A stretch of DNA of 64,000 nt, taken from the NCBI GenBank assembly GCA_963745025.1, contig CAVUWD010000012.1, positions 52,961 to 116,960 on the forward strand. Direction: 5' to 3'. This DNA is from an uncultured delta proteobacterium (GTDB lineage Bacteria > Desulfobacterota > Binatia > JACPRU01). This document shows positions 1 through 64,000 of the stretch, piece by piece (the first letter of the stretch is position 1; every line of letters starts with the position of its first letter). The translations under genes and the position numbers were made by a program. Below the pieces are notes generated by a model. It saw nothing but the letters and a program-made list of their open reading frames with translations. It had not been told where the DNA came from and searched no databases.

Positions 1-1088
1 GCGCGGTCGTCGGGCCGGCCCGCGCCGAGCGCCTCGCCGAGAGCGCGCGCTTCGATCGGATCGCCGACCGGCGTTCCGGTGCCGTGCGCCTCGACGTAAC
101 CGATCGCCGACGGCCGCACCTCAGCCTGGCGGCACGCGGCCCGCACCAGCGCGGCTTGAGCGGCGGCACTCGGTACGGTGATGCCGTTCGTGTGCCCGTC
201 CTGGTTGGCGGCCGTGCCGCGGATCGCGGCATAGATGCGATCGCCGTCGGCGAGCGCGGCAGCGAGCGGCTTCAGCACCACGACCCCGGCGCCCTCCGCA
301 CGCACGAACCCGTCGGCGCTCGCGTCGAACGCCTTGCACCGGCCCGTCGGCGACAGCATCGACATCCGGCTGAAGGCGACGAACGGCATCGGCGCGAGCA
401 GCGCGTTCACACCCCCGACCAAGGCGAGCGTGCAGTCGCCGCTCCGCAGGCTCTCGCAGGCGAGGTGGGCGGCGATCAGCGAAGACGAGCACGCCGTATC
501 GATCGCCACGCTCGGCCCGCGAAGGTCGAAGCAGTAGGAGATGCGATTCGCGGCGATGCTCAGCACGCCGCCCGTGGTGCTGTAGATGTCGATTTCGCTG
601 CGCTCGTCCGGGCTCGACTGCAAGAGCTCGTAGTCGTGCGTTGAAATGCCGATGAACACACCTGTCGGCGAGCCGCGCAGGCGGCTCGCCACCTGCCCCG
701 AGTCTTCGAGCGCCTCCCAGGCCGTCTCGAGAAGCATGCGTTGCTGCGGGTCCATGAACGCCGCCTCGCGCGGGGAGATACCGAAGAAGGCAGGGTCGAA
801 CCGGTCGATTCCGTCCACGAAGCCGGCGAAGCGCGTGATCGACTTTCCCGTGCGCCCAGGCACGGGATCGTAGTACGCGTCGATGCTCCAACGATCGGCG
901 GGAATCTCGCGCACGGCGTCGACCCCGTCGCAGAGGAGCTTCCAGAACGTTTGCGGGTGGTCGGCGCCTCCCGGAAACCGGCAGCCGATACCGACGATGG
1001 CGATGGGCTCTCGACTCAAGGCTCGCCTTTGGCCCCCTTCTTCGAGCCGCCCGGAATCGGGGGCTCCCGGCGCCCGCAGGTGACGCAT
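1..1088 (-). CDS. Type I polyketide synthase, N-terminal ketosynthase domain (partial; continues beyond the left edge)
   Basis: Not in the ORF track. Manual translation gives EPIAIVGIGCRFPG, MDPQQRMLLE, active-site DTACSSSL and EAHGTGTPVGDPIE. Start is ATG 1088 (in-frame TAG just before it) or TTG 1019. Confidence 0.95.
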   Translation of the reverse strand, partial: MRHLRAPGAPDSGRLEEGGQRRALSREPIAIVGIGCRFPGGADHPQTFWKLLCDGVDAVREIPADRWSIDAYYDPVPGRTGKSITRFAGFVDGIDRFDPAFFGISPREAAFMDPQQRMLLETAWEALEDSGQVASRLRGSPTGVFIGISTHDYELLQSSPDERSEIDIYSTTGGVLSIAANRISYCFDLRGPSVAIDTACSSSLIAAHLACESLRSGDCTLALVGGVNALLAPMPFVAFSRMSMLSPTGRCKAFDASADGFVRAEGAGVVVLKPLAAALADGDRIYAAIRGTAANQDGHTNGITVPSAAAQAALVRAACRQAEVRPSAIGYVEAHGTGTPVGDPIEARALGEALGAGRPDDR

Positions 1089-1302
1089 CTAGATAGTCGA
1101 CCTGCCGGAGGTTTCCAATATGGGTACCGTTCCAAATTGGACGACGGTGGCTTTTCCGATCGATCCGGTCTGTCTCGGATCGACCGGAGAAGCCACCCAA
1201 CCGCGCGAAGCGCGGATCCGCTTCAAGCACCCCGGGGCGGAAGTTTTCGCTGACCCCTCAAACGGCGGCCACGCTCGATCGTCACCGCATTCGAGCTCGG
1301 TC

Positions 1303-3426
1303 TCAGATGCGCACGAGCGGCGTCTCGCGGATCCCGTCCGGCCAGCTCCCGAAGTGCTTCAGCGCGTCCGCATCGGGCCGTAGCTTCGACCACTCTTTCT
1401 CGAAGTCGGCCCAAGCTTTCGCGCGCGCGAGACGGCGCCGGCGCTCGGCGTCGCGCGCGAGTTTCGTCGCCGCCTCTTCGACGAGGAAAGACTGCGGATC
1501 GAAGCGGACGCAGTAGACGTTCTCCGCGGCCCAGCGGCTGACGATCCCGGCGCGAACGTCCGCGACGACGGCGGCGGGATCGCGCTGCAGCACGTCGCCG
1601 TAGCCGGCGCCGCCGGCGGCGAACTGCACGATGACGTCCCCGTTCATGCCGATGCGCGTCGGTCGATTGATGTTCTCGAACACGTACTCGCCGCGGATCG
1701 TCCGCTCGGTCGCCAGCTCGACGGCGTTCTTCGGCAGGTCCACGTCTCCGCGGCCCATCTTTTCGATGAGGTCGGTGTTCCGCACCCAGATCCCCGGGCA
1801 CGCGCTCGACGGATAGCCGCCGAATAGCCCGACAGCGCAGCTGATCGCCGAGCTCTTGCCGAGGCCCTGCCAGAAGAAGTAGGGCACGTGGTACGGTACG
1901 AGTGCGGTCTCCGTCGCGCTTCCGCCCTGGAACTTGCCGAACCCGCCGCCGTCCTCGCGGAGGTTCAGGAACAGGCGCAGGAACTGGTACTCGGTCTCCG
2001 AGTCCTCGGCGTCTGGAGAGCGCCCGGCGTGCGCCCACGGGAATCCGTACGCGTGGACGCCATCCTTGTCGACACGGGCACCCTGCCCCTCGGTGTTGAG
2101 CGTCGTCGCCTCGAGCTCCGCAACCGGAATCCCATATTGATTGACGCCGGCGAAGATCACGGCGCTGCCGTTGTTCGAGTTGGGTGCGCCGACCTGCAGG
2201 CGGTCCGGAGAGTCGTACATCATCCGCGCAAAGACCTGCGGCGTGAGGCTCATCACCAGGCTGTTCACCGTGGGGCTGTTGCTGATCGCCGCGTCGGCTC
2301 CGGCGTTGAACACCGAGCCCGGCGGCACCTTCCACTCGAAGGCGGCGAGCGTCCCGTTCGACACCGGCAGGTCGTGGAACGGGTAGGCGTAGATGTAGAT
2401 CGCGGCGTGGGCGGCGGCGATGTGCGGGTAGCAGTTGTACGAGGAATCGTTCTCCGGGGAGCTGCCGGTGAAATCCATGACGATCGAGTCGCCGCGCTTC
2501 TCCGCAGTGAGCACGCCGCGCACCAGCGCCGGCTCGCGCCCGATCGTGTCGATGAAGATCGTCGAGCGGTAGACGCCGTCGTTCCAGCGAGCGATCCGCT
2601 GGCGCACCGCCTTCTCCGCGACCACCACGAGCCGCCGCAAGAGCCCGCGAACGAAGTCGTTGCCCTTCTCGCGCGCGAGATCGACGATCCGGACGCGGAG
2701 CCGATCCGCGCCGGTCACCCGCGCGCGGGTGTCGACCGCCTGCATGCGCGGCGCGCGGCCGATGAAGTTCTCGAACATGCGCAGCACGTCGGCGCGGATC
2801 TGGAAGTTCTCGCCGATCTTGAGCGGCGTGATCTTCATGCCCTCGTCGTTACGGCTCCGCGCCGAAAGCGGCATCCCGCCCGGCTCGATCGCACCCGTTT
2901 CCGGCTGGTGTGCCAGCGCGCACGTCCAGGCGATCAGCTCGCCGTCGTTGAAGACCGGCATCATTGCCATCTGGTCGCAATTGTGGATGCCGCCGTAGCG
3001 GGCCTCGTTCGCGTAGAAGATGTCGCCGTCGCGGACGCCGACCGTCGGGTCGGCGTAGAACTCCTGCATGATGTACTTGACCGGCAGCGTGGCGGTGACG
3101 CAGTGAAGGTAGGTGCCGGCCGAGGCGTTGGCCAGGTCGCCGTTTGCGGTGTAGACGCCGACGATCAGGTCCCCCGAGCGCAGCATGCTCGTCACGCCGC
3201 TGCGGATGAAGATCTCGCGGGCTTCGTCGAGGAAGTTCGCGAGCTTCTCGTCGTAGATCTCGTAGTCGCCGGGCTGAAGGAGCTCCATGCACCGCTCTTC
3301 GAGCGCCGACGGCTTCTCGGGCTTGATCCACTCGACGACGCTCGACGGCGTGATCGCGAGCGGCGTCACGCGCAGGTGTTCGGGGACGTCGGCGTTCCGG
3401 TTGCGCTTGCTTGCAACGAGGCTCAT
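1303..3426 (-). CDS. Hydantoinase B/oxoprolinase family protein, acetophenone carboxylase delta (ApcD)-like
   Basis: True start MSLVASK at 3426 overlaps the upstream stop (ATGA); 707 aa. Motifs GDIFYANEARYGGIHNCD, HQPETG, GGGFGKFQGG, GGAGYGDVLQRDP. Confidence 0.9.
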   Translation of the reverse strand: MSLVASKRNRNADVPEHLRVTPLAITPSSVVEWIKPEKPSALEERCMELLQPGDYEIYDEKLANFLDEAREIFIRSGVTSMLRSGDLIVGVYTANGDLANASAGTYLHCVTATLPVKYIMQEFYADPTVGVRDGDIFYANEARYGGIHNCDQMAMMPVFNDGELIAWTCALAHQPETGAIEPGGMPLSARSRNDEGMKITPLKIGENFQIRADVLRMFENFIGRAPRMQAVDTRARVTGADRLRVRIVDLAREKGNDFVRGLLRRLVVVAEKAVRQRIARWNDGVYRSTIFIDTIGREPALVRGVLTAEKRGDSIVMDFTGSSPENDSSYNCYPHIAAAHAAIYIYAYPFHDLPVSNGTLAAFEWKVPPGSVFNAGADAAISNSPTVNSLVMSLTPQVFARMMYDSPDRLQVGAPNSNNGSAVIFAGVNQYGIPVAELEATTLNTEGQGARVDKDGVHAYGFPWAHAGRSPDAEDSETEYQFLRLFLNLREDGGGFGKFQGGSATETALVPYHVPYFFWQGLGKSSAISCAVGLFGGYPSSACPGIWVRNTDLIEKMGRGDVDLPKNAVELATERTIRGEYVFENINRPTRIGMNGDVIVQFAAGGAGYGDVLQRDPAAVVADVRAGIVSRWAAENVYCVRFDPQSFLVEEAATKLARDAERRRRLARAKAWADFEKEWSKLRPDADALKHFGSWPDGIRETPLVRI

Positions 3427-5576
3427 CGCATCACCTTGGTGATCAACAGATTTGCCATCGGATCGACCTCGACCGCGTATCCCGGAGCCACGACGGCGGT
3501 GGAATAGGCCGCCTCGACGATCGCCGGCCCCTCGAACCGGTTGCCGGGCCGGAGCTTGTCCTCGTCGTAGATCGGCGTGTCGATTCGCTCGCAGCGCTCG
3601 TCCCAGATCGCCGGCCGCGTGCCGGTCCGCGCGGCCGAAGCGTCGGGCCCAGCGAGCGAGCCGGACGGGATCTCCCACTGCGGCTCGGCGACCTCGGCGC
3701 GCAGCACGAAGCTGTGGATCTCGACGCCGCCCTCCGGAAAGACGTTCACCGGGCTGAAGGCGGAGGCGTAGTCCTTCTCGAAGCTCTCGTAGAGCTCCAT
3801 CACGTCCTCGACCGAGGAGAGCCGAGTCTTCGGCGCGGCCGCGCGGTGAATGTGGATCTGCCCGCCGTACTTGGCGTCGAGCTCGAGGCTGAAGCGGGCG
3901 CGGCTCGCATCGTAGCCTTCGCCGGCGAGGTCCTTCCGCGCTCTCTGCTCGAGCCGCTCGACGACCTCGTTGAATTCGTCGAAACGCGTCATCGGCGACT
4001 GGGTGTTCGGGGCCAGCAGCTCGAGCCGCTTCGAGGCTTCGTAGATATGGACGAGCGGCATGGTCGACGCGCCCCACGCGCAGAAGACCGGCGAGAACGG
4101 GAAGATCACCATCGTCTTCATGCCGAGCGCGCCGCCGTAGCCGACACAGTGGGTCGGGCCGGCGCCGCCGAAGGCGAACAGCGCGAAGTCCTTGGGATCG
4201 AAGCCGCGCAGGAACGTCTCGCGCGCGATCACGTCGGCCATGTTGGCGTCGACGATTCGCTTGACGCGCAGCGCCGCCTGCTCGATCGTGATGCCGAGCG
4301 GCTTGGCGATCTTCGTCTCGATCGCCTTGACGGCGAGCTCGGGCTTCAAGCGCATCTTGCCGCCGAAGTAACGGTTCGGGTTCATGTAGCCGAGCACGAG
4401 GTCGGCATCGGTCACGGTCGGCTCCTGCCCGCCAAGGCCGTAACAGGCCGGGCCGGGCATCGAGCCGGCGCCGCGCGGCCCGACCTCGAGGCGGTTGCCG
4501 AGCGCCTGGTTCAGCCAGGCGATCGAGCCGCCGCCCGCTCCGATCGAGCGTGTCTCGAGGATCGACATGTCGACCCAGTAGCGGTCGATGATCGGCCGGA
4601 ACTTGTAGAAGCGGGTCGAGCCCTTGACGACGAGCCCGATGTCGAAGCTCGTGCCGCCCATGTCGGTCACCAGCACGTTGTCGTAACCGAGGCGCTTGCC
4701 GATCGCCGACCCGCCGATCAAACCGGCGACGGGCCCGCCGTTGTAGGTCTGTACCGCGGAGGTGCGGTACACTTCGGCCATGCCTCCGGTGTTGTGGACC
4801 ATCATGATGCCGCGCGAGTAGCCGGCGTCGCGCAGCTCGTCCCCCATTCCCGAGAGCTCCTCCCACATCGACTGATGGAGGTAGGCGTTGAGCACCGTCG
4901 TGTTCGTCCGCGTGTACTCGAGGCGCTTCGGCACCACGTCGGAGGAGAGCATGATCGGCATCGCGCCGAGGTACGCTTCGGGAAACTCCGCTTCGATGAG
5001 TTCGCGTATTCGCCGCTCGTGGACCGGGTTCAGGTACGAGAAGAGGAGCGAGACCACGAAGCCACGCGCGCCGCGGTCGACGAGGGCCCGGAGCCCGTCG
5101 AGGAAGTGCTCCTCGTCGAGCGGACGCACGACCTTGCCGAAGCAGTCGACTCGCTCACGGACGGCGAGGGTCATCTCGGACTCGACGAGCGGCTCGGCCT
5201 TGGTGATGCGCGCGACGTTGCGGATCTCGCGCAGCACGGCCGCGTCCATCCAGGAAGCGCCCCTGGAGATGCGCAGGACGTCCTGGAAACCCTCGGTCGC
5301 GAGCAGCGCCAAGCGGGGACCGGTCCGCTGAATGAGCGTGTTCATCGCCACCGTCGTCGAGTAACGGATCGTCTCGGTCGCGGAGAGGAGGTCCTCGGTC
5401 GAGATCCCGAGCTCGGTCGCCGCGGACTTGAGGGCACGCATGAAACCGACGGCGAGGCGGAAGCCGGTCGTCGGCGTCTTGCACGCGGCCATCCGCCCAT
5501 CCGGCAGGCGGACGAAGCAATCCGTGAACGTCCCCCCGATGTCGACGTCGATCGTGGCTCCGGTCGGGCCGCTCAC
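3423..5576 (-). CDS. Hydantoinase A/oxoprolinase family ATPase subunit, acetophenone carboxylase gamma (ApcC)-like
   Basis: GTG start overlaps the upstream stop (GTGA); 717 aa. Motifs IDVDIGGTFTD, DMGGTSFD, SIGAGGGSIA, PTVTDADLVLG. Confidence 0.92.
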   Translation of the reverse strand: MSGPTGATIDVDIGGTFTDCFVRLPDGRMAACKTPTTGFRLAVGFMRALKSAATELGISTEDLLSATETIRYSTTVAMNTLIQRTGPRLALLATEGFQDVLRISRGASWMDAAVLREIRNVARITKAEPLVESEMTLAVRERVDCFGKVVRPLDEEHFLDGLRALVDRGARGFVVSLLFSYLNPVHERRIRELIEAEFPEAYLGAMPIMLSSDVVPKRLEYTRTNTTVLNAYLHQSMWEELSGMGDELRDAGYSRGIMMVHNTGGMAEVYRTSAVQTYNGGPVAGLIGGSAIGKRLGYDNVLVTDMGGTSFDIGLVVKGSTRFYKFRPIIDRYWVDMSILETRSIGAGGGSIAWLNQALGNRLEVGPRGAGSMPGPACYGLGGQEPTVTDADLVLGYMNPNRYFGGKMRLKPELAVKAIETKIAKPLGITIEQAALRVKRIVDANMADVIARETFLRGFDPKDFALFAFGGAGPTHCVGYGGALGMKTMVIFPFSPVFCAWGASTMPLVHIYEASKRLELLAPNTQSPMTRFDEFNEVVERLEQRARKDLAGEGYDASRARFSLELDAKYGGQIHIHRAAAPKTRLSSVEDVMELYESFEKDYASAFSPVNVFPEGGVEIHSFVLRAEVAEPQWEIPSGSLAGPDASAARTGTRPAIWDERCERIDTPIYDEDKLRPGNRFEGPAIVEAAYSTAVVAPGYAVEVDPMANLLITKVMR

Positions 5577-5941
5577 GGTTTCGACTCCTTCTCCTCCGCG
5601 GCCGCCCCGTCTTCCTCTTCCTGGGCACGATTGCGCAGCGCCTCGAGGTCGAGCTCGATGTCGCGGGTGATCGGGTGGCCCGGCGGAAGCATCTCCACTT
5701 CGATCATCGCCGCGCATCCCGGGCAGTAGAATTCGACGAGGCGCGTCCAGCCGGGGTCGTACGAGAACGAATGCTTCTCGTCGACGAGCGGGCGCCAGAT
5801 CTCGTGCGGGCTACGCTCGGCCACCATGCACCCGTGCTTGTAGTTCTCGCGAGCCGAGCCGAGCGAGTGGCCGCACCAGTGGCAGAGCCACTCGAGGCGG
5901 TCGAGGTCGACTTCGAGGTTCTCCGTGATCCGTCGCTTCAT
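5573..5941 (-). CDS. Small Zn-binding subunit, acetone carboxylase gamma / acetophenone carboxylase beta (ApcB)-like
   Basis: 122 aa from MKRRITENL (ATGA overlap), the C-terminal part of track ORF 5573..7123. CHWCGH and EFYCPGC Cys pairs; LPPGHP. Confidence 0.9.
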   Translation of the reverse strand: MKRRITENLEVDLDRLEWLCHWCGHSLGSARENYKHGCMVAERSPHEIWRPLVDEKHSFSYDPGWTRLVEFYCPGCAAMIEVEMLPPGHPITRDIELDLEALRNRAQEEEDGAAAEEKESKP

Positions 5942-7866
5942 CCCATCCTCGTGACGCGGATCTCGCCGAGCGTGCCGACCCGGACGGTCGTGCTCGGCGG
6001 TACGGGAACCGTGGTGTCGCCGCTCTCGACGATCGCGGGTCCCGCGATCGTCGCGCCGGCGCGAAGCGCATCCCAATCGTAGACGGGAGTCTTCGCCGCG
6101 GTCCCCTGCCACACGACCGCACGAGAGCCGCACGGCTCGATCGTCCCCGGCTCTCGCCGGGGGAGCGATGCGCGCCGTCCCGGCACGCTCGCCTTGAGCC
6201 TGAAGAGCCGCAGCACCTCGCGGTGCTTCGCCGCGCGTTCGAGCGCGGCTCCGAGGTCGGCCGCGTCGCCGAGGTCGACCGCTTCGACGCTCCCGTCGCC
6301 ATTTCCGATCTCCCCCTCGAGCACGAAGGACACGGCGTGGAGATCCACTCCTTCGCCGCGCATGTCGCGCAGCGCACGCCTCGAGAGCACCTCGAGCGTC
6401 TTGCGAACCTCGCCGTCGACTCGCGCCTCGTAGACGTGGAGGAGGTCGAGCCGGGAGAGGCCGAAGGCGCTGAAGACCGGAGACAAGGGAAAGGCGAAGA
6501 AGCCGGCGAGGCTCGCCTCCGCCGCGATCGCCGCGGCGAGAAGGCCGCCGGCACCACCGGTGGCGAAGAGCCAGGTCTTCGCGGCGACGAGACCCCGCTC
6601 GGCGAGCAGACGGCGAACGTCGGTCGCGACCACGTGCGCCGCCTGGCGGAGAATGCGGTGGGCGGCGGTCTCGACGCGGGCGCCGAGCGGCTTCGCGATC
6701 TTCTCTTCGATGATCCGCTTGGCGGCGGCGACGTCGAGCGTCTTGCGCCCGCCGAGGAAGTTCGCGGGGTCGAAGAAGCCGAGGACGCAGGCGGCATCGG
6801 TCACCGTCGCGTCGGAGCCACCGAGCCCGAAGGCGGCGGGCCCGGGTTGCGCGCCGGCGCTTCGCGGACCGACCACCAGCGCGCCACCCGAAACGGCCGC
6901 GATCGAGCCGCCGCCGATGCCGATCGACTCGAGCTCGAGGACGGGCAGCGAAATCGTGACACCGTCGATCGTCGGCTGCACCGCGTAGCGCCAGCTCCCG
7001 TCGACGACGATCGAGACGTCGCTGCTCGTCCCGCCGACGTCGATCGCGACGACCGTCTCGAGGGCGAGCTCGCGGGCGAGCGCCGCCGCCCCGGCGACGC
7101 CGCCCGCCGGGCCCGATCCCCACGTCCGGATCGCCGTCGTCTTCGCGACCCGCGAGGAGCCGCCGTTCGACTGCGCGACGAGCAGCGGCCGAGTCGAGCC
7201 GCTCCGTCTGAGCTCGTCCTCGACCCGGTAGAGGAAGCGGCTCATGACCGGATGGAGGTAGGCATCGAGGACAGCCGTCGCGACGCGGAGGAAGGGATCG
7301 GGCGAGAGTGTCACCTCGTGAGACGCCACGATCGGAACCGCGCCGAGATAGTGCCGCGGATACTCGGCCGCGATGAACGTGCGCACGGCGAGCTCGCGCT
7401 CGGCGAGATCCGGCCCGTCCGCGAGGGCGATGACGACGATGCGCGCGCCCCGCTCGAGCAGACCGCGGAGCGCGGCAACCGTCACCGCTGCGGCCTCGGC
7501 TGCCTTCGGTGACGGCAGCTTCTCGACCAGGTTTCTCGCGAGGGGGAGCGTCTCCGGAAGCCGCGAGACGATCGATTCGTAGAGATCACTGCCGACGAGG
7601 AGACCGACCTTCGCGCCGCTGCGGTTGATCAAGGCGTTCGTCGCGACCGTCGTCGAGAGCCGGACGACGTCGGTCTGCCGCAGCAGTCCAGACCGATCGA
7701 TTCCGAGAAGAGAGGCCGCTTGATCGATGCAACGCAGGATTCCTTCAGTGAGATCGTGCGGCGTCGTGTCGACCTTCGACCGCACCGCCTCGACGCCTCC
7801 GCTCACGTAACCGTCGGTGAAGGTGCCGCCGGTGTCGAGCTCGATCGTGTATCGCGTTCTCGGCAC
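5938..7866 (-). CDS. Hydantoinase A/oxoprolinase family subunit, acetophenone carboxylase alpha (ApcA)-like
   Basis: IELDTGGTFTDG, DVGGTSSD, IGIGGGSIA, ATVTDAACVLG. Start GTG 7866 (alternative 7920). Confidence 0.9.
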   Translation of the reverse strand: MPRTRYTIELDTGGTFTDGYVSGGVEAVRSKVDTTPHDLTEGILRCIDQAASLLGIDRSGLLRQTDVVRLSTTVATNALINRSGAKVGLLVGSDLYESIVSRLPETLPLARNLVEKLPSPKAAEAAAVTVAALRGLLERGARIVVIALADGPDLAERELAVRTFIAAEYPRHYLGAVPIVASHEVTLSPDPFLRVATAVLDAYLHPVMSRFLYRVEDELRRSGSTRPLLVAQSNGGSSRVAKTTAIRTWGSGPAGGVAGAAALARELALETVVAIDVGGTSSDVSIVVDGSWRYAVQPTIDGVTISLPVLELESIGIGGGSIAAVSGGALVVGPRSAGAQPGPAAFGLGGSDATVTDAACVLGFFDPANFLGGRKTLDVAAAKRIIEEKIAKPLGARVETAAHRILRQAAHVVATDVRRLLAERGLVAAKTWLFATGGAGGLLAAAIAAEASLAGFFAFPLSPVFSAFGLSRLDLLHVYEARVDGEVRKTLEVLSRRALRDMRGEGVDLHAVSFVLEGEIGNGDGSVEAVDLGDAADLGAALERAAKHREVLRLFRLKASVPGRRASLPRREPGTIEPCGSRAVVWQGTAAKTPVYDWDALRAGATIAGPAIVESGDTTVPVPPSTTVRVGTLGEIRVTRMG

Positions 7867-7968
7867 CGGCTTCGAGGATCGCGGCGATCGGCCGTCAGCG
7901 CTCGGCTTTCGGCGAAGCACCGCGGGATGCCCTTCCCGAAAGCCGATGGCCGACGACCCCCTCGATCG

Positions 7969-8385
7969 TCAGCTGAGCTTGCAGCTCTTGGTGTGCGCGA
8001 TCGCGTCGTAGACGCATTCGATCATGAGCCCTTCCCCCTCGCCGCTTCCCTTGGCGGCAACCCGCAGCGTGGGATCGGCTTCGAGATCGGGGGGATAGAT
8101 CGCGAAGTGGAACGTGGGCGATACGGCTAGGTCCACACCGAGGGCCTGTTTCGTGGCCTCGGGCGAGAGCGTGCCGCTCTTGTCGCGCCAGAACTTGCCC
8201 TCGCGCTCCTTGTAGGCTCGCTCGGCCTCGATCAGCGCGTCGAGCACCGGTTGCACGCGCGCGGCGAAGGCTTCGCTCCTGCGCCTTTCGGAGCGACCGC
8301 GCAAGTAGGGCGGTGCGATGATCGCGGCGATGAGCGCGAGGGTGGCGGCGGCGATGAGAATCGACGTGAGCGCGGTTTTCGACAT
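7969..8385 (-). CDS. Membrane-anchored pilin-like protein
   Basis: N-terminal hydrophobic helix (LALIAAIIAPPY), long amphipathic helix, C-terminal Cys pair; AAAGGA RBS upstream. Confidence 0.55.
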   Translation of the reverse strand: MSKTALTSILIAAATLALIAAIIAPPYLRGRSERRRSEAFAARVQPVLDALIEAERAYKEREGKFWRDKSGTLSPEATKQALGVDLAVSPTFHFAIYPPDLEADPTLRVAAKGSGEGEGLMIECVYDAIAHTKSCKLS

Positions 8386-8721
8386 TCAAGGTTTCCTTTC
8401 GCGGACCTCATCCAGAGCGTAGTGAATCACGAGAAATCCTTCCCTTCTCCCCAAACGGAGAGCGGGCGAAAGCTGGCCGATCCGTGCGTGTGACGGGCAT
8501 GTCGGTGGGCGTGCGCCTTACCTTCCCTTCGGCCATGGAATTCTTCTCTTCCGATCCGGCGCGGCGTCATCGCCTCACGAAGTCGCTCGACCCCTATGGC
8601 CGCGCGGCGCGGCGATCCTACCGCTCCGCGCCGCGCTGTGCGAGAGGTCGTGCGGCTTTTGTCCCCCCGCTTTCGAGCGAATCGCTCGCGACGAGCTCCC
8701 GGCATGTGTAATGGAACGATC

Positions 8722-9726
8722 ATGAGAATCTGCTTGTGCCGACGAGGAGCCACTCGGATCCTCGAGTCGCTCCGTGCGGAGCTTCCGGAAGACGAGGTTC
8801 TGGAATGCTCGCCGGAAGAAGTGCAAGACGTCGCGCGCCGGGTGGAGGTGGTCGTGCCGATCGTCGCCCGGGTTGGCGAAGACGCTCTCGCCTCCCCCTG
8901 CCTGCGCCTCGTCCAACAGTTCGGCGCGGGGCTCGACGTCGTGGACATCGATTCGGCGTCCCGCCACGGCGTCTACGTCGCCAACGTCCCGAGCGGTGAA
9001 ACGGCGAACGCCGATTCGGTCGCGGAGCTCGCCGTCCTTCTGATGATCGCGCTCGCTCGGAGGTGGTCTCGCGCTCAGGAGAGCTTGCGGGCGCGCCGCA
9101 TCGGCGTGCCGATCGGAACGACGCTCAAGGGGAAGACCGTGGCGATCGTGGGCTTCGGTGGAATCGGACGTGCTCTCGCGCGGCGCCTCCGTGCGTTCAG
9201 CGTCCGCGTCGTCGCCATTTCCCGACACGGGCCTCGGGAGGCCGCGGCGGAAGCCGATCTCCACCTGCCGGCGTCCGGACTGCATGCGGCTCTCGAGCAG
9301 GCGGACTTCGTTGTCGTCGCCACGCCGCTTCAGGCAGAGACTCGCGGCCTCATTGGCCGGGACGCGTTCGCTCACATGAAGCGAGGGGCCTTCCTGGTGA
9401 ACATTGCGCGCGGCGCCGTGGTCGACCGCGAGGCGCTGCTCGAAGCGCTCCGCTCGGGGAAGCTCGGCGGAGCAGGGCTCGACGTTTTCTGGGAAGAGCC
9501 CCCCGATCCGGCGGATCCGCTGTTTTCCTACGAGGTCGTAGCGACGCCGCACGTGGGCGGCGCCACCGACACGTCCCTTCAGGACATCGCCCGGGAAGTG
9601 GCCGCAAACGTGAATCGACTCCGGCGTGGGGAAGCTCCTCGGAACTGCGCCAACGCAGCGTCGATCGACCCGGCATCGCTGCGCGCGAAGCAAGACGGCA
9701 CCCGTCAAAAGGCGGTAATGCCGTAG
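8722..9726 (+). CDS. D-isomer-specific 2-hydroxyacid dehydrogenase
   Basis: GAGLD, VGFGGIG, VNIARGAVVD, AGLDVFWEEP, TPHVGG; start MRICLC. Confidence 0.93.
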   Translation: MRICLCRRGATRILESLRAELPEDEVLECSPEEVQDVARRVEVVVPIVARVGEDALASPCLRLVQQFGAGLDVVDIDSASRHGVYVANVPSGETANADSVAELAVLLMIALARRWSRAQESLRARRIGVPIGTTLKGKTVAIVGFGGIGRALARRLRAFSVRVVAISRHGPREAAAEADLHLPASGLHAALEQADFVVVATPLQAETRGLIGRDAFAHMKRGAFLVNIARGAVVDREALLEALRSGKLGGAGLDVFWEEPPDPADPLFSYEVVATPHVGGATDTSLQDIAREVAANVNRLRRGEAPRNCANAASIDPASLRAKQDGTRQKAVMP

Positions 9727-9728
9727 CC

Positions 9729-10757
9729 ATGGCCAAGCGAGTGGACGCGGAGCTCGCACGCATCCTCACGGCGCTGCGAGCGGAGGAGAGCCCGCTTCGG
9801 CGGAGCGGGGTCGCGCTCATCGTCGACTTCGCGCTCGTGCGGCCGCTACGCGACTTCGTCGACGCGGAAGGACTGATCCGGCTCCTCACCGATTCGTTGC
9901 AGTCCGCGAACGTCGTCGAGGTGCTTCGCGATCGCATCCCGCAGGCCTGGAGTCGGCACGTCCGACGGAGCCGCGATCGACGCCTCCCCCTCGGCGCAGC
10001 CCTTCCGGAGAAGGTCCGCTCCCGGCTCCGCGACGTGATCGCTGCGACCCGCCCGCCGCCCGGACGCTGGATGCGTAGCGCCGTTGACCCCGTCCTCGTC
10101 CGCAAGCTCGTCGCCCCGGTCATCCAAGACGTCCTCACCGCCTTCACCCGGCAGTTGCCGGTTTTCGGCTCCGGCATATCATCGTGGCCGGGTATCGGTG
10201 CCATGGCTGCTCTCGGCAGCCGCGTGCGGGAAGAGATCGAGAGGCGCGCCGGTCAAGTCGCGGACGCCGGACGGGCGGTCCTCGGCGGAATCGGCATCGA
10301 TCTCGAGGGACAGATCGAAGCGGCCACGCGCGAGTTCAGCCAAACGGCCGAGCGCGGCTTTCGCGAGGCGCTGGCGAAGCGGATCGAGACGCCGGAGGGT
10401 CGCGCCCTCCTCGGGGAGATCCAGGGCCAGGTGCTCGACCGGCTGCTCGCCGCCCGCTTCGACGAGCTCCACGAGGACGTGGAAAGCCTCCCGTGGAGCG
10501 AGCTCGTAGAGCTCGCCGCTCCCGCGCTCGATCACCTCCGGAGGCAGCCCTTCGTCCGGCACGCGCTACGTGAGGAAATCGACGCATGGCTCGCCGTCGA
10601 CAGCGCCCGGCCGCTGCGGGCCCTGCTCGACGAGCTGGGTCTCCTCGCTCCCGTCCGCCAGCACGCTCTCGCGCGCGCCGACGAGCTGGCGCGCAAGCTT
10701 TTCTCCAGCACCGCCTTCGCGCGCTGGCTCGGCGCGCTGCTCGGGTCCCGCGACTAG
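9729..10757 (+). CDS. Hypothetical all-helical protein (342 aa)
   Basis: ATG 2 nt after the dehydrogenase stop; GC-rich third codon positions; no recognised motif. Confidence 0.7.
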
Positions 10758-13090
10758 ATTCTGACCCTACCGAGCCGCAGCGCGTTTCCGATCACCGATA
10801 CGGAGCTGAGGCTCATGGCAGCGGCGGCGATCATCGGGCTCAGCAGGATGCCGAAGAAGGGATAGAGAACGCCGGCGGCGATCGGCACACCGAGCGAGTT
10901 GTAGACGAAGGCGAAGAAGAGGTTCTGCGTGATGTTGCGAAGTGTTGCCCGGCTCAGCCTGCGCGCGCGGACGATGCCGCGCAGGTCTCCCTTGACGAGC
11001 GTCACGCCGGCGCTCTCGATCGCAACGTCCGTCCCGGTTCCCATCGCGATTCCGACCTGCGACTGAGCCAGTGCGGGCGCGTCGTTGATCCCGTCTCCCG
11101 CCATGGCGACGATTCGTCCCGCCTCTTGCATTCGCTTCACCGCCTGCGCCTTCTGGTCGGGCAGCACCTCGGCCACGACTTCGTCGATCCCCAGACGGCG
11201 GCCGACGGCGTTGGCGGTCGTCGGGTTGTCGCCGGTCAGCATCACGATCCGGATCCCCTCCTCGTGGAGCTCGCGGATCGCGTCCGGGGTCGTCTCCTTG
11301 ATCGGGTCCGCGACACCGACCAGGCCCCCGATCCGCCCGTCCACCGCGACGAACATGACCGTCTGTCCCTCGGCACCGAGCTCGTCCGCCCGGCGCGCGA
11401 GATCACCGGTGTCGACGGCGAGCTCGTCCATCAGCGCCCGGTTGCCGAGCGCGACCGCCCGGCCGTCGACCGTTCCCTTCACCCCCTTCCCCGTGATCGA
11501 CTCGAAGGCCGTGGCTTCTACAGGCACGACCTCCCTCGCGGCCGCTCCTTGAACAATCGCCGCCGCGAGCGGGTGTTCGCTGCCCCGCTCGAGGGTCGCG
11601 GCCAGTCTCAGCAGTTGCGCTTCCTCCCATCCCGCGGCTGGGACGATGCTCACGAGCCTGGGTTTTCCGACGGTCAGCGTGCCGGTCTTGTCGACGACGA
11701 GCGTGTCCACCTTCCGCATGATCTCGATCGCTTCCGCATTCTTGAAGAGGACGCCGATCGAGGCGCCCTTGCCCGTCGCGACCATGATGGACATCGGCGT
11801 CGCCAAGCCGAGCGCGCAGGGACAGGCGATGATCAGTACGGCGACCGCATTGATCAGGGCGTGCGCCAGGCGCGGGCTCGGGCCCGCAACGGCCCACGCA
11901 ACGAACGTGACGACCGCGACACCGACGACCGTCGGCACGAAGTAGCCGGCGACCACGTCCGCGAGCTTCTGGATGGGCGCCCGGCTCCGCTGCGCCTCGG
12001 CGACCATCTGGACGATCCGAGCGAGCAGCGTCTCCGCCCCCACCCGCTCTGCCCTCATCACGAGCGACCCGGTGCCGTTGACGGTCGCTCCGATGATCCG
12101 GTCTCCGCTCCGCTTCTCGACCGGGATCGGCTCTCCCGTGATCATCGACTCGTCGAGCGTGCTCTGGCCCTCGAGGACGACGCCGTCGACGGGGACCTTC
12201 TCGCCCGGACGCACGCGGAGCCGATCGCCGGGCTGTACGCGATCCAACGGTGCGTCCTCTTCCCGGCCGTCGTCGAGCAGTCGCCGCGCGGTCTTCGGGG
12301 CGAGGCCGAGGAGAGCTCGGATCGCCGCGCCCGTGCGGCTTCGCGCCCGGAGCTCCAGAACCTGTCCGAGGAGGACGAGCGTGACGATGGCCGATGCCGC
12401 CTCGAAATAGATCGCGACCTCGTCACCCTCGCCTCGGAACGACGCCGGGAAGAGATCCGGGACGAGCGCCGCCACGGCGCTGTAAACGTAGGCCACGGAC
12501 ACGCCGAGGCCGATCAGCGTGAACATGTTGAGGCGCTTCGCCACCACGGACTGCCACCCACGGAAGAGAAAGGGCCACCCCCCCCACAGCACCACGGGCG
12601 TTGCGATCACGAGCTCGAGGAGGGAGAGCCGCCGGGCAGAGATCACGCTCATGAACGAGAGGCCGGAAATGTGATCGCTCATGGCGAGCACGACCAGCGG
12701 CAGGGTGAGCGCCGCGCTCAGCCAGAACCGTCGCGTCATGTCCGCGAGCTCGGGATTCGCCTCCTCTTCCAGGGTCGCCCGAACCAGCTCGAGCGCCATG
12801 CCGCAGACCGGGCACGTGCCCGGCCCCTGCTGGCGGATCTCGGGGTGCATCGGGCAGGTATACAGGCCGCCCTCGTCATTCGCCGCGGGCGCGTCGCCGC
12901 CGACGAAGCTCCGCGGCGACTGCCGAAACTTCACGCGACAGTGCTCGGCGCAGAAGAAGTACGTCTTGCCCGCGTAGTGCTCCCGGATAGGGGCATCCGC
13001 GGCCACCTTCATTCCGCACACGGGGTCGATCTCTCGTGGCTGCCCCGAGATCTGGAGGCCGCGGTCGGCGTCGGCATGAGGGTCGTGCAT
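10754..13090 (-). CDS. copA: Cu+/Ag+-translocating P1B-type ATPase with YHS and YTCPMHP metal-binding domains
   Basis: [37 protein letters not shown] and MSLSS transmembrane signatures of P1B-1 pumps. Confidence 0.92.
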
Positions 13091-13375
13091 GAGAGTCTCG
13101 TCGATCCGCGCGTGCGCGCTCGGGCGACCATGTTGTCCCACAAGCTCGTCTCTCACAACATGCGGCGTGGCGACCAGCCGCACGTGGGGATATCCGGCAC
13201 GACCACGGCTGCTTCTCCTGGCAATCGACCCGCGTTCGTCCTTGGCGCAGGCGAGCCTCCGCTTCGGCTTCATTTCGACGCAGAGAGTCCGGAGGAGAGT
13301 GGCAGAGTCCGCTTGACGAGAGCTGCGGAGCGCGCACTATGCGATTGCCAACCGCACGATGTCAGGAGGATCCAC

Positions 13376-13951
13376 ATGCCCGACAGCAAGCTTGAGCAGT
13401 ACCCGAAACAGATCGGGCTCCCCGACGGTAAACTGGCGGAGCTGCATGTCATGACAGCCGCCGACAAGGACGCGATCCTGCGGTTTGCGAGGAAGCTGTC
13501 GGAAGACGATCTCTTGTTTCTACGCACCGACATCACCGATCCGGCGGTGGTGGACGACTGGATCGAGAATCTTCGCAAGGGGACGACGGTCACGATCCTG
13601 GCCGAGCTGAACGGCGAACTAGGCGCCTACGCGAGCCTTCATCAGGACCAGGCGCGCTGGACGCGACGGGTCGGCGAGATCCGGATCAACGCGGCGCCAC
13701 GCTACCGCGGCATGGGGCTAGGGCGCGCGCTGGCGTCCGAAATCTTCGAGGTCGGCAAGGCCCAAGGGATCAAGAAGCTGGTCGCGATGGTGACGCCCGA
13801 ACAGAGCGGGGCGCGAACTACCCTCGAGCGGCTGGGCTTCAAGGTCGAGGCGTTGCTCGCCGACTGGGTGGAGGATCGACGGGGGAAGCCGCGCGATCTG
13901 CTGGTGATGACGTTCGATCTGGCGGGCTTCACCGACCAGGCGGCGGCGTAA
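13376..13951 (+). CDS. GNAT family N-acetyltransferase
   Basis: AGGAGG RBS; YRGMGLGRAL acetyl-CoA motif; LERLGFKVE. Confidence 0.88.
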   Translation: MPDSKLEQYPKQIGLPDGKLAELHVMTAADKDAILRFARKLSEDDLLFLRTDITDPAVVDDWIENLRKGTTVTILAELNGELGAYASLHQDQARWTRRVGEIRINAAPRYRGMGLGRALASEIFEVGKAQGIKKLVAMVTPEQSGARTTLERLGFKVEALLADWVEDRRGKPRDLLVMTFDLAGFTDQAAA

Positions 13952-14011
13952 GCCTGACCGTGGATCTTTCCATCGCGCGGGGGGCAGCGACGCCAGCCCT
14001 GCCAGTGCCGA

Positions 14012-15533
14012 TCAAGACGCAGCGACAGATAGTTCAACGGCCGGGGCCGGGACTGCGCGCAGCGCGCGGTCGCGTAGCTCGGCGAACGAATCATCGACGA
14101 ACTGCTTCATCCGATCGACATCGGGCATCAGGCGCGGATCGGCGGTCAGGTGGAAGAACATCTCCTGGTTGTAGCTCGTGATCGGTACGCCAAAGCCCAT
14201 GGTGCCGCCCGGCCCCACAAAACCGGTCGAGTAGAGCAGCTTGTGGCCATCCATGTACATGGGCACCTGTACGCCCGGGACATTCGTGGCGATGAAATTG
14301 ATTCCCATGGCGGGTAGCGGAAAGACCCCAGGGCGCGGCGTGAGGCCAAGCATGCGCGTAGGCCGCCGACGCCCAGTCGAGAGCGGTCGTGCCGACGCGC
14401 CCCGCGAGAGCGGTGAAGAAAGCCGGGACGACGTCGAGAAGCGTCCCCATCCGATCCATCGCCTGGGGAAGGCCGGCCTTCTTGATGCGCGTGGTCTCTT
14501 CGCTGATGAGCTTGAGGCGCTCGAGTAGGTCGATCGACTCGGCCGGTATCATCGGGAACATCATCGAAACCCGATTGCCGAGGTCGGACTTTTCCTCGGG
14601 CCGACGCACGCTGACCGGACATCCGAGGCGGAACTGCTGACCTGCGGCGGGCCATCCATGATGCTTCAGGTAGCGCGCGGCGCCCTCAGTCAGAACCGTC
14701 AACACGACGTCGTTCACGGTGCCGCCGAAGGCGTTGCGGATCGCGCGATAATCGGCGAAGGGCTGACGACAGAGCGCGAAGGAGCGCCGCTGGCCGACCA
14801 CGCCCGCCTGCCAGGGCGTCATCACGATCGGCCGCGCCAGCGATTCCGCCATCGCGCGCATCGCTTCTGCGGTCTCGCGCAGGCGCTCGGCGACACCGAA
14901 GGGCTCGCGAATGAACTCGAGCAGGTTGCGCGATACGGTGTCGACCTGATTGAGCAGCAGGTCGCGAATCGCCGAGACCAGCCGTTCGCCCTGGCCGGGC
15001 AGAGGCGCCGGCTGCCACGGCTTGGCGGGCGGCTCGATTTTATTGGGCGTAGGGCTAAAGTCCGACATGATGACCGACATCTCGACGGTCGATACTCCGT
15101 CGACGAGCGCGTGGTGAATCTTCTGCACGATGACCGTGCGGTCCTTTAAGCCTTCGAGCAGGTGGTTCTCCCAGAGCGGCCGGTTGCGGTCGAGCGGGGG
15201 CTCGTAGACGCGCAACGCCTCTTCGATCACCTCGGGCTCCGTGATTCCCCGCCTCAACCGGTGGCGCTTGACGTGGTTCTCGAGCTTGAAGTCGGGATCG
15301 TCCTCGAGCGTCGCATGAGCGAGATTGAAGGGCACCTCCGCCAGCCGCTGGCGATAGCGGGGCACTAGATGGATTCGCTCCTCCAGGAAGCGGAAGTATT
15401 TCTCGAACGACATCGCGCCTTCGAAAACGGACATCCCGCCGACATGCGTGGGACTGCTGCTCGATTCCAGATAGAGGAACGACGCGTCGAGCGAAGACAG
15501 GCGACGTTTCAGACTCAGCTTGTTGTCAGCCAT
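14012..15533 (-). CDS. Wax ester synthase/diacylglycerol acyltransferase (frameshifted near 14360)
   Basis: LSSLDASFL, HHALVDG, GTVNDVVL, LGNRVS; the C-terminal TNVPG segment is in the next frame. Removing one base near 14360 restores a single ORF. Confidence 0.88.
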
Positions 15534-15700
15534 GACATCCGCGGCCCCCTACCGCGGCTTCCGGCGCACGTTGCCAACGGCGCGACGAAGTATCCTCCGC
15601 GTGCGGCCCGCCGTCAAATTATTGGACGACTGCCGGCTCCCCTTCCGCGCTTCGGCTTCGTCGGCACCAGCGGTGGCGACGTCGGCGGGACACACCCGAG

Positions 15701-15728
15701 TTGACCGGCCACGCCGGAAGCCTACAAT
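15701..15728 (+). promoter_or_regulatory. Sigma70-type promoter
   Basis: TTGACC-16 bp-TACAAT, ending 7 nt before ATG 15736. Confidence 0.6.
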
Positions 15729-15735
15729 CCCCACC

Positions 15736-16491
15736 ATGAGCCCAGCGCTTGCGATGACATCGGGAAACCCCGCCCTCCGCGCCGAGACCTTCCGCGCCGC
15801 GCCGGTCCTCGCGCGCGCCGACGCGATGACGATCGAAGGGACCGTCAACAAGACGGCGTTCTCGCTTGCGATCCTTTTCATAGCGGCGACGTGGGTCTGG
15901 AGCATCGGCCTCGGCGATCCCCGCGTCGGCGGTCTCCTCATGCTCGGAGTGATCGGCGGCGCCGTGACGGCGCTGGTGACGGTCTTCAAGCAGCCCTGGG
16001 CGCCCTACACGACGCCGGCCTACGCCGCGTTCGAAGGCCTCGCGCTGGGCGGCATCTCGACCGCGTTCGATGCGAGATATCCGGGAATCGCCAGTCAGGC
16101 GATCTTCTTGACGTTCGGCACGCTCGGCGGCCTGCTGCTCGCCTACCGCTCGGGGCTCATCCGAGCCACCGAGAAGTTCAAGCTCGGCATCTTCGCCGCG
16201 ACGAGCGGCATCGCGCTTCTCTATCTCATCGGCTTCGTCTTGAGCTTCTTCGGCACGGGTATCCCGCTGATCCACGGAAGCGGCACGGTGGGGATCCTCT
16301 TCAGCCTCTTCGTCTGCGGCGTGGCCGCCCTGAACTTGGTCATCGATTTCGACATGATCGAGCAGGGTGCCGCGCGCGGGGCCGCGAAATACATGGAATG
16401 GTACGGAGCCTTCGCGCTGCTCGTCACGCTCGTCTGGCTGTACCTGGAGATCTTGCGTCTGCTGTCCAAGCTGCAGGAGGAGCGCCGATGA
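15736..16491 (+). CDS. Bax inhibitor-1/YccA family membrane protein
   Basis: SGNPAL, MTIEGTVNKT, YAAFEGLALGGIS, LVIDFDMIEQG, LVTLVWLYLEILRLL; about 7 TM segments. Confidence 0.92.
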   Translation: MSPALAMTSGNPALRAETFRAAPVLARADAMTIEGTVNKTAFSLAILFIAATWVWSIGLGDPRVGGLLMLGVIGGAVTALVTVFKQPWAPYTTPAYAAFEGLALGGISTAFDARYPGIASQAIFLTFGTLGGLLLAYRSGLIRATEKFKLGIFAATSGIALLYLIGFVLSFFGTGIPLIHGSGTVGILFSLFVCGVAALNLVIDFDMIEQGAARGAAKYMEWYGAFALLVTLVWLYLEILRLLSKLQEERR

Positions 16492-16516
16492 CCAACCCGC
16501 GGCGCTGCAGCGGCGA

Positions 16517-17884
16517 TCAGGTCGGCGCGAGCGGGCGGGGGAACAGCGCGGGCGCGGCGGCGGAACCGACGTCGCACTCGACCGCGGCGAGCTTACGATC
16601 GAAGCGCGCCTGTTCGCGGGCCAGCGCGAGCGCGAGACGCAGCGTCCGGCCAAAGCCGGAGAACGATTCGAAGCGCCCGTGGAAGGCTTCCGCGACGAGC
16701 CAACCGATCAACCGCGAGACGGGCAGCATCTCCTGAGGCCGGCATTCGCGGTCGAGCACCGACAGAAGCCGCTCGCGCATCGCTTCGCTTGCCTGGGTGC
16801 GGCGGTAGACCATTCGCGTGAAGGCGCTGTTGTAGCTCCCGGAGCCCATGTCCGCGGCCATGCGATAGAGCCCGATCGAGTCCGCGTCCCTGCCGCGCCA
16901 GTATCTCGCGTAGGCGAGCTCGCTTCCGTCCACGACCGCCTCGGCGAGCGCGATCGCGTCCCGCAGAGCGTCGGTGATGCCGAGGCCGGGTGTCGGGTCG
17001 AGGTGCAGCCCCGCATCGCCGACGAGCGCCCATCCCGGGCCGACGGCCTGCTTGACGAAGAAGCGGAGCCCGGCGAGCCCGATGGCCGGCGTGGCCTGGC
17101 GCGATCCCTCGAGAAGCGGCGCCGTCAACGCTCCGGCTCTCAAGTAGGCGAGGAGCCCGGCGTCCGGATCGCGGCGCCACGGCTCGATCGCGTCGCGGGG
17201 CGCGAGGCCCGCCATCAGCAGGAGCCCCGAATCGGTCTGGAAGACGGCGCGGGCACCGTCTCCCTGCATGTGAATGCACATTCCCCAGTCGTACCGGGGA
17301 TCGCTCGAGAAGAGCGGCGTCTCCTCGAAGTAGGCCCAGTAGGCTCCATGCGGGCTCGTGTCCTCGACATAGGCGGGTGCACCGACGAGGCGAGCGATCG
17401 TCGAGTTGCGACCGTCGGCGCCGACGACCAGCGCGGCGCGGAGCTCGTGCTCGCCCGCGGCGTCACGCACCCGCACGCCGGCGACGCGGTCGCCGTCGCG
17501 GACGAGACCGATCACGGTCGTGCGCGGGCGAACGTCGATCCCCGCGTCGACCACGGTCCGCTGCAGCAGCGGATCGAGCTTCAGCCGTCTCGGACAGCGG
17601 GCGTCGTGTGCGTCATCGGAGAGATCGATTTGCAGATGAGCATCCTCGACCTGCATGCGCAGGGCGAGGGCGCGCGGCGCCAGCGCGCGAACGGCGTCAC
17701 CGAGCCCGAGGCGATCGAGCAGACGCATCCCGTAGGGTTGGATGGCGTGCGTCGAGAACGGCTGATCCGTGTAGAGCTCGTCCCGCTCGAGCGCGATGAC
17801 CTTCACCCCGGCTCGATCGAGCGCGAGCGCAAGCGGTGCGCCCGCGCATCGGAGCCCCACCACGATGCAGTCCGCGTCCGCCAC
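16517..17884 (-). CDS. FAD-dependent oxidoreductase/monooxygenase
   Basis: N-terminal IVVGLRCAGA, VVGADGRNS, LVGDAGLHLDP..GLGITDA. Confidence 0.88.
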   Translation of the reverse strand: MADADCIVVGLRCAGAPLALALDRAGVKVIALERDELYTDQPFSTHAIQPYGMRLLDRLGLGDAVRALAPRALALRMQVEDAHLQIDLSDDAHDARCPRRLKLDPLLQRTVVDAGIDVRPRTTVIGLVRDGDRVAGVRVRDAAGEHELRAALVVGADGRNSTIARLVGAPAYVEDTSPHGAYWAYFEETPLFSSDPRYDWGMCIHMQGDGARAVFQTDSGLLLMAGLAPRDAIEPWRRDPDAGLLAYLRAGALTAPLLEGSRQATPAIGLAGLRFFVKQAVGPGWALVGDAGLHLDPTPGLGITDALRDAIALAEAVVDGSELAYARYWRGRDADSIGLYRMAADMGSGSYNSAFTRMVYRRTQASEAMRERLLSVLDRECRPQEMLPVSRLIGWLVAEAFHGRFESFSGFGRTLRLALALAREQARFDRKLAAVECDVGSAAAPALFPRPLAPT

Positions 17885-17944
17885 GCTGCCCCGAGACTAC
17901 CAGGACGAGAGCGGCCGTCGCACGACCATCCGGCGAGGGCTCGC

Positions 17945-18130
17945 CATGCCCCGCGGCGTGGATCTGGAAGAAGCGATCGAGGATCGCGTGCCGCTCCTCG
18001 GGGTCGACCCGCCCCGCCAGCTCCATCCAACTCTTTCACGTCGGCGAACCGCGCCGTCGCCTGCCTGCGTTCGCCCTCCAGGGCCGAGGTCGATTGCAGG
18101 ATCTTGTCGGCGAGATGGGGCGGCGTTTCG
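17945..18130 (-). pseudogene. Remnant of a class III adenylate/guanylate cyclase-domain protein
   Basis: TPPHLADKILQSTSALEGERRQATARFADVK, frameshift, then MELAGRVDPEERHAILDRFFQI; truncated at both ends. Confidence 0.7.
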
Positions 18131-18150
18131 TCGCGAAGGAGCCGCCCGCT

Positions 18151-18195
18151 GCGGACGGCGCTCCGCGCCGCTGCTGAACCGCCAGGCCGTTATAT
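18151..18195 (+). repeat. Truncated attC site (3' half only)
   Basis: gcggacggcgctccgcgccgctgctgaaccgccaggccGTTATAT: hairpin tip, L' box and a GTT-starting R' box; R'' half absent. Confidence 0.55.
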
Positions 18196-18207
18196 AGACC
18201 AGGGCCA

Positions 18208-18560
18208 GGAGCATTGGATCTTCCATGGGGTGCATTCGGCGAGAACTTCACGACGGAGGGTCTCGTCGAGGGCAGTGTTCACATCGGGGACCAACTCAGG
18301 ATTGGTTCTGCCGAGTTCGTGGCTACACAGCCTCGCATGCCTTGCTTCAAGCTTGGGATCCGCTTTGGCCGACCGGACATGGTGAAGCACTTCCTGCGAA
18401 GCGGTGGCCCGGGAGGGCGAAGTTACCGCTGGCGACGCTGTCACGTTGATCGCCCGGCACGACCTTGCGATTACCGTCGCTGAGATTGTTGGCTTGTACA
18501 CGGCGGACGTCGTGAACCAAGAGCTTCTCCGCAAGGCGAGCGAGCTCTTCTCGGCGACGA
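18208..18560 (+). pseudogene. MOSC-domain (YiiM-like) gene remnant, former cassette
   Basis: LPWGAFGENFTTEG, TQPRMPCFKLGIRF; internal deletion and frameshift near 18405, then REGEVTAGD; both ends missing. Confidence 0.8.
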
Positions 18561-18564
18561 GGAG

Positions 18565-18657
18565 AATTAACCAACGGTTGGAGCAGACCGGCGCACAACC
18601 GGCTCGTCACGACCGGGCGGTTATGGGCGCCGGCCGCTCAACCGCCGGTCGTTAGAC
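18565..18657 (+). repeat. Integron attC site (93 bp)
   Basis: R'' AATTAAC, L'' CGGTTGGAGC pairing with L' GCTCAACCG (one extrahelical base), R' GTTAGAC; imperfect palindrome, similar to the site at 20911. Confidence 0.85.
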
Positions 18658-18691
18658 CGCTCTGGGTCCCGGGTGGTAGGGTTCGGGCTCG

Positions 18692-18983
18692 GTGGCTGGG
18701 CTCATCTTCGAGTGGGATACTGCGAAGGCGGAGAGCAACTTTCGAAGGCATGGCGTCTCGTTCGTGGAGGCGGTGACCACCTTCGCCGACCCCTTGGCGG
18801 CGATCCACGACGATCCCGATCACTCAGAGCAGGAACCCCGAGAACTCATCATCGGGGCACTCAAGCGCCGACCGGCTGTTGATCGTGAGCTTTACGGAGC
18901 TACCGAACTCGGTCAGAATCATCAGCGCCCGCAAAGCGACACGGCGGGAACGTCGCGACTATGAAGCCAGCCGAAAAGCATAA
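18692..18983 (+). pseudogene. brnT: BrnT family ribonuclease toxin (frameshift in the G run near 18855)
   Basis: FEWDTAKAESNFRRHGVSFVEAVTTFADP; removing one G gives LLIVSFTE..VRIISARKATRRER ending at TAA 18983. Confidence 0.85.
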
Positions 18984-19209
18984 GGCAACCGACGGTCTTC
19001 GTAGGGAATACGTGTTCGACTACGCCCGGGCACGCCCCAACCGCTTCGCCCCGCGCATGAAGGGCAGGAGCGTTGCCATCGTTTTGGACCCCGACGTCGC
19101 TTCTGTTTTTCAGAGCGCAGAGGCCGTCAACGCCCTCCTACGTTCCGTGATCTCGGCCATGCCAAGGGGCGCTAAAGCCACCAGGCTGCCGAGGCGCAGA
19201 GCGGTCTAA
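18961..19209 (+). CDS. BrnA-like antitoxin
   Basis: LRREYVFDYARARPNRFA..VLDPDVASVFQSAEAVNALLR; overlaps brnT; stop lies inside GTCTAAC, an R''-type box. Confidence 0.8.
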   Translation: MKPAEKHKATDGLRREYVFDYARARPNRFAPRMKGRSVAIVLDPDVASVFQSAEAVNALLRSVISAMPRGAKATRLPRRRAV

Positions 19210-19219
19210 CCCCAACCTC

Positions 19220-20632
19220 CTAAGAAACAACGACAGTAGGGGTTTGTAATTGCACGAGTTGGAAGCCGAGAGAGGCGGCGCGCTTGGAGAGAGAGCGGAC
19301 GGTGCGCTCGCGGAATTTGAGTTCGTAGTAATCGATGCCGAGATCTTTGTAGGGTTGGCGGTGCTTCCACATTCGGTAGAAGATGCGCGAGAGCTTGTGG
19401 GCGGTGGCGGTGATGGCCTTGGGGGGCCCGAGTCGGGCGCGCATGCGGCGATGAAAGGCACCCAGAGCGGTGTGGCTGTTGCCGGCAGACTGAGCGGCTC
19501 GGCGTAAGGCAGTGGCCACACGGTTGGAGGCTTTTCGGGTCTTGGAGCTTTTCACTTCTCCTCCGGTGACACGGTTGTCGGGGCACAGCGCAAGCCAGGA
19601 GGCGAAGTGCTTCTCGGAGGGAAACTTCGAGGGATCGAGGCCGACCTCGGAAAGGATGGTCTGCACGGTGAGGGCATCGAACCCCGTGATGGCGGTGAAG
19701 TCGACGCCTGAGATTCGATAGAGGTGGGTGCGCAGGTCGAAGCCAGCCTCGTTGCGCTGGGGCTTGCGGTGGGTGGCCTTGGGTTGTCCCAGGGGCGTGA
19801 GAGCAGGGTCGACTTGGGTGTCGAAGCCGCCCAGGCATTGCTCGATCCGCAGGTCGCAGTCGGCAATCATGCTGCGGTAGGTGTCATAGAGCGAGAGGCA
19901 TTGCTCAAGTGCGAAGAGGTGCTCGGGTCGGTAGTCGCCCTGGAGGGATTGGGCGATGCGCTCGGAGGTGCTCTTGATGCGATGATCGCGCATCGCGGCC
20001 AGAAGCTGTGGATCTCGCTCACCGGCGAGGATGGAGCGAATGATTCTCATGCCGCTGACGCCGGTGATGTCACTGATGACCTTGTGAAGCTGGATGTTCA
20101 TCTGGGTCAGGGCCTTCTGCATGCGCTGCACGTGAGCGGCCGCGTCGCGGATGAGAGTATCGCGCTGGCGGATGTAGCTGCGCAGCACGCAGGTCTGATC
20201 GTCGGGACGAAACGATCCCGAGAGTAGACCAAAGGTGTGCAGCTGCTGGAGCCACTGGCAGTCCTGGATGTCGCTCTTTCTGCCGGGCAGGTTTTTGACG
20301 TGGCGGGCGTTGACGAGCTTGACCTCGAAGCCGCGCGTCTCGAGGATCTGAAAGAGCGGGATCCAGTAGACTCCGGTGGATTCCATGACCACGGTGTCGA
20401 CTCCGCACTGCTCGAGCCAGTCAGCCAGACGGTGCAAATCGGCGGTGAAGCACTCGAAGCGGCGCACGGGCTGCGGATCGCGGTCCTCGGGAACCGCCAC
20501 GTAGTGCTCGGCGGATCCGACATCGATGCCGGCGGCGTTGAGGTGCACAGCCTTGAGGCTCGCGGGCAACCCCGTTCCTCGCGCGACGCTCTTTCTCTTT
20601 CGGCCTGCGCCGGGTTTGATAGACTCCTTCAT
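19220..20632 (-). CDS. IS110 family DEDD transposase/recombinase (470 aa)
   Basis: AAGGAGG RBS 8 nt before ATG 20632; GIDVG, VMESTGVYW, KSDIQD; C-terminal FASWLALCP and AITATAHKL. Confidence 0.95.
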   Translation of the reverse strand: MKESIKPGAGRKRKSVARGTGLPASLKAVHLNAAGIDVGSAEHYVAVPEDRDPQPVRRFECFTADLHRLADWLEQCGVDTVVMESTGVYWIPLFQILETRGFEVKLVNARHVKNLPGRKSDIQDCQWLQQLHTFGLLSGSFRPDDQTCVLRSYIRQRDTLIRDAAAHVQRMQKALTQMNIQLHKVISDITGVSGMRIIRSILAGERDPQLLAAMRDHRIKSTSERIAQSLQGDYRPEHLFALEQCLSLYDTYRSMIADCDLRIEQCLGGFDTQVDPALTPLGQPKATHRKPQRNEAGFDLRTHLYRISGVDFTAITGFDALTVQTILSEVGLDPSKFPSEKHFASWLALCPDNRVTGGEVKSSKTRKASNRVATALRRAAQSAGNSHTALGAFHRRMRARLGPPKAITATAHKLSRIFYRMWKHRQPYKDLGIDYYELKFRERTVRSLSKRAASLGFQLVQLQTPTVVVS

Positions 20633-20653
20633 CGAGTACACCTCCTTGGAGTT

Positions 20654-20846
20654 GGGATGTGCTCGGGCCGGGTGGGTCGAAGGTGAGAAATCTCCTAAAC
20701 GGGATAACCCTCCGTGCGAGGGAGGGCTTCACCAATGAAACAACCGCAAGCCCCCCGGAACCATGCTAACCCACGGGCGCGAAGGCACCATTGGCGCTAC
20801 GGTCTTAGCTACCCGAGCACATCCCGGTGTACTCGACGCACACCGG
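20654..20846 (-). ncRNA. Putative IS110 bridge/seek RNA
   Basis: Perfect 14-bp stem 20654-20667/20812-20825 encloses two repeated CT-N5-ACGGG-hairpin-CACCA units in the non-coding end upstream of the transposase. Strand is inferred. Confidence 0.7.
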
Positions 20847-20910
20847 CGCAGCAAAGACACTCAGGTTTCTTCCATCAACAACACCGCGCCTCGCGCGGGG
20901 TCAAATGCTA

Positions 20911-21001
20911 ACCTAACAAGCGGTTGGAGCGGCCCGGCGCGCAACCAGCTCGTCACGGCCGGACCTCGGTGGGCGCCGGCCGCTCAACCGCGGGGCGTTA
21001 G
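20911..21001 (+). repeat. Integron attC site, interrupted at R'' by IS110 and at R' by IS1634
   Basis: ACCTAAC..CGGTTGGAGC..GCTCAACCG..GTTAG; removing IS1634 restores GTTAGAC and a 93-bp site. Confidence 0.85.
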
Positions 21002-21126
21002 CCGGAAGTTCCCGCGCTCTGCCAGTGTGAAGGTGGTCTGAAAGTCGCGGTGGTTATTGGTGTTTGTGCCTGTGGGAGTGAGATATTTGGGTCCTTGCTG
21101 TAGTCACTAAATCATGCTGGGCTGGC

Positions 21127-21155
21127 TTGACAACACACGTGTTATCCACTAATAA
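21127..21155 (+). promoter_or_regulatory. Putative IS1634 transposase promoter
   Basis: TTGACA-17 bp-TAATAA, ending 6 nt before GTG 21162. Confidence 0.45.
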
Positions 21156-21161
21156 CACGCC

Positions 21162-22899
21162 GTGGCTCGGCGAAGCGGCGCAGTTCATGTAGTAACCACA
21201 AGGCGGACCTACAAAGACAAGGTCTACGAGACCCACCTGCTGCGCCGCAGCTACCGCCAGGGCGACACGGTCAAGAACGAGACGCTCGGCAACCTCTCTC
21301 ACCTCCCGGGCCATCTCATCGACCTGATTCGTCGCGCACTTCAGGGAGAGGCCGTTGCGCCGGTGACGCAGCTCTTCGAGATCACCTCTTCGGCGGCTCA
21401 CGGGCATGTGGAGGCGGTTCGGGCCGCGATGGCACGACTGGAGTTCGAGCCGCTGCTCGCCTCACGTGGGTGTCGGGAGCGCGATCTGGTGTGCGCGATG
21501 GTGGCCGCTCGCATCATCGCCCCGCACACCAAGCTCGCCACCACCCGCTGGTGGCACACCACCACCTTGGCCGAGGACCTCGCGTGTGGCCGATGCCGAC
21601 GAGGACGATCTCTACGCGGCGATGGACTGGCTGCTCGAGCGTCAGGGGACGATCGAGAAGAAGCTCGCCACGCGCCATCTCGGCGAGGGGAGCCTGGTGC
21701 TGTACGACTTGAGCTCGAGCTACTTCGAGGGGACGACCTGTCCGCTGGCCAAGCTCGGGCACGATCGCGACGGCAAGAAGGGCAAGCTGCAGGTGAACTA
21801 TGGGCTGCTCACCGATCGGCGCGGTTGCCCGGTGGCGGTGTCGGTCTACGACGGCAATACCAGCGACCCCAAGACCCTCATGCCGCAAGTCCACAAGCTC
21901 AAGAAGGACTTCGGCATCCAGACCCTGGTCCTGGTCGGCGACCGAGGGATGATTTCACAGAAGGCCATCGACGAGCTCAAGGAGCAGGACCAAGTCGCCT
22001 GGATCACGGCGCTCAAGACCCGTCAGATTCGAGCGCTGGTGGAAGGCGGGCAGCTTCAGCTCGGGCTCTTCGACGAGAAGAATCTCTTCGAGCTCTCGCA
22101 CCCGGACTTTCCCGCCGAGCGCCTGATCGCATGCCGCAACCCGCAGCTAGCGAAGCTGCGCAATCACAAGCGGCAGTCTCTGCTCGATGCCACCGAGAAG
22201 GAGCTCGAGAAGGTCAGGGGCATGGTCGAGCGGGGGCGCCTTTCGGGCCGCGACGCTATCGGCGTGCGCGTGGGCAAGGTCGTCAACAAGTACAAGGTCG
22301 CCAAGCACTTCGCGCTCGACATCGAGGAGCACCGCTTCGGCTTCCATCGGCTCGAGGACGACATCGCTTCGGAAGCGGCCCTCGACGGCATCTACATCAT
22401 CCGCACGAGCCTCGGGAAAAAGCAGATGACGGCCGCCGACTGCGTGCGTAACTACAAGTCCCTGGCTCAGGTCGAGCGGGCGTTTCGATCGCTGAAGACC
22501 ATCGATCTGAAGATCCGCCCCATCCACCATCACCTCGCCGACCGCGTCAGAAGCCACATCTTCCTCTGCATGCTCGCCTACTATGTCGAGTGGCACATGC
22601 GAGAGGCCTGGCGCCCCTTGCTCTTCGCCGACGAGGATCCACTCGCCAAGACTACCCGCGATCCGGTGGCCCCCGCCAAGCGCTCCGCGGCCGCCGAGGC
22701 CAAGGCCGCCTCTCATCTCCTCGACGACGGCACCCCCGCCCACAGCTTCTCCACCCTTCAACAGGAGCTCGCTACCATCGTCCGCAACACCTGCCGCGCC
22801 CCCCACGCCGGCGACGATGCCCCAACCTTCAAGATCACCACCACTCCCAACCCGAAGCAGCGTCGCGCCCTCGAACTGCTCAACGCCATCCACTTGTAG
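21162..22899 (+). CDS. IS1634 family DDE transposase (frameshift near 21583)
   Basis: LLRRSYRQGDTVKNETLGNLSHLP in ORF1; LYDLSSSYFEG, VGDRGMI, YKSLAQVERAFRSLK in ORF2; one extra C separates the two frames. Confidence 0.9.
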
Positions 22900-22911
22900 A
22901 CAGAAACTCGC

Positions 22912-22997
22912 ACACCTGATTCGGTCTATCTCCCCGAATCATGAAAGGATTCCGACACCTGATTCGGTCTATCTCCCCGAATCATGAAAGGATTCCG
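22912..22997. repeat. Perfect 2 x 43-bp tandem duplication inside the IS1634 right end
   Basis: acacctgattcggtctatctccccgaatcatgaaaggattccg at 22912-22954 and 22955-22997. Confidence 0.95.
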
Positions 22998-23029
22998 CTC
23001 GAACCAGCGGGGAACTTCAGGTTAGACCT

Positions 23030-23224
23030 CTCCGAGAATACCTGGCCGAGTACCGGCGCGTGACCCAGCAATCCCTGGAGCTCCAGCACCGCGCCGTCGC
23101 TCGACGAGAGCAGGTCAGCCTCATCTACAAGCGGATCGTACTTCTGGGAGGCGTTCTGGTTGCCGGGCTTCTGAGTCTGCTCCTGTATCCTCTGGTGCGC
23201 TGGTCGCACTACCTATTTCGGTGA
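23030..23224 (+). pseudogene. 5'-truncated small membrane protein gene following the attC R' box
   Basis: LREYLAEYRRVTQQSLELQ..IVLLGGVLVAGLLSLLLYPLVRWSHYLFR-stop; no start codon. Confidence 0.5.
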
Positions 23225-23361
23225 TGCGGGAGAAGAGGTGGAGGAGCCGTGCAGGCAGGGTCCACGGGAGTGGGTCGGCGGATCGAGGCGAGGTGCGCCG
23301 GACGACCCACCGATCGGCGGGATGACCTTGGTGGCGGAGTCGGTCAGACGACAGGGCTCGC

Positions 23362-24513
23362 TCAAGTCGCGACGACCATGAGCCGGAACACCGATGGGTC
23401 AGCCGCCTTGCCGGCGCCGGCACGCGCGATGAGCTGATCCTCCGCCGGCACCACACTGCGGAGCTCCGGCACCACCTCGTTCGCGAAGGTCCGCATGCTG
23501 TGCTCGGCGATGTCGTACGGCATGCCCCCGTAGCTGAAGACGCCGACGAACGCCTCGGCGCCGGTCTTCCCCTGCGTCTCGACGATCTTCTGGTAGCACT
23601 GCTCGGGCGTACCGTAGACCTGCAGGCTGAGGAAGAACTCCACCATGGCGTCGACGCCGCCGGGGGCCGAGGCGCTCTCCTGCATTTGCTTGTACGCCTC
23701 GTAGCCCTTCATCTTCGTCAGGTGGTCGCCGATGAGCTCGTAGTGTCGGACCACCGATCGCCAGTACTCGGCGATGTACTTCCGTCCGAGCTCTTCGGCG
23801 CGACCCGCATCCTCGTCGCAGAACGTCCAGCCGGCGACGATCGGCGGCGGGGCATCCGTGCCGTTCACCTCGGCGTAGATTCGGCGGTAGTCGCCGAGCT
23901 CCTTCAGCACCATGTCCCAGGGCTTCTGTGGGATGATGAGCAGGCCGATGCCGAGCCTCGCCATGATCTGGGATGATTCCGGCGAGACGGCAGCCGCATA
24001 GGTTCTGCCGCGGAAGGACTTGAACGGCCGGGGCCGGAGATCTCGCCGCGTCTGCTTGTAGTACTTGCCGGAAAACTCGACGTATCCACGCTCGAGACCC
24101 TCGAGGATGATCTGCGACGCCTCGACGAACCGCTCGCGGCTCTCCTCCTGGTTCACGCCGAAGCCTTCGAACTCGACGCGACCGAGCCCCCGGCCGAGCC
24201 CGAGGACGAAGCGTCCGTTCGACATGTGGTCGAGCATGGTCACCTGCTCCGCCACGCGCACGGGGTCGTGCCACGGCAGCACCACGACCATCGAGCCGAG
24301 CTGGATGCGCTGCGTGCGCCCCGCCATGTATGCGAGGTAGAGGAGCACGTCGGGGCACATGGTGTAGTCGGTGAAGTGGTGCTCGACGCCCCAGAGCGAC
24401 TCGAAGCCGAGCGGTTCGGCCAGGTCCGCAAAGCGCAGCTCGTTGCGGTAGACGTTGCGATCCGTTCGCCCCGCCCCTTGACCCTGAAAAATCACCGCCA
24501 TGCCGATATGCAT
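23362..24513 (-). CDS. LLM-class flavin-dependent oxidoreductase (luciferase-like monooxygenase)
   Basis: GFESLWGVEHHF, PWHDPVRVAEQ, SNGRFVLGLGRG; AGGAGAGG RBS. Confidence 0.93.
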   Translation of the reverse strand: MHIGMAVIFQGQGAGRTDRNVYRNELRFADLAEPLGFESLWGVEHHFTDYTMCPDVLLYLAYMAGRTQRIQLGSMVVVLPWHDPVRVAEQVTMLDHMSNGRFVLGLGRGLGRVEFEGFGVNQEESRERFVEASQIILEGLERGYVEFSGKYYKQTRRDLRPRPFKSFRGRTYAAAVSPESSQIMARLGIGLLIIPQKPWDMVLKELGDYRRIYAEVNGTDAPPPIVAGWTFCDEDAGRAEELGRKYIAEYWRSVVRHYELIGDHLTKMKGYEAYKQMQESASAPGGVDAMVEFFLSLQVYGTPEQCYQKIVETQGKTGAEAFVGVFSYGGMPYDIAEHSMRTFANEVVPELRSVVPAEDQLIARAGAGKAADPSVFRLMVVAT

Positions 24514-24583
24514 TGCACCTCTCCTTTCCGGCGACCGAGACTTCTGCGGCCGCGCTCGTCTGCTCGGTCGGTGCCGGGCGCCA

Positions 24584-25882
24584 TCATGATTGCGCCCTCA
24601 CCTCGCGCTCGATTTGCTCCGCGTACTTGGCTGCCGCCGCCTCCCGGAGCTTTGGCAGGTGTTGAGTCGGAAAGAGATCCCGCGTCGCCTGGTACTCGCG
24701 GAGAACCTGACGGGCGACCGTGATCTTGTGCACCTCGGTCGGGCCGTCGGCGAGCCCCATGTGGAAGCTCTGGATCACCTGCTCGACGAACGGCATCTCC
24801 TGCGTCGCGCCGAGCGAACCGTGCAGGTGCAGCGCCCGCGCCGCGACGTCGTGAAAGACCTTCGGCATCAGGGCCTTCACCGCCGCGATGTCCTTGCGCA
24901 CCTTCCGGTAGTCCTTGTAGCGATCGATCCGCCAGGCCGTGCGCAGCACGAGCAGGCGAAACTGCTCGATCTCGATCCACGAGTCGGCGATCTTCTCCTG
25001 AACCATCTGCTTGTCCGCGAGCAGTGAGCCTTGGGTCGTTCGCGACAGCACCCGCTCGCACATCATGTCGAAGGCCTCACGCACCTGCCCAATCGTGCGC
25101 ATCGCATGGTGGATGCGCCCGCCGCCGAGCCGGGTCTGCGCCACGACGAACGCGCCCCCGCGCGGGCCGAGCATGTGATCGCGGGGCACGTGGACGTCTT
25201 CGTAGCGGACGTAGCCGTGACTTCCCTCCCCCTCGCGCAGGCCGACCGCCATGTTTCGCAGGATGCGGAAGCCGGGCGTGTCGCTCGGCACGATGAACAT
25301 CGACATGCGCTCGTAGGGCGACGCATCCGGATCGGTGACCGCCATCACGATCAGGAAGGAGGCGACCTGCGCGTTCGACGAGAACCACTTGTCGCCGTTG
25401 ATCACCCAGTGGTCTCCGGAGAGCTCGGCCTTGGTCGTGAACACCTTCGGGTCGGCGCCGCCCTGCGGCTCGGTCATCGAGAAGCAGGAGACGATCTCGT
25501 TCTCGAGCAGCGGCCGCAAAAAACGCTCCTTCTGCTCCGGCGTACCGTATTTGGCGAGAATCTCGGCGTTACCCGAATCCGGCGCCTGGCATCCGAAGAC
25601 GATCGGGCCGAAGCGGGAACGGCCGAGAATCTCGTTCATGAGCGCGAGCTTCACCTGACCGTAGCCCTGCCCGCCGAGCTCGGGCTCGAGGTGGCAGGCC
25701 CAGAGCTTGCGCTTCCTCACCTCCGCCTGGAGCGGCCGCACCAGCGCGTTGCGCGCGCGATCGCGCACGTCGTAGGGGTTGCCGAGGACGTGATCCAGCG
25801 GCTCGACCTTCTCGCGCACGAACCGCTCGATCCAGTCGAGCTCCTTCTGAAACTCGGGCTCCGTCTCGAAGTCCCAACTCAT
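24584..25882 (-). CDS. Acyl-CoA dehydrogenase
   Basis: CQAPDSGNAE, CFSMTEP, INGDKWFSS, QTRLGGGRIHH, LADGPTEVH. Confidence 0.95.
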   Translation of the reverse strand: MSWDFETEPEFQKELDWIERFVREKVEPLDHVLGNPYDVRDRARNALVRPLQAEVRKRKLWACHLEPELGGQGYGQVKLALMNEILGRSRFGPIVFGCQAPDSGNAEILAKYGTPEQKERFLRPLLENEIVSCFSMTEPQGGADPKVFTTKAELSGDHWVINGDKWFSSNAQVASFLIVMAVTDPDASPYERMSMFIVPSDTPGFRILRNMAVGLREGEGSHGYVRYEDVHVPRDHMLGPRGGAFVVAQTRLGGGRIHHAMRTIGQVREAFDMMCERVLSRTTQGSLLADKQMVQEKIADSWIEIEQFRLLVLRTAWRIDRYKDYRKVRKDIAAVKALMPKVFHDVAARALHLHGSLGATQEMPFVEQVIQSFHMGLADGPTEVHKITVARQVLREYQATRDLFPTQHLPKLREAAAAKYAEQIEREVRAQS

Positions 25883-25936
25883 CAGTCGCCTCCTCTCACT
25901 CTCGACGAATTACGGCCTTTCGCCGACTACCCCGAA

Positions 25937-27406
25937 TCAAACTGCGGCCTCGGAGGGCGGCGCACCGGGCTCCGCCGGCTTTCCGACCTTGCTCCCGCCG
26001 AGAGTCGCGGCCTTCATCTCGTCGAAGGAGTTCTGCAGACACTGCGCGTAGAAGGCTGGGTCGGGCATCTGCGTGCGACACGAGGTGGCCGCGATCGTGA
26101 TCTGACCGCAGTAGCTGAAGACGGGGTGGATGAGACCCAGGCCGTCACCGATCGGTCCCATTCCGTAGGTCGTCACCATCCGCGCGCCACAGAAGTAGAG
26201 CGGCTTCTGCGGCCCGGGAACGTTGGTGACCACCGTATTGAAGAAGGGGTTGACGCGGTTGGCGAGGCTGAAGCGCGTGTACGTTCGAGCCGCCAAGCCG
26301 GCCAGCGCGGAGGGAACGAATTGGCCGTAGTCCGTGAGCGTCCGGGCGCCGATCGCTTGCGTCAACGCCTTCGACTGAACCGCCCCCTCATGCACGGCAT
26401 TCAGCCGCTCCAGCGGATCGCCGATCTCGGTGTGCAGCGGGACGACCATCGCGCTCACCTGATTTCCCCCCGTTCCGCGCTGTGCCTCCGTGCGCACCGA
26501 GATCGGGGCCATGGCGAGCAGCGACTCACGGGGAAGCTCCCGCTTGCTCAGCAGGTACTCGCGTAGCGATCCGCCGCAGATCGCCAGCACCACGTCGTTC
26601 ACGGTCGCGCCTTTCACGGCGCTCTTCATCGCGCGGATCGCGTCGAGGTCGAAGGAGCGCCCATCGAGCACGCGGTGCGCCGTGACCGTGCCGTTGAAGC
26701 GCGTGCGCGGCACGGGCGCGGGAGTCTTGAACTCCCGTGCCTGGAACTCCTGGCGCAGCCGCGCCATCGCCGGAGCCGACTCCCCCATGACGCGCCCGAG
26801 CCGGAACGGATAGATGATGTTGTTGAACATCGTTCTCCCGAGCAGCTCCGCCGTGCCGGGCACCGCATCGGGCGACCACGCCTCCTTCGCCCGCGCAGGC
26901 TCTGCGCCGGGCTCGAGATCGTGGAGCGCAGCGATGATCTGGACGCCGGCGACGCCGTCGATGGCCGCGTGGTGGATCTTGCCGACGATCGCGAAGCTGC
27001 CTTTCGGCAGCCCCGGAACGTTGTCGAGGCCTTCGATCACGTAGATCTCCCAGAGCGGGTGATTGTGGTCGAGAGGGCGCGAGTGAAGGCGCGCCACCTG
27101 GATGCAGAGCTGGCGCCAGTCGCCCGGCCGCGGCAGCGCGATGTGTCGAACGTGGAACTCGAGATCGAAGTCGGGATCCTCGATCCAGTAGGGATGGTCG
27201 AGATTGAGCGGCACGTGGACGAGTCGCTGCCGGAAGCAGCGCGCGAGATGCAGCCGCTTCTCGATGTTCGTAAGGATCCCTCGGAACGTGACCCTGCCGC
27301 CAGGTGCGGTCGATTGATCGTAGATCATGATGAAGCCGACGTGCATGGGAGCGTTGGCCGTTTCGAAATAGAGAAACGACGCGTCGAGGCCAGTGAGTTG
27401 CTGCAT
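25937..27406 (-). CDS. Wax ester synthase/diacylglycerol acyltransferase
   Basis: MQQLTGLDASFL, HHAAIDG, ATVNDVVL, TNVPGPQ; AGGAGG RBS. Confidence 0.95.
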   Translation of the reverse strand: MQQLTGLDASFLYFETANAPMHVGFIMIYDQSTAPGGRVTFRGILTNIEKRLHLARCFRQRLVHVPLNLDHPYWIEDPDFDLEFHVRHIALPRPGDWRQLCIQVARLHSRPLDHNHPLWEIYVIEGLDNVPGLPKGSFAIVGKIHHAAIDGVAGVQIIAALHDLEPGAEPARAKEAWSPDAVPGTAELLGRTMFNNIIYPFRLGRVMGESAPAMARLRQEFQAREFKTPAPVPRTRFNGTVTAHRVLDGRSFDLDAIRAMKSAVKGATVNDVVLAICGGSLREYLLSKRELPRESLLAMAPISVRTEAQRGTGGNQVSAMVVPLHTEIGDPLERLNAVHEGAVQSKALTQAIGARTLTDYGQFVPSALAGLAARTYTRFSLANRVNPFFNTVVTNVPGPQKPLYFCGARMVTTYGMGPIGDGLGLIHPVFSYCGQITIAATSCRTQMPDPAFYAQCLQNSFDEMKAATLGGSKVGKPAEPGAPPSEAAV

Positions 27407-27624
27407 GGCTTTACCTCCTGCTCCGGGCATCAAAATCCTGTTGAAGGGGAATTTCAACCGCGACGTGGCCCCCAGTCTTCGCCACGAATGCTTGGGAAAG
27501 ACGGAGGGCGCGGTCGGTTATGATCGGCCCGTACTCGGGTGGATCACAACCGACCGCAACCGCGCGGAGCGCGGAAGGCAATAGACCAGCGCCGAGAGCT
27601 GTTGCGTTGCGCGCTACGCGCGGT

Positions 27625-27672
27625 GCTGGAGATTCCGATCGGGACGTACTCGGCCCGATCGGAATCTCCAGC
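27625..27672. repeat. Perfect 19-bp inverted repeat (terminator-like or REP-like hairpin)
   Basis: gctggagattccgatcggg-10 nt-cccgatcggaatctccagc, about 50 bp downstream of the ltaE stop. Confidence 0.7.
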
Positions 27673-27721
27673 GCTCCGCGGAACTCGCGGCGTTCGTGCA
27701 AAGACTGAGGCATCACGCCGG

Positions 27722-28744
27722 TCAGGCCGTGCTCGCGAAAAACTCCTTCGCGGTGCCGACGAAGCGCTCGATGTCGTTTCGATCCACGTCGAGATGCGTC
27801 ACCAGCCGGATCGTTTCCTGGCCGCTCACCAAGATGCCGCGCTGCCTCAGATATTCACGCAGCCCCTCCGATCGTCGTGGCTGGACGGTGACGTAGACCA
27901 TGTTGGTCTGCGCCCCTCCCGACGAAACGTTCACTTCGGCCAACCGCGCCAGGCCTTCGGCAAGCGCGCGTGCGTTCTCGTGATCTTCTGCCAGGCGCTC
28001 GACGTTGTGCTCGAGCGCGTAGATGCCCGCCGCCGCCAGCACCCCCGCCTGGCGCATCCCGCCGCCGAGCACCTTGCGCCAGCGGCGCGCCTTGGCGATC
28101 AGTCCCCGCGAGCCGCACAGCATCGAGCCCACGGGCGCCCCGAGACCCTTGGACAGACACACCGATACCGAGCCGAAATACCGGCTGATCTCGGTGACGG
28201 CTACGCCGAGATCAACCGCCGCGTTGAAGATGCGCGCGCCATCGAGATGGAGGCCGAGCCCTTTGGCCGCGGCAAATTCGCCTGCCCGTCTCAGATAGTC
28301 GAGCGACAGCACTTTCCCGGCCTGGGTATTCTCCAGGCAGAGCAGCCGCGTCTTCGCGAAATGCGAATCATCGGGCTTGATCGCGGCCTCGACCTTGCCG
28401 AGATCGAGCGAGCCGTCCGGCTCGTAGTCCAGCGGCTGCGGTTGGATGCTGCCGAGCACCGCCGCTCCACCGCCTTCGTACTTGTAGGTGTGGCCTTGCT
28501 GGCCGACGATGTACTCGTCGCCACGCTCGCAATGGGACAGCAGCGCGAGCAGATTGCTCTGGGTGCCGCTCGAGACGAAGAGCGCGGCTTCCTTGCCGAG
28601 CATCTCGGCGCCCATCGCTTCGAGGCGGTTGACGGTCGGATCCTCGCCGTAGACGTCGTCTCCGACCTCCGCCGTGGCCATGGCGGCACGCATCTCCGGC
28701 GACGGCCGGGTCACCGTGTCGCTGCGCAGATCGATTCCCTTCAT
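27722..28744 (-). CDS. ltaE: Low-specificity L-threonine aldolase
   Basis: [51 protein letters not shown]. Confidence 0.95.
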
Positions 28745-28751
28745 GGGTTTG

Positions 28752-29813
28752 TTAGTGGCGGCAGACGAAGATCGTGTTCTGGGGTCCGGGCACCTCCAGC
28801 GCGTCGACCCGACTGAAGCCGGCCTCGGTGAAAAAGCGCCGCGCCGTCTGCTCACCCCAAGCGGTGCCGAGCCCCGCGCCTCCCTGGGCGAGCGAGACGG
28901 TCATGCAATGAAGGACGCTCACGCCGTACATCCACGGCGCAAACGGGTTACGAGCATTCTCCTCCAATTTGCTCGAGGCCCTCGGCTCGACGGCGAGGTA
29001 GATGCCATCGGGAGCGAGCGCCTCGGCCACGCTTCGCAGAACTCCCGCCGGGTCTCGCTGGTCGTGGATCGCGTCGAAGGAGGTAATGAGATCGAATTTG
29101 GGTCCGGGCGGTAGGCGCGTTACGTCGACGATCTCGAACCGCGCGTTCGAGAGGCCCATCGCTCGTGCTTCTGCACGAGCCCTCTCGATGGCGTCCTCGG
29201 CGATGTCGTAGCCGACGAAGTCGGACGATGGGTATTCCCGCGCCATGAGATTGATCGCATGTCCGGTCCCGCAGCCGAGGTCGGCAACCCGAATGCCTGC
29301 GGCGAGCCGCTCGGGAAGCCCTTTGACGGCCGGCAGGAAGCTCTTGATGAGCAGCCCGTCATAGAGCAGTCGCCATGAGGCATCCATGTACTCCGTGAAG
29401 TCCGGCCGGAATTCCGAGTACGGCACGCCCCCGCCTCTCCTGAAGCAGGCGACGACAGCCGGCAGTCTTTTCGCAAGCATCGCCAAGCCCTGACTGTTCG
29501 CCGCGAGGTTTCGGCTGGACGTCCCCGTGAGACAGACCGCGTGCTCTTCGGGCAGGGCGTACGTCTGTGAGCCTGGATCGTACTCCATGATGCCGCCGGT
29601 CACCATGGCGCCGAGCCATTCTCGGACGTAGCGCTCGTTGAGACCGGCCCGTTCGGCGAGATCCGCGCTCGTCGCCGCTCCCTTCGCTGCCGCTTCGAAG
29701 AGGCCGGTCCTGTGGCCGACATCCACCATCAGCGCCAGCATGCCGCTGGTATAGTGACCAAAGAGCTTTCGGGCGAAGTCCTGAATCCGTTTCCGATCAA
29801 GCGCCTGTTCCAT
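28752..29813 (-). CDS. Class I SAM-dependent methyltransferase with N-terminal winged helix
   Basis: [41 protein letters not shown]. Confidence 0.9.
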
Positions 29814-30041
29814 GCGGCCTCCCGGGGAAGATGATCTGAGGTTCGCCTCGCATCCCCAACAACAGAAGATCAAAGGCAAGTGTAACCCTGATCGCGACGG
29901 CAAGACACTACCACGACGAGAACCCCGGCGCGGCAGCATAGCGCCAAGCGCCGCACGCGGCTCCAAGAGGCTTCCTTCGAGACCGCGGCACGAGCGACGC
30001 GGCGGAGCTTCGGATCGCGTAGAAGATCCGGAGACCCTAAG

Positions 30042-31010
30042 TCAGAGGTCGAGCGCGGCGAGCCGTTTGCGGAAATCCTTGCGCTCCAGGCGCCGCAGCA
30101 CAGATTCCCGCGCCTGATGAACAACCAGCCGGCGTCGACTCGGGTCCATGGCGTTCGAGCCCATCACGAGCTGGTCGGCCGGGTTGGGTTGGAAGGCCAC
30201 CACGGCCGTTCCGAGGGCTCTCACTCGCTGGGCTTCTTGCGCGAGGCGCAACCGCGACAGCAGCCGGCTGGGAAAGTCGGCGGAGAAGCGGAGCGTGCCG
30301 CCGACCGTCGACATCGGAGAGCTGACGACAACGAGATCGAGTCCCAAGCCTTGGAGCAGGTCTAGATTCGTCGGGGAGTGGACTCCGCCGTCGACGTAGC
30401 GGACGCCGTCATGCTCCACGGGGGTGAAGAACCCTGGAATTGCGCTGGAAGCCGCGACGGCGGTCGCGACGGCGGTCGCGGGCGCTCCGCCCTGCCCGAA
30501 TACGACGCGCCGCCCGTCGTCGAGCTTCACCGCGCAGATCCAGAGCGGTCGATCGGGCCAGCCTTCCCCGAGAGCTTGGCGGAGTCCCGCCACCATCTCC
30601 TCGGTCGAAACGCGGCCCGCCGGGAGCGCCGCCGCGAGGACGGTGCCGAAACGAGATTCCCACGGGCGAAGTGCGGCGCGGAGGAGAAATCTCGGCGAGG
30701 ACACCGTCGGGAGATCGGCGAAGAGACCCGCGAGCGTGAAGGGCGGAAGCTTGGCCGGCGGTCCGACGCGAGCGAGAAAGCGCGCGCCGTCCTCCGAAGG
30801 CGGATCGCCCGTCGCGAAGGCGGCGAGATCGCCGGCACTGACTCCGGCCCGCAGCATCGCACCCACGCGCGATCCTGCCGAGGTGCCGACGATGATCTCG
30901 GCGCTCCGGGGATCCCACTTCGTCGCCTCGGCGAGCGCCGAGAGCACACCTGCGTGAAAGGCGTGGCCTACGACTCCGCCGGCCCCCAGAACGAGACCAA
31001 TGCGGGTCAC
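30042..31010 (-). CDS. Patatin-like phospholipase
   Basis: LGAGGVVG, GTSAG, ASSAIPG, DGG. Confidence 0.93.
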   Translation of the reverse strand: MTRIGLVLGAGGVVGHAFHAGVLSALAEATKWDPRSAEIIVGTSAGSRVGAMLRAGVSAGDLAAFATGDPPSEDGARFLARVGPPAKLPPFTLAGLFADLPTVSSPRFLLRAALRPWESRFGTVLAAALPAGRVSTEEMVAGLRQALGEGWPDRPLWICAVKLDDGRRVVFGQGGAPATAVATAVAASSAIPGFFTPVEHDGVRYVDGGVHSPTNLDLLQGLGLDLVVVSSPMSTVGGTLRFSADFPSRLLSRLRLAQEAQRVRALGTAVVAFQPNPADQLVMGSNAMDPSRRRLVVHQARESVLRRLERKDFRKRLAALDL

Positions 31011-31256
31011 GGTTATCGCCCGAGCGCGACGTGCGAAAGGAGGTCTTTGAGCGGAGTTGCCATGAGATGATTACCGATCGCGTTCATCCAGTCCGAACGC
31101 CCCCTCGTGGAGGCCAGCCCTTGATCACGGGCGATAATCCTTCGGGCGCATTCGCGCGAGGAGAAAGGGATTGCGAGAGGAACGTATCGAAGTTCACTGC
31201 ATCAGGATAGGATGAAACGATTTTTTCCTGCTGGCAACCGAGCAACGGAGGCGCCG

Positions 31257-32060
31257 ATGGCATACGCCGAGAATGACGGAGCGAGGATCTACTGGGAGGA
31301 GCATGGCGGGGGCGAGCCGGTCCTGCTGATCATGGGGCTCGGCGCCACTTTGGATCTCTGGCACCGCCTCCTCCCGTCGCTTTCCGCGGGCCACCGCGCG
31401 ATCCTCCTCGACAACCGCGGCGTCGGACGCAGCGCCGTGCCGGACCCGCCGTACTCGATTCCGCAGATGGCGGACGACGCGGTCGCGGTGCTCGATGCGG
31501 CGGCAGTCGATACGGCCCACGTGATTGGCGCATCGATGGGCGGAGTCATCGCACAGGAGCTCGCGCTCCGTCGCCCGGACCGGGTCCGCTCGTTAGTCCT
31601 CGCGTGCACCGCGTGCGGCGGACCCGATGGGGTCGCCGCCCCGCTCGAGATGCGCGCTGCCCTGGTCGGCCGAGCGGCCATGACCCCGGAGGAAGGGATC
31701 CGCGCCCTCGTTCCCTTCACCTATCATCCGGCGACGCCGCGCGATCGCGTCGAGGAGGACCTCCGGATCCGCCTGCGCCACTATCCCTCGGCGAAGGGAT
31801 ATCTCGCGCAGCTCCAGGCCGTCCTCGGCTACGAGACCTATGCTCGGCTCGGCGCGATCCGCGTTCCCACGCTTGTCCTGCACGGCGAAGACGACCAGCT
31901 AGTGCCGGCGGCCAACGGCAGAGACCTTGCCAGCAGGATCCGCGGTGCGCGTCTGGTTCTCGTTCCCTCGGCGAGCCACATTCTGTTCACCGATCAGCCC
32001 GAGACGGTGAACCGGGCGATCCTGGAGTTCCTGCACGAGGCCGCCGCTCCGACTGGGTGA
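31257..32060 (+). CDS. Alpha/beta hydrolase
   Basis: DNRGVGRS, GASMGG, HGEDDQLVP, ASH. Confidence 0.92.
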   Translation: MAYAENDGARIYWEEHGGGEPVLLIMGLGATLDLWHRLLPSLSAGHRAILLDNRGVGRSAVPDPPYSIPQMADDAVAVLDAAAVDTAHVIGASMGGVIAQELALRRPDRVRSLVLACTACGGPDGVAAPLEMRAALVGRAAMTPEEGIRALVPFTYHPATPRDRVEEDLRIRLRHYPSAKGYLAQLQAVLGYETYARLGAIRVPTLVLHGEDDQLVPAANGRDLASRIRGARLVLVPSASHILFTDQPETVNRAILEFLHEAAAPTG

Positions 32061-32234
32061 GATCGGGAAGGCCGTGAAGCCGGAGGTTGCGTCGCACGCG
32101 ACGTTCCTAGGAGGCTGCGCCACAGATCGCTCCCGTTGGTCGCGAACCGGCTCCGGCCAGGCAGCCTACCAAGCTAGCCCTCGCGCCGACTCCGCCCCAC
32201 CTTTCGCGAGTGCGTGACCGCTACGGCTACGAAG

Positions 32235-33885
32235 TCAGGCGAGGTAGCTCTCGTATCGCGGCGCCCACATCTTCGACTTGACGAACTGCAGCACGTCATC
32301 GGGCCTCGCGACGCCCGCGAGCCCGTCCTGGAACGCCACCTCGGCGACCGCGGCGCCGATGGCCGCGGAGACCTCGTGGATGCGCGCCAGCGAGGGGTAG
32401 ATCCGGCCAATGTCCAGGTCGGCCTCGGACGTCTGCTGCGCCAGCGCTTTGGCCGCCTGCGCGAACATGCGGTCGGTGACGTGCTTGGCCTCACTGGCGA
32501 CGACGCCGAGGCCCACGCCCGGGAAGATGTAGGCGTTGTTGCCCTGGCCCGGGACGATCGTCTTGCCCTCGTAGCGGAACGGCGGGAAGGGGCTGCCGCT
32601 AGCGAAGATGGCCTTGCCCCTCGACCAGATGTACGCCTCCTCCGCCGTGCACTCCGACTTCGAGGTCGGGTTCGAGAGCGCGAAGATGATCGGGCGCTCG
32701 TTGAGCCGAGCCATCGTCTCGACGACCGGCTGGTTGAACGACTTGGCGATCGTCGAGACGCCGATGATGGCGGTGGGCTCGAGCGCCTGGACGGCACCGA
32801 GGAGGTCCGGGACCTGCTGGAAGTCGTGCGCGTAGTGGAGCTTGTGCTCGGCCAGGTTCTCACGGCCGCGCACCACGAGCCCCTTCGAGTCCACGAACCA
32901 GCACCGGCGGCGCGCGTCCTCGAGCCCCATGCCCTCATCGACCAGCGCCGAGACGATGAGGTCGCCGATGCCGACCCCGGCCTCACCGGCGCCCAGGAAG
33001 AGGATCTTCTGCTCCCGGAGCGACTTCTTGGTGAGGCGCAGCGCCGAGAAGATACCCGCCAGCGCGACCGCCGCGGTACCCTGGATGTCGTCGTTGAAGG
33101 TGCAGACCTTGTCGCGCCAGTGCTTCAGTAGGCGAAAGGCCGTGGTGTTCGCGAAGTCCTCGAACTGGATGAGGACCTTGGGCCAGAGCTCGCGAGCCGC
33201 GGTGATGAACTCGGACACGAAGGCGTCGAAGTCCTGGCCGCGCACGCGGTGCTGGCGGAGCCCCATGTAGAGCGGGTCCGCCAGCAGCGCCTCGTTCTCG
33301 GTGCCCACGTCGAGCATCACCGGCAGGCACGTCGCCGGAGGAATGCCGGCGCAGGCCGTGTAGAGCGAGAGCTTGCCGATCGGGATGCCCATGCCGCCCG
33401 CGCCCTGATCGCCCAGGCCGAGGATGCGCTCGCCGTCGGTCATGACGATCACGCGCACGTCCTTCCGCGGCCAGTTGCGGAGGCTCGCCGCGACACTGCC
33501 GCGGTCCGCGTAGCGAGATGTAGAGACCGCGCGTGCGCCGGAAGAGGTGACCGAACTGCTGGCACACCTGCCCGACCGTGGGCGTGTAGACGATGGGCAT
33601 CATTGCTTCGAGGTATTCCGTCAGCACGCGATAGAAGAGCGTCTCGTTGCGGTCCTGCAGGCTCGCGAGGTGGATGTAACGCTCGAGGTCGCTCTGCTTC
33701 CTGCGGTAGTTCTCGAGCACGCGCGCGACCTGCTCGTCGATCGTGAAGACGTGCGGCGGCAGCAGGCCCTTCAACCCGAGCGCGCCGCGCTCGGCTTCGG
33801 TGAACGCCGTGCCCTTGTTTAGAAGTGGATCGCGGAGCAGCGCGACGCCCCTCGGGAGGCCGGGTTTGGGCTGCTTTTGCGTCAT
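32235..33885 (-). CDS. NAD(P)-dependent malic enzyme (frameshift near 33513)
   Basis: NKGTAF, LQDRNETLFY and PIVYTPTVG in ORF1; TDGERILGLGD, FNDDIQGT, GAGEAG, LSNPT, GQGNN in ORF2; one extra base. Confidence 0.92.
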
Positions 33886-34000
33886 TTCGGTCCTTCAGTT
33901 TGCGGCGTTTCGACGGGCGGGGCAAGCCCGAGCGCCACGGCCGCGCTCGAGAGCTTGCGGAAACGCGAGCAGCTCACCGGACCCGGGCATTGGCGCATGC

Positions 34001-35434
34001 TCAGGATGCGCACGACAGCGCCGTGTTCGGGCTCGAGCGCGGAGGGGCGGTCTTCGTCAGAAAGTCGAACAGGCGCTGATCATCGCAGAAGGCGACATTG
34101 AACCGCATCCAAGGGCACGGCCTCTGGCCGGTTCCGAACAGATGTCCGGGAGCGAGCAATATCCGGGATTCAACCGCTTCGTTGGAGAGCACGTTGGAAT
34201 CGTCGTAGCGGGGATGCCTCGCCCAGACGAACATCCCGGCCTTGGGTTCGGCGAACAGGGTCATGCCCGCGTCCTCGAGCCTGCGGCAGGTCGTCTCCTG
34301 GGCTCCGGTCAGCCTCTCGCGCAGGTTCTTGACGTGCTTACGATGCTGGCCTTCGGTAAGGATTTCGTGGGCGAGTCGCTCGGTGATCTCGGAAGTGGTC
34401 AGTCCTGACATCATCTTGAGCGACGTGAGATCCTCGATGAAATCGGGATGGGCGGCGACGAAACCCACGCGCAGGCTCGGCGAGATCGTCTTGGAAAAGC
34501 TGCTTACATAGATGACGCGATTGAGCTGATCCATGCTTGCGAGCGGGCGAAAGGGCGATGGGTCGAGCCCAGCGTAGATGTCATCCTCGACGATCAGGAA
34601 GTTGTGCCGCTCAGCGAGCTGCAAGACGCGATGGGCAGCTGCCGGCGAATAGGTAACACCGGTTGGGTTTTGCAGGCGCGGGTTGGTGAAGAAGGCTTTG
34701 GGGCGACGCTGCGAGATCAAGGCCTCCAGGACGTGCGCGTCCGGCCCTTCCGGAGTCCACGGAACGCCGACCAGATTGGCTCCATACGAACGCAAGGTGA
34801 ACAGAAGAACGCCGTACCCGGGCTCATCCACCAGGACGTCGTCGCCGGGCCGCACGAGATAGTGCGCGATCAGGGCGAGAGCGTGGCTCGCTCCTGTGGT
34901 GAGCAGCGTTTGTTCCGGCGGCGCACAGATCTGATGCTCGTTGAGCCAATCCGAAATCTTCCAGCGCAGGGACGGGAATCCCTTGGAGTGGCCGTAGCCT
35001 ACCAAGTGCCTTCCTGACTTGTTGGAAAGGTTGCGCAGGTTTCTACGCACACCGTCTTCATCGAGCCAGCTTTCGGGAAGCCAGCCGCAACCCGGCTTCA
35101 GATCAACCGAACGGTTCTCCCAGATATTCTTCACCAGCCACAGCGAGTCGAAACTGACGCCGGGCATTTGCAGCGAACCGGCTGCGATCGGCTCGGGCGA
35201 TTTGCTGCGGACGTAGAAGCCGGCGTTGTGACGGGCGACAAGGAATCCTTCCGCTACCAGGCGATCGTAGGCCTCGACCACCGTCGAAACACTCACCTTG
35301 TTGGCCACGGCAAACTGGCGGATCGACGGGATCTTCATGCCGCCGCGCAGCCGTCGCTCGACGATCAATTTCTTAATGCCGTCGACGATCTGTGCGACCA
35401 GAGGGATCGACGAGTTTGAATCGAGGATGAGCAT
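34001..35434 (-). CDS. MocR/GabR-type transcriptional regulator (GntR HTH plus PLP domain)
   Basis: IPSIRQFA..VSVSTVVEAYDRL; QNPTG, IVEDDIY, SFSKTISPSLRVG. Confidence 0.93.
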   Translation of the reverse strand: MLILDSNSSIPLVAQIVDGIKKLIVERRLRGGMKIPSIRQFAVANKVSVSTVVEAYDRLVAEGFLVARHNAGFYVRSKSPEPIAAGSLQMPGVSFDSLWLVKNIWENRSVDLKPGCGWLPESWLDEDGVRRNLRNLSNKSGRHLVGYGHSKGFPSLRWKISDWLNEHQICAPPEQTLLTTGASHALALIAHYLVRPGDDVLVDEPGYGVLLFTLRSYGANLVGVPWTPEGPDAHVLEALISQRRPKAFFTNPRLQNPTGVTYSPAAAHRVLQLAERHNFLIVEDDIYAGLDPSPFRPLASMDQLNRVIYVSSFSKTISPSLRVGFVAAHPDFIEDLTSLKMMSGLTTSEITERLAHEILTEGQHRKHVKNLRERLTGAQETTCRRLEDAGMTLFAEPKAGMFVWARHPRYDDSNVLSNEAVESRILLAPGHLFGTGQRPCPWMRFNVAFCDDQRLFDFLTKTAPPRSSPNTALSCAS

Positions 35435-35511
35435 TCCCTCAAGGACTACGCGGTCCCGTTTGGACCCGCTCATGTTCCTGCAAGGTGGACGAAAACTCAA
35501 GGCGGGAGAAG

Positions 35512-35566
35512 GTGTACTTCTCAGCGAGGCATAACAGTGCCCGGGGATCTTACGGCCTCTGTGTAT
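35512..35566. promoter_or_regulatory. Candidate MocR operator (inverted plus direct TGTA-type boxes)
   Basis: GTGTAC..ATAACAGT..GTGTAT in the divergent intergenic region. Confidence 0.35.
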
Positions 35567-35689
35567 GGCAGTCGAGGGCGCGAACGCCTACATTTTTGCG
35601 CGTCACGACCGCCCCTATCCCACGCGAGTGGCGAAGGGCGGCAAGGCTCACCGAACCTACCAGTGCATATGAAGGCAGCGGAGAAGATC

Positions 35690-36976
35690 ATGGTCACAAA
35701 CCAAGATTTGATGGCACGGCGCAACAACGCGGTGGCGAGGGGTGTCAGCCAGTCGCACGCGATCTTTCTCGAGCGCGCCCAGAACGCCGAAGTCTGGGAC
35801 GCCGAAGGACGCCGCTACGTCGATTTCAGCGGCGGCATCTCGGTTCTGAACACGGGGCACCGCCATCCGCGAGTGATCGACGCGGTTCGGCGCCAACTGG
35901 AAAAATACACTCATAGCTGTTTCCAGGTACTCGCGTACGAACCCTACGTCGCGCTGGCGGAGCGTCTCAACCGGATCACGCCCGGCGCAGGCAAGAAGAA
36001 ATCCATCTTCCTGAATAGCGGTGCCGAGGCGGTCGAAAACGCCGTCAAAGTCGCGCGCCACTACACCCACCGCTCAGCGATCATCGCCTTCGCGGGCGGT
36101 TTTCACGGGCGCACCCTGTTCGCGCTGGGATTGACCGGCAAGGTGCATCCTTACAAGGCCGGCTTTGGACCGTTTCCACCCGAAGTCTATCACGCGCCCT
36201 ATCCCAATACGCTGCATGGCGTGACCGTGCAGGACGCCTTCGATGCGATTGAGCGCTTGTTGCACGACGATGTGGAGCCGTCGCGGGTCGCGGCGGTGAT
36301 CGTCGAGCCAGTGCAGGGCGAAGGCGGCTTCAACATCGCCCCCCCAGAGTTCTTGGTAGGACTGCGCGAGCTATGCGACCGGCACGGAATCCTGTTGATC
36401 GCGGATGAGGTGCAGACGGGTATCGGGCGCACCGGCAAAATGTTCGCCATCGAGCACAGCGGCGTCGTTCCCGATCTCATCACGCTTGCCAAGTCACTCG
36501 GCGGCGGATTGCCGATCTCGGCAGTCGTCGGTCGCGCCGAAGTGATGGACTCGGTCGATCCCGGGGGCCTCGGCGGCACCTTCGCCGGCAATCCCCTGGC
36601 ATGCGCAGCGGCGCTCGAAGTGCTGGACATCGTGGAAGATGAAAAATTGCTGGAGCGCAGCACAGCGATCGGGAGGCGGCTGGTCAAAGGCCTGGAACGC
36701 TTGGCCACGCGGTACAAGGCGATCGGCGATGTGCGGGGATTAGGCGCGATGGTGGCAATCGAACTGTTCGTCGGCGGCGACCTGGCGCGGCCCGACGCGG
36801 AGCTGGCAAAGAGCCTGGTGCGCGTCGCCGGCACCAAGGGCCTGATCATCCTGAACTGTGGAAACTACGCGAACGTCATCCGCGTGATGGTGCCGCTGAC
36901 GGCATCGGACGACATCCTCGACGAGGGCCTGCGAATCCTCGGGGAAAGCTTCGCGGAGCTGTTCGCGGACGAGTGA
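35690..36976 (+). CDS. gabT: 4-aminobutyrate/omega-amino acid:2-oxoglutarate aminotransferase
   Basis: NSGAEAVENAVK, FHGRT, EPVQGEGG, ADEVQTG, AKSLGGG, GGTFAGNP. Confidence 0.9.
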   Translation: MVTNQDLMARRNNAVARGVSQSHAIFLERAQNAEVWDAEGRRYVDFSGGISVLNTGHRHPRVIDAVRRQLEKYTHSCFQVLAYEPYVALAERLNRITPGAGKKKSIFLNSGAEAVENAVKVARHYTHRSAIIAFAGGFHGRTLFALGLTGKVHPYKAGFGPFPPEVYHAPYPNTLHGVTVQDAFDAIERLLHDDVEPSRVAAVIVEPVQGEGGFNIAPPEFLVGLRELCDRHGILLIADEVQTGIGRTGKMFAIEHSGVVPDLITLAKSLGGGLPISAVVGRAEVMDSVDPGGLGGTFAGNPLACAAALEVLDIVEDEKLLERSTAIGRRLVKGLERLATRYKAIGDVRGLGAMVAIELFVGGDLARPDAELAKSLVRVAGTKGLIILNCGNYANVIRVMVPLTASDDILDEGLRILGESFAELFADE

Positions 36977-37188
36977 GCTTGGAACCGTGATCCACCCAAA
37001 TCCTCACTGTCCACAGACCGGCGGGCGGGCGATCGGAGAACCGAACTGGTGGAGCTCGTCAGGCGGGCGCTGAAGAGCCGCTATGGCGAGGATGCGGGAC
37101 TGCCGATCCGCGATCAGCTGATGACGCCCTGCCGCAGGAAGCCGGGCATGTGCGCGGCTAGCGAATCGTTCTTGAGAGAGGAAGCCAA

Positions 37189-38940
37189 ATGACTCACAAC
37201 GTCGACCCAATCACTTTGGCCGTGGTGCGAGGCGTGCTGGAGACCACGCAGCGAGAGATGACATTGACGCTGGAAAAGACCGCCCGCTCCAGCGTGTTCA
37301 ACGTGGCGCATGACTACAGCAACGCGCTCTTCAATCACAGGCCGGAGATGATCCTCCAGGGGCAGGACATCCCGATCCATCTCGGCGGCCTGATCCCCGC
37401 CATGAAAGCGGTCGCTCGCTTTTTCGGCGACGAAATAGCCGAAGGCGACGTCATCTATCACAACGATCCGGCATACATGGGAAGCCACATTCTGGACTGC
37501 TGCATGTACAAGCCGGTCTTCTACAAGGGCGAGCTGGTTTTCTGGGCTGTATGTAAAGGACACGTGACCGACATCGGCGGCCCGGTGCCTGCCGGTTACA
37601 ACCCTGAGGCCAAGGAGATCTACGCTGAGGGCTTGCGCATCCCGCCGGTCAAGCTTTGGGAGAAGGGCAAGCCGCGCAACGATGTGATCAACTTCATGTT
37701 GACCAATATGCGCTCGCGGCGCGACCAGGAAGGAGACCTGCGCGCGCAACTGGGTGCGGTCTCGGTCGGCGAACGAAACCTGATCGCTCTGCTCGATAAG
37801 TATGGAGCGGACACCGTTCGCGAATGCATCGATGAGCTGATGGATATGGCCGACCGCCACATGCGGCAAATCATGCACTCGCTCAAGGACGGCATCTACG
37901 AGGGAACCGCGGTGCTCGAGGACGCCGGCCACGGCTACGGCGAGTTGACGATAAAAGCTCAGGTCACGATCGCCGGCGACAGATGCGAGATCAAGGTCAC
38001 GAGCCCGCCGCAGATTCCCTACTTCATCAATTCTTACGAAGGCAACTCGGTCTCGGGTATCTATCTCGGCCTGATGATGTTTGCGCAGGTCGACCCTCCG
38101 TACAACGAGGGCCTGTATCGCTGCGTATCTGTGGATCTCGGACCCAAGGGTACGCTCTGCAACGCGATCGAGCCGGCCCCGCATGTGAACTGCACCACGA
38201 CGCCGATGGAGACGCTGGCCGATGCGGTGCGGCTTGCGCTTGAGCAGGCCGCTCCGGAAAGGGCGGTGGCCTCGTGGGGCCATTCAAGCGGCGTCAACAT
38301 CGCCGGCTACGACGCGCGCAACAACGAAAACTACATGACGATGGTGCTCGCTTCCCTCATCTCGGGTGCAGGAGCGACACCATACATGGACGGATGGCAT
38401 AGCTGCGGGCCGCAGTGCTGCTTCGGCGCGCTCAGCTCGGGCGACATCGAGATCCTCGAGTATTCCTATCCCATCGTGATCCATCGTTACGGTTTGGTAC
38501 GCGATAGCGGCGGTGCCGGCAAGCATCGCGGCGGCTGTGCCACAGTTTGGGAGGTGGAACCTATCGGCCACGAGATGACCGTCGTGAGTTTCGGCGAGGG
38601 AAGATTCTATCCAGCTCTCGGCGCCAACGGCGCGGTGAGTGCCAGGCCCGATCTCAAGCTGGGGCGTATCGAGCTGAAGCGTGGCCAACAGGTGCTCGAC
38701 ACGCTCAAGAAGAACACCATCCTGAGAATCCAGGACGGCCAGCGCGTCGCGGCGATCAACCCGGGTGGAGGCGGCTGGGGTAAGCCCTTCGAGCGCGACC
38801 CCGAGTTGGTCGCGGCCGACGTGCGCAACGGCATTGTCTCGGTCGATGCAGCTCGCGACGAGTATGGCGTGGTGGTGGACGCCTCCACGTTTCGGATCGA
38901 TGCCGGCGAAACGAGGCGCATCCGCGCGACCCCCCGTTAA
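37189..38940 (+). CDS. capB: ATP-dependent lactamase subunit B (caprolactamase CapB / OplB-like, hydantoinase B family)
   Basis: AHDYS, QGQDIPIHLG, HNDPAYMGSHILD, CKGHVTDIGG; closely resembles my recollection of Pseudomonas jessenii CapB (not aligned). Confidence 0.82.
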   Translation: MTHNVDPITLAVVRGVLETTQREMTLTLEKTARSSVFNVAHDYSNALFNHRPEMILQGQDIPIHLGGLIPAMKAVARFFGDEIAEGDVIYHNDPAYMGSHILDCCMYKPVFYKGELVFWAVCKGHVTDIGGPVPAGYNPEAKEIYAEGLRIPPVKLWEKGKPRNDVINFMLTNMRSRRDQEGDLRAQLGAVSVGERNLIALLDKYGADTVRECIDELMDMADRHMRQIMHSLKDGIYEGTAVLEDAGHGYGELTIKAQVTIAGDRCEIKVTSPPQIPYFINSYEGNSVSGIYLGLMMFAQVDPPYNEGLYRCVSVDLGPKGTLCNAIEPAPHVNCTTTPMETLADAVRLALEQAAPERAVASWGHSSGVNIAGYDARNNENYMTMVLASLISGAGATPYMDGWHSCGPQCCFGALSSGDIEILEYSYPIVIHRYGLVRDSGGAGKHRGGCATVWEVEPIGHEMTVVSFGEGRFYPALGANGAVSARPDLKLGRIELKRGQQVLDTLKKNTILRIQDGQRVAAINPGGGGWGKPFERDPELVAADVRNGIVSVDAARDEYGVVVDASTFRIDAGETRRIRATPR

Positions 38941-38979
38941 GAGCGCGCCAAGCAGCAGACCCGTCAGAGGAACATCGAC

Positions 38980-41067
38980 ATGCCAACCAAATACCGACTT
39001 GGAATCGATGCCGGTGGGACGTTCACCGACTTCGTGCTGGCAGACACTCGAGGTAACGTCCGGCTATTCAAGGCAACTTCCACACCCGAGGACGGCACGG
39101 TTGCAATCTCCGACGGCTTGCAGCAGATGGCTGAAGCGCTCCACATTTCGGTCGGCAACATCACGAGGAACGCGGATCTATGCGTGAACGGGACCACGGT
39201 CGCGCTCAATGCCCTGATTCAGCACAAGGGCGTGAAGACCGGCCTCGTCTGCACGGCAGGCCACGAGGATTCCATCGAAATCCGCCTTGGTCACAAGGAA
39301 GAGGGTTATCGCTACGATGCGAAATTTCCTCCTGCGAAGATGCTCGCCGAGCGCTACCTGCGCCGGGGCGTGCGCGAGCGCGTCCTCTCCGACGGCACCG
39401 TACACACGCCGCTTAACGAGGACGACGTGCGGGCCGCCTGCGAGTTCTTCAGACGCGAAGGCGTGGAGGCAGTGGCCGTTTCGTTCGTGTGGTCCGTGGC
39501 CAATGATGCCCATGAGCGTCGGGCGGCCGAGATCGTGCGTGAGATGATGCCCGATGCATACGTCTCGGTCGGAGTGGAGGTGTTTCCGCAGATGCGTGAA
39601 TACACCCGCACGTCGACGGCGGTCGTGAACGCCTACCTCGGACCGGTGCTTGAAAAATACGTGGGGCGAATCGACCAGTTCTTCGTCGACAAGGGTGTCA
39701 CCGCACCGGTGCGATACTTCCAGTCGAACGGCGGGATGGCGTCGCGGGCCAACATGATCTCGCGCGCCGTCAGCGCCATTAACTCCGGCCCCGCCTCGGC
39801 GCCGCGCGCCGGGATGTTCTTCGCAAGGCCCCTGGGCTTCGACAACGTCATCACGGTCGATATGGGAGGCACGTCGTTCGACATCACTCTCACCAGGAAC
39901 GGCAAGACCAACGTCAGCAAGAACATCGACTTCCTGCGCTATCGTGTCGGTACGCCGATGATCCAGGTGGAGACCCTCGGTGCCGGCGGCGGCTCGATTG
40001 CCTGGATTGATTCGATGGGGCTTCTCAAGGTCGGGCCCCAAAGCGCAGGCGCTCATCCCGGGCCGGTCTGTTACAAGCGTGGTGGCACCGAACCGACGGT
40101 GACCGACGCCAACGTCGCGCTGGGGTACCTGAATCCCGACTACCTCCTTGGCGGCCGGCTCCCGATCGACGGCGCAGCGGCGCGGCGCGCGATCGCCGAC
40201 AAGGTGGCGCGGCCGCTCGGCCTGTCGCTCGACAAGGCGGCCTACGGGGTCTTCAACATCGTCAACAACAACATGGTCCACGGCATCCGCCGGGTTTCGA
40301 TCGAGCGCGGCTACGACCCACGCGACTTCGTGCTGGTTGCCGCCGGCGGTGCTACCGGCCTGCATATAACCGCGCTTGCCCGCGAGATTGGCGTCCGGAC
40401 GGTCCTGGTGCCGAAGCTGGCCTCGGGCCTGTGCGCGTTCGGCCAGATTATCTCCGACGTCAAATACGACTACATGGCGGCCTGCCCGATGCGTATCGAC
40501 GAGTACACCAGCTTCGACCGCATCGAGGGCTTGTTCCGCGAACTCGAAGCATCCGCGATGGCCGAACTCGGCAAAGAAGGCTTCACGCGCGACCGGATCA
40601 AAATCCATCGCAGCCTGGACATGCGCTACGTCGGCCAGGTGCACGAATGCTCGGTGGATATCGGCGGCTTGTCCGTCACCAGGGAAAGCATCGGGCAAAT
40701 CCGCGCTGCGTTCGATGAGCGCCACAAGCAGCTCTACACCTATGACGAGCCGGAGAGTTTGGTTGAGCTGGTCAACCTCGAGAGTACGGTATACGGCGAG
40801 GTGAGCGCGGTCGCGCCGATGCGCATCGCCGAAGCCAAGGGCGATCCGGACGCGGCGGTAAGGACCTGCCGCAAGATGATCTTTGCCAACGGCAGCGGCA
40901 TCGAGGCAGTCGAATCGCCGGTCTGGGACGGAGACAAGCTCGGCACCGGCGATATTTTGACCGGCCCCGGAGTTATCGAGGAAGTCACCACATCGATAGT
41001 CATCGAGCCCAACTGGGAAGCCAAACTGCAGGAGACCGGCGTCTATATCCTGCGGTATTTGGTGTAG
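38980..41067 (+). CDS. capA: ATP-dependent lactamase subunit A (caprolactamase CapA / OplA-like, hydantoinase A family)
   Basis: YRLGIDAGGTFTDF, IRLGHKEEG, NSGPASAP, DMGGTSFD, DFLRYRVG. Confidence 0.82.
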   Translation: MPTKYRLGIDAGGTFTDFVLADTRGNVRLFKATSTPEDGTVAISDGLQQMAEALHISVGNITRNADLCVNGTTVALNALIQHKGVKTGLVCTAGHEDSIEIRLGHKEEGYRYDAKFPPAKMLAERYLRRGVRERVLSDGTVHTPLNEDDVRAACEFFRREGVEAVAVSFVWSVANDAHERRAAEIVREMMPDAYVSVGVEVFPQMREYTRTSTAVVNAYLGPVLEKYVGRIDQFFVDKGVTAPVRYFQSNGGMASRANMISRAVSAINSGPASAPRAGMFFARPLGFDNVITVDMGGTSFDITLTRNGKTNVSKNIDFLRYRVGTPMIQVETLGAGGGSIAWIDSMGLLKVGPQSAGAHPGPVCYKRGGTEPTVTDANVALGYLNPDYLLGGRLPIDGAAARRAIADKVARPLGLSLDKAAYGVFNIVNNNMVHGIRRVSIERGYDPRDFVLVAAGGATGLHITALAREIGVRTVLVPKLASGLCAFGQIISDVKYDYMAACPMRIDEYTSFDRIEGLFRELEASAMAELGKEGFTRDRIKIHRSLDMRYVGQVHECSVDIGGLSVTRESIGQIRAAFDERHKQLYTYDEPESLVELVNLESTVYGEVSAVAPMRIAEAKGDPDAAVRTCRKMIFANGSGIEAVESPVWDGDKLGTGDILTGPGVIEEVTTSIVIEPNWEAKLQETGVYILRYLV

Positions 41068-41109
41068 TTGTTTGCGGACGTTGCGATCTCGCTTCCGTAG
41101 CTGCTCGTA

Positions 41110-41260
41110 CAGCGTCCCGCGGGAGGCCAAGGCACGGGTCACATCGGTCGTGGCTGCCAAGTACAACCGGCCGCCGACGTTCATCTACGGCGGGCTGACG
41201 CAGCACATGGGAATCACGGGCAACTTCTACAGAGCCGAGAAGTACCACCAGCGTTACTGT
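41110..41260 (+). pseudogene. Possible C-terminal remnant of methionine sulfoxide reductase MsrA
   Basis: NFYRAEKYHQRY resembles the MsrA FYxAEEYHQxY motif; no GCFW motif nearby. Confidence 0.45.
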
Positions 41261-41384
41261 GGGCCACTCCGCGTGGCCGAGTTCCGCCTCGGGGCGTTTC
41301 TCACCGTGCGCAGTCGCTGTGAAGCTCAGCGGCTGGTCGCCTCCGCGCGGTGAGGTTAAGGAAACGGCCAACGAGCAGCCATTG

Positions 41385-42626
41385 ATGCGTAACATCGATC
41401 TCGATTTCGTCCGTGCCCAGTTCCCTGCCTTCGCCGAACCCTCGCTCGAGCGCCAAGCGTTCTTCGAGAACGCCGGCGGCTCGTACGCATGCCGGCCCGT
41501 GATCGAACGCCTGAACGAGTACTACCGTCGCCTGAAGGTCCAGCCATACTACGGCTATCCCGCCTCGCTCGAAGCGGGTGAATGGATGGATGCGGCGCGC
41601 GTGCGTCTCGCCGAGTACCTGAACGTGACGCCCGAAGAAGTGCACTTCGGTCCTTCCACCTCGCAGAACACCTACGTGCTCGCCCAGGCCTTTCGCAAAC
41701 TGCTGCGGCCGGGCGACGAGATCATCGTCAGCAACCAGGACCACGAGGCCCACAGCGGCGTGTGGCGGCGCCTGGCCGCGGATGGTGTTGCGGTCAAGGA
41801 GTGGCGCGTCGATCGCGAGAGCGGCGCGCTCGATCCCGTGGACCTCGATGCTTTACTCAGCGAGCGCACGCGGCTGCTGGCTCTTTCGCACTGCTCCAAT
41901 GTCGTCGCCCACCTCAACCCAGTGACAGAGATCACCCGCAAGGCACGCGCCGCCGGCGCCGTCACGGTGGTGGATGGCGTTTCGTACGCGCCCCACGGGC
42001 TACCCGACGTCGACGCGCTCGGCGCCGACCTCTACCTGTTTTCGCTATACAAGACCTTCGGGCCGCATCAGGGCCTGATGGTGGTGCGCAAACCAGTGCT
42101 CGAAACGCTCGGCAACGAAGGGCACTACTTCAACGCGGCCTACGGCCACAAGCGCCTCGTTCCTGCCGGCCCCGATCATGCGCAGGTGGCGGCCGCGCGC
42201 GGCGTGGCCGAATACTTCGACGCGCTCGATGCTCACCATGAGGCTTCCGCGACGGCCGCGGGCCGGCCGCAACGCATCCGACGATTGCTGCGCGATGCGG
42301 AGCGGCCCCTGCTCGCGCGGCTGCTCGATTACCTCGCGGCGCACAAGGGCGTGCGCCTGTTGGGATCGGCCGACCCGGAGCAGCGCGCCGCCACCGTCGC
42401 TCTCGTGCCGCTGCGGCGCGCGCCGGCCGAGCTCGTTCCGGCGCTGGCCGAGCGCGGCATCATGGCCGGCGCAGGTCACTTCTACGCAGTGCGGCTGCTG
42501 GAGGCGATGCGTGTCGATCCGAATCGCGGCGTGCTGCGCCTATCCTTCGTGCACTACACCTCGTCCGAAGACATCACTCGCTTGATCGAAGCGCTGGATG
42601 CCGCACTCGCATGCCCGGGACCATGA
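41385..42626 (+). CDS. Class V PLP-dependent aminotransferase (cysteine desulfurase-like, lacking the catalytic Cys loop)
   Basis: VRAQFPAF, FFENAGGS, DHEAH, VDGVSYAPH, SLYKTFGPH, GHFYA, RLSFVHY. Confidence 0.88.
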   Translation: MRNIDLDFVRAQFPAFAEPSLERQAFFENAGGSYACRPVIERLNEYYRRLKVQPYYGYPASLEAGEWMDAARVRLAEYLNVTPEEVHFGPSTSQNTYVLAQAFRKLLRPGDEIIVSNQDHEAHSGVWRRLAADGVAVKEWRVDRESGALDPVDLDALLSERTRLLALSHCSNVVAHLNPVTEITRKARAAGAVTVVDGVSYAPHGLPDVDALGADLYLFSLYKTFGPHQGLMVVRKPVLETLGNEGHYFNAAYGHKRLVPAGPDHAQVAAARGVAEYFDALDAHHEASATAAGRPQRIRRLLRDAERPLLARLLDYLAAHKGVRLLGSADPEQRAATVALVPLRRAPAELVPALAERGIMAGAGHFYAVRLLEAMRVDPNRGVLRLSFVHYTSSEDITRLIEALDAALACPGP

Positions 42627-42764
42627 ACCTGACGCTACCGTGCAGGAAGAGAGCCGAGCGCGAAGCGGAACGAACGATGCAGCCAGGCCCAGCGCCGAAG
42701 TCATTCTCGGGGAGACGGCGACATCGGCGAGATGCTAAAGGTGAAGCTAGGCAGGAGTCCGGCG

Positions 42765-43394
42765 ATGCCACAGCTGAGAAGCCTATCGCCCCCCAGGAGG
42801 TACGTACTTGGATTCGTCCTTCTTTCGCTCCTAGACGCGCGGAGTCGGCCAGTCAGTTCCGGTGTTGCGGTGACCAATGACTACTCACAGTTCGAGCGAT
42901 TTGAGTTCCGCCAGAAGAGTGGGTTCGGATTTTGTCCCCTTGAAGGGGCACCGTACAAGGCGACGATCGTTCGACGCCCAGCGGGCAGCTATTCATTCGG
43001 CGAGTCCGTTCTCGAAGAGAAAGTAATGAAGTCTGCAGACTGTATTCCCCTTGTGCGTAGCGACACATGCTTGGTGGAGCGACAGCTGCCGAGTCGAGAG
43101 CTGGCGCCCGAGGAGGTCAGTCGGTTAAAGGCCGTGTTCTCACGGATCGTTGTCCGAACGTCACCGGACGCAAAGTGCCAAGGGCAGCTCGTGATCGACT
43201 ATTGCCGAACGATTCGTTGTCGGTGGGATGATCACCTTCACAACGACACCGAATGTGAGAGAGACTCGTTGCCAAAGAGCCAGATCGATCAACTTCTCGT
43301 GCTGCTCGAAGAACTTCACCGCAGAGGAGTCGCGGACCGTGAGAAGTCGCCTACCGGCAAAGCTACGCTTGATGAGTTGCCGATGCCAAGCTAA
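42765..43394 (+). CDS. Hypothetical secreted Cys-rich protein
   Basis: AGGAG RBS; N-terminal hydrophobic stretch; 7 Cys; AT-richer codons than neighbours. Confidence 0.55.
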   Translation: MPQLRSLSPPRRYVLGFVLLSLLDARSRPVSSGVAVTNDYSQFERFEFRQKSGFGFCPLEGAPYKATIVRRPAGSYSFGESVLEEKVMKSADCIPLVRSDTCLVERQLPSRELAPEEVSRLKAVFSRIVVRTSPDAKCQGQLVIDYCRTIRCRWDDHLHNDTECERDSLPKSQIDQLLVLLEELHRRGVADREKSPTGKATLDELPMPS

Positions 43395-43411
43395 CCCCGA
43401 ACGGAGGATGC

Positions 43412-43672
43412 ATGACCCGACGAGCAATCAAGAGCTACGTGATCGGCTGGGAACCCGCCCGCCGTAGGCCGCTTGCCAGCATACAGCTGGAGGACGGTAG
43501 TCATCATGCCCTCAAGGTAGGGACAGCCGCTGAGCTTGCGGCCCTTGCGGCAATTCTCAGGGAATCGCCAGTCTTTCTCTATGAGAATGGTCTGATCGTG
43601 AGCGGCTGGGAGCAAGTCAAACCAAAGAGGCCCTCGAAGCAGCGACGCCCCGTGCGGCCGACGGCCCAGTGA
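43412..43672 (+). CDS. Hypothetical protein (86 aa)
   Basis: GGAGG RBS; followed by a terminator-like hairpin. Confidence 0.6.
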   Translation: MTRRAIKSYVIGWEPARRRPLASIQLEDGSHHALKVGTAAELAALAAILRESPVFLYENGLIVSGWEQVKPKRPSKQRRPVRPTAQ

Positions 43673-43690
43673 AGGCTCGAAAGCCTCGAC

Positions 43691-43726
43691 GAGGGCCGAG
43701 ACGCGGCCTCCCTTTGTTTTTCTTTT
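43691..43726 (+). terminator. Rho-independent terminator
   Basis: ggccg-agacg-cggcc hairpin followed by tccctttgtttttctttt. Confidence 0.55.
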
Positions 43727-43768
43727 GGCCGGCGCTGTGGGACGATCTGCGGCGGTGGAGGAGAACCA

Positions 43769-44662
43769 ATGTCGCGTGAGATCCGCAACGTCGCATTCCT
43801 CGGCCTCGGCAAGATGGGCTCGCCGATGGCGGCCAACATCGCCAAAGCAGGCTTCGAGCTGACCGTCTACAATCGGACGCCCGAGAAGATGCAGCCGTTT
43901 CTCGCTCGCGGCGCCCGAGCCGCAAACAGCCCTCGCGATGCAGCCCGGCGCGCGGACGTAGTGGTGACGAACCTGATGGACGACGCGTCGGTGCGCGCCG
44001 TCGTCAGTGGTGCCGAGGGTATCATCGCAGGCCTCCCAGCCGGTGCGATCCACATCGGCACGACCACCAACTCGCCCGCCTTGGCCGCAGAGCTGACGAC
44101 CCTCCACCGCGACCACGGCAGTCACTACGTCGCTGCGCCGGTGCTCGGGCGGCCGGATGCCGCCGCCGAAAAACGCCTCGTCGGCCTGGTAGCAGGCGAT
44201 CATGAGATCGTCGAGCGCTGTCGGCCGCTTCTCGCCTCCTTCACCGCAACACTGACCTATCTCGGCCCCGAACCGCGCGTTGCCAACAGCGCCAAGCTCG
44301 CGCTCAACTATTTCATCATATTGCTGATCGACCTGATGGGAGAGGTGTACGCTTGGGCGGAAAAGAGCGGCATCTCGACCGAGGTCATGGGCGGCTTCTT
44401 CCGGGCCTTTCTCGGGCATCCCGGCCTCCAGGCGTATGCCGCCAAGATCCGCGCTCGCGACTTCGCCGACGCGGGCTTCGAGCTCAGCGGCGGACTAAAG
44501 GACCTCGACCTCATGCTCGCGGCGGCCGAGGAGATCGCGATGCCGCTTCCCCACGCGGCCATGCTCCGGGACAAGTTCGCCGAGGCGCTGCGACGCGGCA
44601 TGGAGCACCAGGACTGGAGCGCAATCACCGAGGTGACGCGAGCGCGGGCGGGAATTCCTTGA
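43769..44662 (+). CDS. NAD(P)-dependent beta-hydroxyacid dehydrogenase family oxidoreductase
   Basis: FLGLGKMGSPMA, YNRT, APVLGRP, AKLALN, KDLDL. Confidence 0.92.
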   Translation: MSREIRNVAFLGLGKMGSPMAANIAKAGFELTVYNRTPEKMQPFLARGARAANSPRDAARRADVVVTNLMDDASVRAVVSGAEGIIAGLPAGAIHIGTTTNSPALAAELTTLHRDHGSHYVAAPVLGRPDAAAEKRLVGLVAGDHEIVERCRPLLASFTATLTYLGPEPRVANSAKLALNYFIILLIDLMGEVYAWAEKSGISTEVMGGFFRAFLGHPGLQAYAAKIRARDFADAGFELSGGLKDLDLMLAAAEEIAMPLPHAAMLRDKFAEALRRGMEHQDWSAITEVTRARAGIP

Positions 44663-44873
44663 CCCTTTTCGTCATGTCCGTCCGCTCGTCGAGCGGACGG
44701 ACGCGCTTTCCATGCGCGCGGTCAGGCGACGCAGATCTTCCCGTCGCGTTCGTGTAGTCAGGAACAGGAAGAAGCTCGTGGCGGCGAAGTCGGGTGCGGG
44801 CTCGGCACGCTCCACGGGTCCGAGTATCTTCGCTTCAAGGTTTTAGGCGCCGTAGGTTTGGCTGCCTCCTCGG

Positions 44874-45278
44874 TCAGTACTTCGAGACGATGTAGTCGAT
44901 CGCAGGCTTGAACGCTTCCCGCCACAACCTCTCGGTTTCGGCACTATACCGACTGTCGCAGCTCTTGACCGTTCGAAGGAGCGAATCGAGCCAGAGGTCA
45001 TAGAGGTGAGGCCGAATGTCCGCCTTGGCTCGGCTGTGGCTGATCGCGGTAGGCTCGAGCACGGAGAAGTCGTTGGTCTTGTGCACGACGGCGTCCATGA
45101 CCAACAGGAAGGAAAGCCGGAGCGCCATCTTCTGGCGGGCGAAGTCCGTCCGCTGAAATTTCTGTTGGACCTCGACCGACGAGTTCAGGAAGTCGTCGTA
45201 GAAGAGATCGAAGAAACGTCGGTGGATCATGCAACGCTGGAACGAGGCGTGGAAGTCTCTGATCTGTGTCTCCGTCAT
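44874..45278 (-). CDS. Single-domain globin
   Basis: FFDLFYDDF, KFQRTDFARQK, proximal His in ISHSR, LYDLWLDSLL. Confidence 0.85.
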   Translation of the reverse strand: MTETQIRDFHASFQRCMIHRRFFDLFYDDFLNSSVEVQQKFQRTDFARQKMALRLSFLLVMDAVVHKTNDFSVLEPTAISHSRAKADIRPHLYDLWLDSLLRTVKSCDSRYSAETERLWREAFKPAIDYIVSKY

Positions 45279-45362
45279 GCCCTCACTCTTGTCCAAATTT
45301 AGCTCTTGAAACGGGGTGCGCCTGCTCGGTTAGAAGTGGGGAGTCAGCACACAGCCGCCTCA

Positions 45363-46436
45363 CTACACGAGCCCCTGCTCGCTCAGCTCGCCCTTCACGT
45401 AAGCGTAGATGATCGGCGCAACGACCAGGCCTGGAATTCCGAAGAGGCTCTCCATCAGCAACATCGCAATCAGGAGCTCCCAGGCCCGCGCTTTGATCTG
45501 GCCTGCGACGAGGCGTGCGTTGACGAAATACTCGAGCTTGTGAATCACGACGAGGAATATGAGGGAACAGATCGCGACCCGTACCGAATGGTTCAGGCTG
45601 ATCACGACGATGATCGTATTCGTGATCAAGTTCCCGACGATTGGGACCAGGCCGACCACGAAAGTCGCGAGGATCATGGTCTTGACGAAGGGTAGCCCGA
45701 TCCCGAACAGCGGTAGCCCGACGAAGAGATACAGACCGGTCAGGAACGTGTTCCCGGCTGAGATGCGGGTTTGGGCGAAGACGACGTACCGGAATGCATC
45801 GCTGAAGCGACGCACTTGGGTAGTCAGCGCGCGCGCGAGCGGTGCCGTGACGGCCGGCGACGATTCGCTGCGCAGCGAGACCAGAGCTCCCAACACCATG
45901 CCGATCAGCGCGTGCATCAGGGCGGTGCCGGCCTCGCCACCGATCCTCGTGATCTCGGTTGCATGCTCTCGGAGCCACTGCGCACTCCACTCCTTCAGGG
46001 CATCGGCGTCGCCTTTCGGCGACCAGGCCCGAATCCAGCGTGGCAGCAGCGCGCGGGAGCTTTCGACGGTCTCGGCCATCTTCTGGAGGAGCGCCGAAAA
46101 GCCGCCGCCCTCGCTGCGCATCTCGGAGATGGCTGCAGCGCTGGCGGCGATCGTTACGCCGACCACCAACAACGTGAGCAAGGCGACCGCGACGAGTCGG
46201 GCATTGGCGGCGGAGATCCTGCGGCCGACGACGCGAGGCGCGAGGGTATGGACGATCTCGAAGATCAACAGGCCGGATAGGAGAGTCGGGATCAAGTGAA
46301 GCGAGAGCGCTGCTACGATCAACGCTGCCATGATCGCATACGCCGCCCAATCGTAGCGGGTCTGGTTGTCGGGCGTGACCCCCGCGCGGCTTTCCCTCTG
46401 CTCCCGCGCTATCCGGGAAAGGATCGGGTCATTCAT
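45363..46436 (-). CDS. AI-2E family transporter
   Basis: Multi-TM; VVFAQTRIS, GLVPIVGNL, HKLEYFVNAR. Start uncertain: an in-frame GTG at 46616 would add a disordered 60-aa extension. Confidence 0.85.
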   Translation of the reverse strand: MNDPILSRIAREQRESRAGVTPDNQTRYDWAAYAIMAALIVAALSLHLIPTLLSGLLIFEIVHTLAPRVVGRRISAANARLVAVALLTLLVVGVTIAASAAAISEMRSEGGGFSALLQKMAETVESSRALLPRWIRAWSPKGDADALKEWSAQWLREHATEITRIGGEAGTALMHALIGMVLGALVSLRSESSPAVTAPLARALTTQVRRFSDAFRYVVFAQTRISAGNTFLTGLYLFVGLPLFGIGLPFVKTMILATFVVGLVPIVGNLITNTIIVVISLNHSVRVAICSLIFLVVIHKLEYFVNARLVAGQIKARAWELLIAMLLMESLFGIPGLVVAPIIYAYVKGELSEQGLV

Positions 46437-46645
46437 CGATTCGTGGTCCGAATTCACCGCGTCCGCTGCCACCGGCCAGCCGGTGATTCGCTTCTTTGCG
46501 TGTTGCGAAGATCCTGTCCAGTCAGGCAACTCTTCGGAGATCTCGTCGGGCGTCAGTGAAGGGTCCGGAGGAAGTCGACGAGTATGCGATTGGTCTCCGC
46601 CGGCATGCTGCGACACCTCTTTTGTAGCCCTACCGGCGGCTTCAC

Positions 46646-48466
46646 TCACCTCGGAGGGCGGCGTGCCTCGCGAAACCACTGGCGATACGCCGCCATGCGC
46701 GCTCGTTGCTCCGCGGGGGCCTGGCGCCGGCAGGGTGCGTACTCGTCCGTGCCTTCGGCGGCGCCCCAGCGGATCTCGACGCAGTCGTTCGGATTGTACG
46801 TCATCTCGAAGGCCGCCTTGCGCGCCAGGATGTCGGCGACCGTGAGCGTCCACGGACTTCCGTCGCTGCGGCCGTAGACGATCGTCCGCTCGCGCACGCG
46901 CCGCGCGTGGAGTGCCTCCACCTCGGCACGCGCCTCCTCCGCGGAGCGGCCGCTCAGTACATAGAGTTCGGGGTGACGGACCATGCGATTGGGCAAGCCC
47001 GTGAGCACGTTCATCGCGATGATCAGCCGCATGTCGCGTGACGGCGTCGAGTAGTCCTCCCACGGCCCGACGGTCTCGAAGATGCGCGCGCCCTGCGGCA
47101 TCGGTACCGGCGGGTTCGGATGCGCGCTCATGTAGCGCTCGCCGTTGTCGACCGAGCCGACGCGCGTCTGCAACTGCTCGACCAGCGCGTCGAGCATGTC
47201 CTCGTACGCACGCACGGGGTCGAGGCCCTGCGGATTGATGAGCGCGCCCATGCGCGCGTAGAACTCCTCCGCGGAGAGACGCGCCTGCTCGTCCGAGAAC
47301 GGCGCAAAGCGCGCGTCGTCCGCGAGCGCATCGTTCGTCAGCGGGCGAAGTCTGCCGGCTGCGTCGCGCACGATGGGCCGGAACGCCTTGAATCCCGGTC
47401 CTGCGCTCGGCGTGTCGCTCTTGAAGAGAAAGGTTCCCTCCCAGAATCGTTTGCGCCCGACCGAGTTGTCGGGTTGGGCGTCGATTGCGAGCAGCAGCCC
47501 GCCGTGCGCGGGCGTCTGCGCGACCCATTTGACGATCAGCAGCGTGTGGCCGTAGGGATCGGCGAAGATGACGCCGGGACGCAAAACGTCGTGCGCGAGC
47601 TCGACCGGATAGAAGTCGGTTGCGTCGTCGTTGAGGGCCGTACGCGCGCTCCCGGACTGCACGGTGTCCATGAGCCGGGCCGCGTAGGCCTTGAAGGCCG
47701 CGAGAGGGTCTGCACCCTGACCCGGCCGCTCCGTAATCTCGGGCGCGCCGCAGCGGGGCGAGCTACTAGCCGTCCCGCGGCTGCACGCGCGCACGCCGAC
47801 GGGTAGACCGATCTTCCACGCGAAGTAGGCGCGGAGAAAGTACGGCAGGTCGGCACAGTCGGGGGTGGCCGTGAGTGCGGTGCGGCTGCGCGCGTCGTCC
47901 TCGCCGAGTTGGAGGTGATCGTGGAGAAAGTTCCGGCGCTCGTCGCGCAGGGCGTCCTGCAGCGCGGCGAAGCCGAGTTCCTCCGACGCGGGGGCGTCGA
48001 AAAGCCGTTCGATCCACGCCGCGTAGAACGCCTCCGTGCGCCGATCCCACGCGAGGCTCGGCTCGCCGAGGCCTCGCCCGGAACGGAGGTCCGCGTCGCC
48101 GACCGCAACCATGCGGCAGGCGACCACCGCACCGCCACGGAGCACCTCGATTCGATACGTTCCCGTACGTGCGCTCGTGATCGTGGCCCCGAGACTCCAC
48201 GGCGGCCCGCCGAGGCGCACCGTTTCAGGTTCGGCTGCCTGTCCGGTGGAATCGGTAATGGCGAGTTCGGAGGCGGCCTCGGCATCCGCGACGGCGAGGA
48301 CGCGCAGCGGTCCGCCCGCAACCGGCTGGCGGGGGGAGGTCCAGACGGCAACGCCGGTTCCCTCGCGGCACGCCTCGGGAGCGTCGGACGCCGCGCGAGA
48401 AGCAACGGAGGGCAAGAGAAGAAGCGTGCTCGCCAGGATGGCGCGGCGCCAAGTCGTCGGGACCAT
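46646..48466 (-). CDS. Secreted hypothetical protein with a possible papain-like Cys-His catalytic pair
   Basis: Signal peptide; PDCADLPYFLRAYFAWK and PYGHTLLI. Confidence 0.7.
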   Translation of the reverse strand: MVPTTWRRAILASTLLLLPSVASRAASDAPEACREGTGVAVWTSPRQPVAGGPLRVLAVADAEAASELAITDSTGQAAEPETVRLGGPPWSLGATITSARTGTYRIEVLRGGAVVACRMVAVGDADLRSGRGLGEPSLAWDRRTEAFYAAWIERLFDAPASEELGFAALQDALRDERRNFLHDHLQLGEDDARSRTALTATPDCADLPYFLRAYFAWKIGLPVGVRACSRGTASSSPRCGAPEITERPGQGADPLAAFKAYAARLMDTVQSGSARTALNDDATDFYPVELAHDVLRPGVIFADPYGHTLLIVKWVAQTPAHGGLLLAIDAQPDNSVGRKRFWEGTFLFKSDTPSAGPGFKAFRPIVRDAAGRLRPLTNDALADDARFAPFSDEQARLSAEEFYARMGALINPQGLDPVRAYEDMLDALVEQLQTRVGSVDNGERYMSAHPNPPVPMPQGARIFETVGPWEDYSTPSRDMRLIIAMNVLTGLPNRMVRHPELYVLSGRSAEEARAEVEALHARRVRERTIVYGRSDGSPWTLTVADILARKAAFEMTYNPNDCVEIRWGAAEGTDEYAPCRRQAPAEQRARMAAYRQWFREARRPPR

Positions 48467-48614
48467 GCTTCGTCAAGTCTTAGCCTGCGGACACGGGTGT
48501 CGAAAACCCGTGTGCCGTGATGGGTCGAGAAATCCGCGAAATCTTACCCCAGGGGACTGGTCAACCGCTTCCCGAACTGTTTCGGTGATTCGGGCCAGCA
48601 GTGATCGAGCGCGC

Positions 48615-48845
48615 TTATCCTTCGAGCAGCTCGTCGATTCGCATGCGATCGAAGCCGATCACGAGCTCCCCGTCGACCGAGATCACGGGCGTGGTGCGGA
48701 TGCCGCGGCTCTCCAGGAAGGCGCCCGCTTCCTCGTCCATCATGACGTCGATCACCTTGAAGGCGACACCCTTCTCCCGCAGATGGCGTTTGAGCCGTTC
48801 GCAGGGCGCGCACAACGGGGTCGAATACACGGTGACGTCCTTCAT
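48615..48845 (-). CDS. Glutaredoxin-like protein (NrdH-redoxin type)
   Basis: VYSTPLCAPC, TTPVI, IGFD. Confidence 0.92.
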   Translation of the reverse strand: MKDVTVYSTPLCAPCERLKRHLREKGVAFKVIDVMMDEEAGAFLESRGIRTTPVISVDGELVIGFDRMRIDELLEG

Positions 48846-48867
48846 CGCGGTCTTCCCCGGGGCGGCC

Positions 48868-49758
48868 TCAGACCTTGCCCTCGGTCTTCATCTGCCGGTA
48901 CTTCTCCTTCGCCTGGATCCAATGCTCGTAGGCCTCGCCCTCGAGGAACGGCTGCTCCTTAGTGAAGATCCGCCGCTTCCAGCCATCGTCGTCACTCCAC
49001 ACGTAGGGCGTCACCAGCGTCGGCGCGGGAGCTTCCGCGGTCTCGAGCAGCCGGAGCCCGGTCTCGACGATCTCGCGCTGCATCGCGGCGTCGAACGGCC
49101 TGCCGCACGGGTTGCCGAGCGGGAAATCGGTAAAGACGAAGCGCGGCACGCCCACGGACTCGACGATATCCCGGGCGCATCCCAAGACTACCGTGGGAAT
49201 TCCGTTGGCCTCGAGATGCCTGGCGACCAGACTCACGGTCTGGTGACAGACCGGTCAAACCGGGGTCAGCAGGACGACGTCGACGCCGTCCTCGCGGCAA
49301 CGTTTGAGCACCTCCGGCGCGTCGCGCTCCATCGTGACGCGCTGGCTGTAGGACGTGTAGACGCCGTGAAGGCGCGCAGCCGTGCTGCCAATTCGCCCCC
49401 GGGCCGCCATCTCGCGAAGCCGCGTGACCGGGCAGTACGCGTTGACATCGTCGAGGGTCGTCGCGTGCTGGTCGTAGTGCTCGCTGCGGCTGTAGAGCCG
49501 CTCGGGCGCGACATCGACCGGGATCGAGTAAACGTTGCCGATCAGCGTCGCCGCATCGCCGCGCCCGCGCTCGCCGGTCTCCGATAGGACCGCGACATCG
49601 CTGGTCGTGACCAGCCCGACGCGGCACTCGGCGAGCGGCCTTCGCAGGCGCGTGAACGGCACATCCTCGAAATGCGCCCACTTGTACGGCTTCGCGTATC
49701 CCTCGGCGAGATAATACTCACGCGTCCTTTCAATATAACGAACGGAATCGTCGCCCAT
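48868..49758 (-). CDS. Selenoprotein, glycine/sarcosine/betaine reductase B / D-proline reductase PrdB-like (296 aa, Sec at 49255-49257)
   Basis: Track ORFs 49255..49758 and 48868..49236 are in one frame, joined by a single TGA: DVVLLTPV-U-PVCHQTVSLVARHLEANGIPTV; also FPLGNPCG. Confidence 0.9.
49226..49244 (-). promoter_or_regulatory. Candidate bacterial SECIS hairpin
   Basis: ACCAGAC-CGTGA-GTCTGGT: 7-bp stem with a G-containing loop, separated from the UGA by 10 nt. Confidence 0.65.
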
Positions 49759-50114
49759 CGTCGTGAGTCCTCAAGAAGGTCAGGGACGTCCTCAAAGTCT
49801 CCCGTCCTTCCTCCGGATACAGTAACACCACCCGAGAGACAATGAGAGACAATTGCGCAGCGAAGCCGTCCGATCCATGTGGGCATCGGGAAGCGTGCCG
49901 AGCCCGGGCCCGGCTGGGAGGCGTAGCGAGATCCCGGAAAAGGGAGTGTCCATCCGCTTCCCTCCGCAAGCGTCGCGCCGGAAAAGACGGATCGAACAAC
50001 GTCGAGCTGCCTCTCCCGGATACACGACCGCTTCATTCGGAACCATTGCGACACTCTATATCTGTAGGATCCCTACCGCTCTGAATGGCATCTTTCTTGC
50101 GTCCCTAAGAATCA

Positions 50115-52988
50115 ATGTCTGATTCCAAACCGCCGCCGACGGGAAACACATCTACGAACGATCGGTACTGGAAATGGGACCGCTGCCGCTGGGGCAGCCA
50201 CCGGGTCAGTTGCTACCCGGGGAATTGCCCGTACCGTGTCTACGCAGAGGACGGGCGAGTGATCCGCGAGGAGATCTCCTGCAGCTATCCGGAGTTCTCC
50301 GATCCGAGCCTCCGTGTCCCCGATTACAACCCGCGGGGCTGCCAGAAGGGGGCGCAGCACTCGAGGTCGATGTATGGGCCGGACCGCGTCCTTTACCCGA
50401 TGAAGCGGGTCGGCGAGCGCGGTGGCGGGCGCTGGCAGCGGATCAAATGGGCGGAGGCCTTCGACGAGATCGGCGCGCGGCTCGCCGACGTCATCATGAC
50501 GCACGGCCCACAGGCCTTTCTCGACGACCATGGCAACAACGGCATCGGCTTCGTCCGTGGCGGATCGGAGGCCACCGGCCCGGCTCTCGCAGGCCTCCTC
50601 GGCGGGGTCAGCTTCGACATGAACTTCATGGTCGGCGACTTCCCGGTCGGCCAGTACTTGACGTTCGGCCAGATCGGCCACTCGCCGGGGATCGAGACAT
50701 GGTTCCTGCCGGACACCATCGTGCTCCTCTCGAACCCCGTGTACTCCAACATCCCCGACGTCCACTACTTCCTCGAAGCGCGCTACCGTGGAGCGAAGCT
50801 CGTGGTCATCGCTCCGGACAAGAGCCCGACGGCGCAGTTCGCCGACTGCTGGGTGCCGATCGATTGGTCCGCCGATCCCGCCTTCTGGCTCGGCGTCTGC
50901 CGAATCCTGATCGACAAAGGATGGGTCGACCGGGAGTTCGCGAAGGAGCAGACCGATCTGCCGATCCTCGTGAGGCAGGATACCCGGCAGTACCTCCGTG
51001 AGTCCGACCTCCGCGACGGTGGCGATCCGGAACTCTTCCTCGCGATCGATTCCGCCGCCGGCTCTCCGACGCCGTTGCCGAAGGACACGCTCGAAGTGCC
51101 GTTCGACTGCGCCCTCGAGGGTACGTGGACGGTCCGCTTGAAGGAGGGGCGCGACGTCGCGGTGACGACGGTCTACACGGCGCTGAAGAACCGCGTCGCC
51201 GAGTACACGCCGGAGCGCGTGCACGAGCTGGCCGGGGTTCACCCCGACATGCTGCAGGCGGTCGCCGAGCTTTGCCGACCGCCACGGAAGGTCTTCGTCT
51301 TCGCGAACTGGATCGGCGGGAAGCTCTACCACGGCGATCTGATCGAGCGCAGCTACTGCTACATGCTCGCCCTGACCGGCAACTTCGGCAAACCGGGAGC
51401 CGGCACGCGAGGCTTCGCCGCGGGCGTCGAGATGCCCGCGGCAATGTCGGTCGTGACCGGAATGCCGAAGCCCGTGCTCGAGTCGGAGAATCCGATCGCC
51501 GAGAGCGCGAACATGTTTCAAATGCTGCTCGACGACTACCGCGACCGCGTCAAGATGGACTCCACGATGCCGCCGTACGAAATGGCGAGCGGCGGCCTCC
51601 GCGAGGCGCTGCGGGGCGGCGCGACGCTCGCCCCGCCGATCTTCCTCTGGTACCACCATGCCGGCTACCGTGACGTGTGGGACCGGCATCTCGAGGACCC
51701 GAACGCCCGCAGGAAGATCAGCGAGTACGCCGACGAGGCGATCCGGCAGGGTTGGTGGAAGGGGTTCGAGCGCCCGGCGAAAGCCGTCACTCCGCGCGCC
51801 CTCTACGTCACGGGCGGCAACCCGCTTCGCCGCCACCGAGGCGGCATGAACACATACTTCAAGACGATGTGGCCGAAGCTCGATCTCATCATCGTCGTCG
51901 AGCCGCGCTGGAGCACCACGGCGCTCTTCGCCGATTACGTGCTGCCCGCCGCCTCCCACTACGAGTACGCCGACACGTCCGTCTCTTCGCCGCACAACAG
52001 GTTCGTGGTTCTCACCGACCAGACGGTGCCGATGCGCGGCGAATCGAAGTCCGACCGACAGATCGTCCTCGGCATCGTGAGAAGCGTCGAGCGGCATCTG
52101 AAGGAGCGCGGGATCGAGCGTTACCCGGTGGAGCCGGGCGGACGCGAGATCGTGGTCGACGAGCTCTATTGGCGAGCCACGTACGGCGGGCATTACGGGG
52201 ACTCGAACGAAGACGAGGAGCGCCTCGTCGACGACGTCTACCACACCCTCTCCGATCTCGGCTGGGTGACGAGCGTCGACGAGGGCGCGGTCGGTCTCGA
52301 GAACCTCCGCAGGCACGGGAAGGCCTGGCTGAGCGGCCGTCCGCCCTTCAACGCGATGGTCGCCCAAGGGAGCGACCTCGTCCCCGGTGAGATCCACTAT
52401 GCGTTTCGAGATCAGGTGGAGCGGAAGGTCCCGTATTCGACGACCACTCGCCGCATCCAGTTCTACGTCGATCACCCGTGGTTCATCGAGGCCGACGAGC
52501 ACCTGGTGCGCTACAAGGAGCCGCCGTACATCGCGGGACGGCATCCGCAGCGCCTCACGAGCGGTCACCTCCGCTGGAGCATCCACGCGAACTGGGTGAC
52601 TTCTGAGGAGATGCTGAAGCTCCACCGCGGCGAGCCGTTCGCGTTCATCAACGACCGCGTCGCGCGCGAGAAAGGCATCGGGGATCACGACTACGTTCGC
52701 GTGTTCAACGACTACGGAAGCTTCTTCGTCCGTGCGAAGCTGAGCCCTTGCGTGCGCCCCGACCAGCTCGTGATCTACCACGCGTGGGAGCCGTACCAGT
52801 ACCCAGGCTGGACGTCTTACGACACGCTCCTGCCCGGCCCGCCGAAGGGGATTCACTTCGCCGGCGGTTATCGCCACTTCGAATACACGCTCTGGAACTG
52901 GGCGCCGTCGCAGTCGGATCGGCAGACGAACGTCTCGTTCGAGCGGGCGGACCCCGACCTTCCGGGAGAGGCGCTCCCGGGTTCTTGA
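50115..52988 (+). CDS. DMSO reductase family type II molybdoenzyme alpha subunit (ethylbenzene / steroid C25 dehydrogenase-like), no Tat signal
   Basis: WKWD..WGSHRVSCYPGNC...DYNPRGCQKG (His/Cys FS0 ligands), Asp ligand motif GDFPVGQYLTFG, KLYHGDLIERS, SGHLRWSIH. Confidence 0.9.
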   Translation: MSDSKPPPTGNTSTNDRYWKWDRCRWGSHRVSCYPGNCPYRVYAEDGRVIREEISCSYPEFSDPSLRVPDYNPRGCQKGAQHSRSMYGPDRVLYPMKRVGERGGGRWQRIKWAEAFDEIGARLADVIMTHGPQAFLDDHGNNGIGFVRGGSEATGPALAGLLGGVSFDMNFMVGDFPVGQYLTFGQIGHSPGIETWFLPDTIVLLSNPVYSNIPDVHYFLEARYRGAKLVVIAPDKSPTAQFADCWVPIDWSADPAFWLGVCRILIDKGWVDREFAKEQTDLPILVRQDTRQYLRESDLRDGGDPELFLAIDSAAGSPTPLPKDTLEVPFDCALEGTWTVRLKEGRDVAVTTVYTALKNRVAEYTPERVHELAGVHPDMLQAVAELCRPPRKVFVFANWIGGKLYHGDLIERSYCYMLALTGNFGKPGAGTRGFAAGVEMPAAMSVVTGMPKPVLESENPIAESANMFQMLLDDYRDRVKMDSTMPPYEMASGGLREALRGGATLAPPIFLWYHHAGYRDVWDRHLEDPNARRKISEYADEAIRQGWWKGFERPAKAVTPRALYVTGGNPLRRHRGGMNTYFKTMWPKLDLIIVVEPRWSTTALFADYVLPAASHYEYADTSVSSPHNRFVVLTDQTVPMRGESKSDRQIVLGIVRSVERHLKERGIERYPVEPGGREIVVDELYWRATYGGHYGDSNEDEERLVDDVYHTLSDLGWVTSVDEGAVGLENLRRHGKAWLSGRPPFNAMVAQGSDLVPGEIHYAFRDQVERKVPYSTTTRRIQFYVDHPWFIEADEHLVRYKEPPYIAGRHPQRLTSGHLRWSIHANWVTSEEMLKLHRGEPFAFINDRVAREKGIGDHDYVRVFNDYGSFFVRAKLSPCVRPDQLVIYHAWEPYQYPGWTSYDTLLPGPPKGIHFAGGYRHFEYTLWNWAPSQSDRQTNVSFERADPDLPGEALPGS

Positions 52989-53324
52989 GCGTTGGCATTC
53001 GCCCATTGCCCGGGAATGATCGCTCGCGGCGATTCGCACGCGACGGTCCGTGAGCTCCGCCGGCCGATCGCCGCGGCCGCGTCGCCGACCGCATCACGCG
53101 GGCGGTGCGCGACGCCGGCACGTGAGGGCCGCGCCCGGGTTGCTCCGCCCGGCTACTCCGCGGATCACGATTATGACGGCGGGCTTCGAGGCTTGACCGG
53201 TCGTTTCATATCAGGCCGAGTCGCAGGTGAGCGGCCGACGAACGTGGTAAGAGGGCTTCCGAAGGGCGGCGCCGACGCCTAGCTTCGGGATGCCCGGCCC
53301 GACGTGAACGGAGGAGGTTTGCAG

Positions 53325-55877
53325 GTGGACGCAAAGGTGAGCGGTCTCGCCAGGCCCGCTCCGGGTGGCGCACGCACGGGTCTCAACGTCGACGATCTGC
53401 GGCGCGACTTTCTCGACAACCTCTTCTTCCTGCAAGCGCGGTTTCCAGCCGTCGCCACTGCGAACGACAACTACATGGCGCTCGCCTACACGGTGCGCGA
53501 CCGATTGCTCGCGCGCTGGATCAACACCGTCCAGACCTACTACCGCAAAGCGAGCCGCACGGTCTGCTACTTCTCGGCCGAGTACCTGCCGGGGCCCCAG
53601 CTCGGAGCCAACCTCGTCAACCTCGGCATCTTCGAGGAGGCACGCGAGGCGGTGGCGTCGTGCGGACTCGATCTCGAGGATCTGCTTGCGCAGGAGGAGG
53701 AACCGGGCCTCGGAAACGGTGGCCTCGGGCGCCTCGCCGCGTGCTTCATGGATTCTCTGGCCACGCTCGAGATCCCCGCGATCGGCTACGGGATCCGTTA
53801 CGAGTTCGGCATCTTCGATCAGCAGATTCGCGACGGCTGGCAGGTCGAAGCCACCGACAAGTGGCTCCGGCTCGGAAACCCCTGGGAAGTGGCGCGGCCC
53901 GAGATCGCCTTCGACGTCGGCTTCGGGGGCCACACCGAAGCGTACCACGACCCAAACGGCCGCTACCGGGTGCGTTGGCTTCCGGAGACCGTGGTCAAGG
54001 GGATCGCCTTCGATACCCCGGTCCTCGGCTACCGGGTGGGCACGGCGAGCTTTCTGCGCCTGTGGAAATCGGAGGCGGTCGAATCGTTCGACTTCCAGTC
54101 CTTCAACGTCGGCGACTACTACGGGGCCGTGGACGAGAAGGTTCGTTCGGAGAACCTGACCAAGGTGCTCTATCCGAACGACGAGCCGGCCGCCGGGAAG
54201 CAGCTTCGCCTCGAGCAACAGTACCTCTTCGTCTCCTGCTCGCTCCGCGACATGATCCGCATCCACCTTCAGCGTGCACCGGACGTCGGCGGCCTTGCCT
54301 CGAAATACGCCGTGCAGCTGAACGACACCCACCCGGCGATCGCCGTGGCGGAGCTCATGCGGGTTCTCGTCGACGAACACAACATGGAGTGGGCCCCGGC
54401 GTGGGAGCTCACCCGCGCGATGCTCGCCTACACCAACCACACGCTGCTGCCGGAGGCGCTCGAAAAATGGCCCCTGGCCTTGTTCGCGCGCCTGCTGCCG
54501 CGCCATCTCGAGATCATCTACGAGATCAACCGCCGATTTCTCGAAGAGGTGCGCACCCGCTATCCGCAAGACGCCGCGCGCCTGAGGAGGCTCTCGCTCA
54601 TCGACGAAGACGGCGAGCGCTACGTGCGCATGGCGCATCTCGCTTGCGTCGGCAGCCATCGCGTGAACGGCGTGGCGCGCTTGCACAGCGATCTCCTCAC
54701 CCGCGAAGTGCTGCGCGACTTCCACGAGCTGTGGCCAAGCAAGTTCACCAACGTGACGAACGGAGTGACACCGCGACGATTCATGGCGCTCTTCAACCCG
54801 GGGCTCGCTCGCCTGATCACGGAGCACATCGGCGAGGGTTGGCTGACCGATCTCGAGCGGCTGAGGGCTCTCGAGCCCCTCGCCGAGGATTCGGCCTTTC
54901 GCACGGCGTGGCGCGCGGCGAAGCTGCGCGTGAAAACCGATCTCGCCGCGCATCTGCGCGCGCGCACGGGCGTCGTCGCCGACCCGGGCTTTCTCTTCGA
55001 CGTGCAGGTGAAGCGGATCCACGAGTACAAGCGCCAGCACTTGAACGTGCTGCACGTGGTGAGCCGCTATCTCCGGCTCAAGCGCGATCCCGGCCTCGAC
55101 CTCGTCCCGCGGATGGTTCTGTTCGCGGGAAAGGCGGCGCCGGGGTATTTCATGGCGAAGCTCATCATCAAGCTCATCCACTGCGTCGCGGAGGTCGTGA
55201 ATGGGGACCCCGAGGTCGCCCGGCGGCTGCGCGTGGCGTTTCTTCCGGACCTCAGCGTCAAGAACGGGCAACGCGTCTATCCGGCCGCCGATCTCTCGGA
55301 GCAGATCTCGACGGCCGGGAAGGAGGCGTCGGGTACCGGCAACATGAAGCTCTCGCTCAACGGCGCCCTCACGATCGGCACCTTGGACGGCGCAAACGTG
55401 GAGATCCGCGAGGCGGTCGGCGCCGAGAACTTCTTTCTCTTCGGCCTCACGGCCGAGCAGGCGGCGAAGCTCCGGGCGGAAGGCTACAGGCCCTTCGACG
55501 TCTACCGCAGCGACCCACTTCTGAAGGATGCTCTCGACCTGATCGCCTCGGGACGGTTCTCGCGCGGCGACGCTTCGCTCTTCCGGCCGCTCGTAGACTC
55601 GCTGCTCGGCGACGATCCCTACCTGGTGCTCGCCGACTTCGCGGCGTACGTCGACTGTCAATCCAGCGTCGACGCCGCCTACCGTGATACCGACCGCTGG
55701 ACGCGCACGTCGATCCTGAACGTGGCGCGCATGGGGCGCTTCTCCTCCGACCGGGCGATCCGGGAGTACTGCCGCGACGTCTGGAGGGTGGAGCCGGTTC
55801 CGGTCGAGCTGCCGGATCTCCCGGGGGCGGGCGGAGCGACGAGCCGTGACGGGCTCGACCTCGCTTCGCCCAGGTGA
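53325..55877 (+). CDS. glgP: Glycogen/alpha-glucan phosphorylase
   Basis: GLGNGGLGRLAAC, QLNDTHP, YTNHT, KRIHEYKRQ, EASGTGNMK; GGAGG RBS before GTG 53325. Confidence 0.96.
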   Translation: MDAKVSGLARPAPGGARTGLNVDDLRRDFLDNLFFLQARFPAVATANDNYMALAYTVRDRLLARWINTVQTYYRKASRTVCYFSAEYLPGPQLGANLVNLGIFEEAREAVASCGLDLEDLLAQEEEPGLGNGGLGRLAACFMDSLATLEIPAIGYGIRYEFGIFDQQIRDGWQVEATDKWLRLGNPWEVARPEIAFDVGFGGHTEAYHDPNGRYRVRWLPETVVKGIAFDTPVLGYRVGTASFLRLWKSEAVESFDFQSFNVGDYYGAVDEKVRSENLTKVLYPNDEPAAGKQLRLEQQYLFVSCSLRDMIRIHLQRAPDVGGLASKYAVQLNDTHPAIAVAELMRVLVDEHNMEWAPAWELTRAMLAYTNHTLLPEALEKWPLALFARLLPRHLEIIYEINRRFLEEVRTRYPQDAARLRRLSLIDEDGERYVRMAHLACVGSHRVNGVARLHSDLLTREVLRDFHELWPSKFTNVTNGVTPRRFMALFNPGLARLITEHIGEGWLTDLERLRALEPLAEDSAFRTAWRAAKLRVKTDLAAHLRARTGVVADPGFLFDVQVKRIHEYKRQHLNVLHVVSRYLRLKRDPGLDLVPRMVLFAGKAAPGYFMAKLIIKLIHCVAEVVNGDPEVARRLRVAFLPDLSVKNGQRVYPAADLSEQISTAGKEASGTGNMKLSLNGALTIGTLDGANVEIREAVGAENFFLFGLTAEQAAKLRAEGYRPFDVYRSDPLLKDALDLIASGRFSRGDASLFRPLVDSLLGDDPYLVLADFAAYVDCQSSVDAAYRDTDRWTRTSILNVARMGRFSSDRAIREYCRDVWRVEPVPVELPDLPGAGGATSRDGLDLASPR

Positions 55878-56155
55878 AGCCGGGCGTTCAGGGAGCGGCG
55901 GGCGTTGCCGGGATCGTTTCTAATTCTTCCCGTGACAAAGACATGCGTTCGGGGTCGCGAATGCCGAGCGGCTCCGCTACCGGGCAGAGGACGGCCGAGA
56001 GCGGACCTATCTCGGGGACTTCGACAGCTATCTCTTGGAACAACGCCGTGTCCCCCTCTGGCCGATGAGATAAAGTCCTCGGGGTTGAGATTGGCGCCCT
56101 CGCCCGGTGCTTTTGGCTCGGACGGTACTCTGAGTCGGGCGAGGCAGCCCGGACG

Positions 56156-56680
56156 ATGAACCCCCCGGTGACGACCACGGCCGCCGACGTGCGAAGGCTT
56201 CGAACCGTCGAGCTCCTGCTTGCCGCACTCCTCCTGTGCATCGGAGTGGCACTGGGGCGGGCGGTGGCGTGGCCCTTCATCGCCTGGCCGATGTACGCAG
56301 GGCCCTTTCCGCCGCCGCCCAAGCGCGTCTCGGAAATACAGCTGCGCCTGGTCGGCCGTGACGGTCGCGTGACGAAGGTCATGCCCTACGCCATCTTCGG
56401 ACACGTCGAGATCGCTCTCGGGCGTGAGGTTGCGGCGCGCGCGTTCGAGGATCGTCCCGACCGAAGCGCTTATCGCGACGTCCTCATGCGCCGGCTACAG
56501 CCGCTGCTGTCGGCCACCGGTGCCGTCCAGGTGCAGAGCTGGCGGCTGGCGTGGCACACCCAGCCGCGCGAGCTGCCTCCTCTCGATCTCGAACGTCCTT
56601 CGACGGAATTGATGCTCGGACGCATCGATTGCACCGCAGCCCGGGACGCGGCCTCGTACCGGCAGGACGCGCCGCGATGA
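56156..56680 (+). CDS. Hypothetical membrane-anchored protein
   Basis: N-terminal TM then WPFIAWPMY; ATGA overlap with the next gene. Confidence 0.7.
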   Translation: MNPPVTTTAADVRRLRTVELLLAALLLCIGVALGRAVAWPFIAWPMYAGPFPPPPKRVSEIQLRLVGRDGRVTKVMPYAIFGHVEIALGREVAARAFEDRPDRSAYRDVLMRRLQPLLSATGAVQVQSWRLAWHTQPRELPPLDLERPSTELMLGRIDCTAARDAASYRQDAPR

Positions 56681-57888
56681 TCACCGGTCGTCTGCGCGCG
56701 CTCCACGCCTGGCTCGAACGCTGGCTCGCCTCGCCCGAACCGCGCGCGGCCGGTCGCCTAGGCCTGTTCCGCATCCTCTACGCGCTGTTCTACCTCTGGC
56801 ACCTGAGCTGGATCCACGCGGCCGACCTCGGTCGCTTGCCGGCGGCATCCTGGCACCCCGTCGGTGTGCTCCGGCTGCTCGGCGTCGAGGCGCCGAGTAT
56901 GGCTCCGGCCGTGCTCGAGCCGCTGCTCGTCGGCCTTCTGGTGCTGCTGATGATGGGGCTGCGGGTGCGCGGCGTGACGGCCGCGGTGCTGGTGATCGGC
57001 GTCCTGCTCGAGACCTTCCATCAGAGCTACGGGAAGGTCGAGCACTCGACCGTCTTTCCGGTCTTCTACATACCGCTGTTCATGACGGCGTCGACCTGGG
57101 GCGAGAGCTGGTCCTTGGACGCCCTGTTGCAACGAGGAGCGGATGGCGCCGTGGCGCGGACGGACGATGGCGGCTGGCGCAACGCCTGGCCGATCCGTGC
57201 GACCTTGTTGATGTTGGTGGCGCTGTTCGCGAGCGCGACGGTGGCGAAGTGCGTGTTCGGCGGTTGGGTGATCGGCGCGAATACGGTTCCCAATCTGCTT
57301 CTCGACAAGAACGTGGAGGCGGTTCTCAACGGGGTGCCGATCAACCCGCTCGCGCCGTTTGTCGCCGCCACGCCGCTGTTGTCGGAGGCCTGCCGCTGGG
57401 GCCTGCTGCTCTTCGAGGCGCTGTTCGTCGTCGTGATGCTCGGGGGCCACGTCCGCGACGCGTATCTCGCCCTCACGCTCGTGTTCCACGCGCTCAACGG
57501 CTTGCTGCTGGTCGTGACTTTCACGCCGATCCTGATCACGTACGCGCTGTTCGTGGACTTGCAGGGGATGGCGCAGCGGCTCGAGCCGCTGCCCGCGTGG
57601 CCGACGCGTATGCTGGAGCGGGCGCCGTCGGGGCTGCTCGTGGGGTCGGCGATTGCCGTCGCGCTCGGCGTCGCGGCTTCGTGGAACGCGACGTCCGTGC
57701 CGAGAACGTTACTGCAACTCGACGGCCACCTCGACTGGCGCACGATCTGGTATCCGGTCCTGCCGGTGGCCGTCCTGTGGTGCCTCCGCGAGTGTGCCGC
57801 CCTCGTTCGAGAGTTGCCTCGCGGCAACACCGGCAGACCTCAAGAAAAACGGGCGTTCCGTGGGAGAAGTGGGAGGGGTGGTGGTTAG
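56677..57888 (+). CDS. HTTM-like polytopic membrane protein
   Basis: RLGLFRILY, SYGKVEH, SWSLDALL, WPIR, LLFEALF, FH; about 9 TM segments. Confidence 0.7.
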   Translation: MITGRLRALHAWLERWLASPEPRAAGRLGLFRILYALFYLWHLSWIHAADLGRLPAASWHPVGVLRLLGVEAPSMAPAVLEPLLVGLLVLLMMGLRVRGVTAAVLVIGVLLETFHQSYGKVEHSTVFPVFYIPLFMTASTWGESWSLDALLQRGADGAVARTDDGGWRNAWPIRATLLMLVALFASATVAKCVFGGWVIGANTVPNLLLDKNVEAVLNGVPINPLAPFVAATPLLSEACRWGLLLFEALFVVVMLGGHVRDAYLALTLVFHALNGLLLVVTFTPILITYALFVDLQGMAQRLEPLPAWPTRMLERAPSGLLVGSAIAVALGVAASWNATSVPRTLLQLDGHLDWRTIWYPVLPVAVLWCLRECAALVRELPRGNTGRPQEKRAFRGRSGRGGG

Positions 57889-57970
57889 CGTCGGAGATCG
57901 GTCCTTACGCCAACTTCGGCCGTCGCCGATAGTCGCCAACGTCGACAACGGAGGGCGGAAAGAAGGCTCT

Positions 57971-58140
57971 CTAGCGCGCCAGGGGGGTGCCGAGCAGGCT
58001 CGCCAGCCACGGCGACAGGTCGGTGACGTGCATCTTCGACCCCAGATGGTCGATCAGCGATCCTGCGGCGATCCATATCCCATCGGGAGTGTGATCCCCC
58101 GTGCGCGGGCCGACGTACTCCTTGCGGATCGTGCTCTCAC
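57971..58140 (-). pseudogene. C-terminal remnant of an alkaline-phosphatase-superfamily (phosphodiesterase-like) gene
   Basis: RTGDHTPDGIWIAAG..VTDLSPWLASLLG-stop. Confidence 0.55.
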
Positions 58141-58148
58141 CGGGATTC

Positions 58149-58448
58149 CCCGGAAAAGGCTGCGTGATCGCAGCGCTCGGCTCGGACATCGTTCGACAGC
58201 CGAAGAGAGTCCGCGATGCGTTTACCGTCGGGTTGAAGGACTCGCTCGCATTTCTGGCAGGCTTCGTTCCGGCCCCCGATGCCTCGCATCGTAGCGAACA
58301 CGCGATCGTGGCGCTTTCTTGCATGGCCGGGGCGCTGATTCTCGCGCGCGCGGTCAACGACGAAGCGCTTTCGCGAAGGATACTCGAGACGGCTGCGAAA
58401 CCGCTGAATCGCTCCAGGAAGCGTCGTTCAGCGTTCCGTCGTTCCTGA
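58149..58448 (+). pseudogene. C-terminal remnant of a TetR-family regulator
   Basis: GCVIAALGSD..MAGALILARAVNDEALSRRIL; HTH missing. Confidence 0.65.
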
Positions 58449-58583
58449 CCAACTTCACAGTCCGGTTTTCGAATGGAAGATCGGTGGGGACGTCGTCACG
58501 ATATGCGCGGGTGAAGCGGGCGGCCCAGATGCTCGGGAAGCCCAGGAGCGCCTAACTGGCGATCCGGTCGTAGCCGAAGCGAA

Positions 58584-60479
58584 CTACATCCAGACGCGGG
58601 CCCACTCCTCGAAGATGAGGAGGTGCCAGAGCTCCGTGGCGGCGCGGCGGTCTCCCGTGCACCCCAGGACCACCGAGTCCTTGAGCTCACCCGAGGCGAA
58701 CAGGTCCGCACTCCGGCTGCCCGGGCCCAGGAGACGCGCCCTCGCGTGCCCGCCGAGGGCCCCCTTGAGCCAATCCACCAAGGGGACCGGGAACCCTCGC
58801 TTGGGCCTGGAGAGGATCTCCGCCGGGAGGCGCGAACGCGCGAAGTCCCGGAGGATCCGCTTCGTCTGGAGGGCCCCGTTCGAGTCGGGCGCCACCTTGA
58901 GCTCCGCCGGCTGGGTCGCGAGCCACTCCACGATGCGGTAGTCGAGGAAAGGCACGCGCAGCTCTAGGGAGGCGGCCATGGTCATGCGGTCCGCCTTCAT
59001 GAGGAGGTCCTCCACCAGCCAGTCTTGCGAGTAGACGTACAGCATCTGGTGAAGGGGGTCCCGGGTCCCGGCCTCACGGTAGTGGCGGCGCAGGACTTCC
59101 CCGGAGTCCTGCATCGTGCCCGCCCCGGGCCAGAGGCGGTGCTTCTCCCGGCTGGACGAGTAGTTCGTCATATGGGGAAGCAGCTCGAGGTTCGCGTCGG
59201 ACAGGGGCAGATTGCGGACCCGCACCCTCTCGGCCAGGTCCTTCAGTCCCAGGGCCGAGAGGAGCCCCTCGGGGATCGTGGAGCGGATCAACCTGGGAAG
59301 CCGCTGGTAGCGCTTCACCTTCCGCCACGTGGCAACCCGGTCGTCGAACGTGTACCCGGCTAGGATCTCGTCGGCCCCCTCCCCCGACAAGACTACCTTG
59401 ACCTGTTGCACCGTCTCACGGGCCAGGAGGCCTAGAGGCACGCACGAGGGGTCGGCCAGCGGCTCGTCTGTGGACGTCACCATCTCTGGGAGGAAGGGTA
59501 TGAAGTCCTCCAGGCCGATGACCAGCTCGGTGTGCTCGCTCCCGAAGTGCTCCGCGACCTGGCGGGCAAAGGGGAACTCGCTGTACTCGCCTCCCTCCCG
59601 GAAGCTCACCGAGAAGGTGGCGAGGGCGGCGTTGCGGACCTCGGAGACGGCGGCGGCCACCGCGCTCGAGTCGAGGCCGCCCGAAAGGAAGATCCCCACA
59701 GGCACGTCGGCCACGAGCCGGCGCTTCACCGAGTCCAGGAAGAGCTCGGAGAAGCGCTCCAGGGCCTGGTCGTAGGGGAGGGGTGAGACGTCGTCCCGGT
59801 AGTCGATCCGCCAGTAGCGCTCCACCGTCAGCTTCGGCGAGTCCCCGCCGGCGTCCAGGATGAGCCGGTGCCCGGGCGGGAGCTTGCGGATGCCCTTCCA
59901 CATGGTGGTCGGGGCGGGCACGTACCGGAAGGTCAGATAGTGCCAGAGGCCCTCGCGGTCCATCTCCCGAGGGACGAGGCCCGAAGCCAGCAGGGCCTTG
60001 ATCTCCGAACCGAAGACCAGGCAGCTGCCGTCCCAGTAGTAGTAGAGCGGCTTGATTCCCATCCGGTCCCGGGCCAGGAACAGGCGCTGGCGGGCGTGGT
60101 CCCAGATGGCGATGGCAAACATACCGTTGAGGCGATGGACGCATTCGACGCCGTCTTCCTCGTACTGGTGGAGGATGCACTCGGTGTCCGTCCGTGTGCG
60201 GAACCGGTGCCCCTTCGCCAGGAGCGTCTCGCGCACCTCCTGGAAGTTGTAGATCTCACCGTTGAAAACGATCTGCAGGGTCTCGTCCTCGTTTGCGATC
60301 GGCTGCGCGCCGCCCGCGAGGTCGATGATGCTCAGCCGCCGCATGCCGATGCCCACGCGCTCCTCGACGAAGAAGCCGTCGTCATCGGGGCCCCTGTGCC
60401 GAATGGAGCCGGCCATGGCGCGGAGTATTTCTGGGGCAACGCGTCCGTCGGACGTGAAGACTCCCACGATTCCGCACAT
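58584..60479 (-). CDS. asnB: Asparagine synthase (glutamine-hydrolysing)-like amidotransferase
   Basis: MCGI, HRGPDD, RLSIID, FNGEIYN, FLSGGLDSS, SGEGADE, ELRVPFLD. Confidence 0.93.
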   Translation of the reverse strand: MCGIVGVFTSDGRVAPEILRAMAGSIRHRGPDDDGFFVEERVGIGMRRLSIIDLAGGAQPIANEDETLQIVFNGEIYNFQEVRETLLAKGHRFRTRTDTECILHQYEEDGVECVHRLNGMFAIAIWDHARQRLFLARDRMGIKPLYYYWDGSCLVFGSEIKALLASGLVPREMDREGLWHYLTFRYVPAPTTMWKGIRKLPPGHRLILDAGGDSPKLTVERYWRIDYRDDVSPLPYDQALERFSELFLDSVKRRLVADVPVGIFLSGGLDSSAVAAAVSEVRNAALATFSVSFREGGEYSEFPFARQVAEHFGSEHTELVIGLEDFIPFLPEMVTSTDEPLADPSCVPLGLLARETVQQVKVVLSGEGADEILAGYTFDDRVATWRKVKRYQRLPRLIRSTIPEGLLSALGLKDLAERVRVRNLPLSDANLELLPHMTNYSSSREKHRLWPGAGTMQDSGEVLRRHYREAGTRDPLHQMLYVYSQDWLVEDLLMKADRMTMAASLELRVPFLDYRIVEWLATQPAELKVAPDSNGALQTKRILRDFARSRLPAEILSRPKRGFPVPLVDWLKGALGGHARARLLGPGSRSADLFASGELKDSVVLGCTGDRRAATELWHLLIFEEWARVWM

Positions 60480-61046
60480 TCAGGCAGTCACGTCTTTGTC
60501 GGTGAGCGGACCGTGCCCGGCAATCACGACGTCGATATGCGCACGACCAAGGTGTATTGGGAGACGTGGTCGAGGCTGCGCGCCGTGGCCACGCAGCTGG
60601 CGTTGCTCGAGGCGGCGGACGCAGGCGACTATTCGATCGACCACGTTCTCAGGCAGTTGACCTTCCCCCTGCGCAGGCAAGCCTGAGAGCCGGCTACTTG
60701 TCGAGGGCCATGGCGACTGTCCACCTTCTCTAGATGATCCCTTGCCTGGCACGCTCCGATTTAATCGAAATTAGACAGTCTAAGTCACTCAGCCACGCCG
60801 AGTCGATTCTTGACCACATCGACCTTGGTGGAGAATACCCTTCCCCTCCGGCTATCGCCAGGAACGGCGGCGCGGGGACGGCCCTCGGGCTGCAATTGAT
60901 CAAAGCGTTCGAGCTGAAAGCAGGCGGCGCCGTTTTCGTCTTTCCGAAACATGTGCGTGTCTTCGTCGAAGACCACCAGATGCTGAGCGCCTGGGTGTGA
61001 TGAGGCGAGGGGGTCCCGGCCTTCTGAGGCCTGACCAGGAGACGGC

Positions 61047-62297
61047 GTGAGAAGGTCAGGCCTCCAAGGTGGCAGCCCTCCGTGGTGGTGCACATGCCGG
61101 TTCCTGTTCGGGCTGGGGGCCGGCGTCTGCCTGATGTTTTTTGTGGGCGTGGGCTGGCGCGGCACGCACTGCGCATTCATCCAGGGCGACGGGCTCGGCT
61201 ACTACGCGTGGACCCGTTCCGTGCTGCTGGACCGCGACGTGGACTTCACGAACGAGTACTTGCTGACCGAAGGGCACACGGCGGCCTCCACCCACCTTGC
61301 TCACACCACGCCGAAGGGCCTACCGCTGAACATCTACTCGATCGGCCTGCCGCTGATTGAAATGGTGCCGGCAACGGTGGCGCGGACCGCCGAGTGGCTC
61401 TTGCAAGTGCCGCCAACCGGGCGGCCGGGCTACGGTCCCGCTTATCAGTGGAGCGTAGCCCTGTTCCTTTGCCTGGGTAGCCTGAGTGTGCTGTACGCCG
61501 CCTTCCGACACCTCGAGGCGACGGCTGGTCGGTCCGTCGCTTTCCTGCTCGCGTTCGGTACGCTGGGCGCCACCAACCTCCCTGAGTATCTGACTCGGGG
61601 CGTCACATATACTCATATCACGGACGTCGCCCTCGTCTTCGCGGTGTGGCTCGTGGCCGACCGCGCCTTGCTCTCGGTACGCTGGTATGCGTTGCTCGGC
61701 CTTCTTGTCGGGCTCGCCGTAGTCGTTCGGTACACCAACGTACTCACGATGCCCTGGGCGTTGGCGTGGCTGTGGGCCCGTGGACACAGACCCCGCTGGC
61801 AAGACGCTGTCGCCTTCGGGCTCGGGATGCTGCCGCCCCTCGGCGTGCAGGTCACAGCAAACGTCGCGCTCTGGGGAATCCCGTTTCCGCAACGCTTGTA
61901 CGCCGACCGCGGGTTTCGGTGGCTCCATCCGCGAATGTGGGATTCGCTCCTCTCGGTCGAGCGCGGGTGGCTGGTCTGGCATCCGTGGTACGCGCTGCTG
62001 CTCATGCTCTTCGGCCTCTCGTGGCGGCACTATCGCACGTGCCGTGCCGGCCAGCTCGTCTACGCGACAGCCGCCCTGGCGTGTATCGGTCTGTGGTATG
62101 TCAATTCGGCCTGGAGCGTGTGGACCTTTGGCTTCAGCTTCGGCAACCGGGGATTTCTGGCCGCCACACCCGTTCTGACGGTGACGGTGGCCTTGGCCGC
62201 GCCCACCCTGCTCGCACGGATCCGGGATGAGCCGGAATCTCGCGTCGCCTTCGCGCTGGGATTCGGCGTCGTCACCGCCTTCGTCCTATGGAACGCT
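61047..62297 (+). pseudogene. GT-C-fold (PMT-like) membrane glycosyltransferase interrupted by IS110 copy 2
   Basis: GDGLGYYAWTRSVLLDRDVDFTNE, multi-TM, WTFGFSFGNR; the frame runs into the IS end at 62298. Start uncertain. Confidence 0.72.
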
Positions 62298-62298
62298 C

Positions 62299-63715
62299 CT
62301 AAGAAACAACGACAGTAGGGGTTTGTAATTGCACGAGTTGGAAGCCGAGAGAGGCGGCGCGCTTGGAGAGAGAGCGGACGGTGCGCTCGCGGAATTTGAG
62401 TTCGTAGTAATCGATGCCGAGATCTTTGTAGGGTTGGCGGTGCTTCCACATTCGGTAGAAGATGCGCGAGAGCTTGTGGGCGGTGGCGGTGATGGCCTTG
62501 GGGGGGCCCGAGTCGGGCGCGCATGCGGCGATGAAAGGCACCCAGAGCGGTGTGGCTGTTGCCGGCAGACTGAGCGGCTCGGCGTAAGGCAGTGGCCACA
62601 CGGTTGGAGGCTTTTCGGGTCTTGGAGCTTTTCACTTCTCCTCCGGTGACACAAGCGGCCGCCGGGGCACAGCGCAAGCCAGGAGGCGAAGTGCTTCTCG
62701 GAGGGAAACTTCGAGGGATCGAGGCCGACCTCGGAAAGGATGGTCTGCACGGTGAGGGCATCGAACCCCGTGATGGCGGTGAAGTCGACGCCTGAGATTC
62801 GATAGAGGTGGGTGCGCAGGTCGAAGCCAGCCTCGTTGCGCTGGGGCTTGCGGTGGGTGGCCTTGGGTTGTCCCAGGGGCGTGAGAGCAGGGTCGACTTG
62901 GGTGTCGAAGCCGCCCAGGCATTGCTCGATCCGCAGGTCGCAGTCGGCAATCATGCTGCGGTAGGTGTCATAGAGCGAGAGGCATTGCTCAAGTGCGAAG
63001 AGGTGCTCGGGTCGGTAGTCGCCCTGGAGGGATTGGGCGATGCGCTCGGAGGTGCTCTGACGCGATGATCGCGCATCGCGGCCAGAAGCTGTGGATCTCG
63101 CTCACCGGCGAGGATGGAGCGAATGATTCTCATGCCGCTGACGCCGGTGATGTCACTGATGACCTTGTGAAGCTGGATGTTCATCTGGGTCAGGGCCTTC
63201 TGCATGCGCTGCACGTGAGCGGCCGCGTCGCGGATGAGAGTATCGCGCTGGCGGATGTAGCTGCGCAGCACGCAGGTCTCATCGTCGGGACGAAACGATC
63301 CCGAGAGTAGACCAAAGGTGTGCAAACCTGCTGGAGCCACTGGCAGTCCTGGATGTCGCTTCTTCCGCCGGGGTAGGTTTTTGACGTGGTGGGCGTCAAC
63401 CAGCTTGACCTCGAAGCCGCGCGTCTCGAGGATCTGAAAGAGCGGGATCCAGTAGACTCCGGTGGATTCCATGACCACGGTGTCGACTCCGCACTGCTCG
63501 AGCCAGTCAGCCAGACGGTGCAAATCGGCGGTGAAGCACTCGAAGCGATGGGCTGCTGGATCGCGGTCCTCGGGAACCGCCACGTAGTGCTCGGCGGATC
63601 CGACATCGATGCCGGCGGCGTTGAGGTGCACAGCCTTGAGGCTCGCGGGCAACCCCGTTCCTCGCGCGACGCTCTTTCTCTTTCGGCCTGCGCCGGGTTT
63701 GATAGACTCCTTCAT
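62299..63715 (-). pseudogene. IS110 transposase, multiply frameshifted
   Basis: Indels relative to copy 1 near 62500, 62655, 63058, 63325-63360 and 63548. Confidence 0.85.
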
Positions 63716-63736
63716 CGAGTACACCTCCTTGGAGTT

Positions 63737-63929
63737 GGGATGTGCTCGGGCCGGGTGGGTCGAAGGTGAGAAATCTCCTAAACGGGATAACCCTCCGTGC
63801 GAGGGAGGGCTTCACCAATGAAACAACCGCAAGCCCCCCGGAACCATGCTAACCCACGGGCGCGAAGGCACCATTGGCGCTACGGTCTTAGCTACCCGAG
63901 CACATCCCGGTGTACTCGACGCACACCGG
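63737..63929 (-). ncRNA. Putative bridge/seek RNA, copy 2
   Basis: Appears identical to 20654..20846. Confidence 0.68.
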
Positions 63930-64000
63930 CGCAGCAAAGACACTCAGGTTTCTTCCATCAACAACACCGCGCCTCGCGCGGGGTCAAATGCTAACCTGTG

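Follow-up and report, generated by a model that had tools for sequence, protein, structure and literature searches.

The structure at positions 20654–20825 of the stretch of DNA analysed here (64,000 nt, hereafter the window) is very probably a bridge RNA gene on the minus strand of an IS110-family insertion sequence, with a target loop followed by a donor loop and with recombination at a CT/AG core. The known two-loop logic is mostly followed, with some departures on the donor side. The assignment to an IS110-family bridge RNA, which the initial annotation had proposed, draws on the Pfam and NCBIfam domains of the adjacent protein, a conserved fold and compensatory base pairs. Programmable recombinases are built on bridge and seek RNAs, and variation in the guide layout of these RNAs shows which designs are possible. 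Taken as a single finding, the result is mainly a well-supported annotation and adds no new principle.

The element is 1.69 kb long, has CT at both junctions and carries its transposase gene on the minus strand:
19217–20909, minus strand: IS110-family insertion sequence, both CT core copies included; delimited by the stretch common to five genome copies, the family rule and an empty-site comparison
19217–19218 and 20908–20909: CT core copies, enclosing an element body of 19219–20907
19220–20641, minus strand: transposase/recombinase open reading frame (ORF), 473 aa from GTG, with the stop codon TAG at 19220–19222

Five copies and one fragment at a contig end are present in the genome. Copies A (window 19217–20909), B (contig C16) and C (contig C8) are identical. 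Copy D, which runs from 62296 to the end of the window (64000), is 98% identical and has frameshifting indels in the recombinase ORF, with the bridge RNA gene intact:
63739–63907, minus strand: bridge RNA gene of copy D, identical to that of copy A; match to covariance model R1 (see below), 133.9 bits

Copy E (C8:103159–104488) has an internal deletion of ~364 bp, and its gene start and the 3′ end of its RNA gene are gone. The first 15 nt common to the IS copies are CTCCTAAGAAACAAC (19217–19231), and in both window copies the far junction carries CTAACCT (20908–20914 and 63991–63997). For this far end, 20909 and 20914 had been proposed as candidates. A comparison of an uninterrupted paralogous attC on contig C6 with the occupied site C revealed a single CTAAC in the empty site, which places the end at 20909, not 20914. 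With this end, the core dinucleotide CT lies on both sides of the element in all five copies. An end at 20914 was dropped on the basis of the empty-site comparison and the boundaries of relatives, as was one at 20912, which raw copy identity suggests. A sixth junction, from the X1 contig, reads ..GCTAAC followed by AACGAG. The empty site around copy A (19203–19216 + 20908–20917) would read GGT-CTAAC-CCCAAC-CTAAC-CTAAC-AAGCGG; it would contain the CTAAC box three times within 30 nt, which may reflect natural variation or scars left by past insertion and excision.

The recombinase matches the Pfam domains DEDD_Tnp_IS110 (PF01548, 5.9e-22) and Transposase_20 (PF02371, 5.6e-11) and scores 276 bits against the NCBIfam model NF033542, 'IS110 family RNA-guided transposase' (cut-off 140). 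Its likely start is an ATG 9 nt downstream of the GTG, behind AAGGAGG. The sole solved relative is IS621 (structure 8wt6), a weak match (E 2e-4). The predicted nucleophile motif is TG (Thr) and not the SG (Ser) of IS621; it was assigned to the region of window positions 20279–20281 (residues ~346–360, FASWLALCPDNRVTG). Among 165 relative loci scanned, 77 had SG and 60 had TG, and no motif was found in 28. Only 2 nt lie between the stop codon and the core, and a long non-coding region stands upstream of the ORF.

This non-coding region contains the bridge RNA gene, which ends ~15 nt before the recombinase ORF and has the same direction:
20654–20825, minus strand: bridge RNA gene; 14-bp closing stem (20654–20667 / 20812–20825) round two stem-loops, each with an internal loop; defined by covariance model and covariation
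20773–20790, minus strand: distal hairpin of the target loop, UGGUG..CCCGU, its stem closed by U.G, G-C, G-C, G-C
20699–20734, minus strand: distal hairpin of the donor loop; helix 5 has changes on both sides in 8/10 pairs
20884–20898, minus strand: terminator-like left-end hairpin CCGCGCGAGGCGCGG, then a U-rich run; in the same place in relatives, with other sequences

The closing stem pairs GGGATGTGCTCGGG (20654–20667) perfectly with CCCGAGCACATCCC (20812–20825) and encloses 172 nt. On the plus strand, unit 1 consists of CTCCTAA (20692–20698), ACGGG..hairpin..CACCA, AT and GAAACAAC (20737–20744), and unit 2 of CTAACCC (20766–20772), ACGGG..hairpin..CACCA, TT and GGCGCT (20793–20798). The initial annotation had described the structure on this strand, and all of its strings and coordinates (stem, both units, IS end and junction) proved exact; the functional strand, however, is the minus strand, on which unit 2 is the first (5′) loop and unit 1 the second. 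Within the 64 kb, only three perfect 14-nt inverted repeats with a loop of at most 220 nt occur, the two IS copies accounting for two of them, and twenty first-order Markov resamples of the window contained 0–3 each. The remaining perfect inverted repeat of at least 14 nt with a short loop lies at 27625–27672 (arms of ~19 nt, ~10 nt apart).

Folding of the non-coding region gave z = -2.8 on the minus strand (0/200 shuffles as stable) and z = -2.1 on the plus strand (1/200). The scaffold was searched for in relatives by a regular-expression parse and then with a covariance model (R1) built from 23 diverse relatives. In the window, R1 matched 20656–20824 on the minus strand with 133.9 bits, and elsewhere in the 64 kb only the second IS copy, also on the minus strand. 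R1 matched 61 of 80 homologous loci of species genomes, and all 63 locus matches lay immediately 5′ of the transposase gene and on its strand; with metagenome loci added, there were 96 matches in 97 sources. Over 85 distinct sequences, 95.7% of the cells were paired, as against 79.3% in shuffles and 32–42% in slid controls. Double-sided (compensatory) changes occurred in 23 of the 28 pairs, and 0/500 shuffles reached any of these measures. Each internal loop is closed distally by a conserved UGGUG/CCCG helix, and the pairs of the target-loop hairpin (columns 47–52 / 72–76) were 100% paired in the 85 sequences. Three pairs are nearly always G.U (81/83, 83/84 and 84/85 sequences). As these near-invariant G.U pairs would be A.C on the plus strand, and as the model matches lie on the transposase strand, the RNA corresponds to the minus strand, and a plus-strand RNA was rejected. 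Rfam gave three chance-level matches only (E 0.79–5.8), none inside 20654–20825, and a scan of 20560–21000 for sigma-70-like promoters found none.

The 3′ side of each loop has the form 5 nt + AG + 2 nt in about 30 relatives:
20763–20772, minus strand: 3′ side of the target loop (T3), GGGUU-AG-CAU; right-target guide (5 nt), core complement and handshake to the first IS bases
20690–20698, minus strand: 3′ side of the donor loop (D3), UUAGG-AG-AU; right-donor guide, core complement and conserved AU

Across 23 aligned sequences these sides read N5-AG-C and N5-AG-A, with AGC and AGA invariant. The terminal 7 nt of the element (19217–19223 on the plus strand) are those of D3. The D3 heptamer of relatives is always the end of their element (TTAGGAG, TTGAAAG, TCGATAG, TCGGGAG, AGAGAAG), and their elements always begin, past a variable flank, at AG-CA; the boundaries are independent for multi-copy relatives alone, whose ends were obtained by copy-to-copy comparison with no reference to the loops, and circular for single-copy relatives, whose ends were placed by matching the loop 3′ sides. 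The five copies in this genome are flanked by GGGTT, GTGTT, AGGTT, AGGTT and TTGTT, each followed by AG and CATTTG, and T3 matches 3–5 of the five bases at all five sites. At eight sites of a Wolbachia element, the five bases before AG are C7A1, G6A2, T8, T5A3 and T8, with variation at positions 1, 2 and 4. Because these five bases match T3 yet differ between copies of one element, they are derived from the target. The variation of the flank and the invariance of the AG identify AG (CT on the other strand) as the core and T3 as a guide of five bases, the core and CA, which matches the first bases of the element.

In the donor loop, the 3′ side thus covaries with the right IS end, and in the target loop with the flank and the left IS end, in agreement with the earlier proposal of unit 1 as donor loop, unit 2 as target loop and a core of 2 nt; the core is CT on the plus strand and AG on the RNA strand. 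Covariation of loop segments with ends and targets across homologues, put forward as a check of that proposal, was found for D3 and T3 and for the 5′ side of the target loop (T5, z 7.1; see below). In the published text on IS621 (PMC11208160, PMC11208158), the target loop reads both strands, the guides include a CT core, and the 3′ side of a loop consists of guide, core and two handshake bases. By sequence, the 3′ guide halves, core and handshake described here are canonical and, taken along the CT strand of the DNA, have the layout of IS621.

A cis-acting leader or regulator of the transposase mRNA only, or a set of protein-binding DNA repeats, would offer another account of the structure, one in which the choice of DNA is not guided. 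The structure does stand directly upstream of the ribosome-binding site and is preceded by the terminator-like hairpin, and the subterminal inverted repeat of the element (see below) is a feature at the DNA level. However, a leader has no reason to covary with flanks outside the element and with both of its ends, the compensatory changes and strand-specific G.U pairs point to a folded single strand, and the protein family is curated as RNA-guided. We consider this account highly improbable.

The 5′ side of the donor loop has a partner within the element:
20735–20744, minus strand: 5′ side of the donor loop (D5), GUUGUUUCAU; 8/8 match to the right end (19224–19231) in this element alone
20874–20883, minus strand: subterminal left-end site (D5*), UGUUGUUGAU, in the same sense as D5
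20865–20871, no strand assigned: left arm of the subterminal inverted repeat, GTTTCTT on the plus strand
19222–19228, no strand assigned: right arm of the subterminal inverted repeat, AAGAAAC on the plus strand, overlapping the transposase stop codon

Family-wide, D5 covaries with D5*, ~30 nt inside the left end (3.93/7 vs 2.30, z 7.4, 0/1000), and paired changes in D5 and D5* occur between close relatives. D5* is placed between the terminator-like hairpin and one arm of the subterminal inverted repeat. The arms of this repeat, 7–9 bp long in relatives, also covary (7.72/9 vs 6.56 permuted in 32 variants, 0/500). Judging from these comparisons, D5 may help to hold the donor via D5*, and a four-way junction in which D5/D5* joins the repeat stem would be geometrically possible. 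D5 does not match the core-adjacent bases of the left end, the position of a left-donor guide of the IS621 type, and as no signal was obtained there, such a role for D5 was dropped. That D5 generally extends the right-donor guide was likewise rejected, the match being confined to this element.

According to the initial annotation, the two donor segments match a single strand, to one side of the core, over 15 nt, which was taken there as a possible sign of a different guide architecture. The match decomposes into D3 (7 nt, the family rule) and D5 (8 nt). Its CTCCTAA part is an ordinary right-donor guide plus core, and its 8-nt part, GAAACAAC, does not carry over to the family: the other 31 variants of D5 and right end match at 1–5/8. 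There is a considerable chance, though somewhat below even, that the match is partly a coincidence, the family rule accounting for 7 nt and chance or drift for the other 8. The right end GTTTC-TTAGGAG would then be conserved because the C-terminus and stop codon are encoded there; GTTTCTTAGGAG is common to elements from many phyla, D5 starts with GUUGU in several relatives with other right ends, and close relatives match at 4–6/8 (L094 5/8; by eye, L093 6/8 and L091 4/8). Against coincidence stands the genome frequency of the 8-mer GTTGTTTC, 5.5e-6 per position, which is about the rate of an 8/8 match at a fixed register; moreover, the parallel pattern in the target loop, 5/6 at three sites, would have to be a second coincidence of this kind.

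That pattern concerns the remaining loop side:
20791–20799, minus strand: 5′ side of the target loop (T5), UAGCGCCAA; family pattern N + 5 variable + C-A-N

In 29 types with 80 sites, T5 matched the reverse complement of the opposite (right) flank at 2.88/6 for cognate pairs and 1.56 for permuted ones (z 7.1, 0/2000), and at the 44 non-palindromic sites of 19 types the values were 2.32 and 1.53 (0/2000); here, as in the other tests that permute across types, shared ancestry is not removed. The clearest case is the Wolbachia element, in which T5 reads AUCUU-C and the flanks are ATCTT, ATCTT, ATCTG and TTCTT. This covariation with the opposite flank indicates that the IS621 mode, in which the target loop reads both strands, holds across the family. 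The T5 of the window element itself (AGCGC) matches the opposite flank in the family register poorly, at 1/5 for sites A and B, 2/5 for C and, by eye, poorly for D and E. It matches the distal left flank on the same strand, adjoining the T3 site, at 5/6 for B, C and E. Matches to the flank in other registers (6/7 at site E, 5/6 at site C) were taken as GC-rich coincidence, as the registers are inconsistent.

We therefore weighed an architecture in which both halves of a loop read one DNA strand on one side of the core and are split by the distal hairpin, forming a three-way junction. It would hold for this element and perhaps part of the clade, with CT-AACCC-GGCGCT as target and CT-CCTAA-GAAACAAC as donor. 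D5 and D3 together do match 15 contiguous nt, and the 5/6 match of T5 at B, C and E falls in one register (random probability of at least 5/6, p = 0.0126; P(≥3/4) ~8e-6 if the sites are independent), but B, C and E may share attC-like ancestry and so may not be independent, and the register was picked after looking. Site A matches at 1/6, three Binatia sites with the same T5 match at 0–2/6, and the donor match of 8/8 is unique among 32 variants. At 43 non-palindromic sites of 19 types, same-strand matches of at least 4/5 made up a fraction of 0.10 as against 0.02 (31/2000 permutations as high), and either mode of matching 0.20 as against 0.04 (2/2000); the mean same-strand match at non-palindromic sites, however, is not above the permuted one (1.92 vs 1.74, 339/2000; 1.87 vs 1.60, 183/2000). 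Most targets of the family are palindromic, such as AACC-CTGAAAG-GGTT, and there the two strand readings coincide. The architecture would suit hairpin-forming or single-stranded targets (attC, REP), and predominantly top-strand insertion is reported for another IS110 element in the available text of 10.1101/2025.10.25.684509. On balance we regard it as unlikely; the features that suggest it are those of this element, and the family argues for it only weakly.

A wider version, that a clade of left-end-encoded bridge RNAs recognises donor and target DNA largely via one strand in branched junctions, is likewise doubtful. The donor loop would clamp a strand whose subterminal repeat forms a stem, with its 5′ side on the subterminal left-end site and its 3′ side on the core and right end, giving a four-way RNA/DNA junction. 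At the target of this element, as at its donor, the 5′ sides would extend the right guides over the distal hairpin, in three-way junctions, to 11–15 contiguous nt. If this were true, branched junctions would suit targets that extrude hairpins (attC, REP), in a programmable system with IS110 gene order and IS1111 guide order.

For the preferred reading, a bridge RNA with a target loop that reads both strands across the family, the following course can be proposed. The RNA would be transcribed from the minus strand in the direction of the recombinase gene ~15 nt downstream; we infer that it is made and bound by the recombinase, and the strand-exchange chemistry is inferred likewise. The 3′ side of the first loop, GGGUU-AG-CA, would pair with the DNA strand CT-AACCC, that is, the core and the flank on the left-end side, and CA would next serve as the handshake with the donor end as it comes in. 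The 5′ side of this loop, (U)AGCGC-C, would in relatives pair with the other DNA strand beyond the core. The 3′ side of the second loop, UUAGG-AG, would pair with CT-CCTAA at the circle junction, predicted to read ..GGGGTCAAATG-CT-CCTAAGAAAC.. (..CAAATG-CT-CCTAAG..) on the plus strand. Its 5′ side, GUUGUU.., would match the subterminal left-end site beside one arm of the 7-bp inverted repeat and, in this element, also the 8 nt next to the right-donor site. With recombination at the CT/AG core, the element would come to lie between the target halves, with CT left on both sides.

In its general plan the system resembles IS621 as described in the texts of PMC11208160 and PMC11208158: the RNA is encoded in a long left end, upstream of a DEDD/Tnp recombinase, and has two internal loops, the first binding the target and the second the donor, with a 2-nt CT core included. 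The real departures are a polarity reversed with respect to the gene, the subterminal repeat and the subterminal partner of D5. The core on the RNA/transposase strand is AG here and CT in IS621. As a result, the 5′ side here finds its partner in the DNA downstream of the element, on the strand of transposase sense, and the 3′ side in the DNA upstream, on the opposite strand, unlike the arrangement given for IS621. The subterminal inverted repeat is 7–9 bp here and 2–3 bp there, and D5 has its match ~30 nt inward from the left end instead of in core-adjacent bases. The recombinases also differ, with 473 aa here and 328 aa in IS621, weak similarity (E 2e-4) and TG in place of SG.

Other traits are shared with the IS1111-type seekRNA elements, including the attC-targeting ISKpn4 and ISPst6, as presented in the text of PMC11187229: a top-strand match 5′ of a bottom-strand match, subterminal inverted repeats of at least 7 bp (7–17 bp in that group), an S/T-G motif, and insertion in one end of attC sites or REP-like palindromes. 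The non-coding region, however, lies upstream of the transposase gene here and downstream there, with 'a few' exceptions with an upstream region mentioned in that text, and the recombinase has 473 aa as against 330–350 aa. ISPpu10 is described in the available text of 10.64898/2026.03.19.712850 as targeting hairpins (REP), with a sequence complementary to one target half that potentiates insertion. Compared by description only, the clade studied here resembles it in the dominance of palindromic targets and differs in having the terminator-like left-end hairpin, ISPpu10 being described without a 5′ stem-loop. As far as these texts go, the clade joins traits that the literature assigns to separate groups: an upstream RNA gene, an IS1111-type guide order, repeats of 7–9 bp and an S or T nucleophile.

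We found no description of the covarying subterminal donor site in the main texts, so that it appears to be new here; Durrant Extended Data Fig. 10/supplement or Siddiquee Supplementary Fig. 2 may show the clade or how its guides are laid out. A literature search for 'bridge RNA', attC and IS110 returned PMC11208160 alone, with attC just in reference titles, and 10.64898/2026.08.14.744561 contained none of the terms attC, integron, subterminal, STIR and polarity.

Copy A is inserted at the R″ end of an attC-like site:
20913–21003, plus strand: attC-like site with R″ CTAAC (20913–20917) and R′ GTTAGCC (20997–21003)

As DNA, this site folds with -32.1 kcal/mol (z -3.1). It belongs to a family of attC-like sites that are 84–91% alike over ~80 nt, located at window 18575–18655, 18692–19209 and 20913–21003 (the cassette region), C6:422446–422524, C4:8075–8165 and C7:106257–106359. 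A BrnT toxin cassette lies upstream of the attC of copy A, with a further attC ~640 bp upstream. The sites form at least one cassette, in the order attC, brnT/antitoxin-like ORFs, attC. Just past the attC, a DDE_Tnp_1 transposase ORF (497 aa) at 21406–22899 makes the stretch a mobile-element cluster. Copy C occupies the homologous position of another attC. A link of the element with attC, as suggested at the outset, is supported by sites A and C, two of the five insertions, which are in R″ boxes, and by an unoccupied attC R″ end (C4:8075–8086), where ACCGC-CT-AACCC agrees with 11/12 of the sequence predicted from the guides; it did not extend to copies B, D and E, which are not evidently in attC sites. 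In the genome, which is 92.65% complete, no integron integrase reaches the TIGR02249 cut-off (265), the best score being 73.9 bits. The element adds to the RNA-guided elements that land in attC R″ ends and can therefore interrupt cassette arrays.

Relatives were found in 133 of 179 candidate stretches from species genomes, in 459 of 532 from metagenomes and in 431 plasmid records. Among order-level relatives, two of eight genomes gave a match, one of the two being a fragment. On a Wolbachia contig (L021:1097–1456), one element of the clade interrupts the bridge RNA gene of a related element, within the 3′ side of its donor loop. The target guide of the inserted element is nearly complementary to that conserved loop, and elements can thus target each other.
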